IMG/VR virus record: IMGVR_UViG_3300045988_064633
Location: 16,129-80,128 of that record
Origin: a virus
Direction: 5' to 3' (one strand)
Length of the DNA stretch: 64,000 bases
In this document: positions 1 to 64,000 of the stretch, in pieces
Position numbering within the stretch: the first letter of the stretch is position 1
Layout of the letters: each line of letters begins with the position of its first letter
The notes under the pieces: model-generated
The model's database searches: none
What the model saw: only the letters and a program-made list of their open reading frames with translations
Told to the model about the DNA's origin: nothing
Position numbers and translations under genes: made by a program

Positions 1-72
1 TGTTGTCGATTGACATGCTGTTAATCCAAACAGCATCATTGATAATAACGCAGCAAAAAATATTTTCTTCAT
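1..72 (-). CDS. Lipoprotein precursor, N-terminal 24 codons only (gene runs off left edge)
   Basis: Reverse ATG at 72 after GGGAGAG; translates MKKIFFAALLSMMLFGLTACQSTT, a signal peptide with lipobox L-T-A-C. Confidence 0.5.
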   Translation of the reverse strand, partial: MKKIFFAALLSMMLFGLTACQSTT

Positions 73-83
73 AAACTCTCCCT

Positions 84-263
84 TCATCTCACTGGAATCC
101 CTAACTGTTTATAAGTAAATATAGCTGTATGCTTTTTCCCGCATTTGTAGCAAGTTTCCGTAATGGTGCAAGTCTTTTCTTTATCGTCACATTTTGATTC
201 TGTATCTGAACTTTTGAACTTGCATCCACCTGTCAGAATACATTTAATCCGTTTTATGTTCAT
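84..263 (-). CDS. Small Cys-rich hypothetical protein
   Basis: ORF track 84..383; internal Met (MNIKRIKC...) chosen to limit overlap with upstream gene; several CxxC-like pairs. Confidence 0.3.
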   Translation of the reverse strand: MNIKRIKCILTGGCKFKSSDTESKCDDKEKTCTITETCYKCGKKHTAIFTYKQLGIPVR

Positions 264-765
264 CTGGTTTCTCCAAATAATTGATAATTTCATGTGCGAT
301 ATGTGCCAATTCCATTCTGGTATGTCGCTCGAAAAATTCATCAAAGTCAATTTTGAATACTGAATCAAATTTCTGTGATTCATTGATTCTTTTTATAGTT
401 TTATCAAGTTTTGTTTCTGGATAAGGCGGGTTTATATAACAAGTCAAAGGATTATTTTTATTATGTACCTCCGAATCGCATATAACCGAATACCATTCAA
501 CAGCAGTTCTTTCTCCTGCGTCTTTTTGAATTAGAATATTTGAAAGTCCTCCAATATAACATTTTATGACCATATCATCATTTTTTATTTTTACTAAATA
601 TTCCTTTTGGAATTCAAATGCAGTGTACTCAGTATAAAATTTTAAAACGGTCTTTGTAATGGGAGGATAAGATGTAAGGAGAATTTCCTCAATATCAATC
701 TGCGCATATGTTTCTATTCCAAGTTCGATGATCTCAATCGGAATCCTTTTAACCACAATTCTCAT
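244..765 (-). CDS. Hypothetical phage protein
   Basis: 173-aa ORF on the operon strand, tightly packed; no family recognised. Confidence 0.5.
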   Translation of the reverse strand: MRIVVKRIPIEIIELGIETYAQIDIEEILLTSYPPITKTVLKFYTEYTAFEFQKEYLVKIKNDDMVIKCYIGGLSNILIQKDAGERTAVEWYSVICDSEVHNKNNPLTCYINPPYPETKLDKTIKRINESQKFDSVFKIDFDEFFERHTRMELAHIAHEIINYLEKPDEHKTD

Positions 766-789
766 ACATTCACCTCGAATAAATTTACA

Positions 790-1425
790 TTATTTTCTAA
801 ACCACCAAATATGTTTATCAAGAATATCTGCTTTTACATCATCATCAACATAACATTCACACTCCTCACCTGCAAATTCTGCCGGTGTTGTAAATTGTGG
901 TATTCCATCTGGTTCCAATATGACACACGCCTGTCCAGAAATATAGCTTGTTACAACGGCTGGTTCGCTACGCCACCAAACTTTTCTTCCGATAACATTT
1001 TTATCAAAATCAATTTCATTCAAATTCATTGGGTGATCCAAAAAATCATTGATCATGCACTTCGCACGTTCAATACTGCCTCTTACATCACAGAATTTTT
1101 CACCGTTTCTGGTTATAAACACGTTTCCGATTGTTCCAGCTTCAAATTCACCGTGTTTGTATCTTGCATGATTATAAGGTGCATAATTTATGCCCCAACA
1201 TACAGGCTCTCCATCGAATTGAATCAGATTCTCACAACTCGGTTTTTCATTTCTTGGATAAGCCCATAAATTGTTATTTCCGTACTTCCCACCAATTGTA
1301 TGTATATAGTCTTCTATCAAAACAACAAAATAGGGTTTTTCATTAATTACAGTATCCCAATTCATTTGACGCATTTTTAATTTGGAAATGTCTGTATCTC
1401 TATCAATTAGCCTAATACTCTGCAT
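790..1425 (-). CDS. Hypothetical phage protein
   Basis: 211-aa ORF on the operon strand; no family recognised. Confidence 0.55.
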   Translation of the reverse strand: MQSIRLIDRDTDISKLKMRQMNWDTVINEKPYFVVLIEDYIHTIGGKYGNNNLWAYPRNEKPSCENLIQFDGEPVCWGINYAPYNHARYKHGEFEAGTIGNVFITRNGEKFCDVRGSIERAKCMINDFLDHPMNLNEIDFDKNVIGRKVWWRSEPAVVTSYISGQACVILEPDGIPQFTTPAEFAGEECECYVDDDVKADILDKHIWWFRK

Positions 1426-1444
1426 TTAATACTTCCTCCAAGTT

Positions 1445-1678
1445 TCATACATTCACCTCGAACTCTTTCTTGCAGTTGCTACCCTTGCACTTCAATTTAA
1501 GATGCTGAATTTTCGTCTCCGGACTAATCAGAAGTGCTTTCTTCTCGCAAAAAGGACAACAAGCGTAGTCTTTCCCGTTGACATTTTTAATTAATGCCCG
1601 TCCGTCCCACGGTTCCGGTGGATTCATTACCTGAGAAAAATCTATCCCCTCAGATTCAAATGCTGATTTAATGCTCAT
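1445..1678 (-). CDS. Small zinc-ribbon protein (Com-like Cys layout)
   Basis: CCPFC...KLKCKGSNCKKEFEV two-knuckle pattern; 4-nt overlap with upstream ORF. Confidence 0.45.
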   Translation of the reverse strand: MSIKSAFESEGIDFSQVMNPPEPWDGRALIKNVNGKDYACCPFCEKKALLISPETKIQHLKLKCKGSNCKKEFEVNV

Positions 1679-1974
1679 CTATATTTTCTTACTCCTTTTC
1701 GTCCTGCAACTCTGCGTATCATCGGAATTCCATGATTTTTTCTAAAATTATTTCGATTTATTTTATCCGGTGCAAATATTGTCCAGAATAATCTTTTCTT
1801 AGTATTTGAATTCATTTTAAAATTTATAGTGAATGATTCGTATTCACTGAAATTCGGTAAATCGTCATTATAATCAGGTGGTATGTGTTCTGGAACGTTT
1901 GCTATTTCGGTAATCGGACAGTACTCACCATCTGGCTTTTTAAGAAAGTACTGTTTTTCGTCTTTTTCGCCCAT
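1675..1974 (-). CDS. Hypothetical protein
   Basis: 99-aa ORF, abuts neighbours on the same strand. Confidence 0.45.
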   Translation of the reverse strand: MGEKDEKQYFLKKPDGEYCPITEIANVPEHIPPDYNDDLPNFSEYESFTINFKMNSNTKKRLFWTIFAPDKINRNNFRKNHGIPMIRRVAGRKGVRKYR

Positions 1975-1975
1975 A

Positions 1976-2302
1976 TCAACTCACCCCATGAATCTTTCTA
2001 AGATTTGCATATCGGTCAACCATTACGTCCAATGCAGTCTGAAGCTGATTGATTGTGATGCAATCGGACTGATGCCGTTCGTCATACCATTTTGTGTCTG
2101 GTATTGAATCAAAAATAGCTTTTGGTTTTTCTTTCATAGAATCAATATACAATGTCATTTCGTCTATGGATTTATCCATTTCTGCGATTTTTTCTTTCAA
2201 ATCCAAAATTTCATGTTGCTTTGATTCTCTCTCATCAGCCAAACGAACAACTTCTTCTTTCAACTGATCTACTGTCCATGTTGCCATGTCTTCAATTCTC
2301 AT
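1976..2302 (-). CDS. Hypothetical coiled-coil protein
   Basis: 108-aa ORF rich in E/K heptad-like sequence. Confidence 0.5.
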   Translation of the reverse strand: MRIEDMATWTVDQLKEEVVRLADERESKQHEILDLKEKIAEMDKSIDEMTLYIDSMKEKPKAIFDSIPDTKWYDERHQSDCITINQLQTALDVMVDRYANLRKIHGVS

Positions 2303-2385
2303 AACTGCCTCCCTTAGATTTTGGTAAACGTTTCCATATCATAGTTATCTCGAATATAATCCACGCATTCAGACAGTTTCTTTTT

Positions 2386-2553
2386 TTAAAATTGATCTTT
2401 TGCAATATCTGGATGCAAGGTATATAACATACAACTGTTTTCTTTTCCGTCTTTCTGAAACTTCTTCCAGTCAAAAGTCATTGTGAACAATGGAATCCTC
2501 GTGAGATTTTTTGTCTTGTGTCTTATATAGAGATTGCAGAGTTTCTTAATCAT
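2386..2553 (-). CDS. Hypothetical small protein
   Basis: ORF 2386..2580 trimmed to Met preceded by TAGGAGAA; fills an otherwise empty gap. Confidence 0.35.
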   Translation of the reverse strand: MIKKLCNLYIRHKTKNLTRIPLFTMTFDWKKFQKDGKENSCMLYTLHPDIAKDQF

Positions 2554-2564
2554 GGCATCTTCTC

Positions 2565-2774
2565 CTATCTTGTAGACCACGTAACTATTTTATTCTTGCA
2601 CTGTGGGCATATGATATATTTCTGCTTACGTCCACGTCCAGATGGCATATTTGTAGAAAACATTTTTTCTATGCATTCTTCTTTAACATCTTCTTTTTCA
2701 TCGTATTGCAACACTGCTCCGCATTTTCCGCAATTTATTCTTTTTAATGTTCCAGGAACTAAAATTTTAATCAT
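2565..2774 (-). CDS. Zinc-ribbon protein
   Basis: CGKCG ... CPQC pairs in 69 aa. Confidence 0.5.
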   Translation of the reverse strand: MIKILVPGTLKRINCGKCGAVLQYDEKEDVKEECIEKMFSTNMPSGRGRKQKYIICPQCKNKIVTWSTR

Positions 2775-2780
2775 TTTATA

Positions 2781-3065
2781 TCACCACATTCCTCTATTAG
2801 TGCTTGACTCTCCAAGAAAGTTAGGTTGACAATCTTTTTTATCAAGTAATGTGGCCTTTGCGTTATAAATCGTCTTAATCCTATCAGATTCGAGACAAAA
2901 TTCACTATTAAATTCAGTTTTGCAGTTTGTACAAATCCATTCTGCATCAGTTCTCAAACCTGCAGCATCTACGTCGCCGCCAAAGATATCCACTCCTGTA
3001 TTGATTACCGTTCCTCCACAAAGTGGACATTTACGTTTATCTCGTAACAATAAATCATTTTCCAT
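2781..3065 (-). CDS. Zinc-ribbon protein
   Basis: CPLCGG ... CTNC pairs in 94 aa. Confidence 0.5.
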   Translation of the reverse strand: MENDLLLRDKRKCPLCGGTVINTGVDIFGGDVDAAGLRTDAEWICTNCKTEFNSEFCLESDRIKTIYNAKATLLDKKDCQPNFLGESSTNRGMW

Positions 3066-3069
3066 AATC

Positions 3070-3231
3070 TCATTTCTCCCTGTCTTCCCTATGTTTCATC
3101 TGGCACTCAATCATCTTCGCTACATTCTCACGTTCCTGTTTTATTCCATGTCCTTGACGGAACAACTCGCATTCGAGAATATTTCCGCACTTGGAACATT
3201 CATCGTTGATTTCTTTGCCCATTATCTTCAT
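3070..3231 (-). CDS. Small Cys-containing protein
   Basis: ORF 3070..3303 trimmed to internal Met MKIMGKEINDECSKCG to reduce overlap. Confidence 0.35.
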   Translation of the reverse strand: MKIMGKEINDECSKCGNILECELFRQGHGIKQERENVAKMIECQMKHREDREK

Positions 3232-3367
3232 CTTTAATTTCTTCCCAACATTCACAGCTATCATCAAGACATCTAAAATCTGCGCAATGCTCACTGTCAC
3301 CATTACAGCAAACGCCTTCGTATGTCGCGTACCATTTACATGTACAACAATAATCTTTTTCTTCCAT
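3200..3367 (-). CDS. Small Cys-rich protein
   Basis: ORF 3200..3400 trimmed to MEEKDYCC... Met preceded by GAGAGGTGG; 11 Cys in 55 aa. Confidence 0.4.
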   Translation of the reverse strand: MEEKDYCCTCKWYATYEGVCCNGDSEHCADFRCLDDSCECWEEIKDEDNGQRNQR

Positions 3368-3380
3368 AAGCCACCTCTCT

Positions 3381-3442
3381 AAACAAAAATTCCAGCACAC
3401 GGACTTGAACCGTAACTAGCCACCCAACGTGGAGTGCTGGAA
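3381..3442 (-). terminator. Long hairpin plus T-run closing the tRNA island (contains a tRNA T-arm-like motif)
   Basis: 9-bp stem TTCCAGCAC/GTGCTGGAA (3390-3398 with 3434-3442) followed on the minus strand by TTTTTGTTT; interior has ACGG-TTCAAGT-CCGT. Confidence 0.4.
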
Positions 3443-3509
3443 ACCATTCATAGAAAGGTAAGTATAAAATGAATAAATTCACACTTCCAGTGATGGCACT
3501 TCACTGGAA

Positions 3510-3581
3510 TCGGAAAGGCAGGAATCGAACCTGCGACACATAGCTTACAAGGCCATTGCTCTGCCACTGAGCTACATTCCA
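3510..3581 (-). tRNA. tRNA-Thr (anticodon UGU)
   Basis: Manual cloverleaf, 72 nt. Acceptor TGGAATG/CTTTCCG has one U-U mismatch. D stem GCTC/GAGC, anticodon loop CTTGTAA, T arm GCAGG-TTCGATT-CCTGC. Confidence 0.75.
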
Positions 3582-3699
3582 TCATGCTTTTCGGTCCAGA
3601 CACCAGACAACAGGATAAGCAATAACCTTTTCTCATGAGATAAATTCAGCCGAATCATAGACCGCCTGTATACAGACAGCATAATTCCGACCAAATTAA

Positions 3700-3771
3700 T
3701 TGCAGGAGACGGATTTGAACCGCCGTTCTCAAGGATATGAACCTTGCGAGATTCCGCTTCTCTATCCTGCC
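3700..3771 (-). tRNA. tRNA with CAU anticodon (Met or lysidine-Ile2)
   Basis: 72-nt cloverleaf. Acceptor GGCAGGA/TCCTGCA has a G1-A72 mismatch. D stem GAGA/TCTC, anticodon arm CAAGG-TTCATAT-CCTTG, T arm GGCGG-TTCAAAT-CCGTC. Confidence 0.75.
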
Positions 3772-3871
3772 TTGTGTGGATTTTCAGCGTATTTGTACCG
3801 GCAATCCACAAGCCGACTGTTTCTTACATCTCGGACAGCTTCCTCATATCCAATATTTACAGATTGGATAA

Positions 3872-3942
3872 TGGGAGAATGCGGAGTTGAACCGCCATGG
3901 TACTGTTAATCAGCCCTCTGCCCCTTATGGTATTATTCCCCC
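3872..3942 (-). tRNA. Degenerate tRNA-like element (anticodon position would read UUA)
   Basis: Good acceptor GGGGGAA/TTCTCCC and T arm GCGG-TTCAACT-CCGC. The D arm is weak and the anticodon stem is mismatched. Loop is GATTAAC with A at position 33. Confidence 0.35.
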
Positions 3943-4301
3943 AGAACCCGGAGATTGTTCCGGGTTAGCAATGATTTTTTCGTGTTATGCTTTCCACTAG
4001 GCAATTTTTCATAACTTGGACTATCGTATTTTTGCCAACCTGACGGCTTTTTGGTAACCGTGGTATGCTCCACGGAGTTGTTTCGGATATTATTATGCCT
4101 TTTGACTTTATGCTTCTTGAAAACTCCCTGCCATCAACGTGCACTTATGATGACTTATTGAAACTAAGAAACATTTATCGGACGGGAAATCAGATCAAGC
4201 ACAAGCCTATGCCGTTACATACCTTTGCTCATTCTGATTCACACACGCTCATCCGAAAGTTTTTTCTGCCCATAAAACGGATGGGTAGCATACGGAAGAA
4301 A

Positions 4302-4374
4302 TGGAAATTCTGAGATTCGAACTCAGGGCTTCCCGGTTATGAGCCGGGCGTTCTAACCGCTGAACTAAATTTCC
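4302..4374 (-). tRNA. tRNA with CAU anticodon (Met or lysidine-Ile2)
   Basis: Canonical 73-nt cloverleaf: GGAAATT/AATTTCC, D GTTC-AGCGGTTA-GAAC, anticodon arm CCCGG-CTCATAA-CCGGG, T arm CTGAG-TTCGAAT-CTCAG. Confidence 0.85.
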
Positions 4375-4608
4375 TGAGTAGAAGCAGTCTCCCGGATTGC
4401 AGATTTTGAGTTGATTTGCTTCTACTGTTGCGGTTCTTTGCCACCAGCCGCAACAAAGGTCATGGCTAAATAGAGTACCTCGTTTTTACGAGGATTCCCA
4501 TCCGGGACATTTGAATCCCCTTTAATCAGCTCCGTTGAGCTAGATGGGTTTTCGTCGGAGGGTCTATGTAAAATAAACCATTGCCAGGTACATGCGCAGC
4601 CCGGCAAA

Positions 4609-4680
4609 CTGGGCTAGCGGGATTCGAACCCGCACATGACGGAATCAAAGTCCGTTACCTTACCTTTTGGCGATAGCCCT
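4609..4680 (-). tRNA. tRNA-Gln (anticodon UUG)
   Basis: 72 nt with Gln-type 3-bp D stem GCC/GGT. Anticodon arm ACGGA-CTTTGAT-TCCGT, T arm GCGGG-TTCGAAT-CCCGC, unpaired 1-72 as in bacterial tRNA-Gln. Confidence 0.8.
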
Positions 4681-5131
4681 AGAATCTTTCTCCCACTCCG
4701 CACCATTACAAAAGCAGGAGAAAGAATTGAGTGTGTGATAATATTTTTATTATGTGCTCTACAATTGCAACACAACTTATGTGGAGAATTCAGCATTTAA
4801 ATAACTAAGTTGTTCTCTTTTTTGTAGAGTCATATTTGCTAAATCGGATGTCTCGATCGTTTGCTTGCATACCGCTCCACTACCGGACAAGCGTATCCTT
4901 TCGGTTTAATTATAGGTTTAACCCGTTCTATGATAAAAAACGGAATAATCCTCATAGGAATTGCAATCAGCATGTATTTACCTCGCAGTGCAAATCAAAA
5001 CTGTATTAAGTATCATTCCTGCTTCCATCAGCAAGAAGAATGCTGTGGAAAATTGATTGCCTTTGTAATTCCGGCTCATTAAAAATGCAGCTGAATATTA
5101 ATTGCTACTGCGATAATGGTTAATGGTAATC

Positions 5132-5515
5132 TCATTGTTCCTCTCCAATCATGAAATTAAGTATCTTCTCTGCGATTTCTTCTTCCGGCTCAAATGGTAA
5201 TCCACAGTAATTGTAATGCTCTAAGGCCGATTTTAGGCTTGCTTTGAAGCCGTGGTAAATTTCCCCGTGTTGTAACAGTTCGTGCCTTAAAACTGAAATT
5301 GCATCAGTAATTGATTGAGAAGTAAAACTAATTTGTGCCAAGCACTCCACTTCAATATCCGGTTCTGCCATCATCTCGAATACAAATGTCGGAACCTCGT
5401 CAACAGCAACATGGAAATCAACAGACTTTACTCTTGGAACTTTATTCCCATCAATAAAACACTGCGTCCCTCTCCAATCATACGAGTTAGGGTTCACAAT
5501 TTTCACAACAGGCAT
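5132..5515 (-). CDS. Hypothetical protein
   Basis: 127-aa ORF on operon strand. Confidence 0.5.
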   Translation of the reverse strand: MPVVKIVNPNSYDWRGTQCFIDGNKVPRVKSVDFHVAVDEVPTFVFEMMAEPDIEVECLAQISFTSQSITDAISVLRHELLQHGEIYHGFKASLKSALEHYNYCGLPFEPEEEIAEKILNFMIGEEQ

Positions 5516-5846
5516 CTTTAAATCCCCTTTCCTGTGCTTTGCAATACGTCAGAAGATGTTCTGCAATCTCTCTGAGCTGATTTGTATCGTATTTCGGGCA
5601 AGTTAATGGTTCTTTATCCCCTAAGTCAACACTTACTTCGGCATTAATCAGCATCGTTGCTACATCAATCGGTTTATCTGGAAGCATTAAATCGTCCTGG
5701 TTCTTATGTACTCCCATAAAAAGCTCGATTCCATCCGCTTTCATTAGCATGTAATCGTGAACTTTATCGAAGTCCGGTGCTTCCTCTGTAATAACTGCTT
5801 TTCCGTTTTCTACGTACACATAATAAACTTTCTTGTTACTATTCAT
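5487..5846 (-). CDS. Hypothetical protein
   Basis: 119-aa ORF, overlaps both neighbours by a few codons. Confidence 0.5.
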   Translation of the reverse strand: MNSNKKVYYVYVENGKAVITEEAPDFDKVHDYMLMKADGIELFMGVHKNQDDLMLPDKPIDVATMLINAEVSVDLGDKEPLTCPKYDTNQLREIAEHLLTYCKAQERGFKDACCENCEP

Positions 5847-6286
5847 GCTTCCTCTACCTCCCCAAAATATTTCTTGTACAATTCATAATCGTTTTTGCCA
5901 ATCAGATCTTTGACCCTGTATTTTTTTTCCATTCGAAGATTGCTATACACAAAAATTGTTTTAGTAACCTGTATGCGGCATTCGCCAACATCAGTTATTC
6001 CACTTTCAGTTTCGATTCTCTCTTCAGCTGAGAACCAATGCCTATTCGGAGTTAAGAAATAAACCCTTTGCGTGCTTACTCCAAACGAGATATATTCCAA
6101 GCTTGATTCGTCCGCAAAAATCCTTTTTGCCGTTTCTGTATCGTACAGTCTTCCGTCCTCCAGAACAGCTTTCTTATGATGATACTCATATACCTTGTCA
6201 TGCATTAAAGGTTTTTCAAGCGGATGCACGTCAAATTCTCCAGAAAAGCCTTTTTTATATTTAAAAAAATTTTTGAATATCGACAT
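5843..6286 (-). CDS. Hypothetical protein
   Basis: ORF 5843..6325 trimmed to MSIFKNFF Met preceded by GGAAGAGGTAGG. Confidence 0.5.
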   Translation of the reverse strand: MSIFKNFFKYKKGFSGEFDVHPLEKPLMHDKVYEYHHKKAVLEDGRLYDTETAKRIFADESSLEYISFGVSTQRVYFLTPNRHWFSAEERIETESGITDVGECRIQVTKTIFVYSNLRMEKKYRVKDLIGKNDYELYKKYFGEVEEA

Positions 6287-6290
6287 TTGC

Positions 6291-6446
6291 CTACCTCTTC
6301 CGAAAATATTCTGCCAGGGCTTCACGAGTGACCTGTGATACGCTCTTGCCGGTTCGGTTCTTCTCAGCTATGAGTTTTCGTTCTAGCTGGTACGGCAACC
6401 GGATGCGGATGGATTCGCCTTCGGGATTGTATTTCATTTTCTTCAT
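6291..6446 (-). CDS. Ribbon-helix-helix (CopG/Arc-like) small DNA-binding protein
   Basis: 51-aa ORF below the track cutoff: MKKMKYNPEGESIRIRLPYQLERKLIAEKNRTGKSVSQVTREALAEYFRKR. Beta-strand then two helices; abuts the stop of the upstream gene. Confidence 0.45.
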   Translation of the reverse strand: MKKMKYNPEGESIRIRLPYQLERKLIAEKNRTGKSVSQVTREALAEYFRKR

Positions 6447-7192
6447 ACTGGAATAGCTCCCTGTCCTTGCAGAAGTAATCGAAATGTTTCTTTGCCTTTG
6501 ACGGTAATATATATCTGAACATTTGAGTATCCGAAAGGCGTTGAAAAATCTTTCATCTGAAACAGACCAGATTTTCTGTGCTGTTCATAAGGCTTTAACA
6601 TTTTCTGTTTATCACGATGAATGTATTTGTTGTCTATTAGCCATTGCGTGAATGATTTAGGAGACATATGAAACTCTTTAGCTGTATCGCGGAACGTTGT
6701 AAGTAATTTACTATCTACAAGGCTATCGAAATAATCCGCTTTAGGTTTCTGCTCTCTTACTTTCTGCTCAAGCAGCTGTTTTTCTCGTTGTTCTTCAATC
6801 CATCTCTCAGCACGTTTAATCGGATCGCTAATCTGGTAGGAATCAATTTTCTGTCCAACTTCGTATTTTCCTGTTTTTCGAATAGAGGGAAGAACCTCAG
6901 CTGTTACCCAATGTTTGAAGTCTTTTGCTTTTTCAAGCTTGCTACAAAAAATCAGCGAATAAAGCCCGGATTCATTAATTGCAATGATATTTCTTGTTTG
7001 ATTCCCGTCATAGAATGGAACTTCTGCTTTGTCTTCTTTTTCTACATGTCTTTGAATATCTCGACTACCATTTTGGTACCCGAGGGCTGTCGCTACATCT
7101 ATACCAACAAACCATGGATCACCGTCTATTGTTACTGTTCTTACATTTCCAAATTCTGGGTTGCTAAAAATCATCATTCTATTCATTCTCAT
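6443..7192 (-). CDS. Phage antirepressor, Bro-N domain plus KilAC-type C-terminal domain
   Basis: N-terminus FSNPEFGNVRTVTIDGDPWFVGIDVATALGY matches the Bro-N pattern; C-terminal FHMSPKSFTQWLIDNKYI... resembles KilAC. Confidence 0.75.
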   Translation of the reverse strand: MRMNRMMIFSNPEFGNVRTVTIDGDPWFVGIDVATALGYQNGSRDIQRHVEKEDKAEVPFYDGNQTRNIIAINESGLYSLIFCSKLEKAKDFKHWVTAEVLPSIRKTGKYEVGQKIDSYQISDPIKRAERWIEEQREKQLLEQKVREQKPKADYFDSLVDSKLLTTFRDTAKEFHMSPKSFTQWLIDNKYIHRDKQKMLKPYEQHRKSGLFQMKDFSTPFGYSNVQIYITVKGKETFRLLLQGQGAIPV

Positions 7193-7678
7193 ACCTGCCT
7201 TTCTTGGTATTGCCTTATTTTTCTGGCAGAGAAACCGTTAAGGCTTACGGCTTGTCGTGTTGCAATCACTATCTCTGCCATGTTGAGGGATTGTTGTTAA
7301 AAGAGCGTTTTTTAAATTTTGGGGCGGTCGGTGCACTCATTAGGCCGTTCGGGGCATCCATATACACCCCCTCCCGGGTCTGTTCCTGGTGACGCTGACC
7401 GGGCAACCCTTTGCCCCATGGGTTCCCGTTGTCCCGGTCTTAACGCTGTTTTTCGGATGCCTTCGGCAGTGATCAAGGAAGCATCAAAGCCTTTAATACT
7501 CAATCTATACGACAAACACAGATTTGTTCGATAGATTACCTTGATTTTCTATACATCATGCACGAATTCAACTGTTATATATGTGCATATTTACTAAATG
7601 TTGCCAAGTCTACCGCTTTTCGGTCTGTTTGTTCGTGCTCTGCGTACATTTCAACGATCTTGTGTACATTCCACTCTG

Positions 7679-8287
7679 TTATAACTCCGGCTTTTCCATC
7701 TCTGGAAGCTCCAGAACATTCTTGTACTTGTCTGCGATCTGCTGCGCTGTCTGTTGCGGTATGCCCTGCTGCTGTCCTGCTGGAATTGGTGCCGTTTCCG
7801 CCATGCCATAAGCAACTTTGCAGGCAAATATCAAGTTGGCATTCGTGCCGTCCTGGTTGTGTAGCTTATCCAACGCAAAGGATCCACATGTTTCTTTCCA
7901 TTTTTTCACCGTTATGCCATGCGTTGAGGCGGTTCTGTAGTCTCCGTTCGCCCAATCGCTAAACGTCATATTGTTAATTCCAACCAATATTCCAAACATT
8001 TGTAAAGTAGGTGATATACCATATCTACCACATACACGTATATATATATTAAATATACTGTCTAATAGTTCTATGTCATTATTGCTTGGTTTTTCAATAT
8101 GATCAGCAATATAAAAAAACATATCAATACGATTATTAGCTATATCTTTCTTATACTTTTCTATACTGTCATAATCTTCTTGATGTATGCACAATACAGT
8201 GTTTATATATTCATCTACCAATAACCATATTTTGTTTTCATATACTTCTATATTTTGGGATGTTGTTATAGTATTTGAATTTTTCAC
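7679..8287 (-). CDS. Terminase small subunit-like protein
   Basis: GTG start after AAGTGAGGCG; HTH-like GISPTLQMFGILVGINNMTFSDWANG and C-terminal NLIFACKVAYGMAE recall Terminase_2-type TerS. No terL in window. Confidence 0.5.
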   Translation of the reverse strand: MKNSNTITTSQNIEVYENKIWLLVDEYINTVLCIHQEDYDSIEKYKKDIANNRIDMFFYIADHIEKPSNNDIELLDSIFNIYIRVCGRYGISPTLQMFGILVGINNMTFSDWANGDYRTASTHGITVKKWKETCGSFALDKLHNQDGTNANLIFACKVAYGMAETAPIPAGQQQGIPQQTAQQIADKYKNVLELPEMEKPEL

Positions 8288-8924
8288 TGTATCGCCTCAC
8301 TTTATAACGTTAATCTATTAAATCATTATAAATAAAAAAAGCCGGTCGGCTCTGGTTCGTTGTCCAGTAGCTAACCGGTTCAGTCCTCCAGCGGTTCGTT
8401 CTCGCTTTCGGCCTGTATCTGTATCTCTATTAACAGTATTAACATACAAGTTGTTATTCTGTCAACTATTTATTTAAAACTTTTAGTCAATCTCATATAA
8501 CGCCATATACTATATCTATGTATATTATATATACTATATACAATATTATATTAATCAACTCAGCCTCTGGAATCTAGGAAGGGACAGGAAATAACTATAA
8601 TTATAGATATTCATAATTCATAATATTAATATATATATAATATTATAATAGGGCATTTTGAACACGCAAAAAGCCAGACCTTCCGGCATCTAATCCGGCA
8701 TGATCTGGCTATGTTTATTTCTGTGTTCAGTTACGATTCCGCTTTGTCAGCCCTGCCCCTTCCTGAGTTCCGTCGGCTTCGTTATATCGAACATAACAGA
8801 ATGATTTCAAAAAGTCAAGTAAAAAAATGTCGTTGACTTTTTGACGGTATTGTGCTATGAATAATTATGTCAGGACTTCGGCGGCAGTTCTGTACCTGTC
8901 CTAAAAGCCGCCACAAAAAAGCAT

Positions 8925-8964
8925 TATAAAAGCCCCTTGGAATTTTCCAAAGGGCTTATTTTTA
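8925..8964. terminator. Bidirectional hairpin terminator
   Basis: AAGCCCCTTGG-AATTTT-CCAAAGGGCTT stem with T-rich flanks on both strands, just past the stop of 8965..9150. Confidence 0.6.
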
Positions 8965-9150
8965 TCAGGCGAACGTTTCCAAAAACTCGTTTACGTCTTT
9001 AATTGTTCCGCATTCCACTTTTTCGCTGTTCGGGTTGTCGCTTCTGTAAAACGTTCCGGCTGCATCTGTCCAGAACGTAAAGCTGCTGTCGCTATATACT
9101 GCGAACGCCTTTTCTGTTAATTCGCTTTTATTAAATTCATACTTTTTCAT
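8965..9150 (-). CDS. Hypothetical small protein
   Basis: 61-aa ORF followed by terminator. Confidence 0.45.
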   Translation of the reverse strand: MKKYEFNKSELTEKAFAVYSDSSFTFWTDAAGTFYRSDNPNSEKVECGTIKDVNEFLETFA

Positions 9151-9196
9151 TGCTTTCCCTCCCTTTATTGTCTGGGGCGATTGCTCGCCCCTCTGG

Positions 9197-9355
9197 TTAT
9201 TCGTTTTCCTTCGTGTTCTCTTTGAGAAGTCCGGCTGAATGTTTTCTAATTTCGTTGTTCATTTCTCGGACTTCTTCAATGGTTTCGCATTTGTCAGTTG
9301 CTGTTGTGATCAACCATGCAATAAACTGTAATTGTTTGTCTGTCATGTTGTCCAT
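9197..9355 (-). CDS. Hypothetical small protein
   Basis: ORF 9197..9445 trimmed to MDNMTDKQ Met preceded by AAAGGAGAA. Confidence 0.45.
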   Translation of the reverse strand: MDNMTDKQLQFIAWLITTATDKCETIEEVREMNNEIRKHSAGLLKENTKENE

Positions 9356-9404
9356 GTTTTCTCCTTTCTGTAGTCTATAAGGTTTTTGTTTCCTTACAGC
9401 TACA

Positions 9405-9433
9405 ATTATATCTCTAATTTTAGTGAATGTCAA
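9405..9433 (-). promoter_or_regulatory. Consensus sigma-70-type promoter (TTGACA-17-TATAAT) whose spacer is a 16-bp operator-like repeat
   Basis: Minus strand reads TTGACA ttcactaaaattagaga TATAAT; the spacer is the reverse complement of the repeat also found at 9785-9800. Confidence 0.6.
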
Positions 9434-9683
9434 TATTTTTTTCACTTATTTTAGAGATTATTTTTTCTCTATCGCTATCAGTTTCTACATATTTTATAAT
9501 GTCTCTTGGTTGCATTTCCAGAACTGCACAAAGTCTATTAAGATTATCCAAAGATATTGTTGTATCTCCTTTTTTAAATTTTTGCATTGTTGCTTGTCCG
9601 AAAAGTCCTGTATTCTTTGCTTTTGTGGTGTTTACACCGATTTTTGCAAGTTCTTCTATAACATTGATTTTATATTCTAACAT
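9420..9683 (-). CDS. XRE/Cro-CI family helix-turn-helix regulator
   Basis: GQATMQKFKKGDTTISLDNLNRLCAVLEMQPRDII is a typical HTH_XRE segment; sits between two promoters sharing a repeat. Confidence 0.7.
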   Translation of the reverse strand: MLEYKINVIEELAKIGVNTTKAKNTGLFGQATMQKFKKGDTTISLDNLNRLCAVLEMQPRDIIKYVETDSDREKIISKISEKNIDIH

Positions 9684-9777
9684 TTGTATCCCTCCTGTTC
9701 ATTTCTTCTATATATAATGTAACTTTTTCGTTTCTGATTGTCAAGAAATATTTTCTCTATTTTTTGTGATTTATATA

Positions 9778-9806
9778 TTGACATTCTCTAATTTTAGTGA
9801 TAATAT
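9778..9806 (+). promoter_or_regulatory. Promoter TTGACA-17-TAATAT for the plus-strand cargo cassette
   Basis: ttgaca at 9778-9783, 17-nt spacer containing tctctaattttagtga, taatat at 9801-9806. Confidence 0.6.
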
Positions 9807-9867
9807 ATAACCATCAACAGAGAACAAGCAACCCGGACACGGAGCCGGAGAATGGAGGAAAAAAGCA

Positions 9868-10206
9868 ATGAATAAATATACAAAGTATTTAAGTTGGGCA
9901 GTCTTCACAATGATCGACCGCAGCACACAAGACGACCGTAAAAGCAAAGTGAGCGTTTCGGGTGCATTCAATTGCCCGAGTAACGCGGAGGAATTTATCA
10001 AAACTCTTCCAGCCGGTCACAAATGGTATATTTTAGATTTTGACCGCCTGGAACGGTTCGAAAAATTTTATAATTACGTTCAGGACATAAACGAAAAATA
10101 TGGAGATTATGCAATATTCCATATTAATGACGGCGGCTTTACCGTTGATGAATTAAATTGTTTCCGTAGTATCCTTGATATCTGGACAGATACAAAAATC
10201 AAATAA
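9868..10206 (+). CDS. Hypothetical protein
   Basis: 112-aa ORF after GGAGAATGGAGG RBS region, followed by GC hairpin. Confidence 0.55.
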   Translation: MNKYTKYLSWAVFTMIDRSTQDDRKSKVSVSGAFNCPSNAEEFIKTLPAGHKWYILDFDRLERFEKFYNYVQDINEKYGDYAIFHINDGGFTVDELNCFRSILDIWTDTKIK

Positions 10207-10211
10207 ATTTT

Positions 10212-10255
10212 TCCGGCGGCGGTCAAGCCGTAGCCCCAACGCAACCGCCGGATTT
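10212..10255 (+). terminator. GC-rich hairpin, weak terminator
   Basis: TCCGGCGG ... CCGCCGGA stem then TTT. Confidence 0.4.
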
Positions 10256-10285
10256 CAAAAAAATAAGAAAAGAGGTAAATGAACT

Positions 10286-11242
10286 ATGAAAAAATACACA
10301 CTTGAAACATTAAAGAAAGAAAACGAGCTTTTCGACAGCTATTATGGGCTTGATGAATCAGACGTGGAAAAAGTAAACCGCATTATCGAAATGATTGAAA
10401 GATCACGTTCTATAGACGTTATTCAAAAATATGATGTAGTAGAGTATACAAACGAATACGGAGAATATTTCCCAAAAGCAACCGCGACAATGAAGAGAGG
10501 GGGAAATATAGAACTTTGTGAAAATGCCGGAGTGCATTTGAGTATTTGTGATAGTAAGTTATGTGGTAGTGTTTCAGGCGGTGCATTCAACCATCACAAA
10601 GAAAACGAATTTGCATATAAAGGCATGTCAAGCAATACTTTTTGGACTTGGGGAAATGCTGGGGCTTGCGCAAATGGCGGAATCTATTTTACTGCAACAG
10701 TTAATTTGTGGGAGTGTAACGATAATAAAGAAATGTTTTCCACAAAAACACATGATAAATATTATTTGTCATATAGAAAAGCAGAAAACAACGGAGATTA
10801 TCAATATTTTGCTTCTAAAGCTGGAATGAATAGCTATGCATGGAGGACTGAAGAAGATATGCAAGCATGGTTGAGAACTAAAAGAGCAGTTGTGACCGAA
10901 AAAAATACATGGGGCGGTGCTGTTATATGGACATACAAAGAAATAGAACATCATCTTTCTGATATAGAATTTGACGCATTAAACGCGCAAGAAGATATTT
11001 TCTTGATGAACGGCAGTAAAAGACGTTGTAAACGTGTCTATGATGATAAGAATTATATCTTGCATACATATTTTGTCTGGTACTGGGAAGATGATACACA
11101 AGAATTTTATGCAAGAATGAACATTCAAAACAAAATTATTGATTCTTACGAGGTGGATTATCGCAAAAATGAAGTTAATAAAATCGCGCTCGAAGAATTA
11201 AGAAGTGGAATTGTAAAGCCGCTTGAAGTTAAATTCAATTAG
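10286..11242 (+). CDS. Hypothetical protein (318 aa)
   Basis: Long ORF with AAGAGG RBS; no family recognised. Confidence 0.65.
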   Translation: MKKYTLETLKKENELFDSYYGLDESDVEKVNRIIEMIERSRSIDVIQKYDVVEYTNEYGEYFPKATATMKRGGNIELCENAGVHLSICDSKLCGSVSGGAFNHHKENEFAYKGMSSNTFWTWGNAGACANGGIYFTATVNLWECNDNKEMFSTKTHDKYYLSYRKAENNGDYQYFASKAGMNSYAWRTEEDMQAWLRTKRAVVTEKNTWGGAVIWTYKEIEHHLSDIEFDALNAQEDIFLMNGSKRRCKRVYDDKNYILHTYFVWYWEDDTQEFYARMNIQNKIIDSYEVDYRKNEVNKIALEELRSGIVKPLEVKFN

Positions 11243-11255
11243 GCTGGCAAGCGTA

Positions 11256-11285
11256 CCGGGGAGCATTTCCCCGGCGGTCTTTTAA
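11256..11285 (+). terminator. Hairpin terminator
   Basis: CCGGGGA-GCAT-TTCCCCGG then ..TCTTTT. Confidence 0.5.
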
Positions 11286-11311
11286 CAAAAATTTAAGGAG
11301 GATAAGAAAAC

Positions 11312-11515
11312 ATGATCAAGATTGATATGTGGTACAACGACAAAAAGGAACAGGCAACCGGACTTGATATTCAGTTTAATGATTTAGGCTGTTTTTATTC
11401 TGGTAATATTAGAATTTTCGGTAAAATGGTTGGTGATTATTACGCGGACAGCGTACAAGAAATTTGTGAAGCGTTCCCGCATCTGAAAGAAAAAATAAAC
11501 GCTTGTTTGAACTAA
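11312..11515 (+). CDS. Hypothetical small protein
   Basis: 67-aa ORF after AAGGAGGA RBS. Confidence 0.55.
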   Translation: MIKIDMWYNDKKEQATGLDIQFNDLGCFYSGNIRIFGKMVGDYYADSVQEICEAFPHLKEKINACLN

Positions 11516-11529
11516 ATAAAACAATTCCG

Positions 11530-11553
11530 GGCGGGGCTTTCCCGCCTGTTTTC
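11530..11553 (+). terminator. Rho-independent terminator
   Basis: GGCGGG-GCTTT-CCCGCC followed by TGTTTT. Confidence 0.6.
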
Positions 11554-11573
11554 CTAAATTGGAGGGTCTAAAA

Positions 11574-11951
11574 ATGAACAAAACATTTATATCTTTCGCT
11601 AAAAAATACAACTTAAAATATACAGAATCAAAATATATGTACGGTCTTACCGGGTATGTGTTTGATTTTGAAATAGGTGAACATGATCTTATGTATTGGT
11701 GCCGGTCTAAGTTATCCAGACACAAAAGCCTTGTTGTAGAATGCAATTATCATGCGATGTGCATAAAAGTCTATGACCGAAAAGAAAAAGAAAAAGCTTG
11801 TGCTTTTTATGAGCTGGTGAAAAAGTTGCATGATATTTTCAACTTAGAATATCACGAAACAAAGAACGGCAGCCGGGCATATGATAAAGTTGTCGGATTT
11901 GTTGAATTACATCAGGAATACAAGCCCGCTTTTGATAGTATTTATAATTAA
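11574..11951 (+). CDS. Hypothetical protein
   Basis: ORF 11559..11951 trimmed to MNKTFISF Met after GGAGGG. Confidence 0.55.
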   Translation: MNKTFISFAKKYNLKYTESKYMYGLTGYVFDFEIGEHDLMYWCRSKLSRHKSLVVECNYHAMCIKVYDRKEKEKACAFYELVKKLHDIFNLEYHETKNGSRAYDKVVGFVELHQEYKPAFDSIYN

Positions 11952-11957
11952 TTTTTT

Positions 11958-12014
11958 ACCGCTTTACGGCTTTAGGCCGTCGGCACACTCACGACGTGCG
12001 AAGCGGTTTTCTTT
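11958..12014 (+). terminator. Long hairpin plus T-run
   Basis: ACCGCTT ... AAGCGGT closing stem followed by TTTCTTT. Confidence 0.4.
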
Positions 12015-12445
12015 GCGTTGCTTTGTTGTATTTGGCTTTTAACGGCTTTTAATTGCTTCATGGTACATTTTACCGGATACGGCTATAAAATCATTTCTAG
12101 GGAATTTTACGCAATCAATTAAAAGGATTGACGGCAAAATATAACGGGCGTATTATGATAATATATGTCAATGTGGATAATTGCCGACTTGGATTCTGTA
12201 CAGTTTATGCAGCTGTTGCCGGTTTCGTTATCCTTGCAAGCACTTATTTGGCATTTTACGGCTGTTTATATGCTTACATGTGAATTTTATCGACTGTAAA
12301 TATAAAATTGATTTTATACACGTTTACGGGCTTGCTAGATATATTTATAGGTGTGTTTATGTTCCTGTTCGTGCTGTAACGCTGTATTTTTGGTTTTTAA
12401 GCCGTTTTATATCGTCACCCGATAAAGTATAGGCTTATGCCGTTC
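11960..12445. repeat. Iteron-like array of TTACGGC-type motifs in a ~0.9 kb ORF-free region
   Basis: ACGGC/ACGGG at about 11966, 12042, 12080, 12131, 12145, 12259, 12326. Inverted GCCGT at about 11977, 12402, 12439. Mostly preceded by TT(T/A). Confidence 0.4.
12128..12156 (+). promoter_or_regulatory. Orphan promoter TTGACG-17-TATTAT with no plausible downstream ORF
   Basis: ttgacg 12128-12133, 17-nt spacer, tattat 12151-12156. Confidence 0.45.
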
Positions 12446-12868
12446 GAATTGATTTTAGGCGCAATTATGCAATTAATTACAATGTTTCTAGTATGATCGT
12501 GCGCATCGGATGGCGACATGCTTTGCCGCGGGTATATTCCTTGATGTATCATCGCTTTACTATGAAGCCTCACGAGCGCTAATTTTCACAGACATTTAAA
12601 AAGGCCCGAAGCATGGATTTTGAACGAAAAAAATCATTTTTCCATGGATACGGGTCGTTTTATAATTTTTATTTATTTGTAATTTTGTACAAATATTTTT
12701 ATAGCATCTATTCTGGGACTGTAGAAAATGTAAAATTATTTCAATTTATTTAGATGATCTACTTTACCAGTGCTTCTTTTCTTCTTTATTGCGGTTCCAC
12801 TCTTCATCCTCTGTTCTCGTTCTTCCTGTTTTTTGGTCTTCGATTTCTTTCTCAATGAGTTTCCAGTA

Positions 12869-13546
12869 CTATACCCCATATTTTCCCTCCTTATCCTTGA
12901 TCTTCTGACTTCTGGTCTTGAAATTGATGATGTCCACGTCCGTATTGAGTTCAGGTGGTATTTTCCCTACAACGATAACTCGCAGTGGCTCTATGCGCCT
13001 TTCCATTTCTTTAAAGCCTATACAGAATTCTTCTCTGGATGCTCTGGATTTAATTCTTCCATTGGTGCAACATGCTACGGTGCTTCTTTTTGGCACACCA
13101 TCAAAAGCCCAGTCATAGCAATACTCTGGCGGTATGCTTACGTTCGGAATAACTTTAATTCCGTTCATGCTGAGATAATGAGACAATGCATGATTACGGT
13201 ACTTCTGATAGATATTCATTGCAAATGGCATTCCATTCTCTCCCACTGCCATAGAAAAGTCAGGGCCTATCACGCTATGGAAACATTTTAAATGTTCCAG
13301 GTATCTGTCTGGATTATTCCAAATTTTTTCAAATTCGTAGTCGTGGATGTAGAAATTCACTGTCAGCTTGCGGTGATTCTTAATCTTCGGGCTGAAGCTA
13401 TCCTTGAAATCCACAGTATCTTCGCCCGGATGCCCTGTGTATCTATCTAACATCGGTATCTGATATTTTCCGTCCAGTTCTGCTCCTATAATCATGTATT
13501 CTCTCATTACATCATATGCGGTATGACTAATTCCTTGTGAGATCAT
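12869..13546 (-). CDS. DUF4417-like protein
   Basis: Start after AGGAGGG; FYIHDYEFEKIWNNPDRYLEHL ... VIGPDFS matches my recollection of DUF4417. Confidence 0.6.
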   Translation of the reverse strand: MISQGISHTAYDVMREYMIIGAELDGKYQIPMLDRYTGHPGEDTVDFKDSFSPKIKNHRKLTVNFYIHDYEFEKIWNNPDRYLEHLKCFHSVIGPDFSMAVGENGMPFAMNIYQKYRNHALSHYLSMNGIKVIPNVSIPPEYCYDWAFDGVPKRSTVACCTNGRIKSRASREEFCIGFKEMERRIEPLRVIVVGKIPPELNTDVDIINFKTRSQKIKDKEGKYGV

Positions 13547-13631
13547 CGTTACCCTCCTGTTATTTATTAACATGATACGTGCGGCATTATTAGCACTTAC
13601 ATAATGCGACTCCTATGGCATATAGTTTATG

Positions 13632-14996
13632 CTAAAATTTTTTTAACTGTATTTCAATATTTCCATTGACTATAATTATTTTTGATATTATAGTTTTTAA
13701 TATACGGTTTTTGTTTTGCTTGTCAATGTGTTCCCACACATCGGCAAGCTTTTTTATATTATCGTATACAAATTCTTTCTTCTGTGAGTTATCCGGGCTC
13801 TTCATCTCGTTCTGTATTTTTAGTTTTAATTCATCTATACCGGATTCCGTTTCTTTTATCATCTCCAGAACCGTATCATTTCCCTCAGCATAAAGAGTAT
13901 ACAGACGTTTTAGCTTCGTTTTCTCTTTTTGGAGTTGTTTACTCAAAATGTCTAGACAGCTTTCTCTTTCTTTTGGCTTATGCGATGATAAATTGAGGGA
14001 AATCTTTAAAATCTCATCTTCAACCTGCTTTTCAATATCTTCTGCCCACTCAAGTGAATTGCTGCAATTCGGATTGTAATTTGGTAAGTACGACATTCCA
14101 TTATCTCTTGAATAGCAATAAATTTTATGCTTCCCATGAGTCCACTTCTGATATCTCATCTTGCATCCGCACACTCCGCAATAGCACAGCCCCGTCAAGA
14201 GCTGATTCTCGTGATTAACGCAGAAGCTTTTACTTTGCTTACGAGTTTTTCTTAATTCCTGGGCTAATTCGAATACTTTAATATCGAAAATTGGTTCATG
14301 TCTTCCCTTATATAGTTTCCCTTTATACGGAATCATGCCAATATTTACAGGACTGGTAAGAACCTGTCGTGTAACAAACTCGCTTTTAAATCCTATCAAT
14401 TTCTGTATTCGAACATCAGAATAACCGGATATATACAAATTCATAGCTCGCAAAGCCATTTCTTTGCGTTCTGGTATGGGAACTAAGATTCCGTCTTCTT
14501 TGCTATATCTATAGCAATAAGGGGTGTTGCCACCTCCCATCCAATATCCCTGTTTCACTCGCTCCAGCATACCGCCACGCATTCTAAGCAGCATAGTATT
14601 TTTGTCAAGTTGCGCAAACACTGCCATCATCTGAGTGTATGCTTGCTCCATTGGGCTGTCGTAGCTTACACTATCATGAACGCATCTAAAATCCACCCCA
14701 TTAGGTATGAATACACGTTCAATTAAGTATATTCCATCGACCATGCTTCTTGATAATCGATCTAGTTTAAACGCTACAACACATTTTAATTTTTTCTTTG
14801 AGCAATCATTAATTAAGCGTTGCAATGCTGGACGATTCATATTCGAACCTGTGAAGCCGTCATCCTCGTACCAATCAGATATAATCAATTGATTTTTTCT
14901 ACAATAATTTTCAATATCTCTTTTCTGACTGTCTAATCCATTTCCCTCTTCGGCCTGTTTTTCTGTCGACACACGTAAATACGCAACACATTCCAT
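13632..14996 (-). CDS. Large serine recombinase (phage integrase type)
   Basis: AYLRVSTEKQ catalytic Ser motif, DRLSRS, recombinase domain, Cys-rich zinc ribbon and C-terminal coiled coil; start after AAAGGAGGAA. Confidence 0.9.
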   Translation of the reverse strand: MECVAYLRVSTEKQAEEGNGLDSQKRDIENYCRKNQLIISDWYEDDGFTGSNMNRPALQRLINDCSKKKLKCVVAFKLDRLSRSMVDGIYLIERVFIPNGVDFRCVHDSVSYDSPMEQAYTQMMAVFAQLDKNTMLLRMRGGMLERVKQGYWMGGGNTPYCYRYSKEDGILVPIPERKEMALRAMNLYISGYSDVRIQKLIGFKSEFVTRQVLTSPVNIGMIPYKGKLYKGRHEPIFDIKVFELAQELRKTRKQSKSFCVNHENQLLTGLCYCGVCGCKMRYQKWTHGKHKIYCYSRDNGMSYLPNYNPNCSNSLEWAEDIEKQVEDEILKISLNLSSHKPKERESCLDILSKQLQKEKTKLKRLYTLYAEGNDTVLEMIKETESGIDELKLKIQNEMKSPDNSQKKEFVYDNIKKLADVWEHIDKQNKNRILKTIISKIIIVNGNIEIQLKKF

Positions 14997-15072
14997 GACT
15001 ATTCCTCCTTTGTGTAGAAATGTGCCGCACATATCATGTTACGACACATTTTACACTACAATATTTTTGCGG

Positions 15073-15168
15073 TCAACCTAAGCATTCAATTATGATTTTA
15101 ATAATTTCTTCTGGCAGTTCAATTTGTTCGATGTCAATTTCTTTTCCATCAATCGTAACAATTGCCAT
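15073..15168 (-). CDS. Possible 31-aa peptide
   Basis: MAIVTIDGKEIDIEQIELPEEIIKIIIECLG after AGAGGTGAGC; below track cutoff. Confidence 0.25.
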   Translation of the reverse strand: MAIVTIDGKEIDIEQIELPEEIIKIIIECLG

Positions 15169-15179
15169 ATGCTCACCTC

Positions 15180-15398
15180 TCATTTCACAAAATCAAAAAT
15201 ATTCATCTGTCCTTGTATTTCTTCTATTTCATCTTTTGTAAAAAATTTGCAGGCTGTCCAATTCGGATTCCAGTCAGCATCCAGTTCGTAATTTAAGCAT
15301 TTGCATCTTTTAACGTTTTTAAACATCCTACATTCAAAGCATTGATGTTCATAGTTCGTACCGCCCGAACGCTTGTACATTTCGCTGATTCTTCTCAT
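15180..15398 (-). CDS. Cys-rich small protein
   Basis: ORF 15180..15428 trimmed to Met whose ATG overlaps the upstream TGA (ATGA). Confidence 0.4.
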   Translation of the reverse strand: MRRISEMYKRSGGTNYEHQCFECRMFKNVKRCKCLNYELDADWNPNWTACKFFTKDEIEEIQGQMNIFDFVK

Positions 15399-15574
15399 AG
15401 GCTGATGTCCTTCCATAATTCCGGGCATCTGACAAAGTCATGCTCGCATTCTGCATATATGACGCATTTGTGGCAATCATGCCTACCAATTTGCTTTGCG
15501 TATTGTCGTATTACTTTCCTACATATAAGCACCAGTTCTGGCGTGATATCTAACTTTTCGTCTTTGCCCTCCAT
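15395..15574 (-). CDS. Cys/His-rich small protein (59 aa)
   Basis: Untracked ORF MEGKDEKLDITPELVLICRKVIRQYAKQIGRHDCHKCVIYAECEHDF...; fills the gap with coupled stops and starts. Confidence 0.4.
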   Translation of the reverse strand: MEGKDEKLDITPELVLICRKVIRQYAKQIGRHDCHKCVIYAECEHDFVRCPELWKDISL

Positions 15575-15804
15575 GCTTTTCTCCTTTTCTTTGTTGCTGC
15601 ATATTCAAATTTGCCTTCTTTTACGCAATCTCTTGGGTCACATCCTCGACTATGGCCGACCATAAAAATATAATCGCACGGTTGCATTTTCCCTGATGTG
15701 CCGTTTGATTTCGGATAGAACTTGCAGTCTGTGCATTGACGATTAGTCAAATTCTGAATTTCTTGTGGCGTCAATTTTATCCACGGTTTACGCTTGTTTT
15801 CCAT
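15550..15804 (-). CDS. Cys-rich small protein
   Basis: ORF 15550..15810; Met after AAGGCGGTG. Confidence 0.45.
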   Translation of the reverse strand: MENKRKPWIKLTPQEIQNLTNRQCTDCKFYPKSNGTSGKMQPCDYIFMVGHSRGCDPRDCVKEGKFEYAATKKRRKAWRAKTKS

Positions 15805-16645
15805 TTTCACCGCCTTGAATCTTTTTGATAAGTTCCTGTTTCATTGCATCCGCTATGTGTTCCCTGACTGATTCTTCAGGAAAGGGGATTTCCAATGATC
15901 GCTCTAAAATTCTGTTTGTAATGCGGTCATCATATTTCAATCGGGAAATAGGATAATTACTGGTGAAAATTGTGGTTTTCTTGTCCACATACCGACCATT
16001 GATGATTCCGTAGAATTTTTCATTAATCCAATCTTTCCCAGATTCCGCACCAAAATCGTCAATAATCAAAATATCCGCGTAAGTCAAATCACTAATCAGC
16101 TTATTCTCTGCGTTTTTCCCTCGTTCTCCCCATGTTGACTTTATCTCATCAAGAATTTTTAGGGATGTTGTGAATTTTACCGATTTCTGATGCTTTTCTA
16201 TCATCTCATTTGCCATGCTACATACAAGCCTTGTCTTTCCAGAGCCTTTAGTATTTGAATATATGTACAGCCCAATTCCCTGTTCCTGCATCTGTTGGAT
16301 ATTTTCGATCCAATATTTAACAGCTTTTGCCGCCTGTATGAATATTTCCTTACTTTCTGGAAGTTGATACACGCTGCTTTTCATATTTGAAAATCTGCAT
16401 TCCTTGTACATATCCGGCATTTCAGCAAATTGCAGCTGGTTCTGTAAGATCATCTTCTTTCTGATTCCGCAATGGCATTCTTCACAATATGGAACGCCAT
16501 TATCATCCCTTGACCATATCCAACCAGAACCGCCACAATCAGGACAATCAGTCTGCAAATGGAGTGTCTGAGATTTCGCTTCCTCCGCATTGATCGAATG
16601 GGATAAGCGGTTTGACATGCGCTTGAGCTGTTCTACCGGTTCCAT
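15788..16645 (-). CDS. DnaC/IstB-like AAA+ helicase loader with N-terminal zinc finger
   Basis: CPDCGGSGW...CEECHC, Walker A SNTKGSGKTR, Walker B ILIIDDFG. Confidence 0.75.
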   Translation of the reverse strand: MEPVEQLKRMSNRLSHSINAEEAKSQTLHLQTDCPDCGGSGWIWSRDDNGVPYCEECHCGIRKKMILQNQLQFAEMPDMYKECRFSNMKSSVYQLPESKEIFIQAAKAVKYWIENIQQMQEQGIGLYIYSNTKGSGKTRLVCSMANEMIEKHQKSVKFTTSLKILDEIKSTWGERGKNAENKLISDLTYADILIIDDFGAESGKDWINEKFYGIINGRYVDKKTTIFTSNYPISRLKYDDRITNRILERSLEIPFPEESVREHIADAMKQELIKKIQGGENGKQA

Positions 16646-17495
16646 GCTTGATGTCGCCTCCTTTTATAACATTGTAGTTTCCTTCCAAAACTTTTGTAAA
16701 ATTATTCGGCTTTACGAACCAGTCAAATGTTATCATCCATCCGCGGTTATTCTCTCCTCGCAGAAAATCACTGTAGCGAACGTTGTTGATTGCACTAAGG
16801 ACTTCATCAATTCCGTATTCACGGATTCGCCCTTTGAGTAACTGACATCTTTTTGATGATGGTTTAATATCGCGTATTGGATTGATGCCAACTTCCTGTA
16901 ATTTGTTCCATTCTTCGATGACGCGTCGGACATCAGTCTGACAAATAGTATCTTTAGATACTATTAATTTATTATCTTTCTCTTTATCTATATCTATATC
17001 TTTATCTAAACCTATATCTTTCTCTGCGTGCGTCTTTGTTGCGTCTTTGTTGCGTCTATTGTGCGTCTGACGGTTTGAACGCTCTATTAATTTGGTATCG
17101 TCAATAACATTTCCGCTTGCTAATGAATAGCTTCCATTCTCTTTTAAAAGCAACATCCTCTTTTCGTCAATATATGAAGTTTCCGTGTATCTATCTCTTG
17201 ACAATGTGTTATGCATTCGCCAGTGTTTGATTACTATTACACCGTCTTCAAACGTAAGAACAAACCTTTTTGCAATCAATAATCGCAGATCATCTTCGCT
17301 TGCTCCTGTGATTTTCATTATCCTTTTTGGGTTTCCAATAAATCCATCATCGTCAGCCCTCATATTCAAATGGAAATATAAGCATTGCGTTGTTGCCGGC
17401 ATATCCAAAAATGCGTCACTGTCAACAATTTTCATCGTAAACATTCGTTTCTGTGCCAATTCTAAAATTCCTTTCTCCAATTCCTGGTTTTTCAA
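16548..17495 (-). CDS. Phage replisome organizer (N-terminal organizer domain plus Phg_2220_C-like C-terminus)
   Basis: DSDAFLDMPATTQCLYFHLNMRADDDGFIGNPKRI and C-terminal YSDFLRGENNRGWMITFDWFVKPNNFTKVLEGNY. Confidence 0.75.
   Translation of the reverse strand: MKNQELEKGILELAQKRMFTMKIVDSDAFLDMPATTQCLYFHLNMRADDDGFIGNPKRIMKITGASEDDLRLLIAKRFVLTFEDGVIVIKHWRMHNTLSRDRYTETSYIDEKRMLLLKENGSYSLASGNVIDDTKLIERSNRQTHNRRNKDATKTHAEKDIGLDKDIDIDKEKDNKLIVSKDTICQTDVRRVIEEWNKLQEVGINPIRDIKPSSKRCQLLKGRIREYGIDEVLSAINNVRYSDFLRGENNRGWMITFDWFVKPNNFTKVLEGNYNVIKGGDIKHGTGRTAQAHVKPLIPFDQCGGSEISDTPFAD
17029..17072. repeat. Four tandem 11-bp iterons (TGCGTCTTTGT-like), candidate replication origin inside the organizer gene
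   Basis: tgcgtctttgt, tgcgtctttgt, tgcgtctattg, tgcgtctgacg at 17029, 17040, 17051, 17062; adjacent AT-rich tatcta/tatatc tract 16985-17020. Confidence 0.6.
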
Positions 17496-17501
17496 AAGTG
17501 T

Positions 17502-18623
17502 TTATTTTAATTCAACTTCCATTCCATTGATTTTCAGTTCTCCATTTACCGGAATTACAAGAGATGGAACACCGTTTATTTCTTTCAGTTCAATCAGAGC
17601 AATTTTATCTGGCTGGATGCAGATTGTTGCATCTGGTGTTACAATTTTTGCAGTTTTTGAATTATGAATATTGTCAAGAGCAACGGGTTCATTGCTGAAA
17701 TACATTTCCCAGTTTTCTTTGAAATCCGACAACTTCTCGTCTGGAGCTCCGCAATATCCAAAAATCTGTTCCATTTCATCACATGACACGGTTACCATCT
17801 CCGGGCTGTCTTTCTTCTGTTCTCTTACTTCCTGCAAAGATTCAACCAGACTTTCCGCGAAATTGAATGTTGTATTTCCTTCGAAATTGTCCATAATAAA
17901 ATCTGAAAAGACATTGATCTCGTTGCCGGGTATACGGGGAATTGGTGCGCCAAGAACGTTTTCAATGAAGTCGGGATGAATATTCTTTATGTTTTTGTTG
18001 AAATACAAGGTTCCATGAATATCAGTGCTTCTGTCATTGAATACAGGGAATAAGAATCCTGTTTCTGGTCTTGAGACTACCCAATCACGAATTCTGTCTT
18101 TGATGTTATTTTCAGCCACATCATAGATAAGCCCAGCCTTTGAAAGATTTACTGGACAAATGCTGCACAGAATGTGTTCATAAATTTCTTCTGATGCATC
18201 GTGCATTTCGGTTCCATCAGAAGCTTTTCCTGGAATGTCATATACTGCATGAATGAGAACTATGTAGTAATTTTCGTGATAATCGTAATTTTCAATCACT
18301 TTGTCGTATAACTCGTCCAAAAGTTCGTCATTTTTAAGCTTACTTGCTCTAATCCGCATAAGAAATTCCTGTGTTCCACCCTCTTTTTCCTGTGATAATG
18401 GAAAATCAAGGTTCATAAGGTTTTTTCCAAGTCTGCCAGACATGGTTTTCTTGAAAATGTCAAAATACTTAAACATTTCTTCCTCTGGAAGAGACAGGAA
18501 TGCTTCTTTAATTTTGGTTTTCTTGTTCTTTTCTGCGTCCACATAACAACCACAAATGCGTGTGATTGTGCAATTGACTGGAGTAAACTGTTTCTTAATT
18601 TCTGCGATTTCTTTCTTATTCAT
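17502..18623 (-). CDS. DUF4317-like protein
   Basis: MNKKEIAEIKKQFTPVNCTITRICGCYVD N-terminus as I recall for DUF4317; start after AAAGGATGG. Confidence 0.6.
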   Translation of the reverse strand: MNKKEIAEIKKQFTPVNCTITRICGCYVDAEKNKKTKIKEAFLSLPEEEMFKYFDIFKKTMSGRLGKNLMNLDFPLSQEKEGGTQEFLMRIRASKLKNDELLDELYDKVIENYDYHENYYIVLIHAVYDIPGKASDGTEMHDASEEIYEHILCSICPVNLSKAGLIYDVAENNIKDRIRDWVVSRPETGFLFPVFNDRSTDIHGTLYFNKNIKNIHPDFIENVLGAPIPRIPGNEINVFSDFIMDNFEGNTTFNFAESLVESLQEVREQKKDSPEMVTVSCDEMEQIFGYCGAPDEKLSDFKENWEMYFSNEPVALDNIHNSKTAKIVTPDATICIQPDKIALIELKEINGVPSLVIPVNGELKINGMEVELK

Positions 18624-18642
18624 TCTTTTCCATCCTTTCTGC

Positions 18643-18899
18643 TTATTTCGCTTGTTTCTTCTCAATCCACTTATTAATTTTATCTTCGGAAATCATATAC
18701 ATTTGCTTTAGCATTTCGATGCAGATCAACACATCTGCAATTTCTTTTATCATGTTATCACGGTCGATTTTCCACGTTTTTCCTTACTGATTGCTTGTAT
18801 AAGTTCCGCACATTCCTCCATGCAGACGGTTGCCTGAATTTCTTCTCCGTAATGGTCAACACTTCTAGCAATAACGCTTTCGTCAATGTTATATGTCAT
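18643..18899 (-). pseudogene. MazG-like NTP pyrophosphohydrolase interrupted by a 1-nt frame change
   Basis: Frame 1 gives ...MEECAELIQAISKEKRGK then a stop. The -1 frame continues IDRDNMIKEIADVLICIEMLKQMY... to 18643. The junction lies in GGAAAAT near 18768. Confidence 0.5.
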
Positions 18900-19143
18900 T
18901 TTCTTCGCACCAGTCAATTTTCTGCCCGCATTCAAAACAGTACTTGCTTATTTTTTTACCAATAACAGGTGTTCCGCATTTCGCACATTTTTGAGTGGAA
19001 AATATATTGTACGGAAAATCTGGAACATATTCTTCAGGTTTGCATGGAATCTGCTTTTCCAATGCTTTTGCTCCGGAATCACACGCCCATGCTTCCTTGA
19101 GATATTTTTTTCTGCCATTCATCTTTGTTTTCAGAACTTTCAA
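18889..19143 (-). CDS. Zinc-ribbon protein
   Basis: CAKCG ... CFECG pairs. Confidence 0.5.
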   Translation of the reverse strand: MKVLKTKMNGRKKYLKEAWACDSGAKALEKQIPCKPEEYVPDFPYNIFSTQKCAKCGTPVIGKKISKYCFECGQKIDWCEENDI

Positions 19144-19206
19144 GGAAACATAAATGCCGGTCTCTCATATCTAATAAGATGTCTTTTGCTTCTTTATTGT
19201 CCATTT

Positions 19207-19437
19207 CTATTCCTCCATCACTAATTCAAAATATTCTTCTTTCCATTTCAGAACATTATGAAAATCAAATGAACTATATCCTACATGGTAATAATCCTCG
19301 CCAACTTTCTTATATTTTAATTCAAAATACGGCTTGTCATCTACAATTCTAAAAATCTGTTCTAATTCCGTTACAATTTCCTTTTCGACTTCAACAGGAA
19401 TACTTGCTTTTTCCATTTTGTTAATCCTCCGCTCCAA
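19207..19437 (-). CDS. Hypothetical protein
   Basis: 76-aa ORF on operon strand. Confidence 0.5.
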   Translation of the reverse strand: MERRINKMEKASIPVEVEKEIVTELEQIFRIVDDKPYFELKYKKVGEDYYHVGYSSFDFHNVLKWKEEYFELVMEE

Positions 19438-19594
19438 ACATTTTTCTTAAACTATGCTGATAATTTTTCGCTGTTTGCTCAAGAGTATCATAAGCCGGCC
19501 TCAGCGTGCATCTTTCTTTGTACCCGTCACATTTAGTTCCGAATAGGATAGTATTTCTACATATACCGTTTTGACTAGCGCAGCATTTATTCAT
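19421..19594 (-). CDS. Cys-rich 57-aa protein
   Basis: Untracked ORF MNKCCASQNGICRNTILFGTKCDGYKERC...; its ATG lies inside the last codons of the upstream gene. Confidence 0.35.
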   Translation of the reverse strand: MNKCCASQNGICRNTILFGTKCDGYKERCTLRPAYDTLEQTAKNYQHSLRKMFGAED

Positions 19595-20075
19595 TCTTCA
19601 TCTCCTCCAGCTGTTTTACTGCTTTTCTACAATCTCTATTTGCAGACCGGAACATCATCAAAAGTATTTCAGACACAGGCCTTGTCCGATTTCTTCGCTT
19701 TGCTTTTTTGATGCATGCAAGCTCATTTCCATCTGGCACATATATTCCTACGTAATGCGGAATTTCAAGGGATATCGCAGCATATACATCTGTCGGCATA
19801 ACCAGATAGTTATAATCGCCAACAAAATTCAGCCCATGACCAGAATGAAAATCTTCAGCAGATGACTTGATTTCATAGCAATAACAATCGCCTTTTTCTA
19901 TCCCGGACACGCTATTATTCACCGGCGCGAACCGCATATAATCCACCCTTACTGCATGATCTGTCGAATAATCGAATGTCACTTCTTTCGCCCAATAAAT
20001 ACGTGGATCATTTTGAGGATTTATTTTCTTTTCAAGCATGGCTGATAGTTTCGCTGTAATCTCAGGTCTTGTCAT
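19587..20075 (-). CDS. PD-(D/E)XK-type nuclease (MmcB-like)
   Basis: VDYMRF ... CYCYEIKSSAEDF fits a D...ExK nuclease core; start trimmed to MTRPEIT. Confidence 0.5.
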   Translation of the reverse strand: MTRPEITAKLSAMLEKKINPQNDPRIYWAKEVTFDYSTDHAVRVDYMRFAPVNNSVSGIEKGDCYCYEIKSSAEDFHSGHGLNFVGDYNYLVMPTDVYAAISLEIPHYVGIYVPDGNELACIKKAKRRNRTRPVSEILLMMFRSANRDCRKAVKQLEEMKNE

Positions 20076-20496
20076 TTTGAATCTCCTCCAATTTCTTCTC
20101 AGCTTCTTCACGGGTGAGGAATACCACAACATTCAATTCTCCAAGCCATTCATCCTCGTTCGCCCATAAAAACCATCTGCCGTCTTTTCCGTATTCAATT
20201 CCGCTTACCACGTTTTTTCGAATACCCGTGCCATATATATCCCATACAGTTGTGCCGATAGAACACGGCAATCTCACAAGTAAGCCCTGTTCTTCTAAAT
20301 CTTCATAAGATTTCAGTTTCTCTAGCCATTCCGCAAGCTGTTCGTGTTCTTCTGCGTCTTTAACACAATCGGCCTTGTGCTGTTTATTGAGTTCTTCATT
20401 CATTAGTGACACCTTGGTATATTTACTGTTCCATCTTTGCTTTTTCGCCACTCCTCTTACACGACAAATAGCTTCTTCAAGTGTTAATCTCTCCAC
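20062..20496 (-). CDS. Hypothetical protein
   Basis: 144-aa ORF. Confidence 0.5.
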   Translation of the reverse strand: MERLTLEEAICRVRGVAKKQRWNSKYTKVSLMNEELNKQHKADCVKDAEEHEQLAEWLEKLKSYEDLEEQGLLVRLPCSIGTTVWDIYGTGIRKNVVSGIEYGKDGRWFLWANEDEWLGELNVVVFLTREEAEKKLEEIQNDKT

Positions 20497-20904
20497 CTAC
20501 TTCACCTCTTTCATCTGACTTTCTACAATATCTGCAAGTAGCTTCAAGGACTCAATAAATGATTCCGTCAATGCTGTCCTGGATGGGTTTTTAGTGAATG
20601 TTCTGACAAGGTTTATAGCATCTTTTAACTTCTTCTCATCTTCAATTACGTCTGATACTTCTACTAATTCATATCCCGGTGCAAGGCTGGCATTTCTTGT
20701 TAGTTCTTTATTGCTATAGAATTTTAATATATCCGGGATCTGCTGTTCTTCAAATGGATATGGATACGCTTCTTTTCCACCGTACCATCTATATCCTTGT
20801 CTCTTTGCTGCTTTCAGAATATTTTCATACTCTTCATGTGTTCTGATTAATACACATTTATTCGTCAGATCAATCATCTGCTTCGCCTCCTGTAATCTCA
20901 TCAA
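20497..20904 (-). CDS. Hypothetical protein
   Basis: 135-aa ORF abutting the next gene. Confidence 0.5.
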   Translation of the reverse strand: MMRLQEAKQMIDLTNKCVLIRTHEEYENILKAAKRQGYRWYGGKEAYPYPFEEQQIPDILKFYSNKELTRNASLAPGYELVEVSDVIEDEKKLKDAINLVRTFTKNPSRTALTESFIESLKLLADIVESQMKEVK

Positions 20905-21148
20905 TACAATCGTTCCAGCCGATCTTATAGCTCGGTAGTTTGCCTCCCGCTTTGAAATACTCGCCGTTATAAAGCCCAGTTACTTTCATTTTCTCCGGCA
21001 GCGGCTTCAATGGACACCAATCAGGTCTAATACTCAAATCTGTAATATCTCTATTGTTTACTCTACAGAACGGGTGAAGCACTCCACTGCGTAAAACGCA
21101 TAAAGCACAATATTTTGGCGTATCTCTCACTAATACTGATTTACTCAT
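20870..21148 (-). CDS. Hypothetical protein
   Basis: 92-aa ORF. Confidence 0.45.
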   Translation of the reverse strand: MSKSVLVRDTPKYCALCVLRSGVLHPFCRVNNRDITDLSIRPDWCPLKPLPEKMKVTGLYNGEYFKAGGKLPSYKIGWNDCIDEITGGEADD

Positions 21149-21375
21149 TCAACTCCACCACCTTTCACGATTTCATCAATTGTTGCATCTCCTTCTATGC
21201 AATATTTTTCAAATAAATAATTCTCTAATTGCTCTGCAACTTCATCTACATCAAAAGCTGTCAGCTGATTGTTAACGCAATCAATAAACTCTTTCTGGTC
21301 AGAACTAATACTTGTTCCAATCTCCCAAATTTTGATGTATTTGATTAATTCGTCTGCATCAATCAGTCTGCTCAT
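21145..21375 (-). CDS. Hypothetical protein
   Basis: 76-aa ORF, 4-nt overlap. Confidence 0.5.
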   Translation of the reverse strand: MSRLIDADELIKYIKIWEIGTSISSDQKEFIDCVNNQLTAFDVDEVAEQLENYLFEKYCIEGDATIDEIVKGGGVE

Positions 21376-21378
21376 ATT

Positions 21379-21759
21379 CTATTCTCCTAACTGTTTTAAA
21401 ATTTCTTTTGCAATTTTATTACTTTCCTGCATGGAAACTCCCCATCCATTATATTTTCTGTGGCATTCATCACAGTTCCATTCACCATTATCACTTTCTT
21501 TAATTTCGCTATTGAATCTGCAATTATCGCAATACATATGATCGAGAGTGCCGTAAATGATGCTTGCAATATCGTCTTGTTTGCTATTAGCATCGTCTAC
21601 GTGTTTCTGCTTAGTTAAATATTCAAACGCTCTCAGCTCATTTTTCCCGACCCATTTAATCCATGCACCGCAATCCCCGCAATACAATCCCGTATTATTC
21701 CCAACTTTCTTGACAAAAAGGTTTTTACTATTGCACTTTGGACATCTATATTCTTTCAT
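21379..21759 (-). CDS. Double zinc-ribbon protein
   Basis: CPKC...CGDCG and CDNC...CDEC. Confidence 0.5.
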   Translation of the reverse strand: MKEYRCPKCNSKNLFVKKVGNNTGLYCGDCGAWIKWVGKNELRAFEYLTKQKHVDDANSKQDDIASIIYGTLDHMYCDNCRFNSEIKESDNGEWNCDECHRKYNGWGVSMQESNKIAKEILKQLGE

Positions 21760-22073
21760 CTTTCATCCTCCCACACTCCCAACAACCGCATCCTCTCATA
21801 CAGTACAGCGACGGTCTTGCGCCTGTATCCGTAAAAGTCTTTCGGGTTCATCGGGATATATCTTTCTCTGCTGATTTTTCTGTAACTTTTCCGGTGTAGG
21901 ATATTCTCAATAACCATATCCGCTATCACCGTGTTTTTCGGGCAAGCTGACAAGGCAGCACCAGAAAGCAGGTATCCGTACTCTGCCGGGAAGTCTTTCA
22001 GCATCGTATTCAGTTTTTCTATGTCTTCTGCCGGAATACCGTAGTCTTTCAGCTTCTTATTCCTTGTCAGCAT
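21756..22073 (-). CDS. Hypothetical protein (possible transcription regulator)
   Basis: ORF 21756..22307 trimmed to MLTRNKK Met after AAAGGAG; upstream part of the track ORF overlaps other genes. Confidence 0.4.
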   Translation of the reverse strand: MLTRNKKLKDYGIPAEDIEKLNTMLKDFPAEYGYLLSGAALSACPKNTVIADMVIENILHRKSYRKISRERYIPMNPKDFYGYRRKTVAVLYERMRLLGVWEDER

Positions 22074-22087
22074 ACCGTTGCTCCTTT

Positions 22088-22189
22088 CTAATCGTCTGGG
22101 TGGTGCTTGTCGTACATGATTGCCACACATGCAAGACCAACCACTCCGAATATGGTTCCAAGGGTGAATTCTAATAAGAATGTAATCAT
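22088..22189 (-). CDS. 33-aa transmembrane peptide
   Basis: MITFLLEFTLGTIFGVVGLACVAIMYDKHHPDD; ATGA overlap with the upstream stop. Confidence 0.3.
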   Translation of the reverse strand: MITFLLEFTLGTIFGVVGLACVAIMYDKHHPDD

Positions 22190-22518
22190 GGCTCGTCCTC
22201 CTTATATGGTTCTGGAAGTGGCATCCAGGCAATAACACAGTCTTCATCATCCCATTTTCCATTTTCGATACCGCACATTCCCGTGAATGGTTCTTCCTGT
22301 CCGACAAGCTCTCCGTCTAAAGTAGTGATATATGTTCCGTCTTCCGGTAATCTCTCACTGACTGGAATCCAACCATTTTCTTTCTCGTCCTGTTCCAGAT
22401 CATCCTTAATCTGTTCTATCATTTCCAGAACATCACTTGCTAAAACCATCTGGTGGCCATCCGCAAGTTTCTTCATGAAATCATGATAATCCGATAATCT
22501 GTCTTTGATATGGCTCAT
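22186..22518 (-). CDS. DUF551-like protein
   Basis: GWIPVSERLPEDG ... VIAWMPLPEPYK. Confidence 0.55.
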   Translation of the reverse strand: MSHIKDRLSDYHDFMKKLADGHQMVLASDVLEMIEQIKDDLEQDEKENGWIPVSERLPEDGTYITTLDGELVGQEEPFTGMCGIENGKWDDEDCVIAWMPLPEPYKEDEP

Positions 22519-22691
22519 ACTTCCACCTCCACTTCTGTATCTATGTAAATCCTTTCAACTTTGCGTGTTTTGATATTTGTGCAAGAAACATATCCATCTG
22601 TATTTTCGATTACATGTCCAGCTCTATACATTTCGCATTTATATTGGAAAACATCTCCATGTTTCAAAGAGCCAATATTGGTCTTGTTCAT
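22515..22691 (-). CDS. Hypothetical 58-aa protein
   Basis: Untracked ORF MNKTNIGSLKHGDVFQYKCEMYRAGH... after GAGGTG; stop overlaps the next ATG. Confidence 0.4.
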   Translation of the reverse strand: MNKTNIGSLKHGDVFQYKCEMYRAGHVIENTDGYVSCTNIKTRKVERIYIDTEVEVEV

Positions 22692-22693
22692 AC

Positions 22694-22927
22694 TTACACC
22701 TCACTATCTTCTGGCATCTGATAATCAATATGTCCATTTACATAGGCTTCCTGGATCATATCCAATACTTTCATGGCTTTTTCTTTTGCGGAATATCTTC
22801 CGACCATGAGTGAGCCTGTGCCATCTTCGACATAGACATCCTCACTATCCTTTTCAGGAAAGGCTGATACCGTGCAAATATTTTCGAAATTTACAATCAT
22901 TCTTTTATCCTGACTTCTGATTAACAT
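22694..22927 (-). CDS. Hypothetical protein, paralog of 30810..31160
   Basis: Shares MxxISQ..., RYxxKEKAxK and terminal xPEDxEV with the 116-aa ORF. Confidence 0.5.
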   Translation of the reverse strand: MLIRSQDKRMIVNFENICTVSAFPEKDSEDVYVEDGTGSLMVGRYSAKEKAMKVLDMIQEAYVNGHIDYQMPEDSEV

Positions 22928-23220
22928 TTTGTGTCCTCCTTGCCCGCATACATTTTCACCTGCTTCATCTTTTTAATAAACAGTTTCATTTCATATCCTG
23001 TAAGACCAACACAAGTATTTCCAATTCCTTTATCATCTCTTAAATCTGGATCATATGACTGCAAAATATGTCTACCAGATTTTTTGTGTTCAATGACAAC
23101 TTTTTGTGTAAAATTATATTTCTTATCTTTTCTTTTATACACACACCCATACTTGTCTTCTTTTTCTTTTGTAAATCCAATTTCTGCTAATTTCTCATCT
23201 ACTGTTTTAAATAATTTCAT
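22921..23220 (-). CDS. Hypothetical protein
   Basis: 99-aa ORF. Confidence 0.5.
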   Translation of the reverse strand: MKLFKTVDEKLAEIGFTKEKEDKYGCVYKRKDKKYNFTQKVVIEHKKSGRHILQSYDPDLRDDKGIGNTCVGLTGYEMKLFIKKMKQVKMYAGKEDTKC

Positions 23221-23411
23221 TTTGCGTCCTCCTTATCATTTATTCTTCGATTCCACTGCTCTACAGCTTCTTCCTCTGTCTTTCTCCAGCGTTCAACCAT
23301 TCCATCGCATTCTGTGCAAGCTACAAGATATTCTTTTCTCGAATCTTCATATTCATTAATCAGCATTTCTGCCTTTCCTCCGCAAAACGGACAAGGTTTT
23401 AATTTATCCAT
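23217..23411 (-). CDS. Lar-family restriction alleviation-like protein
   Basis: LKPCPFCGGKAE ... CTECDG ... EEEAVEQWNRR matches the Lar-family signature. Confidence 0.65.
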   Translation of the reverse strand: MDKLKPCPFCGGKAEMLINEYEDSRKEYLVACTECDGMVERWRKTEEEAVEQWNRRINDKEDAK

Positions 23412-23646
23412 TTTTCCTCCTTATTTTCTCATATAATTCAAAATATTCTCCCGATGTTTCTGGCAGCTTAATACAATCTGGCTCATAAGGTTTTGGATAT
23501 ACCGTATATCCGCATTTCGTACATTTGATTTGTGGCGGAAAATCTCTGCTCCATTCCATGTTTCCACCACATTTTCTGCAACGGATGTATCTCTCTACTT
23601 TCTTTGGTTTTGTCTTGAAGAATGAAGCGTAATTATTGTTTTTCAT
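23404..23646 (-). CDS. Zinc-ribbon protein
   Basis: CRKCGG ... CTKCG. Confidence 0.5.
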   Translation of the reverse strand: MKNNNYASFFKTKPKKVERYIRCRKCGGNMEWSRDFPPQIKCTKCGYTVYPKPYEPDCIKLPETSGEYFELYEKIRRKNG

Positions 23647-23998
23647 TTCCGTTCTCCTGCTCTTTAAATTCCATCTTCAAATCGTAGACAAACTGGCAAA
23701 GTTTCTCTGCAACCTCATCCGCATTCTCTACATTTGCAAGCTGTCTAACATACTGCTTACCAAAGATAACACAAGTCAACTTTCTGATTGTTTCCCAGAC
23801 CTGCCACGAAATAATGGTGGAATCGAAAGCTTCTGCCATAAGAGAATATCTTCCATTTCCATTCTCATCTCTGAACCATTTTTCTCTTGGTACCTTTAAT
23901 GTGGTTGCAACATCTTCTCTGGTAAGGCAACCTTTGTATTTCTCATCCATACGTTTTTCCAGTTCATCTAAAAGTTCCTTCTTTTCCTGTTCTGTCAT
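23633..23998 (-). CDS. Hypothetical protein
   Basis: 121-aa ORF. Confidence 0.5.
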   Translation of the reverse strand: MTEQEKKELLDELEKRMDEKYKGCLTREDVATTLKVPREKWFRDENGNGRYSLMAEAFDSTIISWQVWETIRKLTCVIFGKQYVRQLANVENADEVAEKLCQFVYDLKMEFKEQENGNEKQ

Positions 23999-24007
23999 TA
24001 CGTCCTC

Positions 24008-24295
24008 CTAATATCTGTCAAATTCAATGTTGTTGTCTGAATAGAATCTGTATGAATCCTCTCTGATTTTCTTAACTTCACGCATGATAATTTCTTTTGT
24101 TTTACTGACAGCTTCCTCAAAATCCTCTGTTCCAAGATCATAGTTATCAATGTTCAGTGCCTTGCTGTTGAGAAACAGTGCATCTCCACAGCCGACATAT
24201 TTGTGAATACTGATTCCTAAAGAATTATCTTTCAATGTAAAAATACTCCCAATTTCAGGTTTTTCGTTATACTTGGCATTACTTTTGAATTTCAT
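24008..24295 (-). CDS. Hypothetical protein
   Basis: 95-aa ORF. Confidence 0.5.
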   Translation of the reverse strand: MKFKSNAKYNEKPEIGSIFTLKDNSLGISIHKYVGCGDALFLNSKALNIDNYDLGTEDFEEAVSKTKEIIMREVKKIREDSYRFYSDNNIEFDRY

Positions 24296-24336
24296 TTTCC
24301 ATCCTCACTTTCCCCATGTAAGCAACTGGCACGCTA

Positions 24337-25947
24337 TCAATTTAGATCTACGTTCATTTTTCTTGCTATGGCTTCTATAACTGTCACTGTTACGCCGTTT
24401 CCTGCTTGTTTGTATAACTGGCTGTCAGAATTAACAAACTGAGCCTTTTTAAAATAATCATCCGACCAACCTTGCAGCCGAAAACATTCTTTCGGTGTCA
24501 GCTTCCGGATTGCTATGTAACACTGATATTTTTCATACCAGACTGCATATACAACCAATTCTTCCGACACTTGAACAAATATCCCTTGATTGCAGCTTGT
24601 GTCTAGTGTGTTTGCAATCTCTTTCCCAACTCTTCCTCTTCTTGTCTTACTACCTCGAACTGATAAATTCACAGCATCGACACCAACTCTGCACTCTGAA
24701 TATCCTTGTTTTGTTGCTTCTGCTACCTTTACGCAAATATCTAAATTATTTTCTTGCGATTGTCCTCTAAGTATCGAAACTTTATTTCTAGGAGCAACTT
24801 TCCTGATTGTGCTTGCTGTAATGTTTTTGAACTTAACAGCAACAGCCGTAGCACCTCTGTCTGTTTGGCAAGCGAAATTTACTCCACTGTTTTTCTGGTA
24901 TTGATTTTTCAATGTTCTGCATGTTCCATCTGGCATACAATTAAATCCAGTAGGTTCAATCGCTACGCCATGTATATCTGCTCTTGTAAGTGTAAACATT
25001 GGCTCGCCATTGTCTTTGAATCTTCTCCCATTCTGACGTTTTTCTGCACGATCTGGTGTGAGAACTGGAATTGCAACTCCACTTACTTCGGCTTTATGAT
25101 TTGCAATTCCTTTATTGTATCTGGCTTGTAAGCACCTTGCCTTATTGGTCAACTCTGTTTCTTGATAACTCAAATCAATAAAACACGGCAATGCTACATG
25201 ATGTCCTCTTCCACCACCTTGTCCAGTATCAAGAGCTTCGGTAATTCCATCAGATCCGAACACTTGCGTATTTCTTCTATATCCGTCTTTATGTGCAATT
25301 ATTTGAATACTATTTTTTCCGTCTGTTCCTTCGATAGGAAATACTTTTGAGGTACTTCTCCCTCTAAGATGTCCGATAATAAAACATCTTTCCCGGTTTT
25401 GCGGTACTCCGAAATCTTTGGAGTTGAGCACCTGCCATTCTGCATCATACCCCCACTGCTCCATTTCAATGAGCAATCTGGCGAAATCCCATCCTCCATT
25501 AACACTAAGCAGATTTTTAACGTTCTCAATGAAAAGGTAAGTGGGTTTATCTTCTTCTTTGAGCTGTCCGACAAGGTACATAACTCTGAAAAACAGACTT
25601 GAACGGTTTCCTTGAAATCCGGCTTGCTTTCCTGCAACGGATATGTCCTGGCAAGGGAATCCGAAGCACCAGCAGTCAGCTTTTGGAATGTCTCCGGCAT
25701 ACACTCTTCTAATGTCATTTGCATACCATTCTCCATTTCTGTATTCCTCCTTTAATATTTCTTTCTGTCTTTTCTTGATAGGAATATCTTCCAATACCTT
25801 TCGCTGTTCATCTGTCAGTAAGTGCATTGAGATATAACTCGCAGTAGCAAATTTATCAAATTCGCAAAAACCAACGCATTCATGCCCCGCTAATTCCATC
25901 CCCCTGCGAAACCCTCCGATTCCTGCGAAAAAATCTATAAATTTCAT
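24337..25947 (-). CDS. DNA (cytosine-5)-methyltransferase with an unusually long target-recognition region
   Basis: Motifs FFAGIGG, GFPCQDIS, ENVKNL, QNRER, C-terminal QAGNGV. The QNRER-to-C-terminal-motif spacing is very long (536 aa total). Confidence 0.95.
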   Translation of the reverse strand: MKFIDFFAGIGGFRRGMELAGHECVGFCEFDKFATASYISMHLLTDEQRKVLEDIPIKKRQKEILKEEYRNGEWYANDIRRVYAGDIPKADCWCFGFPCQDISVAGKQAGFQGNRSSLFFRVMYLVGQLKEEDKPTYLFIENVKNLLSVNGGWDFARLLIEMEQWGYDAEWQVLNSKDFGVPQNRERCFIIGHLRGRSTSKVFPIEGTDGKNSIQIIAHKDGYRRNTQVFGSDGITEALDTGQGGGRGHHVALPCFIDLSYQETELTNKARCLQARYNKGIANHKAEVSGVAIPVLTPDRAEKRQNGRRFKDNGEPMFTLTRADIHGVAIEPTGFNCMPDGTCRTLKNQYQKNSGVNFACQTDRGATAVAVKFKNITASTIRKVAPRNKVSILRGQSQENNLDICVKVAEATKQGYSECRVGVDAVNLSVRGSKTRRGRVGKEIANTLDTSCNQGIFVQVSEELVVYAVWYEKYQCYIAIRKLTPKECFRLQGWSDDYFKKAQFVNSDSQLYKQAGNGVTVTVIEAIARKMNVDLN

Positions 25948-25976
25948 TTTAAACTCCCATCTTCTTAACCAGATTC

Positions 25977-26204
25977 TTATTCAATCCCTCTTAACATCAA
26001 GCTTAACTTGCTGTAGCAAGGGCAAATTCTTGTGTGATTGTAAATATCTTCCAGTAAAACGCAAAATGGAAACATCTGTTTTACTTCATAGATATGTTCT
26101 ATTCCGTCCTCACCACGTTCTGCGTATTTGATTCTTTTTCCAACATGCAAATCAAATGCATTGGATATATATGCTTTAAGCCCATATATGTTCACTTTGC
26201 TCAT
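25977..26204 (-). CDS. Hypothetical protein
   Basis: 75-aa ORF. Confidence 0.45.
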   Translation of the reverse strand: MSKVNIYGLKAYISNAFDLHVGKRIKYAERGEDGIEHIYEVKQMFPFCVLLEDIYNHTRICPCYSKLSLMLRGIE

Positions 26205-26418
26205 TTTTGTGCACCAATCCTTCCTTAAAAGCTACTATTGCAGCTTCCTTACTGTGATGTATTTTTGTTATGGTTTTACATTCTGTGCATTCACACCAAT
26301 ATAAATCTCCTCCATAATGCCGGTTATAATCTGCGAAAACATGAAAACGATTCCCGCATTTAGGGCAAATCCTACTTTTACCATTTTCAACATTAATTCC
26401 CATTCTTTCATTAAACAT
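26176..26418 (-). CDS. Lar-like zinc-ribbon protein
   Basis: RICPKCGNRF ... CECTECK ... SKEAAIVAFKEG; start trimmed to MFNERMG. Confidence 0.45.
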   Translation of the reverse strand: MFNERMGINVENGKSRICPKCGNRFHVFADYNRHYGGDLYWCECTECKTITKIHHSKEAAIVAFKEGLVHKNEQSEHIWA

Positions 26419-26752
26419 CGAACATTTCCTCGTTATCATCACCAGAATCGAAATCTGACGTTTCTTCACAATCAGTTGATTTATTTCTGGACATATTCTT
26501 TCCACGTTCGATCAGTTCTGTTCTCTGCTCTTCGGTCAATTCTCTTGGTGCTCGTAATTTCACGTACTTAACTGGGACATAGGCAAATATGGAACCATCT
26601 TTGTTTGTGGTCAGAATCTTCACATCTTCTGGATGCTGTTCTGCAAGCTTCAGGACTCTTCCTTTCATCTTACTGCCGTTATGCGCTGATACTTCTGCGT
26701 ACTCACCACCGCGAATCCACGCAATGCTGCATTCATTGCAATTCTCTGTCAT
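26411..26752 (-). CDS. Hypothetical protein
   Basis: 113-aa ORF. Confidence 0.5.
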   Translation of the reverse strand: MTENCNECSIAWIRGGEYAEVSAHNGSKMKGRVLKLAEQHPEDVKILTTNKDGSIFAYVPVKYVKLRAPRELTEEQRTELIERGKNMSRNKSTDCEETSDFDSGDDNEEMFDV

Positions 26753-26754
26753 GA

Positions 26755-27210
26755 TTAGTCCTCTCTTTCTCCAAATCCAAATTCTTTATTTATATTTATG
26801 GAATCAAATTCAAGTTTAATTCCCATTGTTTCTTTTGCTTCCTGGTATGCTTTTTCAATTCCAACTTCTTCAATGTGTTCTTTGGCAGAGTTTAGGTTTT
26901 CTAAGAATCTCTGATTGGATTTTGTAAATCCCCATGTTTTCTTAATTGCAAACAAACTGATAAGAACATTTGCAACTGCGATATAATCCTCTGCTTTCCA
27001 TAGCTTTTCTTGTGATTCTGAAATAAGTTCTTCCGATATTTCCTTGCGTATTTCATCTTCACGTTGCTTCAAGTACAGTTTTAGTGTTTCAACTCTTGCA
27101 CCTGTCGTTTTGGAAATCTGTTCCAAACTGTAATTACTAAAATTGTATGGAATTGGATTCCGTGACTTTTCAGCCGCTTTCTGCTGTCTTCTTCTCTCTG
27201 CCCTGTTCAT
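26755..27210 (-). CDS. Hypothetical protein
   Basis: 151-aa ORF. Confidence 0.5.
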   Translation of the reverse strand: MNRAERRRQQKAAEKSRNPIPYNFSNYSLEQISKTTGARVETLKLYLKQREDEIRKEISEELISESQEKLWKAEDYIAVANVLISLFAIKKTWGFTKSNQRFLENLNSAKEHIEEVGIEKAYQEAKETMGIKLEFDSININKEFGFGERED

Positions 27211-27458
27211 ACTCCCATCATCCCTTTCAACTGGTTTGTGATTAGAACAAATTCTTTCAGAAGTTTCCTGTCTAATGGTGTGGTTCCGGTCACGGTATTA
27301 TCGCCATCATAGACAACTGCGTATTTTTCGTTAATCAGTTTTGCGGATGAAACCGCATTCAAAACTTCTTGTCTGGAGCATTTTAGCATTTGCGAAATAT
27401 CATCAGCGGTCATATCGCCAATCCATTGTTCATTCTCGAAAACACTGTATATTCTCAT
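27207..27458 (-). CDS. Hypothetical protein
   Basis: 83-aa ORF, 4-nt overlaps. Confidence 0.5.
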   Translation of the reverse strand: MRIYSVFENEQWIGDMTADDISQMLKCSRQEVLNAVSSAKLINEKYAVVYDGDNTVTGTTPLDRKLLKEFVLITNQLKGMMGV

Positions 27459-27724
27459 ACTTCTGCCACCTTTTGATATTCATATCCAACAAGGTGAAAC
27501 GCTCGCGGAGTATTCGGATGCGCAGTAGCAATCAAGCCATCAAGTTCGAGCTGCCTCATATGTCGTTGCACAGTTGCTTTTGATATGCCAAGGCTTTCGG
27601 AAATTTCTTTAAATGACGGTGCGTATCCATATTTTGTAAAATATCTGATAAGAAACAGATAAATTTCTTTTCTGTTCTCTTGTCCCTCGAGATACTTTCT
27701 TTCGGTGTTATATTTACTTACCAT
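27455..27724 (-). CDS. Winged-helix DNA-binding protein (LexA N-terminal-domain-like)
   Basis: YGYAPSFKEISESLGISKATVQRHMRQLELDGLI; start after GAGGTAA. Confidence 0.55.
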   Translation of the reverse strand: MVSKYNTERKYLEGQENRKEIYLFLIRYFTKYGYAPSFKEISESLGISKATVQRHMRQLELDGLIATAHPNTPRAFHLVGYEYQKVAEV

Positions 27725-27866
27725 AGTTACCTCATTTCTTTTAACCTCTGGGTTCAGATCGCGATCATATGCCAAGGAAGTTGCATGAATCAGTCCAAAC
27801 CCAGAGGGCGTGCGCATATTTAGTTGTAATTATTTGGGATTTTGTCTGCCAGAACCGGCAGCTTTA

Positions 27867-28457
27867 TCATTTGTAAGATTCTTCATCAAGAAGATTATTG
27901 AATTTCTCAAGTGCCTTTATAGACACCTTGTTGTTTGATTTCTCCGGTTTGATTGATACTTCTAAGTGAGTATCAATGATATGCTTTAATTCTCTTGCAA
28001 GGGTTGTTTTTCCTTGCTTGATTCCATCTCTATAGCCTTTAGCTGGTTTGAATTCATTAATCTTTTCTTTCCCCTCGCCTTGGCTTCCAGATGTCTTGTT
28101 GTATCTGCATTGATAACCTTTCTTTGTATATTCCAGAATCCAGAACTGCTCCATTTTATCAAGCTGTTCTACCGGATAATGAATGAAATTAATTTTCCAT
28201 CCAAAAGGATTATCTTCACTGTAGAATCCTCTTTTCTTTATGGACAAGTCAATGTGCTGATATCCAGTGAGATGTGAACACATCCTCTGAATTATATGTA
28301 CTGCTTGCCCGATATAAAAGAATGGGATTCCGTTTTCATCTACTCTGGTTAAGAAATAAATACCGCTTTTGTTATCTAAATCCGGATTAACTTTTAAAAG
28401 CCTTTTCTTGTTACTCACTTCGATAGCCTTAAACTGACGAATTTTTTTATAATCCAC
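27867..28457 (-). CDS. GIY-YIG nuclease domain protein
   Basis: SGIYFL ... FFYIGQA ... R ... E spacing typical of GIY-YIG. Confidence 0.7.
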   Translation of the reverse strand: MDYKKIRQFKAIEVSNKKRLLKVNPDLDNKSGIYFLTRVDENGIPFFYIGQAVHIIQRMCSHLTGYQHIDLSIKKRGFYSEDNPFGWKINFIHYPVEQLDKMEQFWILEYTKKGYQCRYNKTSGSQGEGKEKINEFKPAKGYRDGIKQGKTTLARELKHIIDTHLEVSIKPEKSNNKVSIKALEKFNNLLDEESYK

Positions 28458-28463
28458 TAGGCA

Positions 28464-28901
28464 TCACTCCTTTTCAATCTGGTCAATGAGTTTCTTACAC
28501 TCATCTTTGACATAAGCAAGTGAACAGATTTTGAAATCCGTTTCGAAGCCGAAATCTTTGCTCGACTCTCTCCAGAAGTTTTCCATTGTATGAAAAAGTC
28601 TTTTAAAGTCTGGGTCATCTCCAAAATACTGTTTTGCTGTATCAACATCATATCCATCAAAACAATGAGCACAATCAAATCCAATCCACCATGTATTATC
28701 ATCGCTGCAATCATATAGTGATGGTTCTGCATAAGTAACTCCGCCATGACAGTTAAGATAGCCTAAATCGACAACTCTTTTCTTTGCTAACTTATGGCTG
28801 TAAGGTATTCCGACATATCCGCATCTGTATGCTCCGGGCATAAACAGAACTACACATGGATAACCTTTATAATCAAATTTGCACTCTAAAATTGGTTTCA
28901 T
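28464..28901 (-). CDS. Hypothetical protein
   Basis: 145-aa ORF with HGGVTY ... WWIGFDCAHCFD motif; family not recalled. Confidence 0.5.
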   Translation of the reverse strand: MKPILECKFDYKGYPCVVLFMPGAYRCGYVGIPYSHKLAKKRVVDLGYLNCHGGVTYAEPSLYDCSDDNTWWIGFDCAHCFDGYDVDTAKQYFGDDPDFKRLFHTMENFWRESSKDFGFETDFKICSLAYVKDECKKLIDQIEKE

Positions 28902-28912
28902 TTCATCGCTCC

Positions 28913-29335
28913 TTAATTAAACGGAAGTTCGTCATCCATAATTGACGGCATATCCATAAATCCACTTGTGTCCTGTTCTGGATTTGGAACTGGTGGCTGC
29001 AACTGTTCTTCTGGCTGGATCTTCTTGTTCTCCGCAAACTCATGTGTTTCCACAAGGCAATCATTTGTGTAGACTTTCCTTCCGTCCTTGTCAGTGTAAT
29101 TTCCAGTCCTCCAAGTTCCGATAACTGCAATCTTCATTCCTTTATACAGATATTTTTCGGCAAACTCACCATTCTTTCCAAGTGCAACACAATTTATGAA
29201 GTCTGATGTGCGTTCATTGTTTTTGCGATACTGTCTCTCAACTGCAAGTGTGTATCTGGCAATTGTTATATTGTTTGTTCCCATTCCTATTTCTGGGTCT
29301 TTTACCAAACGTCCGATCAAAATTACTTTATTCAT
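28913..29335 (-). CDS. ssb: Single-stranded DNA-binding protein
   Basis: MNKVILIGRLVKDPE OB-fold start and acidic tail DDELPF. Confidence 0.85.
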   Translation of the reverse strand: MNKVILIGRLVKDPEIGMGTNNITIARYTLAVERQYRKNNERTSDFINCVALGKNGEFAEKYLYKGMKIAVIGTWRTGNYTDKDGRKVYTNDCLVETHEFAENKKIQPEEQLQPPVPNPEQDTSGFMDMPSIMDDELPFN

Positions 29336-29702
29336 GTTTGTTCTCCTTGTACGGTTCTGGCATAGCTGGCAAAGGCATCCATGCAATTACTTTCAATTTT
29401 TCGAAACCGTCTGTAAAATATTCTCCATTCCACATTGCTCTGAATGGAATTGTTCCTTTTTCGGTAGCAATCAAATATATGTCTCCTTTAAAATTATGAT
29501 TAGGTTTTGGTTCCGGCGGCAGTTTCACGTCTACTGGAATCCACATATCCGATAAGCTATATGAATTAAACAGTTTCTCAATCTTTTCGATTGCATCATT
29601 CCAACCCTTGTTGTACCGACAGAACAATGGGTCAACTTTCTCTGGATTACTGTGAGTTGACGGCTTCTTTAATTTTTTAAGTGATTCTAAGAAATGTTCC
29701 AT
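29328..29702 (-). CDS. DUF551-like protein (second copy)
   Basis: MWIPVDVKLPPEP ... VIAWMPLPAMPEPYK. Confidence 0.55.
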   Translation of the reverse strand: MEHFLESLKKLKKPSTHSNPEKVDPLFCRYNKGWNDAIEKIEKLFNSYSLSDMWIPVDVKLPPEPKPNHNFKGDIYLIATEKGTIPFRAMWNGEYFTDGFEKLKVIAWMPLPAMPEPYKENKHE

Positions 29703-29816
29703 GTATCTTCCTCCTCATAATCATTGCAATACAGGGAACCGTAATCCCATGCTAACGTACAGCAGTTACGAAATCTGCATTTGCTACAATCTGTCATTTC
29801 CATGAAATTTCTCCTT

Positions 29817-30572
29817 TCAGAACGGGCATAAATTCAAGTCGACTTCCAGTCCAGCCCGTCCAATCTGAACCAGAACATTGTCTCCTGCGACTTCCTGTAT
29901 TTCTTTCTGTATTTTACAGGCATCAGATGAATCCCCACTTAAATGTACCAGTGTTACTGTTCGAAGTGATTCTGTGCGATTTTCCTTAATGAATTGCTTG
30001 CAAGTTGATAAAGAGCAATGCCCAGTGATCTGGTGCTCCCACTTCGAGTTGTTTCTGTCTATCAGCTCCTCGCAGTAATTACAACCAATAACCAAATGAT
30101 TAAGTTCCATTGATTTGAATTTGTACCTGCAATGCTCAAAGTCTGTCAGATAAAGAAGCTTTCCCATTTCTTCATGTTCCACCAGATACCCGAAGTTCGG
30201 ACACGGTTCTTTATTTGCGGATGTATGTGGCAGATTGAACGGAACTGCGCTGAAGGAACCGATTTTAAAATACCTCTTTTTAGTGACAGCTTTTATGGCT
30301 CCGTCCGTTATGCCTAAATTTTTGATTGTTTCTGCTCTGGTATAGACCGTGATTCCAGCGTTCATGATTTCACGAACAGTTTTGTTGTGATTGCCAGTGT
30401 GATCTCCGTGTTCATGGGAGAGAAGTACGCCAGAAACATTGCTTATCTGGTAGTCAATCCCTCTAAGGATTTTCTTGTAGTTGCATCCGCAGTCAAGAAG
30501 AACAATCTCGCCTGCACTTGACTGCAAAGCGTAGCAATTTCCTTTGGTACTACCTGTTGAAATTACTCGCAT
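29817..30572 (-). CDS. Metallo-beta-lactamase-fold hydrolase
   Basis: LLDCG ... LLSHEHGDHTG (HxHxDH). Confidence 0.75.
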   Translation of the reverse strand: MRVISTGSTKGNCYALQSSAGEIVLLDCGCNYKKILRGIDYQISNVSGVLLSHEHGDHTGNHNKTVREIMNAGITVYTRAETIKNLGITDGAIKAVTKKRYFKIGSFSAVPFNLPHTSANKEPCPNFGYLVEHEEMGKLLYLTDFEHCRYKFKSMELNHLVIGCNYCEELIDRNNSKWEHQITGHCSLSTCKQFIKENRTESLRTVTLVHLSGDSSDACKIQKEIQEVAGDNVLVQIGRAGLEVDLNLCPF

Positions 30573-30609
30573 GAACAAATGGCATCACCTCGCTTTCTGT
30601 GCATTGCAT

Positions 30610-30813
30610 TTATGCTTCTAAGATATTTTCAACTTCATCTATGGCTTTCTCTAAATCGGAATAGGCATATGGTATGTCTTTTCCTCTATTTAGACTCTCT
30701 AACTCCGCATAGCTTACTTTGCACATGCTGTCTCGTATTAATTTGAGTTCCCTCAACGTAAGTTCAATGGTTATTATCTGTTCCCAGTCCTTTTTACTGT
30801 CTACTCTCTTCAT
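30610..30813 (-). CDS. Hypothetical protein
   Basis: 67-aa ORF. Confidence 0.45.
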   Translation of the reverse strand: MKRVDSKKDWEQIITIELTLRELKLIRDSMCKVSYAELESLNRGKDIPYAYSDLEKAIDEVENILEA

Positions 30814-31160
30814 ACTTCATCATCCTCCGGGAATCTAAACACAATGTTTGCCGGTTCGAATTTCATATCTGGGCTGTTAACCATTATTTTGATGATTCCA
30901 AAACCTCTTGCAGCCATTTTTATGCATTCCTCGTAATCGTCATCGCTCATTTCAACGTTTTGCGCAAGAAACATTCCTGCATACACTTTATGCAACGCTT
31001 TCATAGCTTTTTTGGCTTTTTCTTTTGTCAAATAACGAGCCATAACTGTTCCCTTTTCACCTACCATCGGCACGTATGCTCTTATGATATTTCCGGTTCT
31101 ACTTAATGAAGTGATTTCATAAGGAACGTCAATTTCTCCATTCTGACTAATTAATCTCAT
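30810..31160 (-). CDS. Hypothetical protein, paralog of 22694..22927
   Basis: See the 22694 entry; 4-nt overlap with the RT stop. Confidence 0.5.
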   Translation of the reverse strand: MRLISQNGEIDVPYEITSLSRTGNIIRAYVPMVGEKGTVMARYLTKEKAKKAMKALHKVYAGMFLAQNVEMSDDDYEECIKMAARGFGIIKIMVNSPDMKFEPANIVFRFPEDDEV

Positions 31161-32176
31161 TTTATCCTCCTTTTAATTTCCGAATCCATACTATGGCATA
31201 ATTTGATACAATTTCCATGAAGCATATGATTTTGGCATGCTCCGTATTTTTCATGGAATTTTTCTATCGACATCTTCCCGTCATTCACTACCCGTACCCA
31301 TCTTCGGATTTTTCTCTGTGTTTTTCTTTTCTTATCACCACGCAATTTTCTGATATATTTTCCTTCATCAGTCACGTAATGGTGAAAGCCCAGATAACAC
31401 AATCCCATGCGAAATGGTACAATTTGTGATTTAGGGTTTAGCTCCAATCCAAGGCTTTCAATCATCATTCGGATTGCTTCAAGAATTTCTCTGGCATCTT
31501 CTTTCGTTTTACAAATCACATAAAAATCATCGTTGTATCGTCCGTAATATGGATTTCCAAATTCAATCGTTATCATCTGATCCAGTGAATGTAAAAGCAA
31601 CAATGCGTACTTTTGATTTACCTGATTTCCTAATGGAAGCCCGGGATTACCTGTACTGTCAATAAACAAATGGTTCAACCAGACTGTAAAATCATCATCA
31701 AAGTAATAATCCAAAACATCTTTCATGATTTCATGGTCTATGCAATAAAAGTATTTGTGAATATCACATTTTACAATCCAACTATTCATTCCATTTCTTT
31801 TATAGAAATCCAACATTTGATTTCTTAACCCGTCCATTGCCATGTGTTGTCCTTTTCCTTGCTGTCCGGCAGTGTTCCATTTAATCAGGATATTTTCAAG
31901 TTTCGGTGTCAGAATGTAATCAGAAAAGCATCTCTGCACTACTTTGTCCTTAAATGCACATGATTCTATCGTGCGCTCTTTTGGCTCATGAATTTGAAAT
32001 TTATTATACGGATTTATGGTATACGTTTGGCTTTCCAATTGTTCCTTCAAGAGATGAATGCCTTCAAGAGACAAATTAGAAAATCTTGCAGTACCTGAAT
32101 TAAATTTCTTACCGCTCTTAACCTTCTTGTAAGAACGATATAAATTTTCAAAATTTGTAACAATTTCTTTTTCCAT
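31157..32176 (-). CDS. Diversity-generating retroelement (DGR) reverse transcriptase
   Basis: RT motifs CDIHKYFYCIDH, LPLGNQVNQ (DGR-type GNxxxQ block), YNDD; immediately downstream of a TR with A-specific mismatches to two VRs. Confidence 0.9.
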   Translation of the reverse strand: MEKEIVTNFENLYRSYKKVKSGKKFNSGTARFSNLSLEGIHLLKEQLESQTYTINPYNKFQIHEPKERTIESCAFKDKVVQRCFSDYILTPKLENILIKWNTAGQQGKGQHMAMDGLRNQMLDFYKRNGMNSWIVKCDIHKYFYCIDHEIMKDVLDYYFDDDFTVWLNHLFIDSTGNPGLPLGNQVNQKYALLLLHSLDQMITIEFGNPYYGRYNDDFYVICKTKEDAREILEAIRMMIESLGLELNPKSQIVPFRMGLCYLGFHHYVTDEGKYIRKLRGDKKRKTQRKIRRWVRVVNDGKMSIEKFHEKYGACQNHMLHGNCIKLCHSMDSEIKRRIK

Positions 32177-32269
32177 TTATTTTGTTCCTTTGTATTTATC
32201 CGTTGCGGAAAGGTTATGCATTTGCTTGTATCTTTACTGATTTCAGCTTTACGCTTACTCTGTCTGCCT

Positions 32270-32347
32270 GTGATGCAGGTTGGGCGAACACCATTTTCGT
32301 TGTTGTAATTGTTGTTGTTGATATTGCCCGAAGGGGAAACAATAGTA
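32270..32347 (-). repeat. DGR template repeat (TR)
   Basis: The 67-bp core 32281-32347 matches 32791-32857 and 33393-33459. In frame it encodes SPSGNINNNNYNNENGVRP (AAC-rich). Confidence 0.85.
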
Positions 32348-32371
32348 TTCGCAGTGCATAACCTGTGAAAA

Positions 32372-32746
32372 TTATCTTTTCCTGTCTTTTGTTCTCCATG
32401 AAATAGTCATATACTTTATATCTTTTACCATTTGCGACCATGCTTCCATTCCACCGGAATTGATAATTCCTAATTCATATGAAAGTTCTATAAAGTACAT
32501 CAACTCATCACAATGAGTAATGGCTTTTGTTTGAAGTTCTAATCGTTCTCTTTTATAATCTTTCAGATCAGTTCGGTTGGCTTCAAATAGTGACTCATAA
32601 ATTTCCAATGCTTTATTTTGCATTTTATCTACAAGTGAAAACCTGTATTTCTTCGGGTATCGTCTGGCATTACTCGTAACTATTAATGTATGCTTTGCAA
32701 GTTGCTTGGATTTTGCTATTACCTTTAAATCTTCATTCGCCATCAA
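32372..32746 (-). CDS. avd: DGR accessory variability determinant (Avd, four-helix-bundle protein)
   Basis: 124-aa basic helical protein in the canonical target-avd-TR-RT order; resembles four-helix-bundle / 23S-IVS family proteins. Confidence 0.8.
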   Translation of the reverse strand: MMANEDLKVIAKSKQLAKHTLIVTSNARRYPKKYRFSLVDKMQNKALEIYESLFEANRTDLKDYKRERLELQTKAITHCDELMYFIELSYELGIINSGGMEAWSQMVKDIKYMTISWRTKDRKR

Positions 32747-33348
32747 TCATCATTTCCTGATTCAAAGATTGAAGAAGAAAAGATGCAAACTGGGCGAACA
32801 CCATTTCCGCCGCCGTAATTGCGGCTGCCGAAATTGCCCGAAGGGGAAACAATAGTAATTGTTGTACTGTAATCATTTGCTGGTGTACTCCATGGAGTAA
32901 GCAGCCACCACCATTTATCCATATTTGGAAGGATTTTTCTGTATTTTCGGTATTCATCCACCGTCAAAATCGAAATCTTATCTTTACAATGTGCATATTC
33001 TGTCTGACCGTCCATAGAAAGTAAATCTCGATCAAACTCAATAACTGCATCTTCTCCAAGCTCGTCCGTAATTTTTTTAAGAAAACGAGTGTTTAACTCA
33101 TTTCTCAGTTTACTTGAAATCCAGTTATTTGAAGCTGAATCAAATGTTCTTTCTTTTCCATCAAATCCATTCAAAATGGCAAAATATCCTTTTTCTGTCT
33201 TATCCAGAATCAGCCATTCCATACCAGCAAGTTCAATAGCTTTTCCGATTTCCGGCTTTCCGATGTGCTTTTTCTTGAATTCTGCGAACTCTTTACTTAA
33301 TCTGGATAATTCATCCTCAAAATATTTCAGATTTTTCTTCATAATCAT
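32743..33348 (-). CDS. DGR variable target protein 1 (C-type-lectin-like VR tail)
   Basis: C-terminus WWWLLTPWS...IVSPSGNFGSRNYGGGNGVRPVC carries VR1 48 nt before the stop. Confidence 0.85.
   Translation of the reverse strand: MIMKKNLKYFEDELSRLSKEFAEFKKKHIGKPEIGKAIELAGMEWLILDKTEKGYFAILNGFDGKERTFDSASNNWISSKLRNELNTRFLKKITDELGEDAVIEFDRDLLSMDGQTEYAHCKDKISILTVDEYRKYRKILPNMDKWWWLLTPWSTPANDYSTTITIVSPSGNFGSRNYGGGNGVRPVCIFSSSIFESGNDD
32791..32857 (-). repeat. DGR variable repeat VR1
   Basis: 11 differences from TR, all at TR plus-strand T (coding-strand A). Confidence 0.85.
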
Positions 33349-33950
33349 TCCTCCACCTTAGATACAAAGATATTAGATTTTAAGATACAAACTGGGCGAA
33401 CACCACTTCCGACGTCGTAAAGGTCGCCGCAGATACTGCCCGAAGGGGAAACAATAGCAATACTTTTTTTCCATCCACGTTCTTCCGTTGACCATGGCGA
33501 TAATGTCCAATACCAGTCGTTCAGATCATTGTTCGGTGTAATATCTGTGTATTCTCGTGCTTCATCAAATGTAATTGGACGGATTTTACAATCAACAGTC
33601 CCCAATTTCTGTCCATCCGCAGTGATAATATCTGCTGTGTGTGTTTCGACATTTTCTGCCCCGAATTCTTCTTCGAAGTCTTTCAGAATTTCAGTGTCAC
33701 ACAGTTTCTTTACGTTTGATGTTTTGTAATCTGAGGTATCACCAAACTCTACATTTTCTTTCACCAGATCAAGCGAAATAATTTTTGTTGTATCTCCATA
33801 CTGTTCCAGAACCTTGTATTTACGCTTTCCAGTGGTCTGAAATACTTCTCCTCGTTTCAGCGTTGACAACTCAACCTTTCCGGTTTCTTCCTGCTTTTCC
33901 AGAAGTTCAACCAGTTCCTTTGCTTTCTGTAAAATTTCTTTATTGTTCAT
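33345..33950 (-). CDS. DGR variable target protein 2 (paralog of target 1)
   Basis: C-terminus WYWTLSPWS...IVSPSGSICGDLYDVGSGVRPVC carries VR2 48 nt before the stop; start after GGAGGC. Confidence 0.85.
   Translation of the reverse strand: MNNKEILQKAKELVELLEKQEETGKVELSTLKRGEVFQTTGKRKYKVLEQYGDTTKIISLDLVKENVEFGDTSDYKTSNVKKLCDTEILKDFEEEFGAENVETHTADIITADGQKLGTVDCKIRPITFDEAREYTDITPNNDLNDWYWTLSPWSTEERGWKKSIAIVSPSGSICGDLYDVGSGVRPVCILKSNIFVSKVEE
33393..33459 (-). repeat. DGR variable repeat VR2
   Basis: 14 differences from TR, all at TR plus-strand T (coding-strand A). Confidence 0.85.
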
Positions 33951-34341
33951 TCCCGTTGCCTCCAAAAAATATTTCTCGCATATCTACTGCTGCGTACTTC
34001 TTATGCATAAGTTTCTTGTTTTTGATTGCCCCGTTCGGATTGTTGCAGACAAAATCTCTGCATATCTCAGGTCTCACTGGATAAATGAGACATTTTTCTT
34101 TTTCTTTGGAATCATCCAGGAACGGGCAAGTAAGGTCAAAAGCTACAACCGAAGGATAATTATGTTTCTGCTCAGTGATATGATGCTTCTTTACGTAACG
34201 TTTGATTTCTTTAATTTCTTTACTGGATATTGGCAAGTAGTTGCTACAACATTGTCCGCAACCACTGCATTTACCGTCCTTTGTGAATTCAAATACTCCA
34301 CATTTCATATCCTTCATGACTTCTTCTAACGTCCCGATCAT
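33940..34341 (-). CDS. YkgJ-family Cys-cluster (zinc/iron-chelating) protein
   Basis: CSGCGQCC ... CPFL ... C ... VRPEICRDFVC pattern. Confidence 0.65.
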   Translation of the reverse strand: MIGTLEEVMKDMKCGVFEFTKDGKCSGCGQCCSNYLPISSKEIKEIKRYVKKHHITEQKHNYPSVVAFDLTCPFLDDSKEKEKCLIYPVRPEICRDFVCNNPNGAIKNKKLMHKKYAAVDMREIFFGGNGNEQ

Positions 34342-34345
34342 GCTA

Positions 34346-34507
34346 TCACCTCGTAAGTTGAACAAGAATGTTCATAACAAGTGATACTGCCGAGGCTATG
34401 AACAATGGTCGGGTCTTATCCTTTGCGACCGCATAAATTATTGCGCCTAACAATGGTAAGAATGAGATATAAAGCAATGACTCAAACACTGAATGAATTA
34501 TTGACAT
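34346..34507 (-). CDS. 53-aa two-helix membrane peptide
   Basis: MSIIHSVFESLLYISFLPLLGAIIYAVAKDKTRPLFIASAVSLVMNILVQLTR; untracked ORF filling the gap. Confidence 0.35.
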   Translation of the reverse strand: MSIIHSVFESLLYISFLPLLGAIIYAVAKDKTRPLFIASAVSLVMNILVQLTR

Positions 34508-34510
34508 ATC

Positions 34511-35611
34511 TTATTCCTCCTGTTTCATAAAATCTGGAATCTCTGGTTCTTTACCTGCTGCCGGAACTGGTTCCTTCTCAGCTGGCTGTACGGCTTCTGC
34601 AACTGTTGGCTGTTTTGGCTGTTCTTCGATTGCCATTGGTTCTGGAATGAATTCCTCTTTATTGGCATTCTGTTCGATCTCTTCCTGTACTTCCCTGTAT
34701 GTAGCGTCCATCGTGTTATATTCATATGCCTGTACCGGATTATCCCATTTCTTAGGAATAGACTTCATAATGTTGTTACGCATTTTACGAACAATCATAG
34801 ATTCTCTCGACTGCGTTTCGTAATAAGACGGTGAAATATATGGTCTTAATTCCTCACAATCAATAATTGCTTCCAGTTCCCCAATATCAGCAACCTTTTT
34901 CATGATTTCTTTTTTCTTTGCTTCAATCTGAGTTTTCTGTGCATCTGTAGCTTTGTATCTGTCTGCACAAATACCGAATGTTTCATTCTGAAGATTGTTC
35001 TTAATATGTGCTGCAAGATTCTTCAGTACGTCTGCTCTTTCGCATGAAAGGTATTCAACGTGACCATCTTTGTACTGAATTGGATATACCACGCGAATAA
35101 CTTTTCCAATTCCAGATTCTTCCCATTCCGGCGGTGTGATTTCTACACCTCTGTGTCTTGGTGGGATATACTTGTCACCCTCTCTTACTTTCCAATATGG
35201 AAATACTTTAGCCACATTGACACCATATCTACTTACAAGAGCATCGTTTCCGTCGCCCTCAATCGCAAATTCGATTTTCTTCTCCCACTGAGGTTTCTGC
35301 CCTTTTGCCGCTATGTTTACGTTTCTGATCTGGAAATAACATTCTCTCGGCTGTGCATTTGCGTTCAGCTTTAATGCTGCGACTTTACTCAGGATAAATT
35401 TAAGATTAGAACCGTTGATTGCTTCAAAACTCACACCGCTTTCATGTACCATCTGGAAAATAGATCCCATTGCTGCTACTACACAATCTTTTGAATATGA
35501 ATCAAATTCCATTCCTCTTGAAGTCAAATCTCTTTCCATTAAATCGACATACCGATTTGTGTAGTAGGAAAGCTGTGTGTTAAAATTTGCTACCTGTGTG
35601 TTTTCTGCCAT
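34511..35611 (-). CDS. Putative RecT-like single-strand annealing protein
   Basis: Position among SSB/ATPase genes, and ECYFQIRN ... IEFAIEGDGNDALVSRYG resembles the RecT core; acidic/Pro-rich tail. Confidence 0.45.
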   Translation of the reverse strand: MAENTQVANFNTQLSYYTNRYVDLMERDLTSRGMEFDSYSKDCVVAAMGSIFQMVHESGVSFEAINGSNLKFILSKVAALKLNANAQPRECYFQIRNVNIAAKGQKPQWEKKIEFAIEGDGNDALVSRYGVNVAKVFPYWKVREGDKYIPPRHRGVEITPPEWEESGIGKVIRVVYPIQYKDGHVEYLSCERADVLKNLAAHIKNNLQNETFGICADRYKATDAQKTQIEAKKKEIMKKVADIGELEAIIDCEELRPYISPSYYETQSRESMIVRKMRNNIMKSIPKKWDNPVQAYEYNTMDATYREVQEEIEQNANKEEFIPEPMAIEEQPKQPTVAEAVQPAEKEPVPAAGKEPEIPDFMKQEE

Positions 35612-36053
35612 TTTAATTCTCCTTTTCTTTTATTAATTAACTCATTTTTTGTTTGCATTTCTGTTCAGTTCTGCACTTCGCCAAAGCAAATCATAACCGA
35701 GCTACGCTCTGCCTATCCTTTGCTCATCTTCTCTACTCAGCACCATTGCTATACTTTACTTTTCTATTCCGTGCTTCGCCTATACGTATCTTTGCCCTGC
35801 CCTACTTCGCCAATGCGTTACATTTCTTTACAACACATTGCTCTGCTGCGCTTTTCCGCTACCTCACTATGCGAAACCTCTCTTTACTTTGCCAAAACGT
35901 ATCAACTCTTTTCAATTCCATAACTTTGCCCTTCTGCACCTCTCAGTACCACTCCGATACATTACTTTGCTACGCTTCGCCGAAGCAAATCATTACCCAG
36001 CAATTCTGCGCCTTTGCTTTGCCTATCATAACTACATTCAGCCATGCCGTAGC
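35612..36053. repeat. ORF-free block of degenerate same-orientation CTTYGCC repeats (block A)
   Basis: CTTCGCC at 35676, 35774, 35805, 35975; CTTTGCC at 35790, 35887, 35924, 36017. The 26-nt copies 35676-35701 and 35975-36000 match 23/26. The plus strand is pyrimidine-rich. Confidence 0.5.
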
Positions 36054-36650
36054 TTATTTTGTGATTTCAGTCCATTTGAAACGGCCTTTGCCTGAGTTTC
36101 GCCACTGACCAATGTCGTTAAACTCTCCATAATCAAGCCAGTCAATTACATATTTCATGAGTGAATCATCAAGTACTTTGATTGTGAATTCTACTGTTGA
36201 CCCTGCTGGTACTGTTTCACTGTCTGCCAAAGAGATTCTTTCGCCCTGTGCTGTCTGCGCTCTCAGTGGTCTCTGACAATCAGAAAGTTCTGTACCTTCT
36301 GGAAGAACAAACGGAATTTTGCGTTCGTTTACAAATACCAGTAAGTCAATTTTTTTCTTATAAGCTGCAAGTTTCTTTGCTCCACCGATATAGGAACTGG
36401 CCTGTGCAGCTGACTTAAAGAATCCTCTGATCTGGTAGTCCCAAAGGAACGGATTGCCGTTATCATCTTTCGGAAATACTGTTCGACCTTTTTCGACAAC
36501 TTCTTCAATTCCTAAAGCTTCAACTTCCTGTTCTCTGGAAGGTGCATCTGGTGCTTTTGATGCAATGAATTTCTCGTGAATATCTTTTTCTGCATTTGCG
36601 GTTCCCAGAACTTCCTCTAAAAATGTTAATCTGACTTTTAATTCTTTCAT
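36054..36650 (-). CDS. Conserved-looking hypothetical protein (198 aa)
   Basis: Good RBS GGAGGAATACGAG; motifs PFLWDYQIRGFFKSA and GQWRNSGKGRFKW; family not recognised. Confidence 0.6.
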   Translation of the reverse strand: MKELKVRLTFLEEVLGTANAEKDIHEKFIASKAPDAPSREQEVEALGIEEVVEKGRTVFPKDDNGNPFLWDYQIRGFFKSAAQASSYIGGAKKLAAYKKKIDLLVFVNERKIPFVLPEGTELSDCQRPLRAQTAQGERISLADSETVPAGSTVEFTIKVLDDSLMKYVIDWLDYGEFNDIGQWRNSGKGRFKWTEITK

Positions 36651-36952
36651 CTCGTATTCCTCCGATTTTTATATTTTGCTTAATGCTTTGCTTGTCACAG
36701 CCGTGCGTTTCCGTTGCTGTTCTTTGCCTCTCAGAGCCGTGCCGTTGCATCTCAAATCAGTGCTTAGCTATGCCTTTGCTTTACTCGGCTATTCTATTCT
36801 CAACGTTTCCATTGCATTTCATTTCTTCACGCTGCAGTTCAGTGCCTGTCTATTCCGTGGCATTTCATATCTGTTCTATGCATATCCCTTGCTTCGCTTC
36901 TCATTGCTTCGCTTTGCCGTTGCAAAGCTAACTATGCTAATCCTATTGCGTT
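36651..36952. repeat. ORF-free block of related degenerate repeats (block B)
   Basis: CTTTGCC at 36722 and 36912; GCTTCGCTTC at 36891. Repeated ttccattgcatttcat / ttccgtggcatttcat and agccgtgc..ccgttgc units. Shares vocabulary with block A. Confidence 0.5.
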
Positions 36953-37192
36953 TTAATCGCAATAACTTCTATTACAGAACGGGCAACTCGTAATCAACTG
37001 CCCTGCTGCACTTTCTACTGAGATGCCCTGTGTGTCATATCCGGTACGTGTCCGTCCTTTCTCGGAATAGATATTCTGGTGGCAAGACCAACAGATACCA
37101 TTGCCCGGTGCAAAACGTGGCAATATCTTTGTTTTACAATACCAATCCTGTGCTTTGATTGCTTCTGGAATGTTATATGTAGTTGTCGCCAT
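36953..37192 (-). CDS. Zinc-binding small protein
   Basis: CWSCHQ ... CPFCNRSYC. Confidence 0.5.
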   Translation of the reverse strand: MATTTYNIPEAIKAQDWYCKTKILPRFAPGNGICWSCHQNIYSEKGRTRTGYDTQGISVESAAGQLITSCPFCNRSYCD

Positions 37193-37193
37193 A

Positions 37194-39170
37194 TTAAATT
37201 CCCTCCACTTTTAATTCATCGTCGGAAACTTTAAGTAGAATCATCTGTCTGCCTGTATCTGGTATTCTGTCAGCATTCACACTTTCAACATCATCAACCC
37301 AAATTGGCAAGTTTAAGCCGTTCAATTCCTGCAATCCAGTCACGAGGTCAATATTGCATAGAATCTGATCGGAGTGATTCAATCCATCAAAATATCCGAT
37401 TCCGTCACAAATCATTTTACAAACTTCCACCGGCTCACCGTCCTGCGTATAGTCCAAAAATTGAAACTGAAAGTGCTTGAAAAGTGGATTGATAGCTTCT
37501 GCCAGTGCCTGATTTTTTTTGATGGAAAATTCTTTCAACATGTCAAGTTTCTGCTGAATATTGGAATCTTCCTGACCTAACTCTTTCTGTTCTGTGTTCA
37601 GCTGTTCAAGTGTTTCTGTCTGTTTCTGAACTGCCTGTTTTGCCATCTCAATTTTTATTTCGATTCCTGTAAGTTCCTTTTCAGCAGACATTCTTTCTGC
37701 CTGAACTGCTGCCTTTTCCTCAGAATTATTAGTCAGTCCGTCAAGCTGTTCCTGTTTCTTCTGGATTTCTGCTACAACTGCCTGATACTCTTCATTTCCA
37801 GACATATCTGGCTCTGCCGGAAGCTTCTCTAATTCCTGATTTTTCTGCGCAATCTCAGATGCCAGAGTGGAAATATTTTTCTTTGTCTGCTCAATCTGCG
37901 ATTCGATGTCTTTGCGCTTTTCCTCAACTTCTTTTCTTCTGGCTACTTCGGAATTGCCTTCTTCTGTAATGTCTTTAAGTTTCTGCTGTTTGTCTGCTTT
38001 AAACTGCTCTTTTTTCGCAAACTCTGCATGGATTCTTTCCTGTTTCTTCTGTTCAAATTCAGTTTTAAGACGTTCAACCTGTTCCTCCGGAAGTGCCTGT
38101 CCGCAGGTCGGGCAAATAGCTGATTCAGGATCAAATTTTTCATTCTGTATGGCATTTAAAGCTGTTTCATCAAATGTGGACGCATACGTCTGTTTATATT
38201 TCTCCTGCAAAACCGTAATTCTCTGCTGAATTCGTTCTGGTTTCTCAGCGGTCGCAAGGAAATTTCCCAGAATTCGGAGATTTTCTTCTTCATGTTTCTG
38301 CTTGAATCGCCTGTCATTTAATAAGGAAACGATTTTTCTCTTTTCTTCCTGTAATGCTTCTGCTGCATTTGAAATGATCGCATCTCTGGATTTCTTGAGA
38401 CCTGTAATCTCGTAGCAGAGCTCGTCATATGTTTTATTGGTTTCATTTAGCAGCTTTTCTTTTTCAAGAAGACCATTCAGTTTATCCAGCACGGCATTCT
38501 TCTTTTCTTCAAGAATGGTAAAATCTGGTGTTCCCTGTTTCTTTACGGTATCAATTTCAACCTTTTTGGCATCAATTTTCTTCTGGAAGTCTTTTTTGTC
38601 TCTATTGAGTTTTTTCACAACTTCCTCGACAGAATGATTCTTGATGATTTCCGAAACTTCTGGATTGTCCTGTAATACTTTATCCGCATTGAACCCTGCC
38701 ATCTTTTCAAGCATTACTCTGGCACTTGCTGTTGATTTTCGAAGTTCATTAAGGAATACTCTGGCATTACTACACATCATAATGGTTTCTGAGTCTGATA
38801 TTCCTTTTAAAAATTCCTTATACTTCGTCTGGTTGTAATCAAACCCATCAACCTGATATTTTGTGGTACTGGAAGATTTACCTTTCTTCGTTTCCTTACG
38901 GATCACGGTTTCCTCTCCATCAATCAGAAGTGTGAGTTCTCTTGATACGACACCCTCAACTTCTTCTCCGTCTTCTTTTCTTCTGACATTATTCGGAGAT
39001 GTACCGTCTGCAAGCTTTCCGGTCAGTGTATCAAAATATGCGTCCATCAACGTTGTTTTACCCTGACGGTTCCTACCGGACACCATCGTTCGTGGTGCAA
39101 ACTGATACTCCGCAGACTCAAACTTCTTGTAGTTTTCAATGTTAAGCTGTTTCAATTCTACTGTTTTCAT
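37194..39170 (-). CDS. SbcC/Rad50-like AAA ATPase with long coiled coil and CxxC hook
   Basis: Walker A GRNRQGKTT, ~400-aa coiled coil with central CPTCGQ, C-terminal ...PIWVDDVES Walker B-like. Confidence 0.8.
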   Translation of the reverse strand: MKTVELKQLNIENYKKFESAEYQFAPRTMVSGRNRQGKTTLMDAYFDTLTGKLADGTSPNNVRRKEDGEEVEGVVSRELTLLIDGEETVIRKETKKGKSSSTTKYQVDGFDYNQTKYKEFLKGISDSETIMMCSNARVFLNELRKSTASARVMLEKMAGFNADKVLQDNPEVSEIIKNHSVEEVVKKLNRDKKDFQKKIDAKKVEIDTVKKQGTPDFTILEEKKNAVLDKLNGLLEKEKLLNETNKTYDELCYEITGLKKSRDAIISNAAEALQEEKRKIVSLLNDRRFKQKHEEENLRILGNFLATAEKPERIQQRITVLQEKYKQTYASTFDETALNAIQNEKFDPESAICPTCGQALPEEQVERLKTEFEQKKQERIHAEFAKKEQFKADKQQKLKDITEEGNSEVARRKEVEEKRKDIESQIEQTKKNISTLASEIAQKNQELEKLPAEPDMSGNEEYQAVVAEIQKKQEQLDGLTNNSEEKAAVQAERMSAEKELTGIEIKIEMAKQAVQKQTETLEQLNTEQKELGQEDSNIQQKLDMLKEFSIKKNQALAEAINPLFKHFQFQFLDYTQDGEPVEVCKMICDGIGYFDGLNHSDQILCNIDLVTGLQELNGLNLPIWVDDVESVNADRIPDTGRQMILLKVSDDELKVEGI

Positions 39171-39784
39171 ACTGTTTTATCCTCCACCCAATAAGCCGAC
39201 ACTTCATAGGCTGTTTTCTTCTCGACCTGATTTCCGACTTTTTTGTTGTACTCTCTGCTCTGGATTCTTCCCTGTAAAATAATATGTGTGCCAGTTCCGC
39301 AGGTTCCCATGTATCTTGCATTTCTGCCCCAGCAGATGCATGGTATGTAATCAGATATGCCGTATGATCTATTTACCGCCAGAAGTACATCTGCAATCTC
39401 TCTTCCATTAGGTGTTGTTCTGTATACTGGTTTCTTGCAAGTAAAACCATCCAGAAGAATCTGATTAACTGGAAGTGCGTCTTTGTCCATGAATTTTGCT
39501 TCTCTTGCGAACACAAAAAGAAGTAATCTACTGTGATTTTCTTCGTGCTTATTGAACGATCTGAACTGCCCTTGAATTTCCATCATTTCTCCTGTATAGT
39601 TCTGTTTCACATCAATGAGTCTCTCAGAAACTACAACCGGAAGAACATCTTTCGTTCCGCTAAATCGTTCTACGCTAAGTTCGAATCGGTAAAATTTTTC
39701 ACCATATACTTCATGGCTAAATTCGAATTCTGTTTTAATTTCTCCAACCAGTGTTGTCTGATTGTTTTCCAAAAGCTTATTCAA
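39167..39784 (-). CDS. SSB-like protein with two OB-fold-like halves
   Basis: LVGEI...F.L.V.R and second half ADVLLAVNRSYGISDYIPCICWGRNARY...GRIQSREY resemble SSB/PriB-type OB folds. Confidence 0.55.
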   Translation of the reverse strand: MNKLLENNQTTLVGEIKTEFEFSHEVYGEKFYRFELSVERFSGTKDVLPVVVSERLIDVKQNYTGEMMEIQGQFRSFNKHEENHSRLLLFVFAREAKFMDKDALPVNQILLDGFTCKKPVYRTTPNGREIADVLLAVNRSYGISDYIPCICWGRNARYMGTCGTGTHIILQGRIQSREYNKKVGNQVEKKTAYEVSAYWVEDKTV

Positions 39785-39802
39785 TTCCGTTTACCCACCT
39801 TT

Positions 39803-39964
39803 CTAGCTGCATAAAATAGGAAGGGATACCATTGAAGATACCATTGCACTTATGCAGAGCAGCTCAAGTACATCCATTTTCGTCATCCCCCAGAGCAATA
39901 ATGCAATCGTGAAAAATGTTCCAACCTGTGCCATCACTCCGATAAAATACATTCTTTTTCTCAT
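39803..39964 (-). CDS. 53-aa two-TM membrane peptide
   Basis: MRKRMYFIGVMAQVGTFFTIALLLWGMTKMDVLELLCISAMVSSMVSLPILCS. Confidence 0.4.
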   Translation of the reverse strand: MRKRMYFIGVMAQVGTFFTIALLLWGMTKMDVLELLCISAMVSSMVSLPILCS

Positions 39965-39969
39965 ATCCC

Positions 39970-40131
39970 TCACTTCTTTCTTTTGGTTGTTGCTGTTGCA
40001 AGCAAAGCTATTGACAGCGCTACAACTGCGACTTCCAGACGTTTTGTTTTTGTTGCCTGATCTGCGATGATTTCGCTTGCAAGGCTCTGGTTTTTAGTTA
40101 CGTTTTCGGTGTTTTTTGTGATTTTAGACAT
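39970..40131 (-). CDS. 53-aa tail-anchored membrane peptide
   Basis: AGGAGGG RBS 9 nt upstream; ...RLEVAVVALSIALLATATTKRKK. Confidence 0.45.
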   Translation of the reverse strand: MSKITKNTENVTKNQSLASEIIADQATKTKRLEVAVVALSIALLATATTKRKK

Positions 40132-40261
40132 AAAAAATGCCCTCCTGGTATAAATTTTCTTTTCAAATACAGGAAGGTATGTTATACTTTACCTGTATTT
40201 AACTTACCCAATTAAGTTAGATACGTGCTCCGGTAGGTGTTGCTTCACCTCCGGGGCAACC

Positions 40262-40429
40262 TTAGTCTTTTTTCGGAATGTAGCTGATACCTAAAATTAA
40301 AGCTACATCTTTTTTGTCAATAAAATCTGAATTATCTGCATTCAGCATTGCTTCGAGTGCCGCTACTCTCCCTGCCAGAAAAGCAAATTCTTCTTCGAGA
40401 GTTTCTGCTTCGTAAGTGTTTTTATTCAT
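40262..40429 (-). CDS. Hypothetical 55-aa protein
   Basis: Untracked ORF MNKNTYEAETLEEEFAFLAGRVAALEAML... after GGGGAGGGG. Confidence 0.4.
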   Translation of the reverse strand: MNKNTYEAETLEEEFAFLAGRVAALEAMLNADNSDFIDKKDVALILGISYIPKKD

Positions 40430-40697
40430 CCTTTGCCCCTCCCCAGATTGACGACAATGCTAATCCCATAAGTTTTCCAAGTACTTCCGCTCGCATATTG
40501 GAAAGTTCCTTGTCAAGCTTATCTTCCGTCCAGAACCCAACGTCTACAGCCTTTCTGATAAGTTTATCTCCTGTTTCCTTTGGAATATCTTCTTCCTCAA
40601 AAGTCTCTCTCAACAATTTAATAATCATTGACAAATCAGTCATTAAAACTGTTGTACTTCCCTTTACCTCAACTGCTCCATCTTTACTTTTAATCAT
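40422..40697 (-). CDS. Hypothetical protein, tandem paralog A
   Basis: MIKSKDGAVEVKG... parallels MIKCEGGKVELEE... of the next gene; shared GxWTxxKxxxEL motif. Confidence 0.5.
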   Translation of the reverse strand: MIKSKDGAVEVKGSTTVLMTDLSMIIKLLRETFEEEDIPKETGDKLIRKAVDVGFWTEDKLDKELSNMRAEVLGKLMGLALSSIWGGAKDE

Positions 40698-40971
40698 TCT
40701 CTTTTCCTCCTTCAAAAATCTTTCTCCCCAATATTAATTCCGCAAACGTTCTAAGCGTTTCTGTCCTTAATCTGTCAAGTTCTTCTTGTATTTTTTCGTC
40801 TGTCCACAACCCCATCTGAGCTGATTCAGAAACAAGTTCATCGGCTTTTTCCTTGGAATATCCTTCTTTCACAAGGAAAACTCTTAGTCCCCTGCATATC
40901 GCGGTTAATTCAGAAAGCAACTTATTTGCATCTTCTTCTAATTCAACTTTCCCGCCTTCACATTTGATCAT
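40690..40971 (-). CDS. Hypothetical protein, tandem paralog B
   Basis: See the previous entry. Confidence 0.5.
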   Translation of the reverse strand: MIKCEGGKVELEEDANKLLSELTAICRGLRVFLVKEGYSKEKADELVSESAQMGLWTDEKIQEELDRLRTETLRTFAELILGRKIFEGGKEND

Positions 40972-40972
40972 T

Positions 40973-41122
40973 CTATTTTTCCTCCATTTCTCTTTTCAGT
41001 GTTTCGTACAGTTCCTTGTGAATCGGAGAATCTTCTGGAATCTCGCGAATTATTTCAATAATTTTGTCTTTTTTCTCCTGTAATGTCATATTCATAAACT
41101 CATTTATTTCTTCTTTTTTCAT
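40973..41122 (-). CDS. Hypothetical 49-aa protein
   Basis: Untracked ORF MKKEEINEFMNMTLQEKKDKIIEIIREIPEDSPIHKELYETLKREMEEK. Confidence 0.35.
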   Translation of the reverse strand: MKKEEINEFMNMTLQEKKDKIIEIIREIPEDSPIHKELYETLKREMEEK

Positions 41123-41138
41123 ACTGACTTCCTTTCTG

Positions 41139-41147
41139 TGGTATAAT
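41139..41147 (+). promoter_or_regulatory. Extended -10 promoter element TGgTATAAT
   Basis: ctgTGgTATAATct about 25 nt upstream of the 41172 start. Confidence 0.45.
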
Positions 41148-41171
41148 CTCCCTCGAAGGGAGGTGTGTATT

Positions 41172-41348
41172 ATGGATAAAGAACAAATAGTTCATGATTT
41201 AGCAATTACTTATGCAAAGTCCAAATTAAATGAATACATTTTTGACAGAAGAGAAGCTCCATTGGCCGGAAATACTTCTATGTCAAATGACGAAATTCAA
41301 TATTTAAAACGTGCATATGATTTTGCTATTCAGAATCTGTCGGATTAA
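41172..41348 (+). CDS. Hypothetical 58-aa protein on the opposite strand
   Basis: GAAGGGAGGTG RBS; convergent 23-nt overlap with 41326..41526. Confidence 0.45.
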   Translation: MDKEQIVHDLAITYAKSKLNEYIFDRREAPLAGNTSMSNDEIQYLKRAYDFAIQNLSD

Positions 41349-41526
41349 ACGCTCGTTTCCCGTATAAAGCGTTTTGAATTCCATCTGTAACGCATTCGGT
41401 AATTGTCTTCCCGTCAATATTTACCGTGTGCGTTACTTTTTTTGTTCTTGTAGGTACAATCTCTTTTCGAATGGCTTTAAGTTCTTCCAAAATCTGTTTG
41501 AGTAATGCATTTGTTTCTTCCGTCAT
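41326..41526 (-). CDS. Hypothetical 66-aa protein
   Basis: AAAGGAAGC RBS. Confidence 0.45.
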   Translation of the reverse strand: MTEETNALLKQILEELKAIRKEIVPTRTKKVTHTVNIDGKTITECVTDGIQNALYGKRAFNPTDSE

Positions 41527-41541
41527 ATTGCTTCCTTTCTG

Positions 41542-41570
41542 TTGAGTTTGGCTTCTTATCTCTTTATAAT
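41542..41570 (+). promoter_or_regulatory. Promoter TTGAGT-17-TATAAT
   Basis: ttgagt 41542-41547, 17-nt spacer, tataat 41565-41570. Confidence 0.6.
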
Positions 41571-41618
41571 GTAAGTACAGGCACTGCCATGCCTAGTAAA
41601 TCGAAAGGAGATAAAAGT

Positions 41619-41795
41619 TTGCTATTATTACCACATATAGATGGTTTTCATCAGTCCGGTGAAAAAGTTTCTGAAACATCAGTGTTTGTATGCAATAACT
41701 GTGGTTCTAAGAGAACTGTAAAGTCCGGTAAAACCATCCCTAAGTGTTCGAAATGTAACGATTATACCTATTGGTTCAAAATCGTAACGCTTTGA
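41619..41795 (+). CDS. Zinc-ribbon 58-aa protein (TTG start)
   Basis: AAAGGAG 8 nt before in-frame TTG; CNNCGS ... CSKC; convergent overlap with 41768..42043. Confidence 0.45.
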   Translation: MLLLPHIDGFHQSGEKVSETSVFVCNNCGSKRTVKSGKTIPKCSKCNDYTYWFKIVTL

Positions 41796-42043
41796 TCACT
41801 TTCGATTTCATTGAACATTGTTTCCAGGTGGTATTCATCTTTCAAATCGCTGTTTGCATAATCGATGGATTTCACTTGGAAACAGATGTTTGCACCGCTT
41901 TGAGTGTTGAACACTTTCACATATTTCTTTCCATTTCTCGCAAAGCACATTACCCGCGTGTTATCCGGAATTCTTACAATCTGCGGTGCGAATAATCTTT
42001 TTAAAAATTGCTTTAGCACATTTATGGCTCCTTTCTCAATCAC
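41768..42043 (-). CDS. Hypothetical protein
   Basis: 91-aa ORF. Confidence 0.45.
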   Translation of the reverse strand: MIEKGAINVLKQFLKRLFAPQIVRIPDNTRVMCFARNGKKYVKVFNTQSGANICFQVKSIDYANSDLKDEYHLETMFNEIESDQSVTILNQ

Positions 42044-42797
42044 CGTCTGCTTTTTCAGTTTCCTGTCCCAGAAACTTATTCACGAAATACAACTGTCCCT
42101 TTCCGCTAACTTTTGTCGTGCGTGTGATTCTTACTGAACCATCTGGATTCTGAACGTTAGATTCTTTGATTTCAAATAATCCCTGCTCAACGTATTTCTG
42201 TTTTGGCATATTTCGTGAACTTCCAGAAACCATCAGATAGCCATTGTCTCTCATCCACTGGAACAATCGTTTCTGTCCTATCTGGTATCCGTTCTGACAG
42301 ATAAGTTTTGCCAAGTCACCGATAAGAATTGATGTATGACTTGCGGATACAGCATCTGCGAAAATTGTTTTCGGTCTATCAGCTTCAATTTTCTCCGCAA
42401 GAGACTTATTTGTATCTTTCAACTTCGCAATCGTCTGGTCTGCCATCTTCAATGCTCTGGCAAAAACCTGTTCTGGTGTGTTCCATGCTTTTTCGAGGTC
42501 GATGAGATACTGTCGGCATTCTTTTCCTTTTTCAGTTCTACTCATAAGGCAAATGTGTTTTGCCATATCTACTGATAATGAATAGTCTTGTATTTCCTGT
42601 TCGCCGCCGTGTTGGTTGCCCTGTACCTTTAGGTACGCCCCTCTGTAATCCTCATTTTCAATAAATCCCTGAGAGTTTGTCTCAAACCATGCTGAAAATC
42701 TCTTACTGATTTCAAGAGATTTATGTAGTTCTCTAGCTGACACTGTCGGTTGCTCGCCATCATAATTGATTGTCATTAACTGTTCCGTGGTTATCAC
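42036..42797 (-). CDS. Phage antirepressor (AntA/ANT N-terminal plus KilAC C-terminal domain)
   Basis: VSARELHKSLEISKRFSAWFETN... and C-terminal TSILIGDLAKLICQNGYQIGQKRLFQWMRDNGYL. Confidence 0.8.
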   Translation of the reverse strand: MITTEQLMTINYDGEQPTVSARELHKSLEISKRFSAWFETNSQGFIENEDYRGAYLKVQGNQHGGEQEIQDYSLSVDMAKHICLMSRTEKGKECRQYLIDLEKAWNTPEQVFARALKMADQTIAKLKDTNKSLAEKIEADRPKTIFADAVSASHTSILIGDLAKLICQNGYQIGQKRLFQWMRDNGYLMVSGSSRNMPKQKYVEQGLFEIKESNVQNPDGSVRITRTTKVSGKGQLYFVNKFLGQETEKADGD

Positions 42798-42805
42798 ATC
42801 CTCTC

Positions 42806-42967
42806 TTAATCACTATTCTTAATCTCCATTACATCTTTCCGCGAATTACTTTCAACGGTATCAGCAACGCCGTTCATATATCCCAGAATATAATGTTTTT
42901 TATCTTCTGGAAGTTTATTGATTCGTGTTGTTACATCTCTAATAAGTTGTCTCTTTTCCTCCGACAT
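42806..42967 (-). CDS. First gene of the leftward early operon (53 aa, function unknown)
   Basis: AGGAGGTGA RBS; directly downstream of the leftward promoter. Confidence 0.5.
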   Translation of the reverse strand: MSEEKRQLIRDVTTRINKLPEDKKHYILGYMNGVADTVESNSRKDVMEIKNSD

Positions 42968-43003
42968 TTTCTCACCTCCTGTTTCTTGTTACGTTGTAAA
43001 TGT

Positions 43004-43032
43004 ATAATAGCACATCCTCAACGCATTGTCAA
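43004..43032 (-). promoter_or_regulatory. Leftward early promoter TTGACA-17-TATTAT
   Basis: Minus strand: TTGACA (43032-43027), 17 nt, TATTAT (43009-43004). Confidence 0.6.
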
Positions 43033-43049
43033 CGTATTTTTTATTTTTT

Positions 43050-43066
43050 ATGCGTTGACAACGCAT
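43050..43066. promoter_or_regulatory. 17-bp palindromic operator ATGCGTTGaCAACGCAT
   Basis: Perfect palindrome overlapping the rightward -35; half-site CAACGCAT recurs at 43019-43026 and CAACGTA at 43030-43036 over the leftward promoter. Confidence 0.5.
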
Positions 43067-43083
43067 TTAGTAAATGTTATACT
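43055..43083 (+). promoter_or_regulatory. Rightward repressor promoter TTGACA-17-TATACT
   Basis: ttgaca 43055-43060, 17-nt spacer, tatact 43078-43083. Confidence 0.65.
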
Positions 43084-43116
43084 TTAGTCATACCTTAAGG
43101 AAAGGAGGTGTGCAAA

Positions 43117-43470
43117 ATGGAAGAACGTTTGAAAATATTGCGTAAACATTTGGGACTTTCAAGAGAAGACTTCGCCAAAAAGCTCGGTTTGAAAAGCCGT
43201 GGAAAAATTGAAAATATAGAACTTGGAAGAACAACTCCAGATGACGACTTCTTAAAGCTAATTTGTAATACTTATAATGTTTCTTATGGTTGGCTCGTGA
43301 ATGGAAACGGCGAAATGTTCCAAGACGATGGCGATGCGCAGGCTATCGTTGATTCGGTAATGACCGGGGATAATGAATTTGCTAAGAAGATTCTTGTAAA
43401 GTTCGCAAAGCTCAGCGATGAACATTGGAAGCAACTCCAAGAAATCCTAACAGAATTGGAAAACAATTAA
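43117..43470 (+). CDS. CI-like XRE-family repressor
   Basis: LKILRKHLGLSREDFAKKLGLKSRGKIENIELGRTTP HTH; divergent from the early operon; GGAAAGGAGGTG RBS. Confidence 0.8.
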   Translation: MEERLKILRKHLGLSREDFAKKLGLKSRGKIENIELGRTTPDDDFLKLICNTYNVSYGWLVNGNGEMFQDDGDAQAIVDSVMTGDNEFAKKILVKFAKLSDEHWKQLQEILTELENN

Positions 43471-43478
43471 AAAAGAAA

Positions 43479-43510
43479 GGCCAGAGAATAAAAAGCTCTG
43501 GTCTTTTCTT
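43479..43510 (+). terminator. Rho-independent terminator
   Basis: GGCCAGAG ... CTCTGGTC stem then TTTTCTT. Confidence 0.65.
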
Positions 43511-43579
43511 ATATTCTGCTTTGTTGTTTTAATTTATAGTGATATAATAAAAGCAACTAATACCAAGGAGGAAATATCT

Positions 43580-44221
43580 ATGAAGAAAAAGCTATTAATT
43601 GCATTTTGTATTTTTGCAGTTTTAGGAGTTTCTACTCCAACTTATGCAGGCGGCGTGACTGGTGTTGAAGTTCAAAAGGATGATTCTGAAAAGTACGGTG
43701 TAATCAGTGATTTTGATTATGATATAGAGGGAAACTCTGTGAAATTGCACGGTTATGATGGCAAGTGCAAAATTTTGGAAATTCTTCCATCATACAATAT
43801 TGACGGAACAGACTACGCAACAGATTTATCAGATTTCCAGATCGGAATTGGAAGTTCTCATGTTGAATCAGTTATTTTTCAAGAAGGAATTACTGAAATA
43901 TATGATGCTGTTTTTAATTCCTGTGATGTTCAAAAAGTATTTTTTCCTAAAAGTATGATAAACGTAACAGATAAAACCTTATCTTACTTAAATCCTAAAG
44001 AAGATGGCGATCTCATCCAGATTTACTATGCAGGCACACAAGACGACTGGGGAAACATTTTTACAGAATATAAAAGAACAAAAGTTGAAGATGCTGAATT
44101 CGGAGAGGAATTAGGAACATCTATTGCGGACAAAATAAATTCAATGTTAGGCAGCGATTATGACAGTTCCGAATTCGAATATTATTTCTCCGCATCGCCA
44201 GATGATTTAAAAACAGAATAA
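43580..44221 (+). CDS. Secreted leucine-rich-repeat (BspA-type) protein
   Basis: Signal peptide MKKKLLIAFCIFAVLGVSTPTYAGG; repeats like ESVIFQEGITEIYDAVFNSCDVQKVFFPKSM. Confidence 0.6.
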   Translation: MKKKLLIAFCIFAVLGVSTPTYAGGVTGVEVQKDDSEKYGVISDFDYDIEGNSVKLHGYDGKCKILEILPSYNIDGTDYATDLSDFQIGIGSSHVESVIFQEGITEIYDAVFNSCDVQKVFFPKSMINVTDKTLSYLNPKEDGDLIQIYYAGTQDDWGNIFTEYKRTKVEDAEFGEELGTSIADKINSMLGSDYDSSEFEYYFSASPDDLKTE

Positions 44222-44226
44222 TTATT

Positions 44227-44262
44227 ATGCCGCATCTGCTTTAACTGTAGATGCGGCATTTT
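44227..44262. terminator. Bidirectional hairpin terminator
   Basis: 11-bp stem ATGCCGCATCT/AGATGCGGCAT followed by TTTT. Confidence 0.65.
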
Positions 44263-44265
44263 AGG

Positions 44266-44373
44266 CTACTTTTCTCTTAAATATAAGTATACCAGCAACT
44301 TGTACACTCTTTTTAAAGTACTTTCTAATTTTACCTTATCTAATAATTCAATAATCTCTTTCTTATAATCCAT
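44266..44373 (-). CDS. 35-aa peptide
   Basis: MDYKKEIIELLDKVKLESTLKRVYKLLVYLYLREK after CAGGGAGGG. Confidence 0.35.
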   Translation of the reverse strand: MDYKKEIIELLDKVKLESTLKRVYKLLVYLYLREK

Positions 44374-44464
44374 AAATAACCCTCCCTGTTTGAAAACTAC
44401 CGCCTACATTAAAGCATATTCCCGGTCAGTGGGAAATATGTTCCGAACTTATGTTTGCATTATG

Positions 44465-44794
44465 TTATATAGTGCGTCCAATTAAACGGGATCCATTCAA
44501 ATTTCCCCTTGCCAGTTGCCAGCGATAAACTGGAATATTTGTGATTTCAAATATGACCTTTACTTTCGCGAATATAAAGTTCGTTTTTACCGGATTTTCT
44601 GTGTTTTCTACAATATCGTTCGTTCTTAGAACCTCTTTTATGCTTTGGTTTAAGGTTGAATGCTTGCACATATGCTCTGCCAAGCGGATGGAGCTTTTAC
44701 GCAAATAATCTTGATTGCACATCGGCAAGTGAATGATGTAGCTTGCAAAGAAGATTACTCCTACTGCGATCAGCAATCTCTCAATCTTCCTCAT
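44465..44794 (-). CDS. Membrane-anchored hypothetical protein
   Basis: N-terminal TM LLIAVGVIFFASYIIHL. Confidence 0.45.
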   Translation of the reverse strand: MRKIERLLIAVGVIFFASYIIHLPMCNQDYLRKSSIRLAEHMCKHSTLNQSIKEVLRTNDIVENTENPVKTNFIFAKVKVIFEITNIPVYRWQLARGNLNGSRLIGRTI

Positions 44795-44982
44795 AATATA
44801 TACCTCTTTAGTCTATAATTTATGTACTTAGTTATACCACTTTTTGTGCAAATTAATCGGGCAAAACGATAAAACTGCATTTTTAATGGATAAAAATATG
44901 AAAAATATTTCGGTTTTGACTATGATATTGTTGAATCTTGAGGTATAATATATGCAAATTTTACCAAGGAGGAAATATTTTT

Positions 44983-45810
44983 ATGAGAAAGAAAGTAAAG
45001 TTTCTAGCTAGTATTGGGCTTTCAAGCATTTTGCTTGCATCCATGCCATCCAATGTTTTTGCGGAAGATTTTGTGCTATACGAAGAGAACGGCATTCATG
45101 TTGAAACAAAAGGATTAACCGATTCCCCGTCCACAGGCACTATAGGACTGTATATCGAAAACAATTCTAATTTGAATTTAGGCATAGCTCCTTATGCTTA
45201 TGCCATAAACGGTATTATGGCAGGCGGCGATCAGTATGGCATAAACTCCTCTGATGTAGCACCCGGAAAGAAAGCGAATTCTACTTTGGAGCTGATAGAT
45301 ACATGGGAAAATAAAGATTTCTTCAAAGACTACCAGATGAACGAAGTAGATAGCTTTGACGTTCTCTTGTGGGCTTACGACAATGCAAAGAGCTTCAAGG
45401 CTTTTGACAGCGGTCAGATTCACGCTGACGTAACTGGAACTACTGTGGTTTCTTCTCCTGTATTTGACGGTGCACAGAACTTGTATAACCAGAACGGCAT
45501 TAGTGTCGATTTCATTTCCTCAGAGGGTAACAGCTTCACATTTTGTATCACAAACACTACTGGACAGTATTTCGCATACGATGTAACTTCTGAGACTTAT
45601 AACGATTTTACAATGTCAGATAGTTATGAAATATTCAATCAGTATTTATTAGATGGTTGCAAAACTCTTGTGACCCTAACTCCTACAGATGATTTTCTTA
45701 CAGCAAACGGAATTTCCGATGTGTCAAACGTAGATTTCGCATTAACGATTCGTCCATTAGCAGAATATGATAACGAATATACTACGGACTTAATTTCATA
45801 TCAAAAATAA
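44983..45810 (+). CDS. Secreted hypothetical protein
   Basis: AAGGAGGAAA RBS, signal peptide MRKKVKFLASIGLSSILLASMPSNVFAED. Confidence 0.6.
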   Translation: MRKKVKFLASIGLSSILLASMPSNVFAEDFVLYEENGIHVETKGLTDSPSTGTIGLYIENNSNLNLGIAPYAYAINGIMAGGDQYGINSSDVAPGKKANSTLELIDTWENKDFFKDYQMNEVDSFDVLLWAYDNAKSFKAFDSGQIHADVTGTTVVSSPVFDGAQNLYNQNGISVDFISSEGNSFTFCITNTTGQYFAYDVTSETYNDFTMSDSYEIFNQYLLDGCKTLVTLTPTDDFLTANGISDVSNVDFALTIRPLAEYDNEYTTDLISYQK

Positions 45811-45826
45811 TTCATTGTAAAGCAAC

Positions 45827-45858
45827 GAGCCGAGGATTTTACTCCCCGGCTCTTTTTA
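45827..45858 (+). terminator. Rho-independent terminator
   Basis: GAGCCGAGG ... CCCCGGCTC then TTTTT. Confidence 0.65.
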
Positions 45859-46066
45859 TGGCAAAACCTGCATTCACGATCACATCTCCTCCCCAGAGTA
45901 ATCTGGCAGGCTGTACCAACGTATTAAGATGTCGATTTTTTTCGAACTTCTGCTGAACTATTTACACATTTCCGTTTCAGTGCTACTATATTACCATAAT
46001 TAATTGATTAGATGAGGATAATCTGATGAAAGTTGAAGCGTAGGCGATAAACGGAAGGTGATTACT

Positions 46067-46765
46067 ATGAAAATTGCTATTTGTGACGATTGTGAACTAC
46101 AGGTTGAGTATTTTAAGCATCGGATTGAACCGTTTTTGAAGCAAAACGGTGACCGGAATTATACGATAGACGGTTATTTCAGTGGGGAACCCTTGATAGA
46201 TGATGTTAAGGACGGAAAATGGTTTGATATGATTGTCTTGGATGTAATACTTAAAAACGAAAATGGCGTGGATATTGCCAAAGAACTCCGAGAGTGTGGA
46301 TATAAGGGCAAAATTGCTTTCTGGACAGCTCACAAGGATTTTGTTTTTGATGCGTTGGATGTTGAATTTACGCATTATATCATCAAGGGAAATGAACACG
46401 GAAGAATGTTTTCTATGATTGACAATACCTTGAGTGATATGAAACACAAGATGCTCACAATCAGACACAGAGATTGCATTATAAGGATTCCATTGAACAA
46501 AATCGAGTACCTCGAAGCACGGGATAAGCAAGTTTTTGTTCATTGCACGAACGGGATTATGCACAGTATGTATGCAACTTTAAAGTCGGTTGAGCCTTAC
46601 CTTGATAAACGGTTTTTGCGTTGCCATAAGTCATTTGTTGTAAACATGGATTATGTGCAAAAGCTGGATTCTGATTTTACGATGTTTTCTGGTGATAAAG
46701 TACTGATTCGTAAGAACGGATATGCGGATATTAAAAATCAATATTGGGAATATATTATTAAATAA
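46067..46765 (+). CDS. LytR/AlgR-family response regulator (receiver plus LytTR DNA-binding domain), no kinase nearby
   Basis: Receiver MKIAICDDC...DMIVLDV...; LytTR part IPLNKIEYLEARDKQVFVHCTNG...LRCHKSFVVN. Confidence 0.85.
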   Translation: MKIAICDDCELQVEYFKHRIEPFLKQNGDRNYTIDGYFSGEPLIDDVKDGKWFDMIVLDVILKNENGVDIAKELRECGYKGKIAFWTAHKDFVFDALDVEFTHYIIKGNEHGRMFSMIDNTLSDMKHKMLTIRHRDCIIRIPLNKIEYLEARDKQVFVHCTNGIMHSMYATLKSVEPYLDKRFLRCHKSFVVNMDYVQKLDSDFTMFSGDKVLIRKNGYADIKNQYWEYIIK

Positions 46766-46770
46766 AATAA

Positions 46771-46815
46771 AAGAGATGATCTGTCAAGGAATAGAAACAG
46801 ATCATCTCTTTTTTG
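46771..46815. terminator. Strong bidirectional terminator
   Basis: 14-bp stem AAGAGATGATCTGT/ACAGATCATCTCTT plus TTTT. Confidence 0.8.
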
Positions 46816-46875
46816 AGTTCATATCCAAACTCTGGGGAGGAGTTGAATTATGGTATATTTATTATATCACACTTG

Positions 46876-48324
46876 TTACACTTTGCAAATGTATTTTGCA
46901 GAAACAAATCCAAAATACTTTCCGGCAATGCGGATATAGTACCAGTCGGCTTTGTCTTTTGCTTTAATGGTATCACATACATCAACTAAATTACCTTTTG
47001 CAAGTGTAGGATAGCTTTTAAGCTGTGCATTTTCCGTTCCAGCCCATTTGCGAACTTTGAGTTTTGTTGCTGTTACTTTGCCAACCCACTTCGGAGTCTT
47101 GGAAGGTGTGGTTGTTGTAGTTGGTTTGCTTGATGTATTAGTTGATGGTTTTGCGGTAGGCTTACTTCCAGTAGTATTGGTAAGTCCACTAAAATCAATC
47201 CCTTTTCCAGTAAATCTAAGACGATGTGTCCATCCGTGAGAATACAGATACCAGTTCTGCACTCTGATTTCATTACCAGAATTATCTTTTGTATCCGTTG
47301 TTCCCTCAGAACTTCTGGCATGGACAATTCTATTGCTGTCTACTGCCAAGGCTGTATGATGAGTTGAATTAAGTTCAATATCTCCTCTGATCATCTTTGC
47401 ATGTGCAGTCTGGTTTTTGGCTACAATCTCGAATCCTGCATTCTGCATCTTCAGCATGTTGCCTGTATAACTGCAATTCTCTTTAAGATAACGAGCTTGT
47501 TTGATCAGCCCATTTTTCATAAAAGCATAATAGAATGCAGTACATGCCAAACTTGAACAGTCAAAAGATTTCGGCTTGTCAATCTCATACAAACTGCGGA
47601 TTCTCTGGCTATATCCATGTGAATTGTCGTTTGCGATGCGAACTGCAAAATCAACTGCGTCATTCCGGATATTCTGAATAATCTGTTCTTTTGTTTTTGC
47701 CATTGTTGTTTCTCCCTTCTGGTCAGTGCCTTTATAATCTTTGTAGAACACATCTCTATCTACATTTCCGTTGATTCCAGGAATCTTGGCCTTGGAGCTG
47801 TACTGCCATCCTACACCAATATCGGGACGCAGACGTTCTTGCAACCATCCATTGTCGTTACCTGGATATCTCGCAATCCAGAACTCATACTTCTTTAAGT
47901 GGCTACAAATCACATTCATGTACCAGTCAAGATTGCAATAGATCGCAAATTTGTAACCAGCAGCAACAATGATCTCCCGGAACGCCTCTGCCAGATTATG
48001 AATGCTCTCTGCTCCAAGTACTCTCTGTTTATGGTGTTCCAAATCCAGGAATACTGGAAACTGAATCTTTCTTCCGTTCAATACAGATACAACCTTTCTG
48101 GCTTCGCTCTGGGCTTCAGATACTGTCAAAGCATAGGAATACTTGTATACTCCTACTGGAATTTTGTGCTTGTTGCAACCGGCAAAGTTATTCTTAAACT
48201 GAGAATCAATCACGTTTCCAACTTCTGTAATACGCAAGATTGCAAAGTCTATGCCGTAGTTTACTACAGTATCCCAATTAATCTTTCCTTGGTGAGCGGA
48301 TACGTCAATACCTTTAATCTCCAT
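46876..48324 (-). CDS. Endolysin: GH25 muramidase plus Cys-peptidase/amidase-like domain plus SH3b
   Basis: GIDVSAHQGKINW...DLEH (GH25); FDCSSLACTAFYY...THHTALAV (CHAP/NlpC-like); C-terminal KVRKWAGTENAQ...WYYIRIAGKYFGFVSAKYI (SH3). Confidence 0.9.
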   Translation of the reverse strand: MEIKGIDVSAHQGKINWDTVVNYGIDFAILRITEVGNVIDSQFKNNFAGCNKHKIPVGVYKYSYALTVSEAQSEARKVVSVLNGRKIQFPVFLDLEHHKQRVLGAESIHNLAEAFREIIVAAGYKFAIYCNLDWYMNVICSHLKKYEFWIARYPGNDNGWLQERLRPDIGVGWQYSSKAKIPGINGNVDRDVFYKDYKGTDQKGETTMAKTKEQIIQNIRNDAVDFAVRIANDNSHGYSQRIRSLYEIDKPKSFDCSSLACTAFYYAFMKNGLIKQARYLKENCSYTGNMLKMQNAGFEIVAKNQTAHAKMIRGDIELNSTHHTALAVDSNRIVHARSSEGTTDTKDNSGNEIRVQNWYLYSHGWTHRLRFTGKGIDFSGLTNTTGSKPTAKPSTNTSSKPTTTTTPSKTPKWVGKVTATKLKVRKWAGTENAQLKSYPTLAKGNLVDVCDTIKAKDKADWYYIRIAGKYFGFVSAKYICKV

Positions 48325-48335
48325 ATTTTCTCCTT

Positions 48336-48576
48336 TCACACCACATATCTGTGGTGACTATATCTCAATGATTCTTGCGATACCTTCGCATAAATCATAG
48401 TCGTGTCTAATTTTTCATGTCCTAACATCTTTTGCAATTCCGTAACATCCATACCACGATCAAGAGACATTGTGGCTGTGGTATGCCGGATAAGATGAGG
48501 ATACAGCTGTCTTACAAGATTTGCTCTCTCGCTTATCTGGTTCACAATCTGCTCGATCTGAGCCTTTTTTATTCCT
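48336..48576 (-). pseudogene. C-terminal remnant of a tyrosine recombinase
   Basis: Encodes ...YPHLIRHTTATMSL...MLGHEKLDTTMIYAKV (HxxR and H...Y boxes) with no N-terminal two-thirds. Upstream frames hold stop-riddled integrase-like pieces (LWHANGNRIRQVIAL). Confidence 0.7.
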
Positions 48577-48639
48577 CATTCCATCTAAAGTGCTATTACT
48601 TGCCTTATTCTGTTGCCGTTGGCATGCCATAAACAGTCA

Positions 48640-48866
48640 CAACAAACTTGGCGGCGCATATTGCATATACAATAATGATATAGTATTTGCTCATTTAACT
48701 TTAGCAATTCCTGATGGCCTTGCTAATGGTACTCTACTAGCCACATTTCCAAATGGAGTAAATTTAAAGACTTTGTTATGAATAGGTGCAAATAGTGTTA
48801 CAGGCGCAGTTAGCACCATCAATGCTATTAATAACTATATAAAAGACGGATTTATTAGCATTAATT
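48640..48866 (+). pseudogene. Inverted fragment resembling a fibre/receptor-binding C-terminal domain
   Basis: Plus frame GGAYCIYNNDIVFAHLTLAIPDGLANGTLLATFPNGVNLKTLL*IGANSVTGAVSTINAINNYIKDGFISIN has one in-frame TGA. Its pattern resembles the C-terminal half of 51201..51707. It ends tail-to-tail with 48861..49331. Confidence 0.3.
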
Positions 48867-49331
48867 AAAGAAATATGATTGTATATATGCAACAGTTAAT
48901 GATAAATTAACCTTTCCTTTGCTATTCCATACATTATGAATAAATACTTGTATTCCGTCCGTTGCTCCTGTAGTGTTATATATAAGCATTCCAGAATAAT
49001 TTGAACCTCCGTTAGAAGAATTATTAAAACTATGAGCTAAAACAACCCTATTATAACCACTTTTAGGTTTGAATTTAGTAAATGTTATCATTACAGATCC
49101 TGACGCAGGAACATCTATGTCTTTAATTGTATCAGATGATATTTGCATTAAATTACTTATATTCGTGTTTAATGTATTAATGCCTAGCTTGTCTTTCAGG
49201 TATGTAAATAATTGTGAGAACGATATTTTTTTTAATACATTCCCTTCTCCAACTATCAATGTGTCACTTTCTGCCGGCGTTGCTTTCGAAGCCAGTGCCG
49301 ACATTAATATTGTTTTTAATGATTCTGCCAT
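48861..49331 (-). CDS. Putative tail fibre tip / receptor-binding protein
   Basis: N-terminus KATPAESDTLIVGEGNVLKKISFSQLFTYLKDKL parallels that of 51201..51707. Confidence 0.5.
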   Translation of the reverse strand: MAESLKTILMSALASKATPAESDTLIVGEGNVLKKISFSQLFTYLKDKLGINTLNTNISNLMQISSDTIKDIDVPASGSVMITFTKFKPKSGYNRVVLAHSFNNSSNGGSNYSGMLIYNTTGATDGIQVFIHNVWNSKGKVNLSLTVAYIQSYFFN

Positions 49332-49341
49332 ATAATCACCT

Positions 49342-49524
49342 CTATTCTTTCACTCTCAGCATCGAACCATCAGAAGTGGCAAGTGCTGAGCCATCACTTG
49401 TGCCTAATACATACTGGACATTCCGAACATCAACAGCAATCGCATATTTCGCCCCTGTCTGAACTGATGTAGGGCTTATGCTTGCACCGGCTATATAAAT
49501 GTTTGCATCTGCCATGCATATCAC
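49342..49524 (-). CDS. Hypothetical tail-module protein
   Basis: 60-aa ORF. Confidence 0.4.
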   Translation of the reverse strand: MICMADANIYIAGASISPTSVQTGAKYAIAVDVRNVQYVLGTSDGSALATSDGSMLRVKE

Positions 49525-49832
49525 CCTTTCACTTTGATTTTATAATTATCTACCCACGTTTCATCTGCAATTTTATATATAAATCTCAGACAATAGATTC
49601 CTGTTTTTTGTGGCTCAATTAACGCATCTAGCGTATGCTCGTTGATATTGCAGTTTCCTTGATCTTCTACAGTCTCTGTTTCAGCATCTGTATCAACGAA
49701 AATCAATTCGTAATCCGCTGAAATGATGGAAAAAGGGATGTCTACACCGCATACCGGCTCTACTTTACTTTTAAATCGGATTTTTTCTCCCAAATCCATT
49801 ATTGTATTGCTATCTACGTATCTAATTGCCAT
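49521..49832 (-). CDS. Hypothetical tail-module protein
   Basis: Start trimmed to Met after AAAGGAGAG. Confidence 0.45.
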   Translation of the reverse strand: MAIRYVDSNTIMDLGEKIRFKSKVEPVCGVDIPFSIISADYELIFVDTDAETETVEDQGNCNINEHTLDALIEPQKTGIYCLRFIYKIADETWVDNYKIKVKG

Positions 49833-49845
49833 GTCCTCTCTCCTT

Positions 49846-50178
49846 TCAGCATATTTTATGTCCACTGAAACATTGCTTTACAAGCTCTGCCGTCAGCTGA
49901 CTCAGATTCAGCAATGAGCTGTACTCGATGTTCTCTGATTCTGCCGTATATCCTCTCGGAACGAGCTTTCCAGCAATCTCGTGCCCTGATATCAGAAACA
50001 GTACAGTGGCGGTATAAGCTGTCAAGCCACCACTACTTTCTGCATAGATTTCTATGACATACTGTCCATCTCTATTGGCAGGGACTATTGCGTCCCAGAT
50101 TTCGAGATCCGATCCCTCTCGTCTCTGGAACTCAATAGCGAACTCATTACACGAGCCGTAAACCCTCGTAATCATCAT
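49846..50178 (-). CDS. Hypothetical tail-module protein
   Basis: 110-aa ORF. Confidence 0.5.
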   Translation of the reverse strand: MMITRVYGSCNEFAIEFQRREGSDLEIWDAIVPANRDGQYVIEIYAESSGGLTAYTATVLFLISGHEIAGKLVPRGYTAESENIEYSSLLNLSQLTAELVKQCFSGHKIC

Positions 50179-51071
50179 TCATCAGTTACTGTGACAGAGA
50201 TCACATAAGTTTTGCCTGCATCGACCGGATTAGGCGTTACACTTGCAGCTGTGATCTTCGGCGGGTTCGGGTCATACTTGACAGTTCTGGTAATGGTTGT
50301 TGTCTTACCGGCACTGTCTTTCGCAACGATATTAATTGTATTTGTTCCTGCGGACAATGTGACCGTAGTGCTGAATGCTCCGTTGCTACCAACCGTTACA
50401 GATGCACCGTTGACCGTTACCGTAACAGGAGATGAGGTTGCATCATTGGTTGTACCTGCTACAGTAATTGTGCTCTTGTTGGTAACGTATCCATCAGACG
50501 GAGAGGCTACGCTCAACGTCGGCGGTACGGTATCGATCTTGAATGTTACAGATTTCTGCGTAGCTGCGTTGCCATCGTAATCGGATGCATCAAACCTAAT
50601 GGTATGAGAACCATCGGTAAGAGCTGTTGCCGGTATGTACGAACAATTGTAACCACCGGTTACGGCGGTCTTTGTAATGCCGTCAGTAATCTTGCTTCCG
50701 GAATCGATTGTGATACCGATAGTAGACGGATTAACACCAGAATCATCATCTGTAACAGTCCATGTGATAGTTGGCTTGTTGTTGACAAGTGTTGCAGATG
50801 CTGTTGGATTTGTGACTGTAATTACCGGAGCGACCTTTTCTTTAACGGTTAATCGCAGGGAACTACCGATTGCGGAATCTGTTGCATCTTTGGTGGTCAC
50901 GTTTCCAGCATCGTCCGTTGCCTTGATTGTTATTCCGTAATAATGTCCGCTCTGGCTGTAACTGGACTTATTTGGAGCTGTTACTGTAGCTTCATATTTT
51001 CCCGTATTACTGTTAAAAGTAAGGGTGTAAGCTTGTCCATTTACAATAGCTTGTACTTGCTTTACTGACAT
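50175..51071 (-). CDS. Ig-like-domain repeat protein (tail or fibre decoration)
   Basis: Repeated T/V/S-rich beta modules, e.g. PVITVTNPTASATL...TWTVTDDDSG, PPTLSVASPSDGYV... Confidence 0.65.
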   Translation of the reverse strand: MSVKQVQAIVNGQAYTLTFNSNTGKYEATVTAPNKSSYSQSGHYYGITIKATDDAGNVTTKDATDSAIGSSLRLTVKEKVAPVITVTNPTASATLVNNKPTITWTVTDDDSGVNPSTIGITIDSGSKITDGITKTAVTGGYNCSYIPATALTDGSHTIRFDASDYDGNAATQKSVTFKIDTVPPTLSVASPSDGYVTNKSTITVAGTTNDATSSPVTVTVNGASVTVGSNGAFSTTVTLSAGTNTINIVAKDSAGKTTTITRTVKYDPNPPKITAASVTPNPVDAGKTYVISVTVTDE

Positions 51072-51200
51072 TTATGTACCTCCATTTCATAATTCATTCT
51101 ATATAGTAATGTGCAATGTAAAAGAGATTTATTTTTGGAAACTCTATGAATCGTTATTGTGCGTGAAGATGAATTAATATTTGAGATTCTAAAGGAGTTA

Positions 51201-51707
51201 CTATTTTATTGGAATAATCACGTACCCATATAAATACGGATATGGACAGTACAGAGTGACTTTTCTCTCCACATCGATTTTAAGGCTGCCTATGTTATTG
51301 TTTGCAACCAAAACACCTACATATGCTCCAATAGAGGACTCCAATGTGTACTCGCTGGGCAATTGAGCAATGTCTTGTTGTTTAACTTCAGATGATTTAT
51401 CGTTTCCGTTGAATTTGCAGTATAATAGTTTGCCAATAGAAAAGACAGCCAGAGTGCCATATTCTTCGCAGTGAATGTATTTGATATTGTCTTTTTTTAC
51501 ATTACTATTTAATTGATTAAGAGCAGCCGGTAAAGTCATCGTTCCGGCATCAAGACCGAATGTCTTCGATGTCAATTTATTGAGTACCGCATCAGCAAGC
51601 TTATCGTAATCAATCAGCTTGTTTGCCGCATCCTCCGCACTGTAAAGCATAAATTTATCTGCATCTTTTGGTGTTGTTTTTGCCGGATATTCATTAAATT
51701 TTGCCAT
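51201..51707 (-). CDS. Putative tail fibre / receptor-binding protein
   Basis: N-terminus KTTPKDADKFMLYSAEDAANKLIDYDKLADAVLNKL; follows the large tail protein. Confidence 0.5.
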   Translation of the reverse strand: MAKFNEYPAKTTPKDADKFMLYSAEDAANKLIDYDKLADAVLNKLTSKTFGLDAGTMTLPAALNQLNSNVKKDNIKYIHCEEYGTLAVFSIGKLLYCKFNGNDKSSEVKQQDIAQLPSEYTLESSIGAYVGVLVANNNIGSLKIDVERKVTLYCPYPYLYGYVIIPIK

Positions 51708-51708
51708 A

Positions 51709-54700
51709 TTAATTCTCCTTTTCTATATTGAACTTTTCATAGAGCTGATTAATTAGTTTCTCCTGTCGGTCAAGCTGTTCTTTCTGGCTTTTTATCATTG
51801 CAAACATAGCAGGTATCATGATACGTTCGTTCCAGTTCTCAGCTTTGCCGTCTATGTGGTCAACTGCCAGAGGAAAATACATATCCACATCTTCTGCTAT
51901 GAACATTGGAAATTCTGCGTCTGCGCGTTCATCTCCTTTTGCAAGGTAGCCTTCTTTATACCGTGCCATTATCGGTTCGATGTTGTACAGATTCTCAATA
52001 AATTCTTCTGGCAACGAAGCTCCGAGGATTTTGTAGCGTTTGGAGGAAGATGAACTCATGTATACTAGATTGTTGTAAATCCTTAAATAATTTCCAGATG
52101 AAAGTGTGTCTAAATTGAAAATCTGAAATTTATCCGTTCCATCGGAAAAAGGTTCTGTTCCGCAAATTATGTTAAAGCCCCCATCGGCAACAAGACCATT
52201 TCCATAAGCACTCAAGGTGACCCCATTAATGCTTATTTCTTCATTTTCTGCGTCCAGTATTATAATGCCGTTAGGAGACTTTAATTGTCCTGTCTCACTA
52301 TCTAGAACCCACCCGGCAATATTTCCAGTGTTAGCACTTAATTCACCAGTAAAAGTTCCTTTTGCTGAATTCAAACTGCCGGAAAACGTTCCTTTTGTAA
52401 AATTCACTCCTGTGTTGTCAATATATCCAACTTGATTACCGGCTGAATCTCTAATAACTAATTTTCCATTGCCATTATTTACACCGCCCAATGTCAATTC
52501 ACCGCCAAGCGCTGCACTGAAGCTGATATACAGTTGACCATTCTTGTAGTACAGGCCTTTCCATGCACCATCATTTGATAGTATTTCTACGATTTGCGAT
52601 TGTGTCAGATTGTCCACATCAATTACTACCGCAACACTCTGCATATCCATCAATGTTGTAGTTCCACCGGACGCATATAATTTACATCTAACATTTGTCA
52701 CATCTCTCGGAATACCGACAGTTGAACCATTAGAACTTGCTACTGTCTGACCAGATCCATTTGTCAAAATAGAATACAAATAGTGTGTCACGGTATCCTC
52801 ATCGGTTGAACTAGTATAAATGGTATTCCAAGTGTTTCCGTCAGCAGTCTCTTCAACAACGAATCTGCCTTTATAAGGCACTCTAGTAGCTGACTTTCCG
52901 TCACGATAATACGCTTTAAATGTTATAAAGTTTGGACTAATTGTCTTGTCAGAGCCACGTTTCAAGACGTTACATGATGGCTCAACCATGTATGTTCTAC
53001 CAGGTTCACCATCTTTTCCATCTTCTCCCTTTTTCTGCTTAGAAATCGTGAATCTTTTTGTTACTGACAGATTGCTGAGATATGTTGCTCTGATGTCTAT
53101 CCATCCATTGTCTGCCGATAGCCCAGTAACATTGTAGATATGTGTTGCATCACTCCAAGAGCCTGTGATACTGTCGGATTTTGTGATTGTATAACTACAA
53201 TCGTCTGTAATATCCGATGAGCCATACATTACAGTAGCTTTGGTAGATACCTGTGGAAATACTGCGATATTGCCATCTGCATCAGCCGTAATCGTCTGCA
53301 TTTCGTTTGATAGCTGCAAAGTCATGTTTTTGGCAAGAGCTGCTGTTTCAAGGGCTTTGTTTGCTGTGGTATCATCGGTATATTTATTCAGTTTCTTCCA
53401 ATCAGATGATGCATACACACTTCCTTTTGCTCTTGCTACAACACAAGTGAGGATATCTCCGCCGTCTTGAGACCATAAATCTCCGATATCATACGGCGGT
53501 GAAGGCTGTATAACAAACGTCCTTCTCTTGCCGTCTGCGGTATCTTGCGCTTTCTCAGCTTGTGCAAGTGCTTTGGAAATGTCGTTGTCTTGAATCATCT
53601 GCCATTTCCATGTTGCACCGTCCTGCATAAACCGATATGCGTAGCCAGTACTCTTCCAGTAAAAAAGATCGCCTTCATGTTTTTTACGTTCTTCTGTGCT
53701 TGTCCACTCAGAAGCCGGTTTGTTCTGCAAAGACGGTTCGTAATCATAAAAGAAGGACTCAATCTGTCCATCTATCTGTGCTTGTAAGCCGGAAAGCGAA
53801 TAGGTTACAGTATTTGCATAATCCGCAAGTTTACCATCCGAATATGCTTTGCTCTCTGCCAAGCTATCAGATATAGCTTTTGTAGCCGTCTTTCCACCAA
53901 TCTGTACATGATCTCCGCTGATGATTACTTTTTTAGTATCCATATCAACTTGGAAGATGATATTTCCACTCTTATCCTTTACGGTAATCGCACCTGTGTT
54001 AATCCAGTCAGCATTTAATCCTACGGCTGTGAGGATTCTTACAATCGTATCACCATCTACTGTCATACCACCATTCCATGTCTGTCCACCATCTGTAGAC
54101 ACTCCCCATGCCTCAGAAGTCATTTTCCAAATTGCCTGAGATTCTGCCAGAGTTGGTTTGTCGTGTAAATAAAAGATTTTGCTTCCATTTTCCTGTGGCT
54201 CAACAGTAGTATAAACTCCTGTGGCTGAATCAATTCTTTTTCCAAATTCTTCAAGAGCTTTTTCTCTCTCGGTTTTTTCCTGCTTAACCATATTTCTTGC
54301 AGTAACAAATGCCTGCGTCGCCTGGGAATATTGGGTGCTGCTATTTTTAGCAGCGCTTTTGGCATTACAAGCTATCTTCTGACCGGATCCCGGTTTCAAT
54401 GTAGTTGTGGTAAGTAGCGATGTGTATATTTTTCCATTTCTATCCACAATAATCAGTGAATCTCCGGCTTCCAGAGCCACATCTGTAGGGCACTCGGATT
54501 CAAATGGTCTAAATCTCATGCCAACGCATTTCTCGGCAATCATTGAAGCAATCGTATGGCCATCGCCAACACGAATTAATTTATTACCAGAAATTCCAAG
54601 TACATATCCCTCTGTACCAACCATGTAAGTTTGCGGATTATCAGAAGAGGATTCGCTGTATTCAGTTACTTTCACGCCTGTGATTACTACATCTGTATGA

Positions 54701-55641
54701 TGCGGAGTAAAACCATAGGTGGTTTCTATTTCAGAAATGTTACCTTTTTCGTCAGTTGCAAAAAGCCTCAATATGCCATCATTTTCCAGAAATGTTCCGT
54801 TATTTGCCGATAAAATACCATTTGCACTGGATAATTCAAGCGAGATATTGCTATCATCTTGCGTTTTGAGAACTCCAAGATCATTAATAATGAGTTCTTC
54901 TTCATTGATGCTGCTATACCAACCGATGCACAATCTGCCATATTCATCGCATCTCATCCACTGACAGCCAATCTGTGCAACCCACTGTAGAACCTGGCGA
55001 AATGTTAAAGCTTCGTCATTTGGACGATTCTGCACGATATAATCATCTCTGTCAAATGATGTTGTTTGCAAAGTAACCCCACATACCTCGCAGGCATCTC
55101 GTACAATCTGCCCTCTGGTTGCCGGATACTTCAATTTGCTGTCTGAATAGTTCCGGTCAAACTTCCGCATATTATCTTCGCACGTAAGGTCTATGGTCAC
55201 CGTTTCGTCTTCCGGCTGTTCAATAACTGTCACTGTACAAATACGTGTTTTTTCAATAACCGCATTTTTATGAACTATGATTGTATCACCGGTTGAATCC
55301 AGTATTTGTTCTCCAGCTGAATCTAACAGTTCACTTGTATCCTCATTTTCAATCTGTAATCCAACATAACATATGACTTCTGCTCCCTCAAAATCGTAAT
55401 CGGAGTACTCACCGTCAAAATTATTAATGCTAAGATTCAATACATTGATGATTGCAGAACCGATGTCAAAGCTACTATCATTAGATACGGAATCTTCGAA
55501 TTCCATTCCGTTTTGCCACAGATTGGCACTGGTCAGATTGAGTACAGTTCCGTCTGTAAGTGTGATATCTGCATACTTGAGGTACTGCACGTCCATTCCG
55601 TTCTTGACTTTTTCTTTCCATCTGTTAGATAATTTTCTCAT
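51709..55641 (-). CDS. Large tail-associated structural protein / tail fibre with C-terminal S74 intramolecular chaperone domain
   Basis: 1310 aa following the Dit-like gene; C-terminal SSSSKRYKILG...IAEDVDMYFPLAV...WNERIMIPAMFAMIKSQKEQ resembles Peptidase_S74. Confidence 0.85.
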   Translation of the reverse strand: MRKLSNRWKEKVKNGMDVQYLKYADITLTDGTVLNLTSANLWQNGMEFEDSVSNDSSFDIGSAIINVLNLSINNFDGEYSDYDFEGAEVICYVGLQIENEDTSELLDSAGEQILDSTGDTIIVHKNAVIEKTRICTVTVIEQPEDETVTIDLTCEDNMRKFDRNYSDSKLKYPATRGQIVRDACEVCGVTLQTTSFDRDDYIVQNRPNDEALTFRQVLQWVAQIGCQWMRCDEYGRLCIGWYSSINEEELIINDLGVLKTQDDSNISLELSSANGILSANNGTFLENDGILRLFATDEKGNISEIETTYGFTPHHTDVVITGVKVTEYSESSSDNPQTYMVGTEGYVLGISGNKLIRVGDGHTIASMIAEKCVGMRFRPFESECPTDVALEAGDSLIIVDRNGKIYTSLLTTTTLKPGSGQKIACNAKSAAKNSSTQYSQATQAFVTARNMVKQEKTEREKALEEFGKRIDSATGVYTTVEPQENGSKIFYLHDKPTLAESQAIWKMTSEAWGVSTDGGQTWNGGMTVDGDTIVRILTAVGLNADWINTGAITVKDKSGNIIFQVDMDTKKVIISGDHVQIGGKTATKAISDSLAESKAYSDGKLADYANTVTYSLSGLQAQIDGQIESFFYDYEPSLQNKPASEWTSTEERKKHEGDLFYWKSTGYAYRFMQDGATWKWQMIQDNDISKALAQAEKAQDTADGKRRTFVIQPSPPYDIGDLWSQDGGDILTCVVARAKGSVYASSDWKKLNKYTDDTTANKALETAALAKNMTLQLSNEMQTITADADGNIAVFPQVSTKATVMYGSSDITDDCSYTITKSDSITGSWSDATHIYNVTGLSADNGWIDIRATYLSNLSVTKRFTISKQKKGEDGKDGEPGRTYMVEPSCNVLKRGSDKTISPNFITFKAYYRDGKSATRVPYKGRFVVEETADGNTWNTIYTSSTDEDTVTHYLYSILTNGSGQTVASSNGSTVGIPRDVTNVRCKLYASGGTTTLMDMQSVAVVIDVDNLTQSQIVEILSNDGAWKGLYYKNGQLYISFSAALGGELTLGGVNNGNGKLVIRDSAGNQVGYIDNTGVNFTKGTFSGSLNSAKGTFTGELSANTGNIAGWVLDSETGQLKSPNGIIILDAENEEISINGVTLSAYGNGLVADGGFNIICGTEPFSDGTDKFQIFNLDTLSSGNYLRIYNNLVYMSSSSSKRYKILGASLPEEFIENLYNIEPIMARYKEGYLAKGDERADAEFPMFIAEDVDMYFPLAVDHIDGKAENWNERIMIPAMFAMIKSQKEQLDRQEKLINQLYEKFNIEKEN

Positions 55642-55644
55642 GCA

Positions 55645-56007
55645 TCACCTCTCAATCACATCAAAACTGATAGATTCTGTTCTCTGGTTTCCATGCCACC
55701 ACCATTTAACAGGCGCACTCCTGTCACCAACATAAAATGTTCTGGTTTCGTATTTTCCAGACATCATATCTGGATATGTAATTTGGATGTACTCGGGATT
55801 GAACGCTTGAAGAATCTTAGCTGTAGTAGCCCAATCTTTACCTTTCCACTGCAAAGCTAATTTCCTTTTTTGCGCTACCCTGTTTTTATGCATGACAGAG
55901 TCATCAGATCTTCCTGATTTTGCCGCTGATACGTCCTGTAATCCCCATGTGTAGGAAGACGGGCAAGGCATCGAGACACCGTTTACTTTTAAAAATATTT
56001 CTGCCAT
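55645..56007 (-). CDS. Small tail protein in the distal-tail-protein position
   Basis: Position between the tape-measure region and the large tail protein; GAGGTG RBS. Confidence 0.5.
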   Translation of the reverse strand: MAEIFLKVNGVSMPCPSSYTWGLQDVSAAKSGRSDDSVMHKNRVAQKRKLALQWKGKDWATTAKILQAFNPEYIQITYPDMMSGKYETRTFYVGDRSAPVKWWWHGNQRTESISFDVIER

Positions 56008-56020
56008 ATAACACCTCATA

Positions 56021-56052
56021 AAAGAAAAAGCACCTTCCCGAAAGAAGATGCT
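56021..56052 (-). terminator. Rho-independent terminator ending the inserted cassette
   Basis: Minus strand AGCATCTTC-TTTCGG-GAAGGTGCT then TTTTTCTTTT; a second hairpin (GCGTCTATC...GATAGGCGC + TATTTT) lies just upstream. Confidence 0.6.
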
Positions 56053-56149
56053 TAATTACACGAAAATAGCGCCTATCGCTCTGATAGACGCTTTATGATT
56101 CTTTATTCTATCACATATACAAGGTGAGATTCAGTAAGAAAAAGTTATA

Positions 56150-56470
56150 TTAATGTTTCTTTTGGATATCAGAAATGAATCTTTCGAATTGCTCTTTGCA
56201 AAATGATTCGTAATCCGTGTCTCCCATAAGAATTGCCCGATTTTTTAATTCTGCCATTGATTGCAAGAATACCGAAACATCTTTTTTCTTTACTTTGCAC
56301 ATGACAACAACATATTTCTTTTCTTTGCGGAAGTAATCTTCACAAAATTTGACTCTAATTTCATTTTGCGCAAAAATCCTATCGGCAAGGAATCCAGTTG
56401 TGTCTATGTAAACAAAATTATTATATCTGGAAAACCGGTTTGATTTTAGCTGTAAGTAGTTATTACTCAT
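56150..56470 (-). CDS. Hypothetical protein (cassette gene 3)
   Basis: 106-aa ORF. Confidence 0.45.
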   Translation of the reverse strand: MSNNYLQLKSNRFSRYNNFVYIDTTGFLADRIFAQNEIRVKFCEDYFRKEKKYVVVMCKVKKKDVSVFLQSMAELKNRAILMGDTDYESFCKEQFERFISDIQKKH

Positions 56471-56603
56471 AATATGTTCGCTTTCTAATCAATTACTGTA
56501 ATATTTTTGCCTAGAATCAATTTGAATCGTTTACGTGAAGAAGTTATCACCTACGGTATTTCAAATGTTTTTTGGATTGATTTAGTCCATGAATATCTGT
56601 CCT

Positions 56604-56870
56604 TCATATTTTTTCAAATCTGTACTTCTGTGAAATATCTGGATATTTTTCTTTATCAACCAAACTGTAAAACATTTTTTGTGGTCTGGCATATAGTTCT
56701 CTTTCTCCATACAAAGCACGGTAAATTATCAGCGATTCGTCTGTCTCTGTATGTTTTGCTTCGCCGACAATCTTATACAGGTAATCATTGCTCCGCAAAT
56801 CACTGACGGTTTCTCTCTTGAAATGTTTTACTATGTCCCCCGGTTCAAACAATGGTCTGTCTGTTGGCAT
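56604..56870 (-). CDS. DUF1653-like protein (cassette gene 2)
   Basis: VKHFKRE...YLYKIVGEAKHTETDESLIIYRALYGERELYARPQKMF fits DUF1653 as I recall it. Confidence 0.55.
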   Translation of the reverse strand: MPTDRPLFEPGDIVKHFKRETVSDLRSNDYLYKIVGEAKHTETDESLIIYRALYGERELYARPQKMFYSLVDKEKYPDISQKYRFEKI

Positions 56871-56874
56871 ATTT

Positions 56875-57942
56875 TCATTCCTCCCGTTTCTGTTTCACGC
56901 GGTTATACAAAATGTTCTGTGTCTTCTCCGTGAAGAACAGCCAGATATGATAATCGCAGTCCATATTGTTGTTCTTCCCAATGTTGGAACTGAAATATTC
57001 GTCCATCATGTCCAGATAATATTGCGGCTCCTCGTCCTCTTCGACTATTCCGTCTTTCACCATATCCAAGTCAGCATTTCGAATCATACTCAGAAACTGG
57101 TCAAGATCATTGGCATAAACCATCGGGTGTCGTTCTCCCCGATACTGTTTGAATTTTTCAAAGAACTGTTTGACCAATGCCATAGTTAGACAGATGTCAT
57201 GGTCTTTCAAAATATCTTCTTTGTCCCCGTACAGAGAATTAAATCCATTGTACAGGATTGTCGGTAGTTCTTCGTCTTTGTAATCGACAGAGCGATTATT
57301 TTTCGCATGTGCGTACCGTTCCTGCTTCTGCTCTTTCGTTCTAGGTGGTATATTATTAATATTTATATTTATATTATTATTAGGAGCAGAAGTCTTTACT
57401 CCTTTACCAGACGATGGTAAAGTCTTTTCCTCTGTACTTGATAAAGTACAGTCTTTATCTGTATTCTCTGTATAGTGTTCTCTGTAAGTAGTCTCTGGTA
57501 ATGCTTCTGTCGAATTGTCGGTGTGCATTTCGTCATTTTGTCTATTTGCACACGGACAATCTGACGTTGAAATTTCAACAGTATCTTTTAAGACTTTTTC
57601 AAGAACATCTTCGTCAATAGAATACCATTTAGTTCTGTCCCTACTATCCTTGTTATAATTGCCTGTAATAACAAGACCGGAATTTACCAAATTTTTAAAT
57701 GCTCTTTCAACAGTTTTTGTTGACCACCATGGAAAATTTTCTTTTCTCCAATTTTCCATGGTATTGTAGCTCCAATACTTTCCGTCGTGATAATTTCTTT
57801 TTAACTTTTCATTAATTTCAAGCCAATAATAAATTTGTCTTAAAACAACAGCTTCATTAAGTCCTATTCTTACTGCAAGTTCGGAATTTATAACAAGATT
57901 ACTTTGAGTAGATAAAATAAGATCTGATAATTTTTTATTCAT
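56875..57942 (-). CDS. Winged-helix protein resembling replication-initiator/DnaD-like N-terminal domains (cassette gene 1)
   Basis: LAVRIGLNEAVVLRQIYYWL...YWSYNTMENWRKENFPWWSTKTVERAFKNLVNSGLVI; Asn/Ile low-complexity linker; start after GGAGGT. Confidence 0.55.
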   Translation of the reverse strand: MNKKLSDLILSTQSNLVINSELAVRIGLNEAVVLRQIYYWLEINEKLKRNYHDGKYWSYNTMENWRKENFPWWSTKTVERAFKNLVNSGLVITGNYNKDSRDRTKWYSIDEDVLEKVLKDTVEISTSDCPCANRQNDEMHTDNSTEALPETTYREHYTENTDKDCTLSSTEEKTLPSSGKGVKTSAPNNNINININNIPPRTKEQKQERYAHAKNNRSVDYKDEELPTILYNGFNSLYGDKEDILKDHDICLTMALVKQFFEKFKQYRGERHPMVYANDLDQFLSMIRNADLDMVKDGIVEEDEEPQYYLDMMDEYFSSNIGKNNNMDCDYHIWLFFTEKTQNILYNRVKQKREE

Positions 57943-58167
57943 AGTAGATAACCTCCATGTCGTTAATGTGTGACTGCCTTGTAGCCACAGATCCATGATT
58001 TATAAAAACAACAGGCAGGTGCATCATGGAATTGCACTTGTCCCCCGTCGGGTTAGCCTGTTGGTTTTACCAAACAAAAAAAGAGCACACAAAAGAATCG
58101 TGAGGCTTTTCCCTCGTTTCATCTTTAGTGTGCTCTCTTCAACAAATGTAATAACTATTTCTCGTTT

Positions 58168-58196
58168 AGTATATCAAATTCTACCGCAAAAATCAA
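58168..58196 (-). promoter_or_regulatory. Candidate promoter TTGATT-17-TATACT for the cassette
   Basis: Minus strand TTGATT (58196-58191), 17 nt, TATACT (58173-58168); overlaps the tape-measure stop codon. Confidence 0.4.
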
Positions 58197-61100
58197 TATG
58201 CCGGGGACGGATTCATGCGGTAATCTGTGTTGTTCTGAGCCTTTGTGACAATTCGCGCCAGTTCACGCTCGTTCACTTTGATGCTGTTCATGATGTACTC
58301 TGGTGAAGAACCGCCAAAACCACCATTGTTCATCAAAGCAGTGACTACGCCACGCTCGACAGCTTCCATGATCTCATCTTTCGTAAGTCCCATGTTGCCG
58401 TCATAGCCGGACATGATGCTGTCGGCAATGGATTTCATGGCTTTTCGATTTTCCAAAGGAAGAACAGCTTCCTGTCCTGCTTCGCCTACACCAATGACAG
58501 ATGCATTTTTGAACAAACCACCTTTTGCATACCAGTTCGGACTATAGACAGGGGTTGAACTGGTACCGCCGTTCCCAAGGCTATGTGTTTTCCACTGAGA
58601 AATATAATACGAAAGCGTAGGCATTCTCACGGATTTCATTCCATTTCTTAATGATTGAGCCGCATTATGGCCAATGCTGTACATATCACTGAATGCGCTG
58701 CGAATAGTTCTCATAAAGCTATTTAAAGAGCTATCCATACTCTTTGACATACTTCCAGAAACATAAGAAGAGATATCTCTTCCGATATTCTCCCATTTCT
58801 TATAAGCAATGTTGTACTGACTTTGGAAATGGCTTGTTACAGATTTGTCCATATTTCCAAGTTCTGTACTTACGGCATTTTTCATCTCCCTTGCCTTTAA
58901 TGTCGCTTCTCTGGAAGAATTTCCCCATGAGCTAGTAGTTGTAGTTTCCATGCCTTTCATGTAAGTATCAGCCTGTTTCTGGATTTCCGAGAAATCATCT
59001 GTGGCATTTTTTGCCATTTGATTTGTGGCTGTTTGAGTGTCTCTTGATGCCTGTCCAACTGATGTTGATATAGTCTGCTGTGCTCCAACAATATTCTTGT
59101 CTACTGCTGATTTTGTGGCTAACGTAGCGTTCGGGAAGTCTTTTGCAAGTTTGTTGTTCAGTTCATCGAGTGGAACTCCTGCATTCTTCAATGAAGTGTA
59201 GACTGTATCTAATGCATCTTTGGTATTTGTGATAGTTCCACCATTATTAGCATTATCAAGTTCGTCCATGGCTGTTTTGTATGAACCACCAAAATCGTCA
59301 GATTTCAGACTCAATAAGTATAGCTCGTCTTTCAAATCCGAAATACTGATTTTTGATGTATCGAATTTACCAGCTGCTTCTGACACGCCATCTCCAAGTG
59401 CGGAGATTTGATTAGTCATACCCTCAACAAATTCAGCCGATACACCGGCCTGTGCGCCATACTGCTCAAGAGCTGTTCTAGCCTGATCGGATGAAACGCC
59501 ATACTCTTTCAATTTTTCAACCATATCAGAGTACATTTCATCGTGAGTTTTTCCAAGTTCTTCATCCTTCTCAATAAGCTGCCACAACGCTTCCGATTGA
59601 TCGTTTGTAAGATTTGCTACATCAGTCAGCTGTGTTGCGTAATCATGGAGATAACCACCATACTGTGTAGTCATTCCATTACCACCTTGCATGGTCTCAA
59701 AAAGTCCTGCTAATTTCTTGGTAAGTAATACTGCACCATCTACTGCAAGAGCAATTCCACCACCAGTTGCAACAAGTGAGCCTAACGATGTCCCAAGAGC
59801 CGGAATAGTTGTTGAGACTGCTTCTGTGATTGCGGGACTCAGCATACCTCGTACAGCTTTAGAAAGATTTCCAAATACAGTATCACCTGTAAAAAACTTA
59901 GTAATTGTATCAACTAATGGCATGAGCTTATTACCAATAGCAAAAACAGCCATTGCCTGAACAAATGTGCCGGCAGATGTTGTTCCAAGTCCTTCCCAGA
60001 TTCCACCAAGAACGTCTCCGATAACCGTAAGTAACTGTGCAAGATGTTTTCCCCAGTCAATTTCACTGAGGAATACGCCTACATTGTGTCCAAACGCTTC
60101 CCAATCGACACCCCTTGCAATCTCAATAAGAGATGTGAGCAATTTGTTGATAAATTCTTCTAACTTTTGACCGTTTTTTCGCCAGTTGAATTCTTGCATG
60201 AATGTGGTGATTCCATTTGTAATGTTATCAACAAGATTTTCCCAATTAAAGCTTGCTGTAAATGAAGCCAATGTATCAAAAGCACCATTCAATCCAGTTG
60301 CAAGTGTATAAGCAATTTCACCGAAATTAATCTTTTCAAAGATTCCGTTCAAGCCTTCTGCGACAGCTGTTCCAATTTCTCCGTACTGGAGATTTTCTAC
60401 GAAGCCTGAGAAAATATCCCATCCACGCATAAAGGAATTTCCAAGCAGATTGCCGAAGTTTTCCCAATTCACTTCACGAACAAGGCCAGTGATACCATTG
60501 GCAAATTTAGAACCAAGGTTCTTCCAGTCGATTCCTTCCAGAAGTTGGTTTGCAGTATTTACAATAGTATTCATACCAGCTCCAACGGTACGTCCCATCA
60601 AATCCCAGTTGATATTATCAACAAGGCTGTTGAAAGTCTGGGTGAACGCACTGGTGAATTTAGTGATGTACGGGCCTACGTTATTCCAGTTAATGAAATC
60701 ATAAAGCTTTTGCATTCCCCAGTTGATGCCATCAGCCATGATTTTTCCAAGGCCTTTCCAGTCTTTTCTCTTAAAGGCATTTACAATGGCATCTGCCATT
60801 TCATTTGCCCTGTTGGACATTTTCTTGAATGCTTCGTCCCATGCTTTTTGATATGCAGATAAAGCATCGTTCAAAGCTGCATCAAGTGCTTTGATATGCC
60901 CCAAACCGCCTTTTCCAGAGCCAGAAGATGGATTACTTGTACTACCAGAATCAGAATTGTCATTAAGCTGATTCAGTTCATCAAATGAAAGAACTGACAA
61001 TGTTTTTTTGAGCTTTTTGGCATTCTTATTTGCAGTATCAATAGAATCACTAGCATTATCCATATCATCCGCAATGTTACTTGTATCTACAGAAATACCG

Positions 61101-61298
61101 CCAGTAGATGATACAAAGTTAGACAGTTTGATTCCAAGAAGTTTTGCAATATAAGCGAACATTCTTTGTATTGCGATTACTATTGCATTGATATATGGAA
61201 GTACTGTTTGCAGTATAGGAATGAATAAGGAACCTATTGTTCTACCAAGGGATGCAAAGTTAGATTGAAGCATACGAATCTGATTTGCCGGTTGATTT
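58193..61298 (-). CDS. Tail tape-measure protein, 3-prime exon/segment
   Basis: Begins in the conserved NQPANQIRMLQSNFASLGRTIGSLFIP core (TP901-type TMP); Gly/Ala-rich helical repeats follow. Confidence 0.85.
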
Positions 61299-61621
61299 CG
61301 ATTTGTTATCGTAAGGCTTTTTATCCTCACTTCTGCATTATTACAATGCATGTCCAGCGTACCTTTTTACCACAGGCTCTGCACCTGTACCGTCCGATAG
61401 TGATGCCTCTTGGGAAGATTATATTCTGTAGTATCTCAACTACAGTTTCACTTCCTACGCGTTGCGGTTGACTATGCTTTTAATCATAGCCTTCACTCTC
61501 TGATTACCGTTGCAAACGGCTTTCCAGCTTATTTCATCACTAATAACTCATATCCTACTTGACGGTTTCGATATGAGCGACTTGCCAGTAGCTACGCATT
61601 TATCACGCTACTGACCTATTT
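61299..61621 (-). ncRNA. Candidate ORF-less self-splicing (group I-like) intron interrupting the tape-measure gene
   Basis: 323 nt. Removing it joins ...WADLSET-AT|A-NQPANQIRML in frame, with U before the 5-prime junction and G as the last insert base. Dense hairpins and long-range complementarities. Confidence 0.5.
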
Positions 61622-63177
61622 ATCGTTTCTGACAAATCAGCCCATGCATACTTAGAGTTGTTCAGCAAGATAATCGTTCTCAAAATCGTTTTATCTGCCT
61701 GAGACAACTTCGATATGCTGGTATTAATCCCAAGATTATACAGTTCCTGTTGCATGTTGGCATTACGGATATTAATGCCGTACTTATCCATAGCGCGGCT
61801 CATACCAGTCAAGCCAGATGCCATGTCCTGCCATACATCCTCGAAGTCCATATTTCTTACAGAAGCAAGATCTGCACCAATCATAGTAAGTGCATTAGAC
61901 AATTTTAAGGCAGTCTCTGATGTATCGCCCATAGATGATGCCATCTGTGCAAATGTTGCCTGATACTGCATTGTTTTTTCTGGGTCAAGTCCAAGACTAG
62001 CGGTATTGGTTCTAGCCAGTTCACCAGTATCTGAAATTTCGAATCCTGTCAGTTTCTGTGAAAGCTGTTTTGCCCTTTCCTGGAATGAATTTGCATATGC
62101 TTCAACGGATTTTATGCCACTTTTTTTCCATTCGTCAGTGTTGATTCCTTCTGCCACCTGATTGAACGCAGAATTGAAATAGTTCAGAGTCTCTACATAG
62201 TTCATTGCGGATTCTACTGGCGATGTCAGAACATCTAATGCTCTTTTTACGAGGAAACCTTTGGCGTAAAAAGCACTCAACTTATCAGTTACTGAACTCA
62301 TAGGGTTTGACAATCTTCTTATTTTTTCACCAGTTTCAGAAGATGCATTTCCAATACCTGCGATTGCAGATACAGCTTTTCCGCCTAAAGAAATAGCTTT
62401 TGAAGCAAATTTTTGAAAAGCATTTGTCAGCCCATTGATTACAGTACTTGCTTTTGAACCTAACGAAGAAAGCGTGTTAAATGAATTCGAAACGCTACTT
62501 GTGGCACGCCCTACTTTGCTTCCAGACGATGCTAATACTGCAAGAGCTTCTGTCATTCTTATTGTGCTCGAACTGATATCTGGTGCACTTTTCATTACGT
62601 CAAAAAACTTCAAAACCTCTTGTGCGAGAGTTGATAATTGACTTGCAGTCTTTCCAGTTTTATCTCCTGCACTAGCTAATTTTCCAAGAGAAGTAATAAA
62701 AGCATTGGTGGATGCTGATACTTCGCTCATAGAGCCTAATTTAGTAGCCGCATTATTTAAACCTGTCGCAAGATTCGGAAGTTCCTTTGATACATTGCCG
62801 ATATACTGTCCTGTGCCGGCAAGTTTAGCTATAGCGGTTGTGAACCGGCTAACGCTCGGAGAAACATCTGGAATAGCATCAAGTTTCTGCATCTCGGTAA
62901 GAATTTTACCTAATTTCCCTGTATCAAACTGACTGAAATCGGATTTTCCAAGACGATTGATAGCGTTTATAGCCGCATTCAATCCATTTGCTTTAAAATT
63001 CACGCTGCCTAAACTTTTTAAAGAATTGGAAAAATTATTTAACCGGCTTATGTCAAGATTTCCAATGGCAGTGTTTAATGTATCTAATTTTTTTACAAGG
63101 TTATTAATAGACCGCACCGCCTGAGTTGTGCTACTCTCTATTTGTATATTGAGGGTATCTATGGTATTATCGGCCAT
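61622..63177 (-). CDS. Tail tape-measure protein, 5-prime exon/segment
   Basis: Helical repeat-rich 518 codons ending ...YAWADLSETI; the track ORF runs 5 codons into the insert before a stop. Confidence 0.85.
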
Positions 63178-63223
63178 TAAAGCACCTCCTTTTAATCAAA
63201 AAAATAAAGGGCAGACAAGACTT

Positions 63224-63592
63224 TTAATCCTGCCTGCCCTCGTCATTATTACCATGATTCAGCTCAAAATTTGCTTGCATGAGTTGCAATGTCATGAGCA
63301 ACCTGTCACGTTGCCGTTTCTTTTCTGTTTCAGAAAGATTCTCTTCATCCTCTTGCTTTTGCTTTTCGGCTGTTTGTGAAAATGGTTCTTTAAGGTATTC
63401 AGCCTTTGACTTTTTACCAATAAGCACATTTGCAACCGCAGTCTGAACTGCACACATCGTGTACATGTTGAACTGCCATGCTTGCGAATCAGCCATTTTT
63501 TGTTTTAATTTGTAGGCTTCCATATATGGTTCTAAATCATATGGTGTAGAATCCATAAACTTTTCTTCTGAAACACCGATTGATAAATACAA
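63224..63592 (-). CDS. Tail assembly chaperone, downstream (Gp15-like / GT-type) frame
   Basis: DSTPYDLEPYMEAYKLKQKMADSQAWQFNMYTMCAVQTAVANVL pattern; TTG is the first start, and the frame stays open upstream into the preceding ORF. Confidence 0.55.
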   Translation of the reverse strand: MYLSIGVSEEKFMDSTPYDLEPYMEAYKLKQKMADSQAWQFNMYTMCAVQTAVANVLIGKKSKAEYLKEPFSQTAEKQKQEDEENLSETEKKRQRDRLLMTLQLMQANFELNHGNNDEGRQD

Positions 63593-63627
63593 TGGAAGTA
63601 ACTTTTTATAAACTACTTCTGGAAAAG

Positions 63628-63966
63628 TTAGCTCTTCTTCTTGTGATCCTGCGGAGTCTTCGGAAGTTTCTTTTCTTCCTCCGATTTCTCCTCCATTGCT
63701 TTTACCATTCCGGATAAAAAACCGTTCTTTTCAAGCTCCTGACTTGCTTTTTCAAATAAAGTAAATCCATTATGAGGATTTTCCTCTGTGGATTCATCTT
63801 CGTAGTCGTCCAGAAGATCGCACACTTTATCGTATGCAATTTTCTTTTCTTCTTCGGTTTCATATCCGAATTCATCCTTGTGCTTTTTTTGCAATCCTAC
63901 TAGAATCAGTTCTGGAAGCATTTTAATCATATCTTTCGGATTGTTGATTGCTCCCATAGAAGACAC
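63628..63966 (-). CDS. Tail assembly chaperone, upstream (G-like) frame
   Basis: Acidic 112-aa ORF immediately before the TMP region; start uncertain (near window edge). Confidence 0.5.
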   Translation of the reverse strand: MSSMGAINNPKDMIKMLPELILVGLQKKHKDEFGYETEEEKKIAYDKVCDLLDDYEDESTEENPHNGFTLFEKASQELEKNGFLSGMVKAMEEKSEEEKKLPKTPQDHKKKS

Positions 63967-64000
63967 TTGTGTAAGAATGTCTGACTGAGTAAGTACGCCA

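Follow-up and report, generated by a model that had tools for sequence, protein, structure and literature searches.

A probable ORF-less group I intron in a phage tape-measure gene, from a lineage missed by the standard Rfam model

The interrupted tape-measure gene and its empty alleles

The window is the whole stretch of 64,000 nt analysed here, and all coordinates below refer to its minus strand. A tape-measure gene in it is divided between two ORFs, one at 63177..61603 coding for 524 aa with the C-terminal end ...YAWADLSETINRSVA before its stop, and one at 61351..58193 coding for 1052 aa with the N-terminal start MHCNNAEVRIKSLTITNRNQPANQIRML. As the initial annotation of this DNA had proposed, excision of the 323 nt from 61299 to 61621 fuses the former in frame to the tape-measure-like part of the latter, joining ...ACGAU to AAAUCAACC and giving a product of 1553 aa that reads ...SETINQPANQIRML... 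over the join. The junction peptide of the spliced product would be ...LSETINQPANQIR..., and the ligated-exon junction expected in RNA is GUCAGAAACGAU-AAAUCAACCGGC; the latter has no match in viral or metagenome assemblies, which are mostly DNA, so that its absence from them says little. The host protein is named as tape-measure by PHROGs and received no name in a Pfam search. Position 359 of the tape-measure profile phrog_1535 lies on both sides of the junction, so that the two matches abut.

Because the insert and exon 2 both begin with AAAU, the boundary can formally be shifted by up to 4 nt. Among these options only 61299-61621 yields a U at position -1 together with a terminal G. Exon 1 then ends with U 61622 and the insert with G 61299, and an in-frame stop follows after five codons, all as first reported; such early in-frame stops are common in group I introns of protein-coding genes (PMC3984707).

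The proposed comparison with uninterrupted homologues supported the excision. Allele L052 lacks exactly the 323 nt, and exon 1 is 93% identical to it up to ...ACGAU. Among 80 related viral tape-measure loci, 48 are empty, approximately 26 carry the same insert at a length of 322-323 nt, and five (L141, L145, L151, L161 and L163) carry a 1253-nt intron with a GIY-YIG ORF at the identical position. Homologues without an insert read uninterrupted ...TINQPANQ... across the site, which lies within the most conserved tape-measure motif. The first base of exon 2 is A in the presence of either intron and C or U in 48 of 48 empty alleles, a synonymous and perfectly linked difference; the empty-site DNA reads ...ACGAUCAAUCAACC..., distinct from the AUA variant.

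The predicted fold

We found a fold for the insert that has the core order P3-P4-P5-P6-P7-P3'-P8-P7'-P9 with a P3/P7 pseudoknot and that spans P1 to P9.1 in full (Table 1). Across 17 distinct aligned relatives, 93.3% of cells are paired, versus 28-45% for slid controls, and 56 of the 80 pairs show compensatory changes on both sides, a value reached by none of 500 shuffles. The minimum-free-energy fold (-92.1 kcal/mol, z = -3.2) recovers most of the helices independently.

Table 1. Parts of the interrupted gene and of the predicted intron fold
Feature	Position	Strand	Remarks
Exon 1, tape-measure gene	61622..63177	-	Codons 1-518 plus 2 nt; ORF; phrog_1535 match up to position 359
Exon 2, tape-measure gene	58193..61298	-	1 nt plus 1034 codons and stop; phrog_1535 from position 359 on
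Predicted group I intron, no own ORF	61299..61621	-	323 nt; missing from L052 and 48 related loci
In-frame UGA stop	61603..61605	-	5 codons into the intron, in frame with exon 1
P1, exon strand CGAU	61622..61625	-	Ends at splice-site U 61622; pairs with GUCG at 61578-61581
Internal guide sequence GUCG	61578..61581	-	Directly 5' of P2; position shared by every family member and the GIY-YIG sister intron
P1a (P1 extension hairpin) GUCAGUAGC/GCUACUGGC	61584..61615	-	93.5% paired; 8/9 pairs changed on both sides
P2 hairpin CUCAUAUC/GAUAUGAG	61547..61577	-	95.6% paired; compensatory changes in 8/8 pairs
P3, 5' strand UAGUGAUG	61535..61542	-	Partner 61398-61405; helix 85% paired, 4 pairs changed on both sides
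P3, 3' strand CAUCACUA	61398..61405	-	Helix also in minimum-free-energy fold
P4-P5-P6 domain	61470..61527	-	Helices 91-97% paired with compensatory changes
J6/7 (AACCGCAAC) and P7 5' strand GCGUA	61456..61469	-	P7 paired 100% in 17/17 sequences
P7.1/P7.1a, between P7 and P3'	61413..61455	-	GGAAG/CUUCC around CUGUAG/CUACAG; 100% and 92.6% paired, covarying
P8 hairpin UACAGG/CCUGUG	61371..61389	-	90% paired; compensatory changes in 5/6 pairs
J8/7 (GUAAAAAGG) and P7 3' strand UACGC	61357..61370	-	Almost invariant in the family
P9 hairpin UGCAUU/AAUGCA	61334..61350	-	97-100% paired
P9.1 hairpin GUGAGG/CCUUAC, loop AUAAAAAG	61311..61330	-	100% paired; 5/6 pairs compensatory
3' tail GAUAACAAAUCG with terminal omega G	61299..61310	-	GAUAACA...G invariant in all relatives, all insertion sites

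The stems that had been noticed by eye are all present and all covary in relatives: CAGUAGC/GCUACUG is P1a, CUCAUAUC/GAUAUGAG is P2, CCGUU/AACGG is P5, CUGUAG/CUACAG is P7.1a and GCAUU/AAUGC is P9; P1 with its guide sequence and P7, which the initial annotation had left unplaced, are now assigned. Of the two long-range pairings it had listed, UAGUGAUG/CAUCACUA corresponds to P3 and is backed by covariation, and CGUAGG/CCUUACG was rejected. This second helix is compatible with the sequence, but its covariation does not exceed that of shuffles (266/500), and it excludes both P7 (GCGUA/UACGC) and P9.1 (GUGAGG/CCUUAC), each of which is 100% paired with compensatory changes.

At the 5' splice site, P1 contains only 3-4 exon pairs, with U 61622 opposite G 61581 as a G.U wobble; one family member has a C.A pair here instead. 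Across insertion sites, the three exon bases before the splice site covary with a guide of the form G-N-N (GAU/GUC, ACU/GGU and GGU/GCC, the last at no fewer than five sites). A-rich J4/5 and J5/4 segments are expected for recognition of the G.U wobble, and here they read AAA and AA in a domain composed of P4 (CUGG/UCAG), P5 (GCCGUU/AACGGU) and P6 (GGCUAUG/CAUAGUC). The 14-nt loop of P1a, GUGAUAAAUGCGUA, is conserved as GYRAUMAAUGCRUA. In P7, a G-C pair is replaced by A-U through changes on both sides in L023 and KLEB27-3. With the G before them and the UGGAC after them, J8/7 and P7' make up a 20-nt motif that is present in 47 viral contigs. The P9.1 module recurs in many phage introns, among them the Bastille-type DNA polymerase intron. 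The terminal G is found in 17 of 17 aligned members as well as in distant relatives. For this allele, a P10 helix joining the guide region to the first bases of exon 2 was looked for, and none was convincing.

Two further pairings were considered and discarded. The minimum-free-energy fold pairs CGAU with the 3'-terminal AUCG; other family members lack this complementarity, and we therefore treat it as allele-specific chance. The conserved L1 loop AAUGCGUAG, which echoes the P7 5' strand AACGCGUAG, was ruled out as an alternative partner of P7' because L018, L020 and L024 have a GCAUA loop without any change in P7'.

The insert contains no endonuclease or other ORF, and its read-throughs of 6 and 18 codons fall within RNA helices. 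The AUG from which gene callers begin ORF 58193..61351 falls within the P9 hairpin and appears to be a spurious start codon.

Relatives and detection by covariance models

By nhmmer the intron is present as a sole copy in the window (E = 3.5e-105). The lineage covariance model R1, run on loci gathered in this analysis, gives 385 bits for 61299-61627, a span that takes in 6 nt of exon. Relatives occupy at least eight insertion sites in different phage genes, almost always after an exon U and always ending in G. The interrupted genes include two further tape-measure-like sites, major-tail-like proteins, a metallophosphatase-like gene and DnaB, in which the intron lies inside the Walker A motif. 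Endonuclease ORFs occur among the relatives: LAGLIDADG_1 (26.1 bits) and, in the 1253-nt sister intron, GIY-YIG (39.7 bits) with NUMOD1. The introns most closely related to ours stem from genome bins of Clostridia and Oscillospiraceae; a search of viral contigs with the looser core pattern GGTAAAAAGGNNNNNTGGAC returned coding-sequence chance matches only and no new members.

A match to the Rfam model RF00028 (Intron_gpI) had been suggested as a check on the intron reading. None was obtained: a search of the whole window at the gathering threshold gave no intron match, RF00028 gave none on the insert region even at E <= 10, and Rfam families of any kind gave none there at E <= 1. This absence is uninformative, given that known relatives are missed too. 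For the Bastille-type intron of phage Eyuki, RF00028 returns 42.8 bits against a threshold of 50, and it is blind to the published TMP-IVS3b, to the GIY-YIG sister intron and to class B. The failure is a sensitivity limit of the model and not a defining property of the family.

The published group I intron TMP-IVS3b, of subgroup IA1, interrupts a prophage tape-measure gene carried by plasmid pBWB404 of Bacillus (weihenstephanensis/mycoides) KBAB4; no RT-PCR was reported for the tape-measure introns in that study (Tourasse & Kolsto 2008, PMC2504315). R1 detects it with 87 bits (E ~1e-23). Like the intron described here it lacks an endonuclease, and its exon end GGU pairs with a GCC guide in the same location. 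The two are homologous in J6/7-P7, P7.1, CCAMGAG, J8/7-P7', P9.1 and the GAUAACA...G tail, with approximately 78% identity over the last ~70 nt. They differ in that TMP-IVS3b (i) interrupts an unrelated tape-measure sequence at another position (between ...IFG and TMYEDQG), (ii) is shorter, at ~231 nt, with reduced P1a, P2 and P4-P6 regions, (iii) has GCAUA/UAUGC as P7 rather than GCGUA/UACGC, and (iv) has a Bacillus host, as against gut Clostridia for ours.

The 1253-nt GIY-YIG intron shares the splice junction (ACGAU / ...G / AAAUCAACC), the guide GUCG and the linked A at the first base of exon 2, and its 3' half is homologous to ours (nhmmer 6e-10; R1 62-64 bits). In contrast to our intron it carries the GIY-YIG and NUMOD1 ORF, has a core closer to that of IVS3b, lacks the 20-nt J8/7-P7' motif and has a plausible P10 of AAAU with AUUU.

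More distant is the Bastille/SPO1-type DNA polymerase intron (I-BasI; Bacillus phage Eyuki), which has a 3' module like ours (93.5% over 31 nt), comprising a P9.1-like hairpin, an AUAAARAG loop and the GAUAACA tail, and a similar P7'-UGAC context; its R1 score (E ~1e-6) derives mainly from this module. It differs by a canonical IA2-type core with GACUA/UAGUC as P7, by an HNH endonuclease and by its host gene. From the work of Landthaler & Shub, introns of this class reportedly self-splice; we know of no member of the exact lineage studied here that has been shown to splice. The T4 introns td, nrdB and sunY (IA2) also interrupt phage protein-coding genes, have early in-frame stops and contain P7.x peripheral elements (PMC3984707), but they show no detectable sequence similarity to our intron, arrange P7.1/P7.2 differently and have, or formerly had, endonuclease ORFs.

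Interpretation and alternative readings

Combining these lines of evidence, we suggest that the 323-nt insert is very probably a self-splicing group I intron without an ORF, with splicing deduced from sequence. This is what the initial annotation had put forward as a candidate, and the reading is now supported by the empty alleles, the abutting tape-measure profiles, the covariation of the P3/P7 pseudoknot and of guide and exon, the invariant terminal G, the endonuclease-bearing relatives and the homology to TMP-IVS3b. Peripheral elements of the P7.1 type are used to define subgroup IA (PMC3984707), to which we assign the intron. Homology to IVS3b, classed as IA1 by its authors, the P7.1/P7.1a arrangement and the Michel-Westhof scheme point to a probably IA1-like rather than an IA2 intron. 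It belongs to a phage lineage already described in tape-measure genes and missed by the standard Rfam model, and the two ORFs returned by gene callers are an annotation artefact.

According to established group I chemistry, the pre-mRNA would fold with CGAU, at the end of exon 1, paired to the guide GUCG in P1, and a free guanosine bound in P7 would attack after U 61622. The terminal G 61299 would then take the place of the guanosine in P7, and the freed exon 1 would attack after G 61299, by which ...ACGAU would be ligated to AAAUCAACC... The spliced mRNA would yield a single 1553-aa tape-measure protein. Tail length is set by the length of the tape measure. Ribosomes are probably halted at the UGA that lies five codons into the intron, which would leave the ribozyme free to fold.

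That the two ORFs are instead separately translated genes sharing the tape-measure function, with the 323 nt kept in the RNA as a structured intergenic spacer, seems to us highly improbable. Both halves are listed publicly as separate proteins (P0002 and P0005), and the AUG at 61351, with a weak upstream AAGG, could start the second ORF; however, this AUG is part of P9 and is lost in the close variants L013 and L018 (GGAC-UGCAUU), and the stretch between the ORFs shows the compensatory changes of a structured RNA and does not evolve as coding sequence. Moreover, no interruption is present in the 93%-identical allele or in 48 related loci, the break falls inside the most conserved tape-measure motif, and half-proteins are implausible where homologous inserts split DnaB in Walker A. 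A decayed, splicing-dead group I intron in a tape-measure pseudogene of a defective prophage would agree with the missing homing endonuclease, the missing Rfam match and the reliance on sequence for splicing. We nevertheless regard decay as very unlikely: J6/7, P7, J8/7 and the terminal G are invariant and the helices are held by compensatory changes, the same intron persists at 322-323 nt in ~26 contigs, both exons are open in the window (518 and 1034 codons), and the carrier contigs are 40-120 kb long and filed as viral in IMG/VR.

Still less probable, to a degree that we consider negligible, is another kind of interruption, whether a group II intron, a small non-autonomous transposon or an element for translational bypass as in T4 gene 60. 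The flanking 4-nt AAAU repeat could represent a target-site duplication, or else the take-off and landing sites of a bypass, but it is missing at the other sites of the family and in same-site variants such as L031 (UAAC... and, after the boundary, AGAAC). A length of 323 nt is too little for a group II intron and far exceeds the ~50 nt of known translational bypass gaps; no Rfam family matches the insert at E <= 1, and its topology and guide-sequence covariation are specific to group I introns.

Given that prophage tape-measure group I introns were described in 2008, the intron adds nothing new in principle biologically. Its main value lies in annotation: public protein sets give the gene as two unrelated ORFs, one with a spurious N-terminus read from intron RNA, and in dozens of gut-phage contigs members of the lineage interrupt tape-measure, major-tail, DnaB and other genes without being noticed, calls that a model of the R1 type would correct.

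Because the group I intron lacks an endonuclease, it probably persists by vertical descent and recombination, and any mobility would need an endonuclease supplied in trans. We infer that the sister intron at this site may, through its GIY-YIG endonuclease, cut empty alleles into which the ORF-less intron is then copied. A broader and tentative reading, which we consider possible and rather unlikely as a whole, would have two related introns competing for one tape-measure site, with the ORF-less intron as a 'hitch-hiker' that profits from the 1253-nt sister during co-infection; the linked base at position +1 would then mark co-conversion tracts or endonuclease-resistant empty sites, and the lineage invisible to RF00028 would represent a class of gut-phage introns that is widespread and too seldom annotated. 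With three alleles at a single site (empty, ORF-less intron and GIY-YIG intron) and a linked exon polymorphism, the locus provides a natural system in which to study trans-homing and intron competition.

The interrupted tape-measure gene and its allelic states

The insert that splits the tape-measure gene is a predicted group I intron, and its fold, a covarying guide sequence, empty alleles and matches to R1, a covariance model built from the insert's own family, together support, with two corrections, the ORF-less group I intron proposed in the initial annotation. As read from the sequence, the two ORFs flanking the insert (Table) are one gene. Deletion of the 323 nt fuses ...ACGAU to AAAUCAACC... 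in frame and yields a product of 1553 aa. The last exon base is U, the last base of the insert is G and a UGA stop lies five codons inside the insert, all as initially annotated. Because AAAU is present at both the insert start and the exon 2 start, the sequence alone leaves a 4-nt ambiguity in the boundary, and we chose the only placement with U at -1 plus a terminal G.

Table. Features of the window
Feature	Position	Strand	Remarks
Upstream ORF (ORF-A)	63177..61603	minus	524 aa; C-terminal end ...YAWADLSETINRSVA*
Intron	61299-61621	minus	323 nt
Downstream ORF	61351..58193	minus	1052 aa; N-terminus MHCNNAEVRIKSLTITNR, then QPANQIRML...
P1a loop	61593-61606		14 nt, GYRAUMAAUGCRUA
P3	61535-61542 with 61398-61405	minus	Pseudoknot partner of P7
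P7	61456-61460 with 61357-61361	minus	Pseudoknot partner of P3
int-alpA RNA	57993-58063	minus	RF02996, 52 bits
DnaD-like helicase-loader/replication-initiator ORF	56875-57996	minus	phrog_6493 at 2e-31
Large tail protein gene	51709-55641
Reverse transcriptase ORF	31157-32176	minus	339 aa; phrog_1423 at 2e-86
tRNA cluster	3510-4680	minus	Four genes; Rfam tRNA, 53-74 bits

Among the PHROG tape-measure profiles, the ORF-A match to phrog_1535 stops at position 359, where that of exon 2 begins, and the two meet at positions 195 and 198 of phrog_28918; one segment of the spliced product is a single continuous match to both. The database homologues P0001 (90% identical), P0003, P0006 and P0011 are uninterrupted through ...T-INQPANQ..., the best-conserved part of the tape-measure protein alignment. 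The comparison with intron-less homologues proposed in the initial annotation identified empty alleles without exactly these 323 nt: L052, the locus encoding P0001, is 93% identical in both flanks and reads ACGAU-CAAU-CAACC.

We compared 80 tape-measure loci, all closely related and all from viral contigs: the site is empty in 48, contains this intron (322-323 nt) in approximately 26 and, in five, holds at exactly this position an insert of 1253 or 1249 nt. The 1253-nt sister intron (L141 247-1499; also L145, L151, L161 and L163) shares the guide GUCG and the junction with the window intron, is homologous to it in the 3' half, and encodes an endonuclease with a GIY-YIG and two NUMOD1 domains; thus, this position occurs in three allelic states. 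Among loci L091-L170, exon 2 begins with A (window 61298; AUA Ile) in all alleles with an intron, of the ORF-less and the GIY-YIG type alike, and with C or U in 48/48 empty alleles; AUA-junction DNA was absent from the viral and metagenome assemblies searched. This pattern fits co-conversion during homing as well as empty sites that resist the endonuclease, and the linked base makes mobilisation in trans by the GIY-YIG enzyme of the sister intron a testable idea, for which T4 mobE/I-TevIII provides a precedent (PMC2790892). Most empty alleles also have GATTTA, not GATTTG, 12 nt upstream.

RNA fold, guide sequence and proposed splicing

The structure was derived from the window sequence and then projected onto a 17-sequence alignment (A2), in which 93.3% of cells are paired compared to 28-45% with partners slid by 1-3 columns, and both partners vary in 56 of the 80 pairs; the observed values were not reached by any of 500 shuffles. 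The helices P1, P1a, P2, P3, P4, P5, P6, P7, P7.1, P7.1a, P8, P9 and P9.1 follow the canonical group I order. P7 is 100% paired, and two members have A-U in place of its G-C, both strands having changed. Most helices also appear in an unconstrained fold (-92.1 kcal/mol, z = -3.2). The initially annotated long-range pair UAGUGAUG/CAUCACUA corresponds to P3. In the second such pair, CGUAGG/CCUUACG, 93% of cells are complementary, but covariation is no better than that of shuffles (266/500), and the pair would exclude P7 and P9.1, each of them 100% paired with compensatory changes; for these reasons we reject it as the native pairing.

As MAFFT misplaced exon bases, P2 served as the anchor for tabulating P1. 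At every insertion site, the four bases directly 5' of P2 complement the last exon bases (exon CGAU with guide GUCG here, ACU with GGU at one other site, and GGU with GCC at five sites, in Bacillus phage KLEB27-3 and in plasmid pBWB404), as an internal guide sequence would. In L023 (~405-734), where the junction is defined from the reading frame only, the last exon base is apparently C opposite a guide A; exon GGGC with guide ACCC would be a natural C.A pair replacing the canonical U.G wobble. The P1a loop is conserved across insertion sites. It resembles the J6/7-P7 strand (AACGCGUAG) yet does not covary with P7', and may make a tertiary contact.

Group I chemistry is established generally (PMC3984707), and from such introns we infer that P1 would present U at 61622, that a P7-bound guanosine would attack at this site, that the terminal G at 61299 would take the place of the guanosine in P7 and that the exons would then be ligated. 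The in-frame stop near the intron start is consistent with the proposal, made in a review, that ribosome stalling at such a stop aids RNA folding (PMC3984707).

Relatives and covariance models

Many unrelated phages (Bacillus, Staphylococcus, Clostridioides and crAss-like) have unannotated gaps that match the final 35-75 nt of the insert; in Bacillus phage Eyuki, the match falls in the stretch separating the I-BasI endonuclease gene from exon 2 of the DNA polymerase gene, and thus inside a classical group I intron. The 20-nt motif GGUAAAAAGGUAYGCUGGAC is present in 47 viral contigs and two genome bins (Clostridia, Oscillospiraceae), and the copies precede at least seven different downstream exons. 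In addition to the window tape-measure gene, insertion sites are in tape-measure-like (...AEAFN|YMAMAGW and ...GQSRA|LYQYGIDTT) and major-tail-like genes (MAKLSTLG|VTFGYGIETT and ...ISTLG|AIFSYAVETT), a gene of unknown function (...KMVFLV|TPPHLMNY, L054) and a metallophosphatase-like gene. The unannotated KLEB27-3 copy (L001 ~1908-2573) splits the replicative helicase DnaB at its Walker A codons, RPNVG|KSG; that record has a helicase annotation on the second DnaB half only. All ORF-less members are 312-328 nt and end in ...GAUAACA(N2-4)G. In class B members, a 351-aa double-LAGLIDADG ORF sits within the P1a loop (LAGLIDADG_1, 26.1 bits, over cut-off), and L028 has an ORF-less version of their intron. 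Class B phages apparently have more than one insert: L009 has a second gap in its metallophosphatase-like gene (2673-2960) and L028 a second R1 match elsewhere (4020-4293, 89.6 bits).

In Bacillus cereus-group prophages, three positions within tape-measure genes were previously described to harbour group I introns, of which several lack an endonuclease and one is the IA1 intron TMP-IVS3b of pBWB404 (Tourasse & Kolsto 2008, PMC2504315). The window insert matches pBWB404 within the split tape-measure gene of this plasmid, and the cores are alignable from J6/7 through the 3' end. R1 matches TMP-IVS3b at 87 bits (E about 1e-23), Clostridium phage CB452P1 at 83 bits, Staphylococcus phage PT1-1 at 80 bits, the GIY-YIG sister introns (L141, L161) at 62-64 bits and the Eyuki I-BasI intron, mainly in the common 3' module, with E about 1e-6. 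The window has a single copy; elements of this kind are already known, and its main value is for annotation.

The initial annotation regarded the lack of a covariance-model match as counting against an intron. RF00028 (Rfam Intron_gpI) gives no match in the window insert at the gathering threshold or at E <= 10, yet it fails to detect TMP-IVS3b, the GIY-YIG sister intron and class B members as well, and the Eyuki I-BasI intron reaches only 42.8 bits, below its threshold of 50. This negative result therefore reflects a blind spot of the model for this lineage, in which P7 is GCGUA/UACGC rather than GACUA/UAGUC. PT1-1 (L002) has three group I introns (2259-2569, 3677-3902 and 3952-4286) just 5' of its tape-measure gene, two found by RF00028 and one by the lineage model only; each carries the annotation of a small hypothetical ORF.

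Surroundings of the intron

The window is phage DNA and encodes a tail protein, an endolysin, RecT, an SbcC-like protein, a methyltransferase, a serine integrase, a reverse transcriptase and four tRNAs. The reverse transcriptase may be part of a diversity-generating retroelement or a retron. An int-alpA RNA lies directly upstream of a DnaD-like ORF, and GC content drops to 0.35 in this region (56875-58063). With the tape-measure stop codon on one side and the large tail protein gene on the other, the pair looks like a cassette inserted midway through the tail module.
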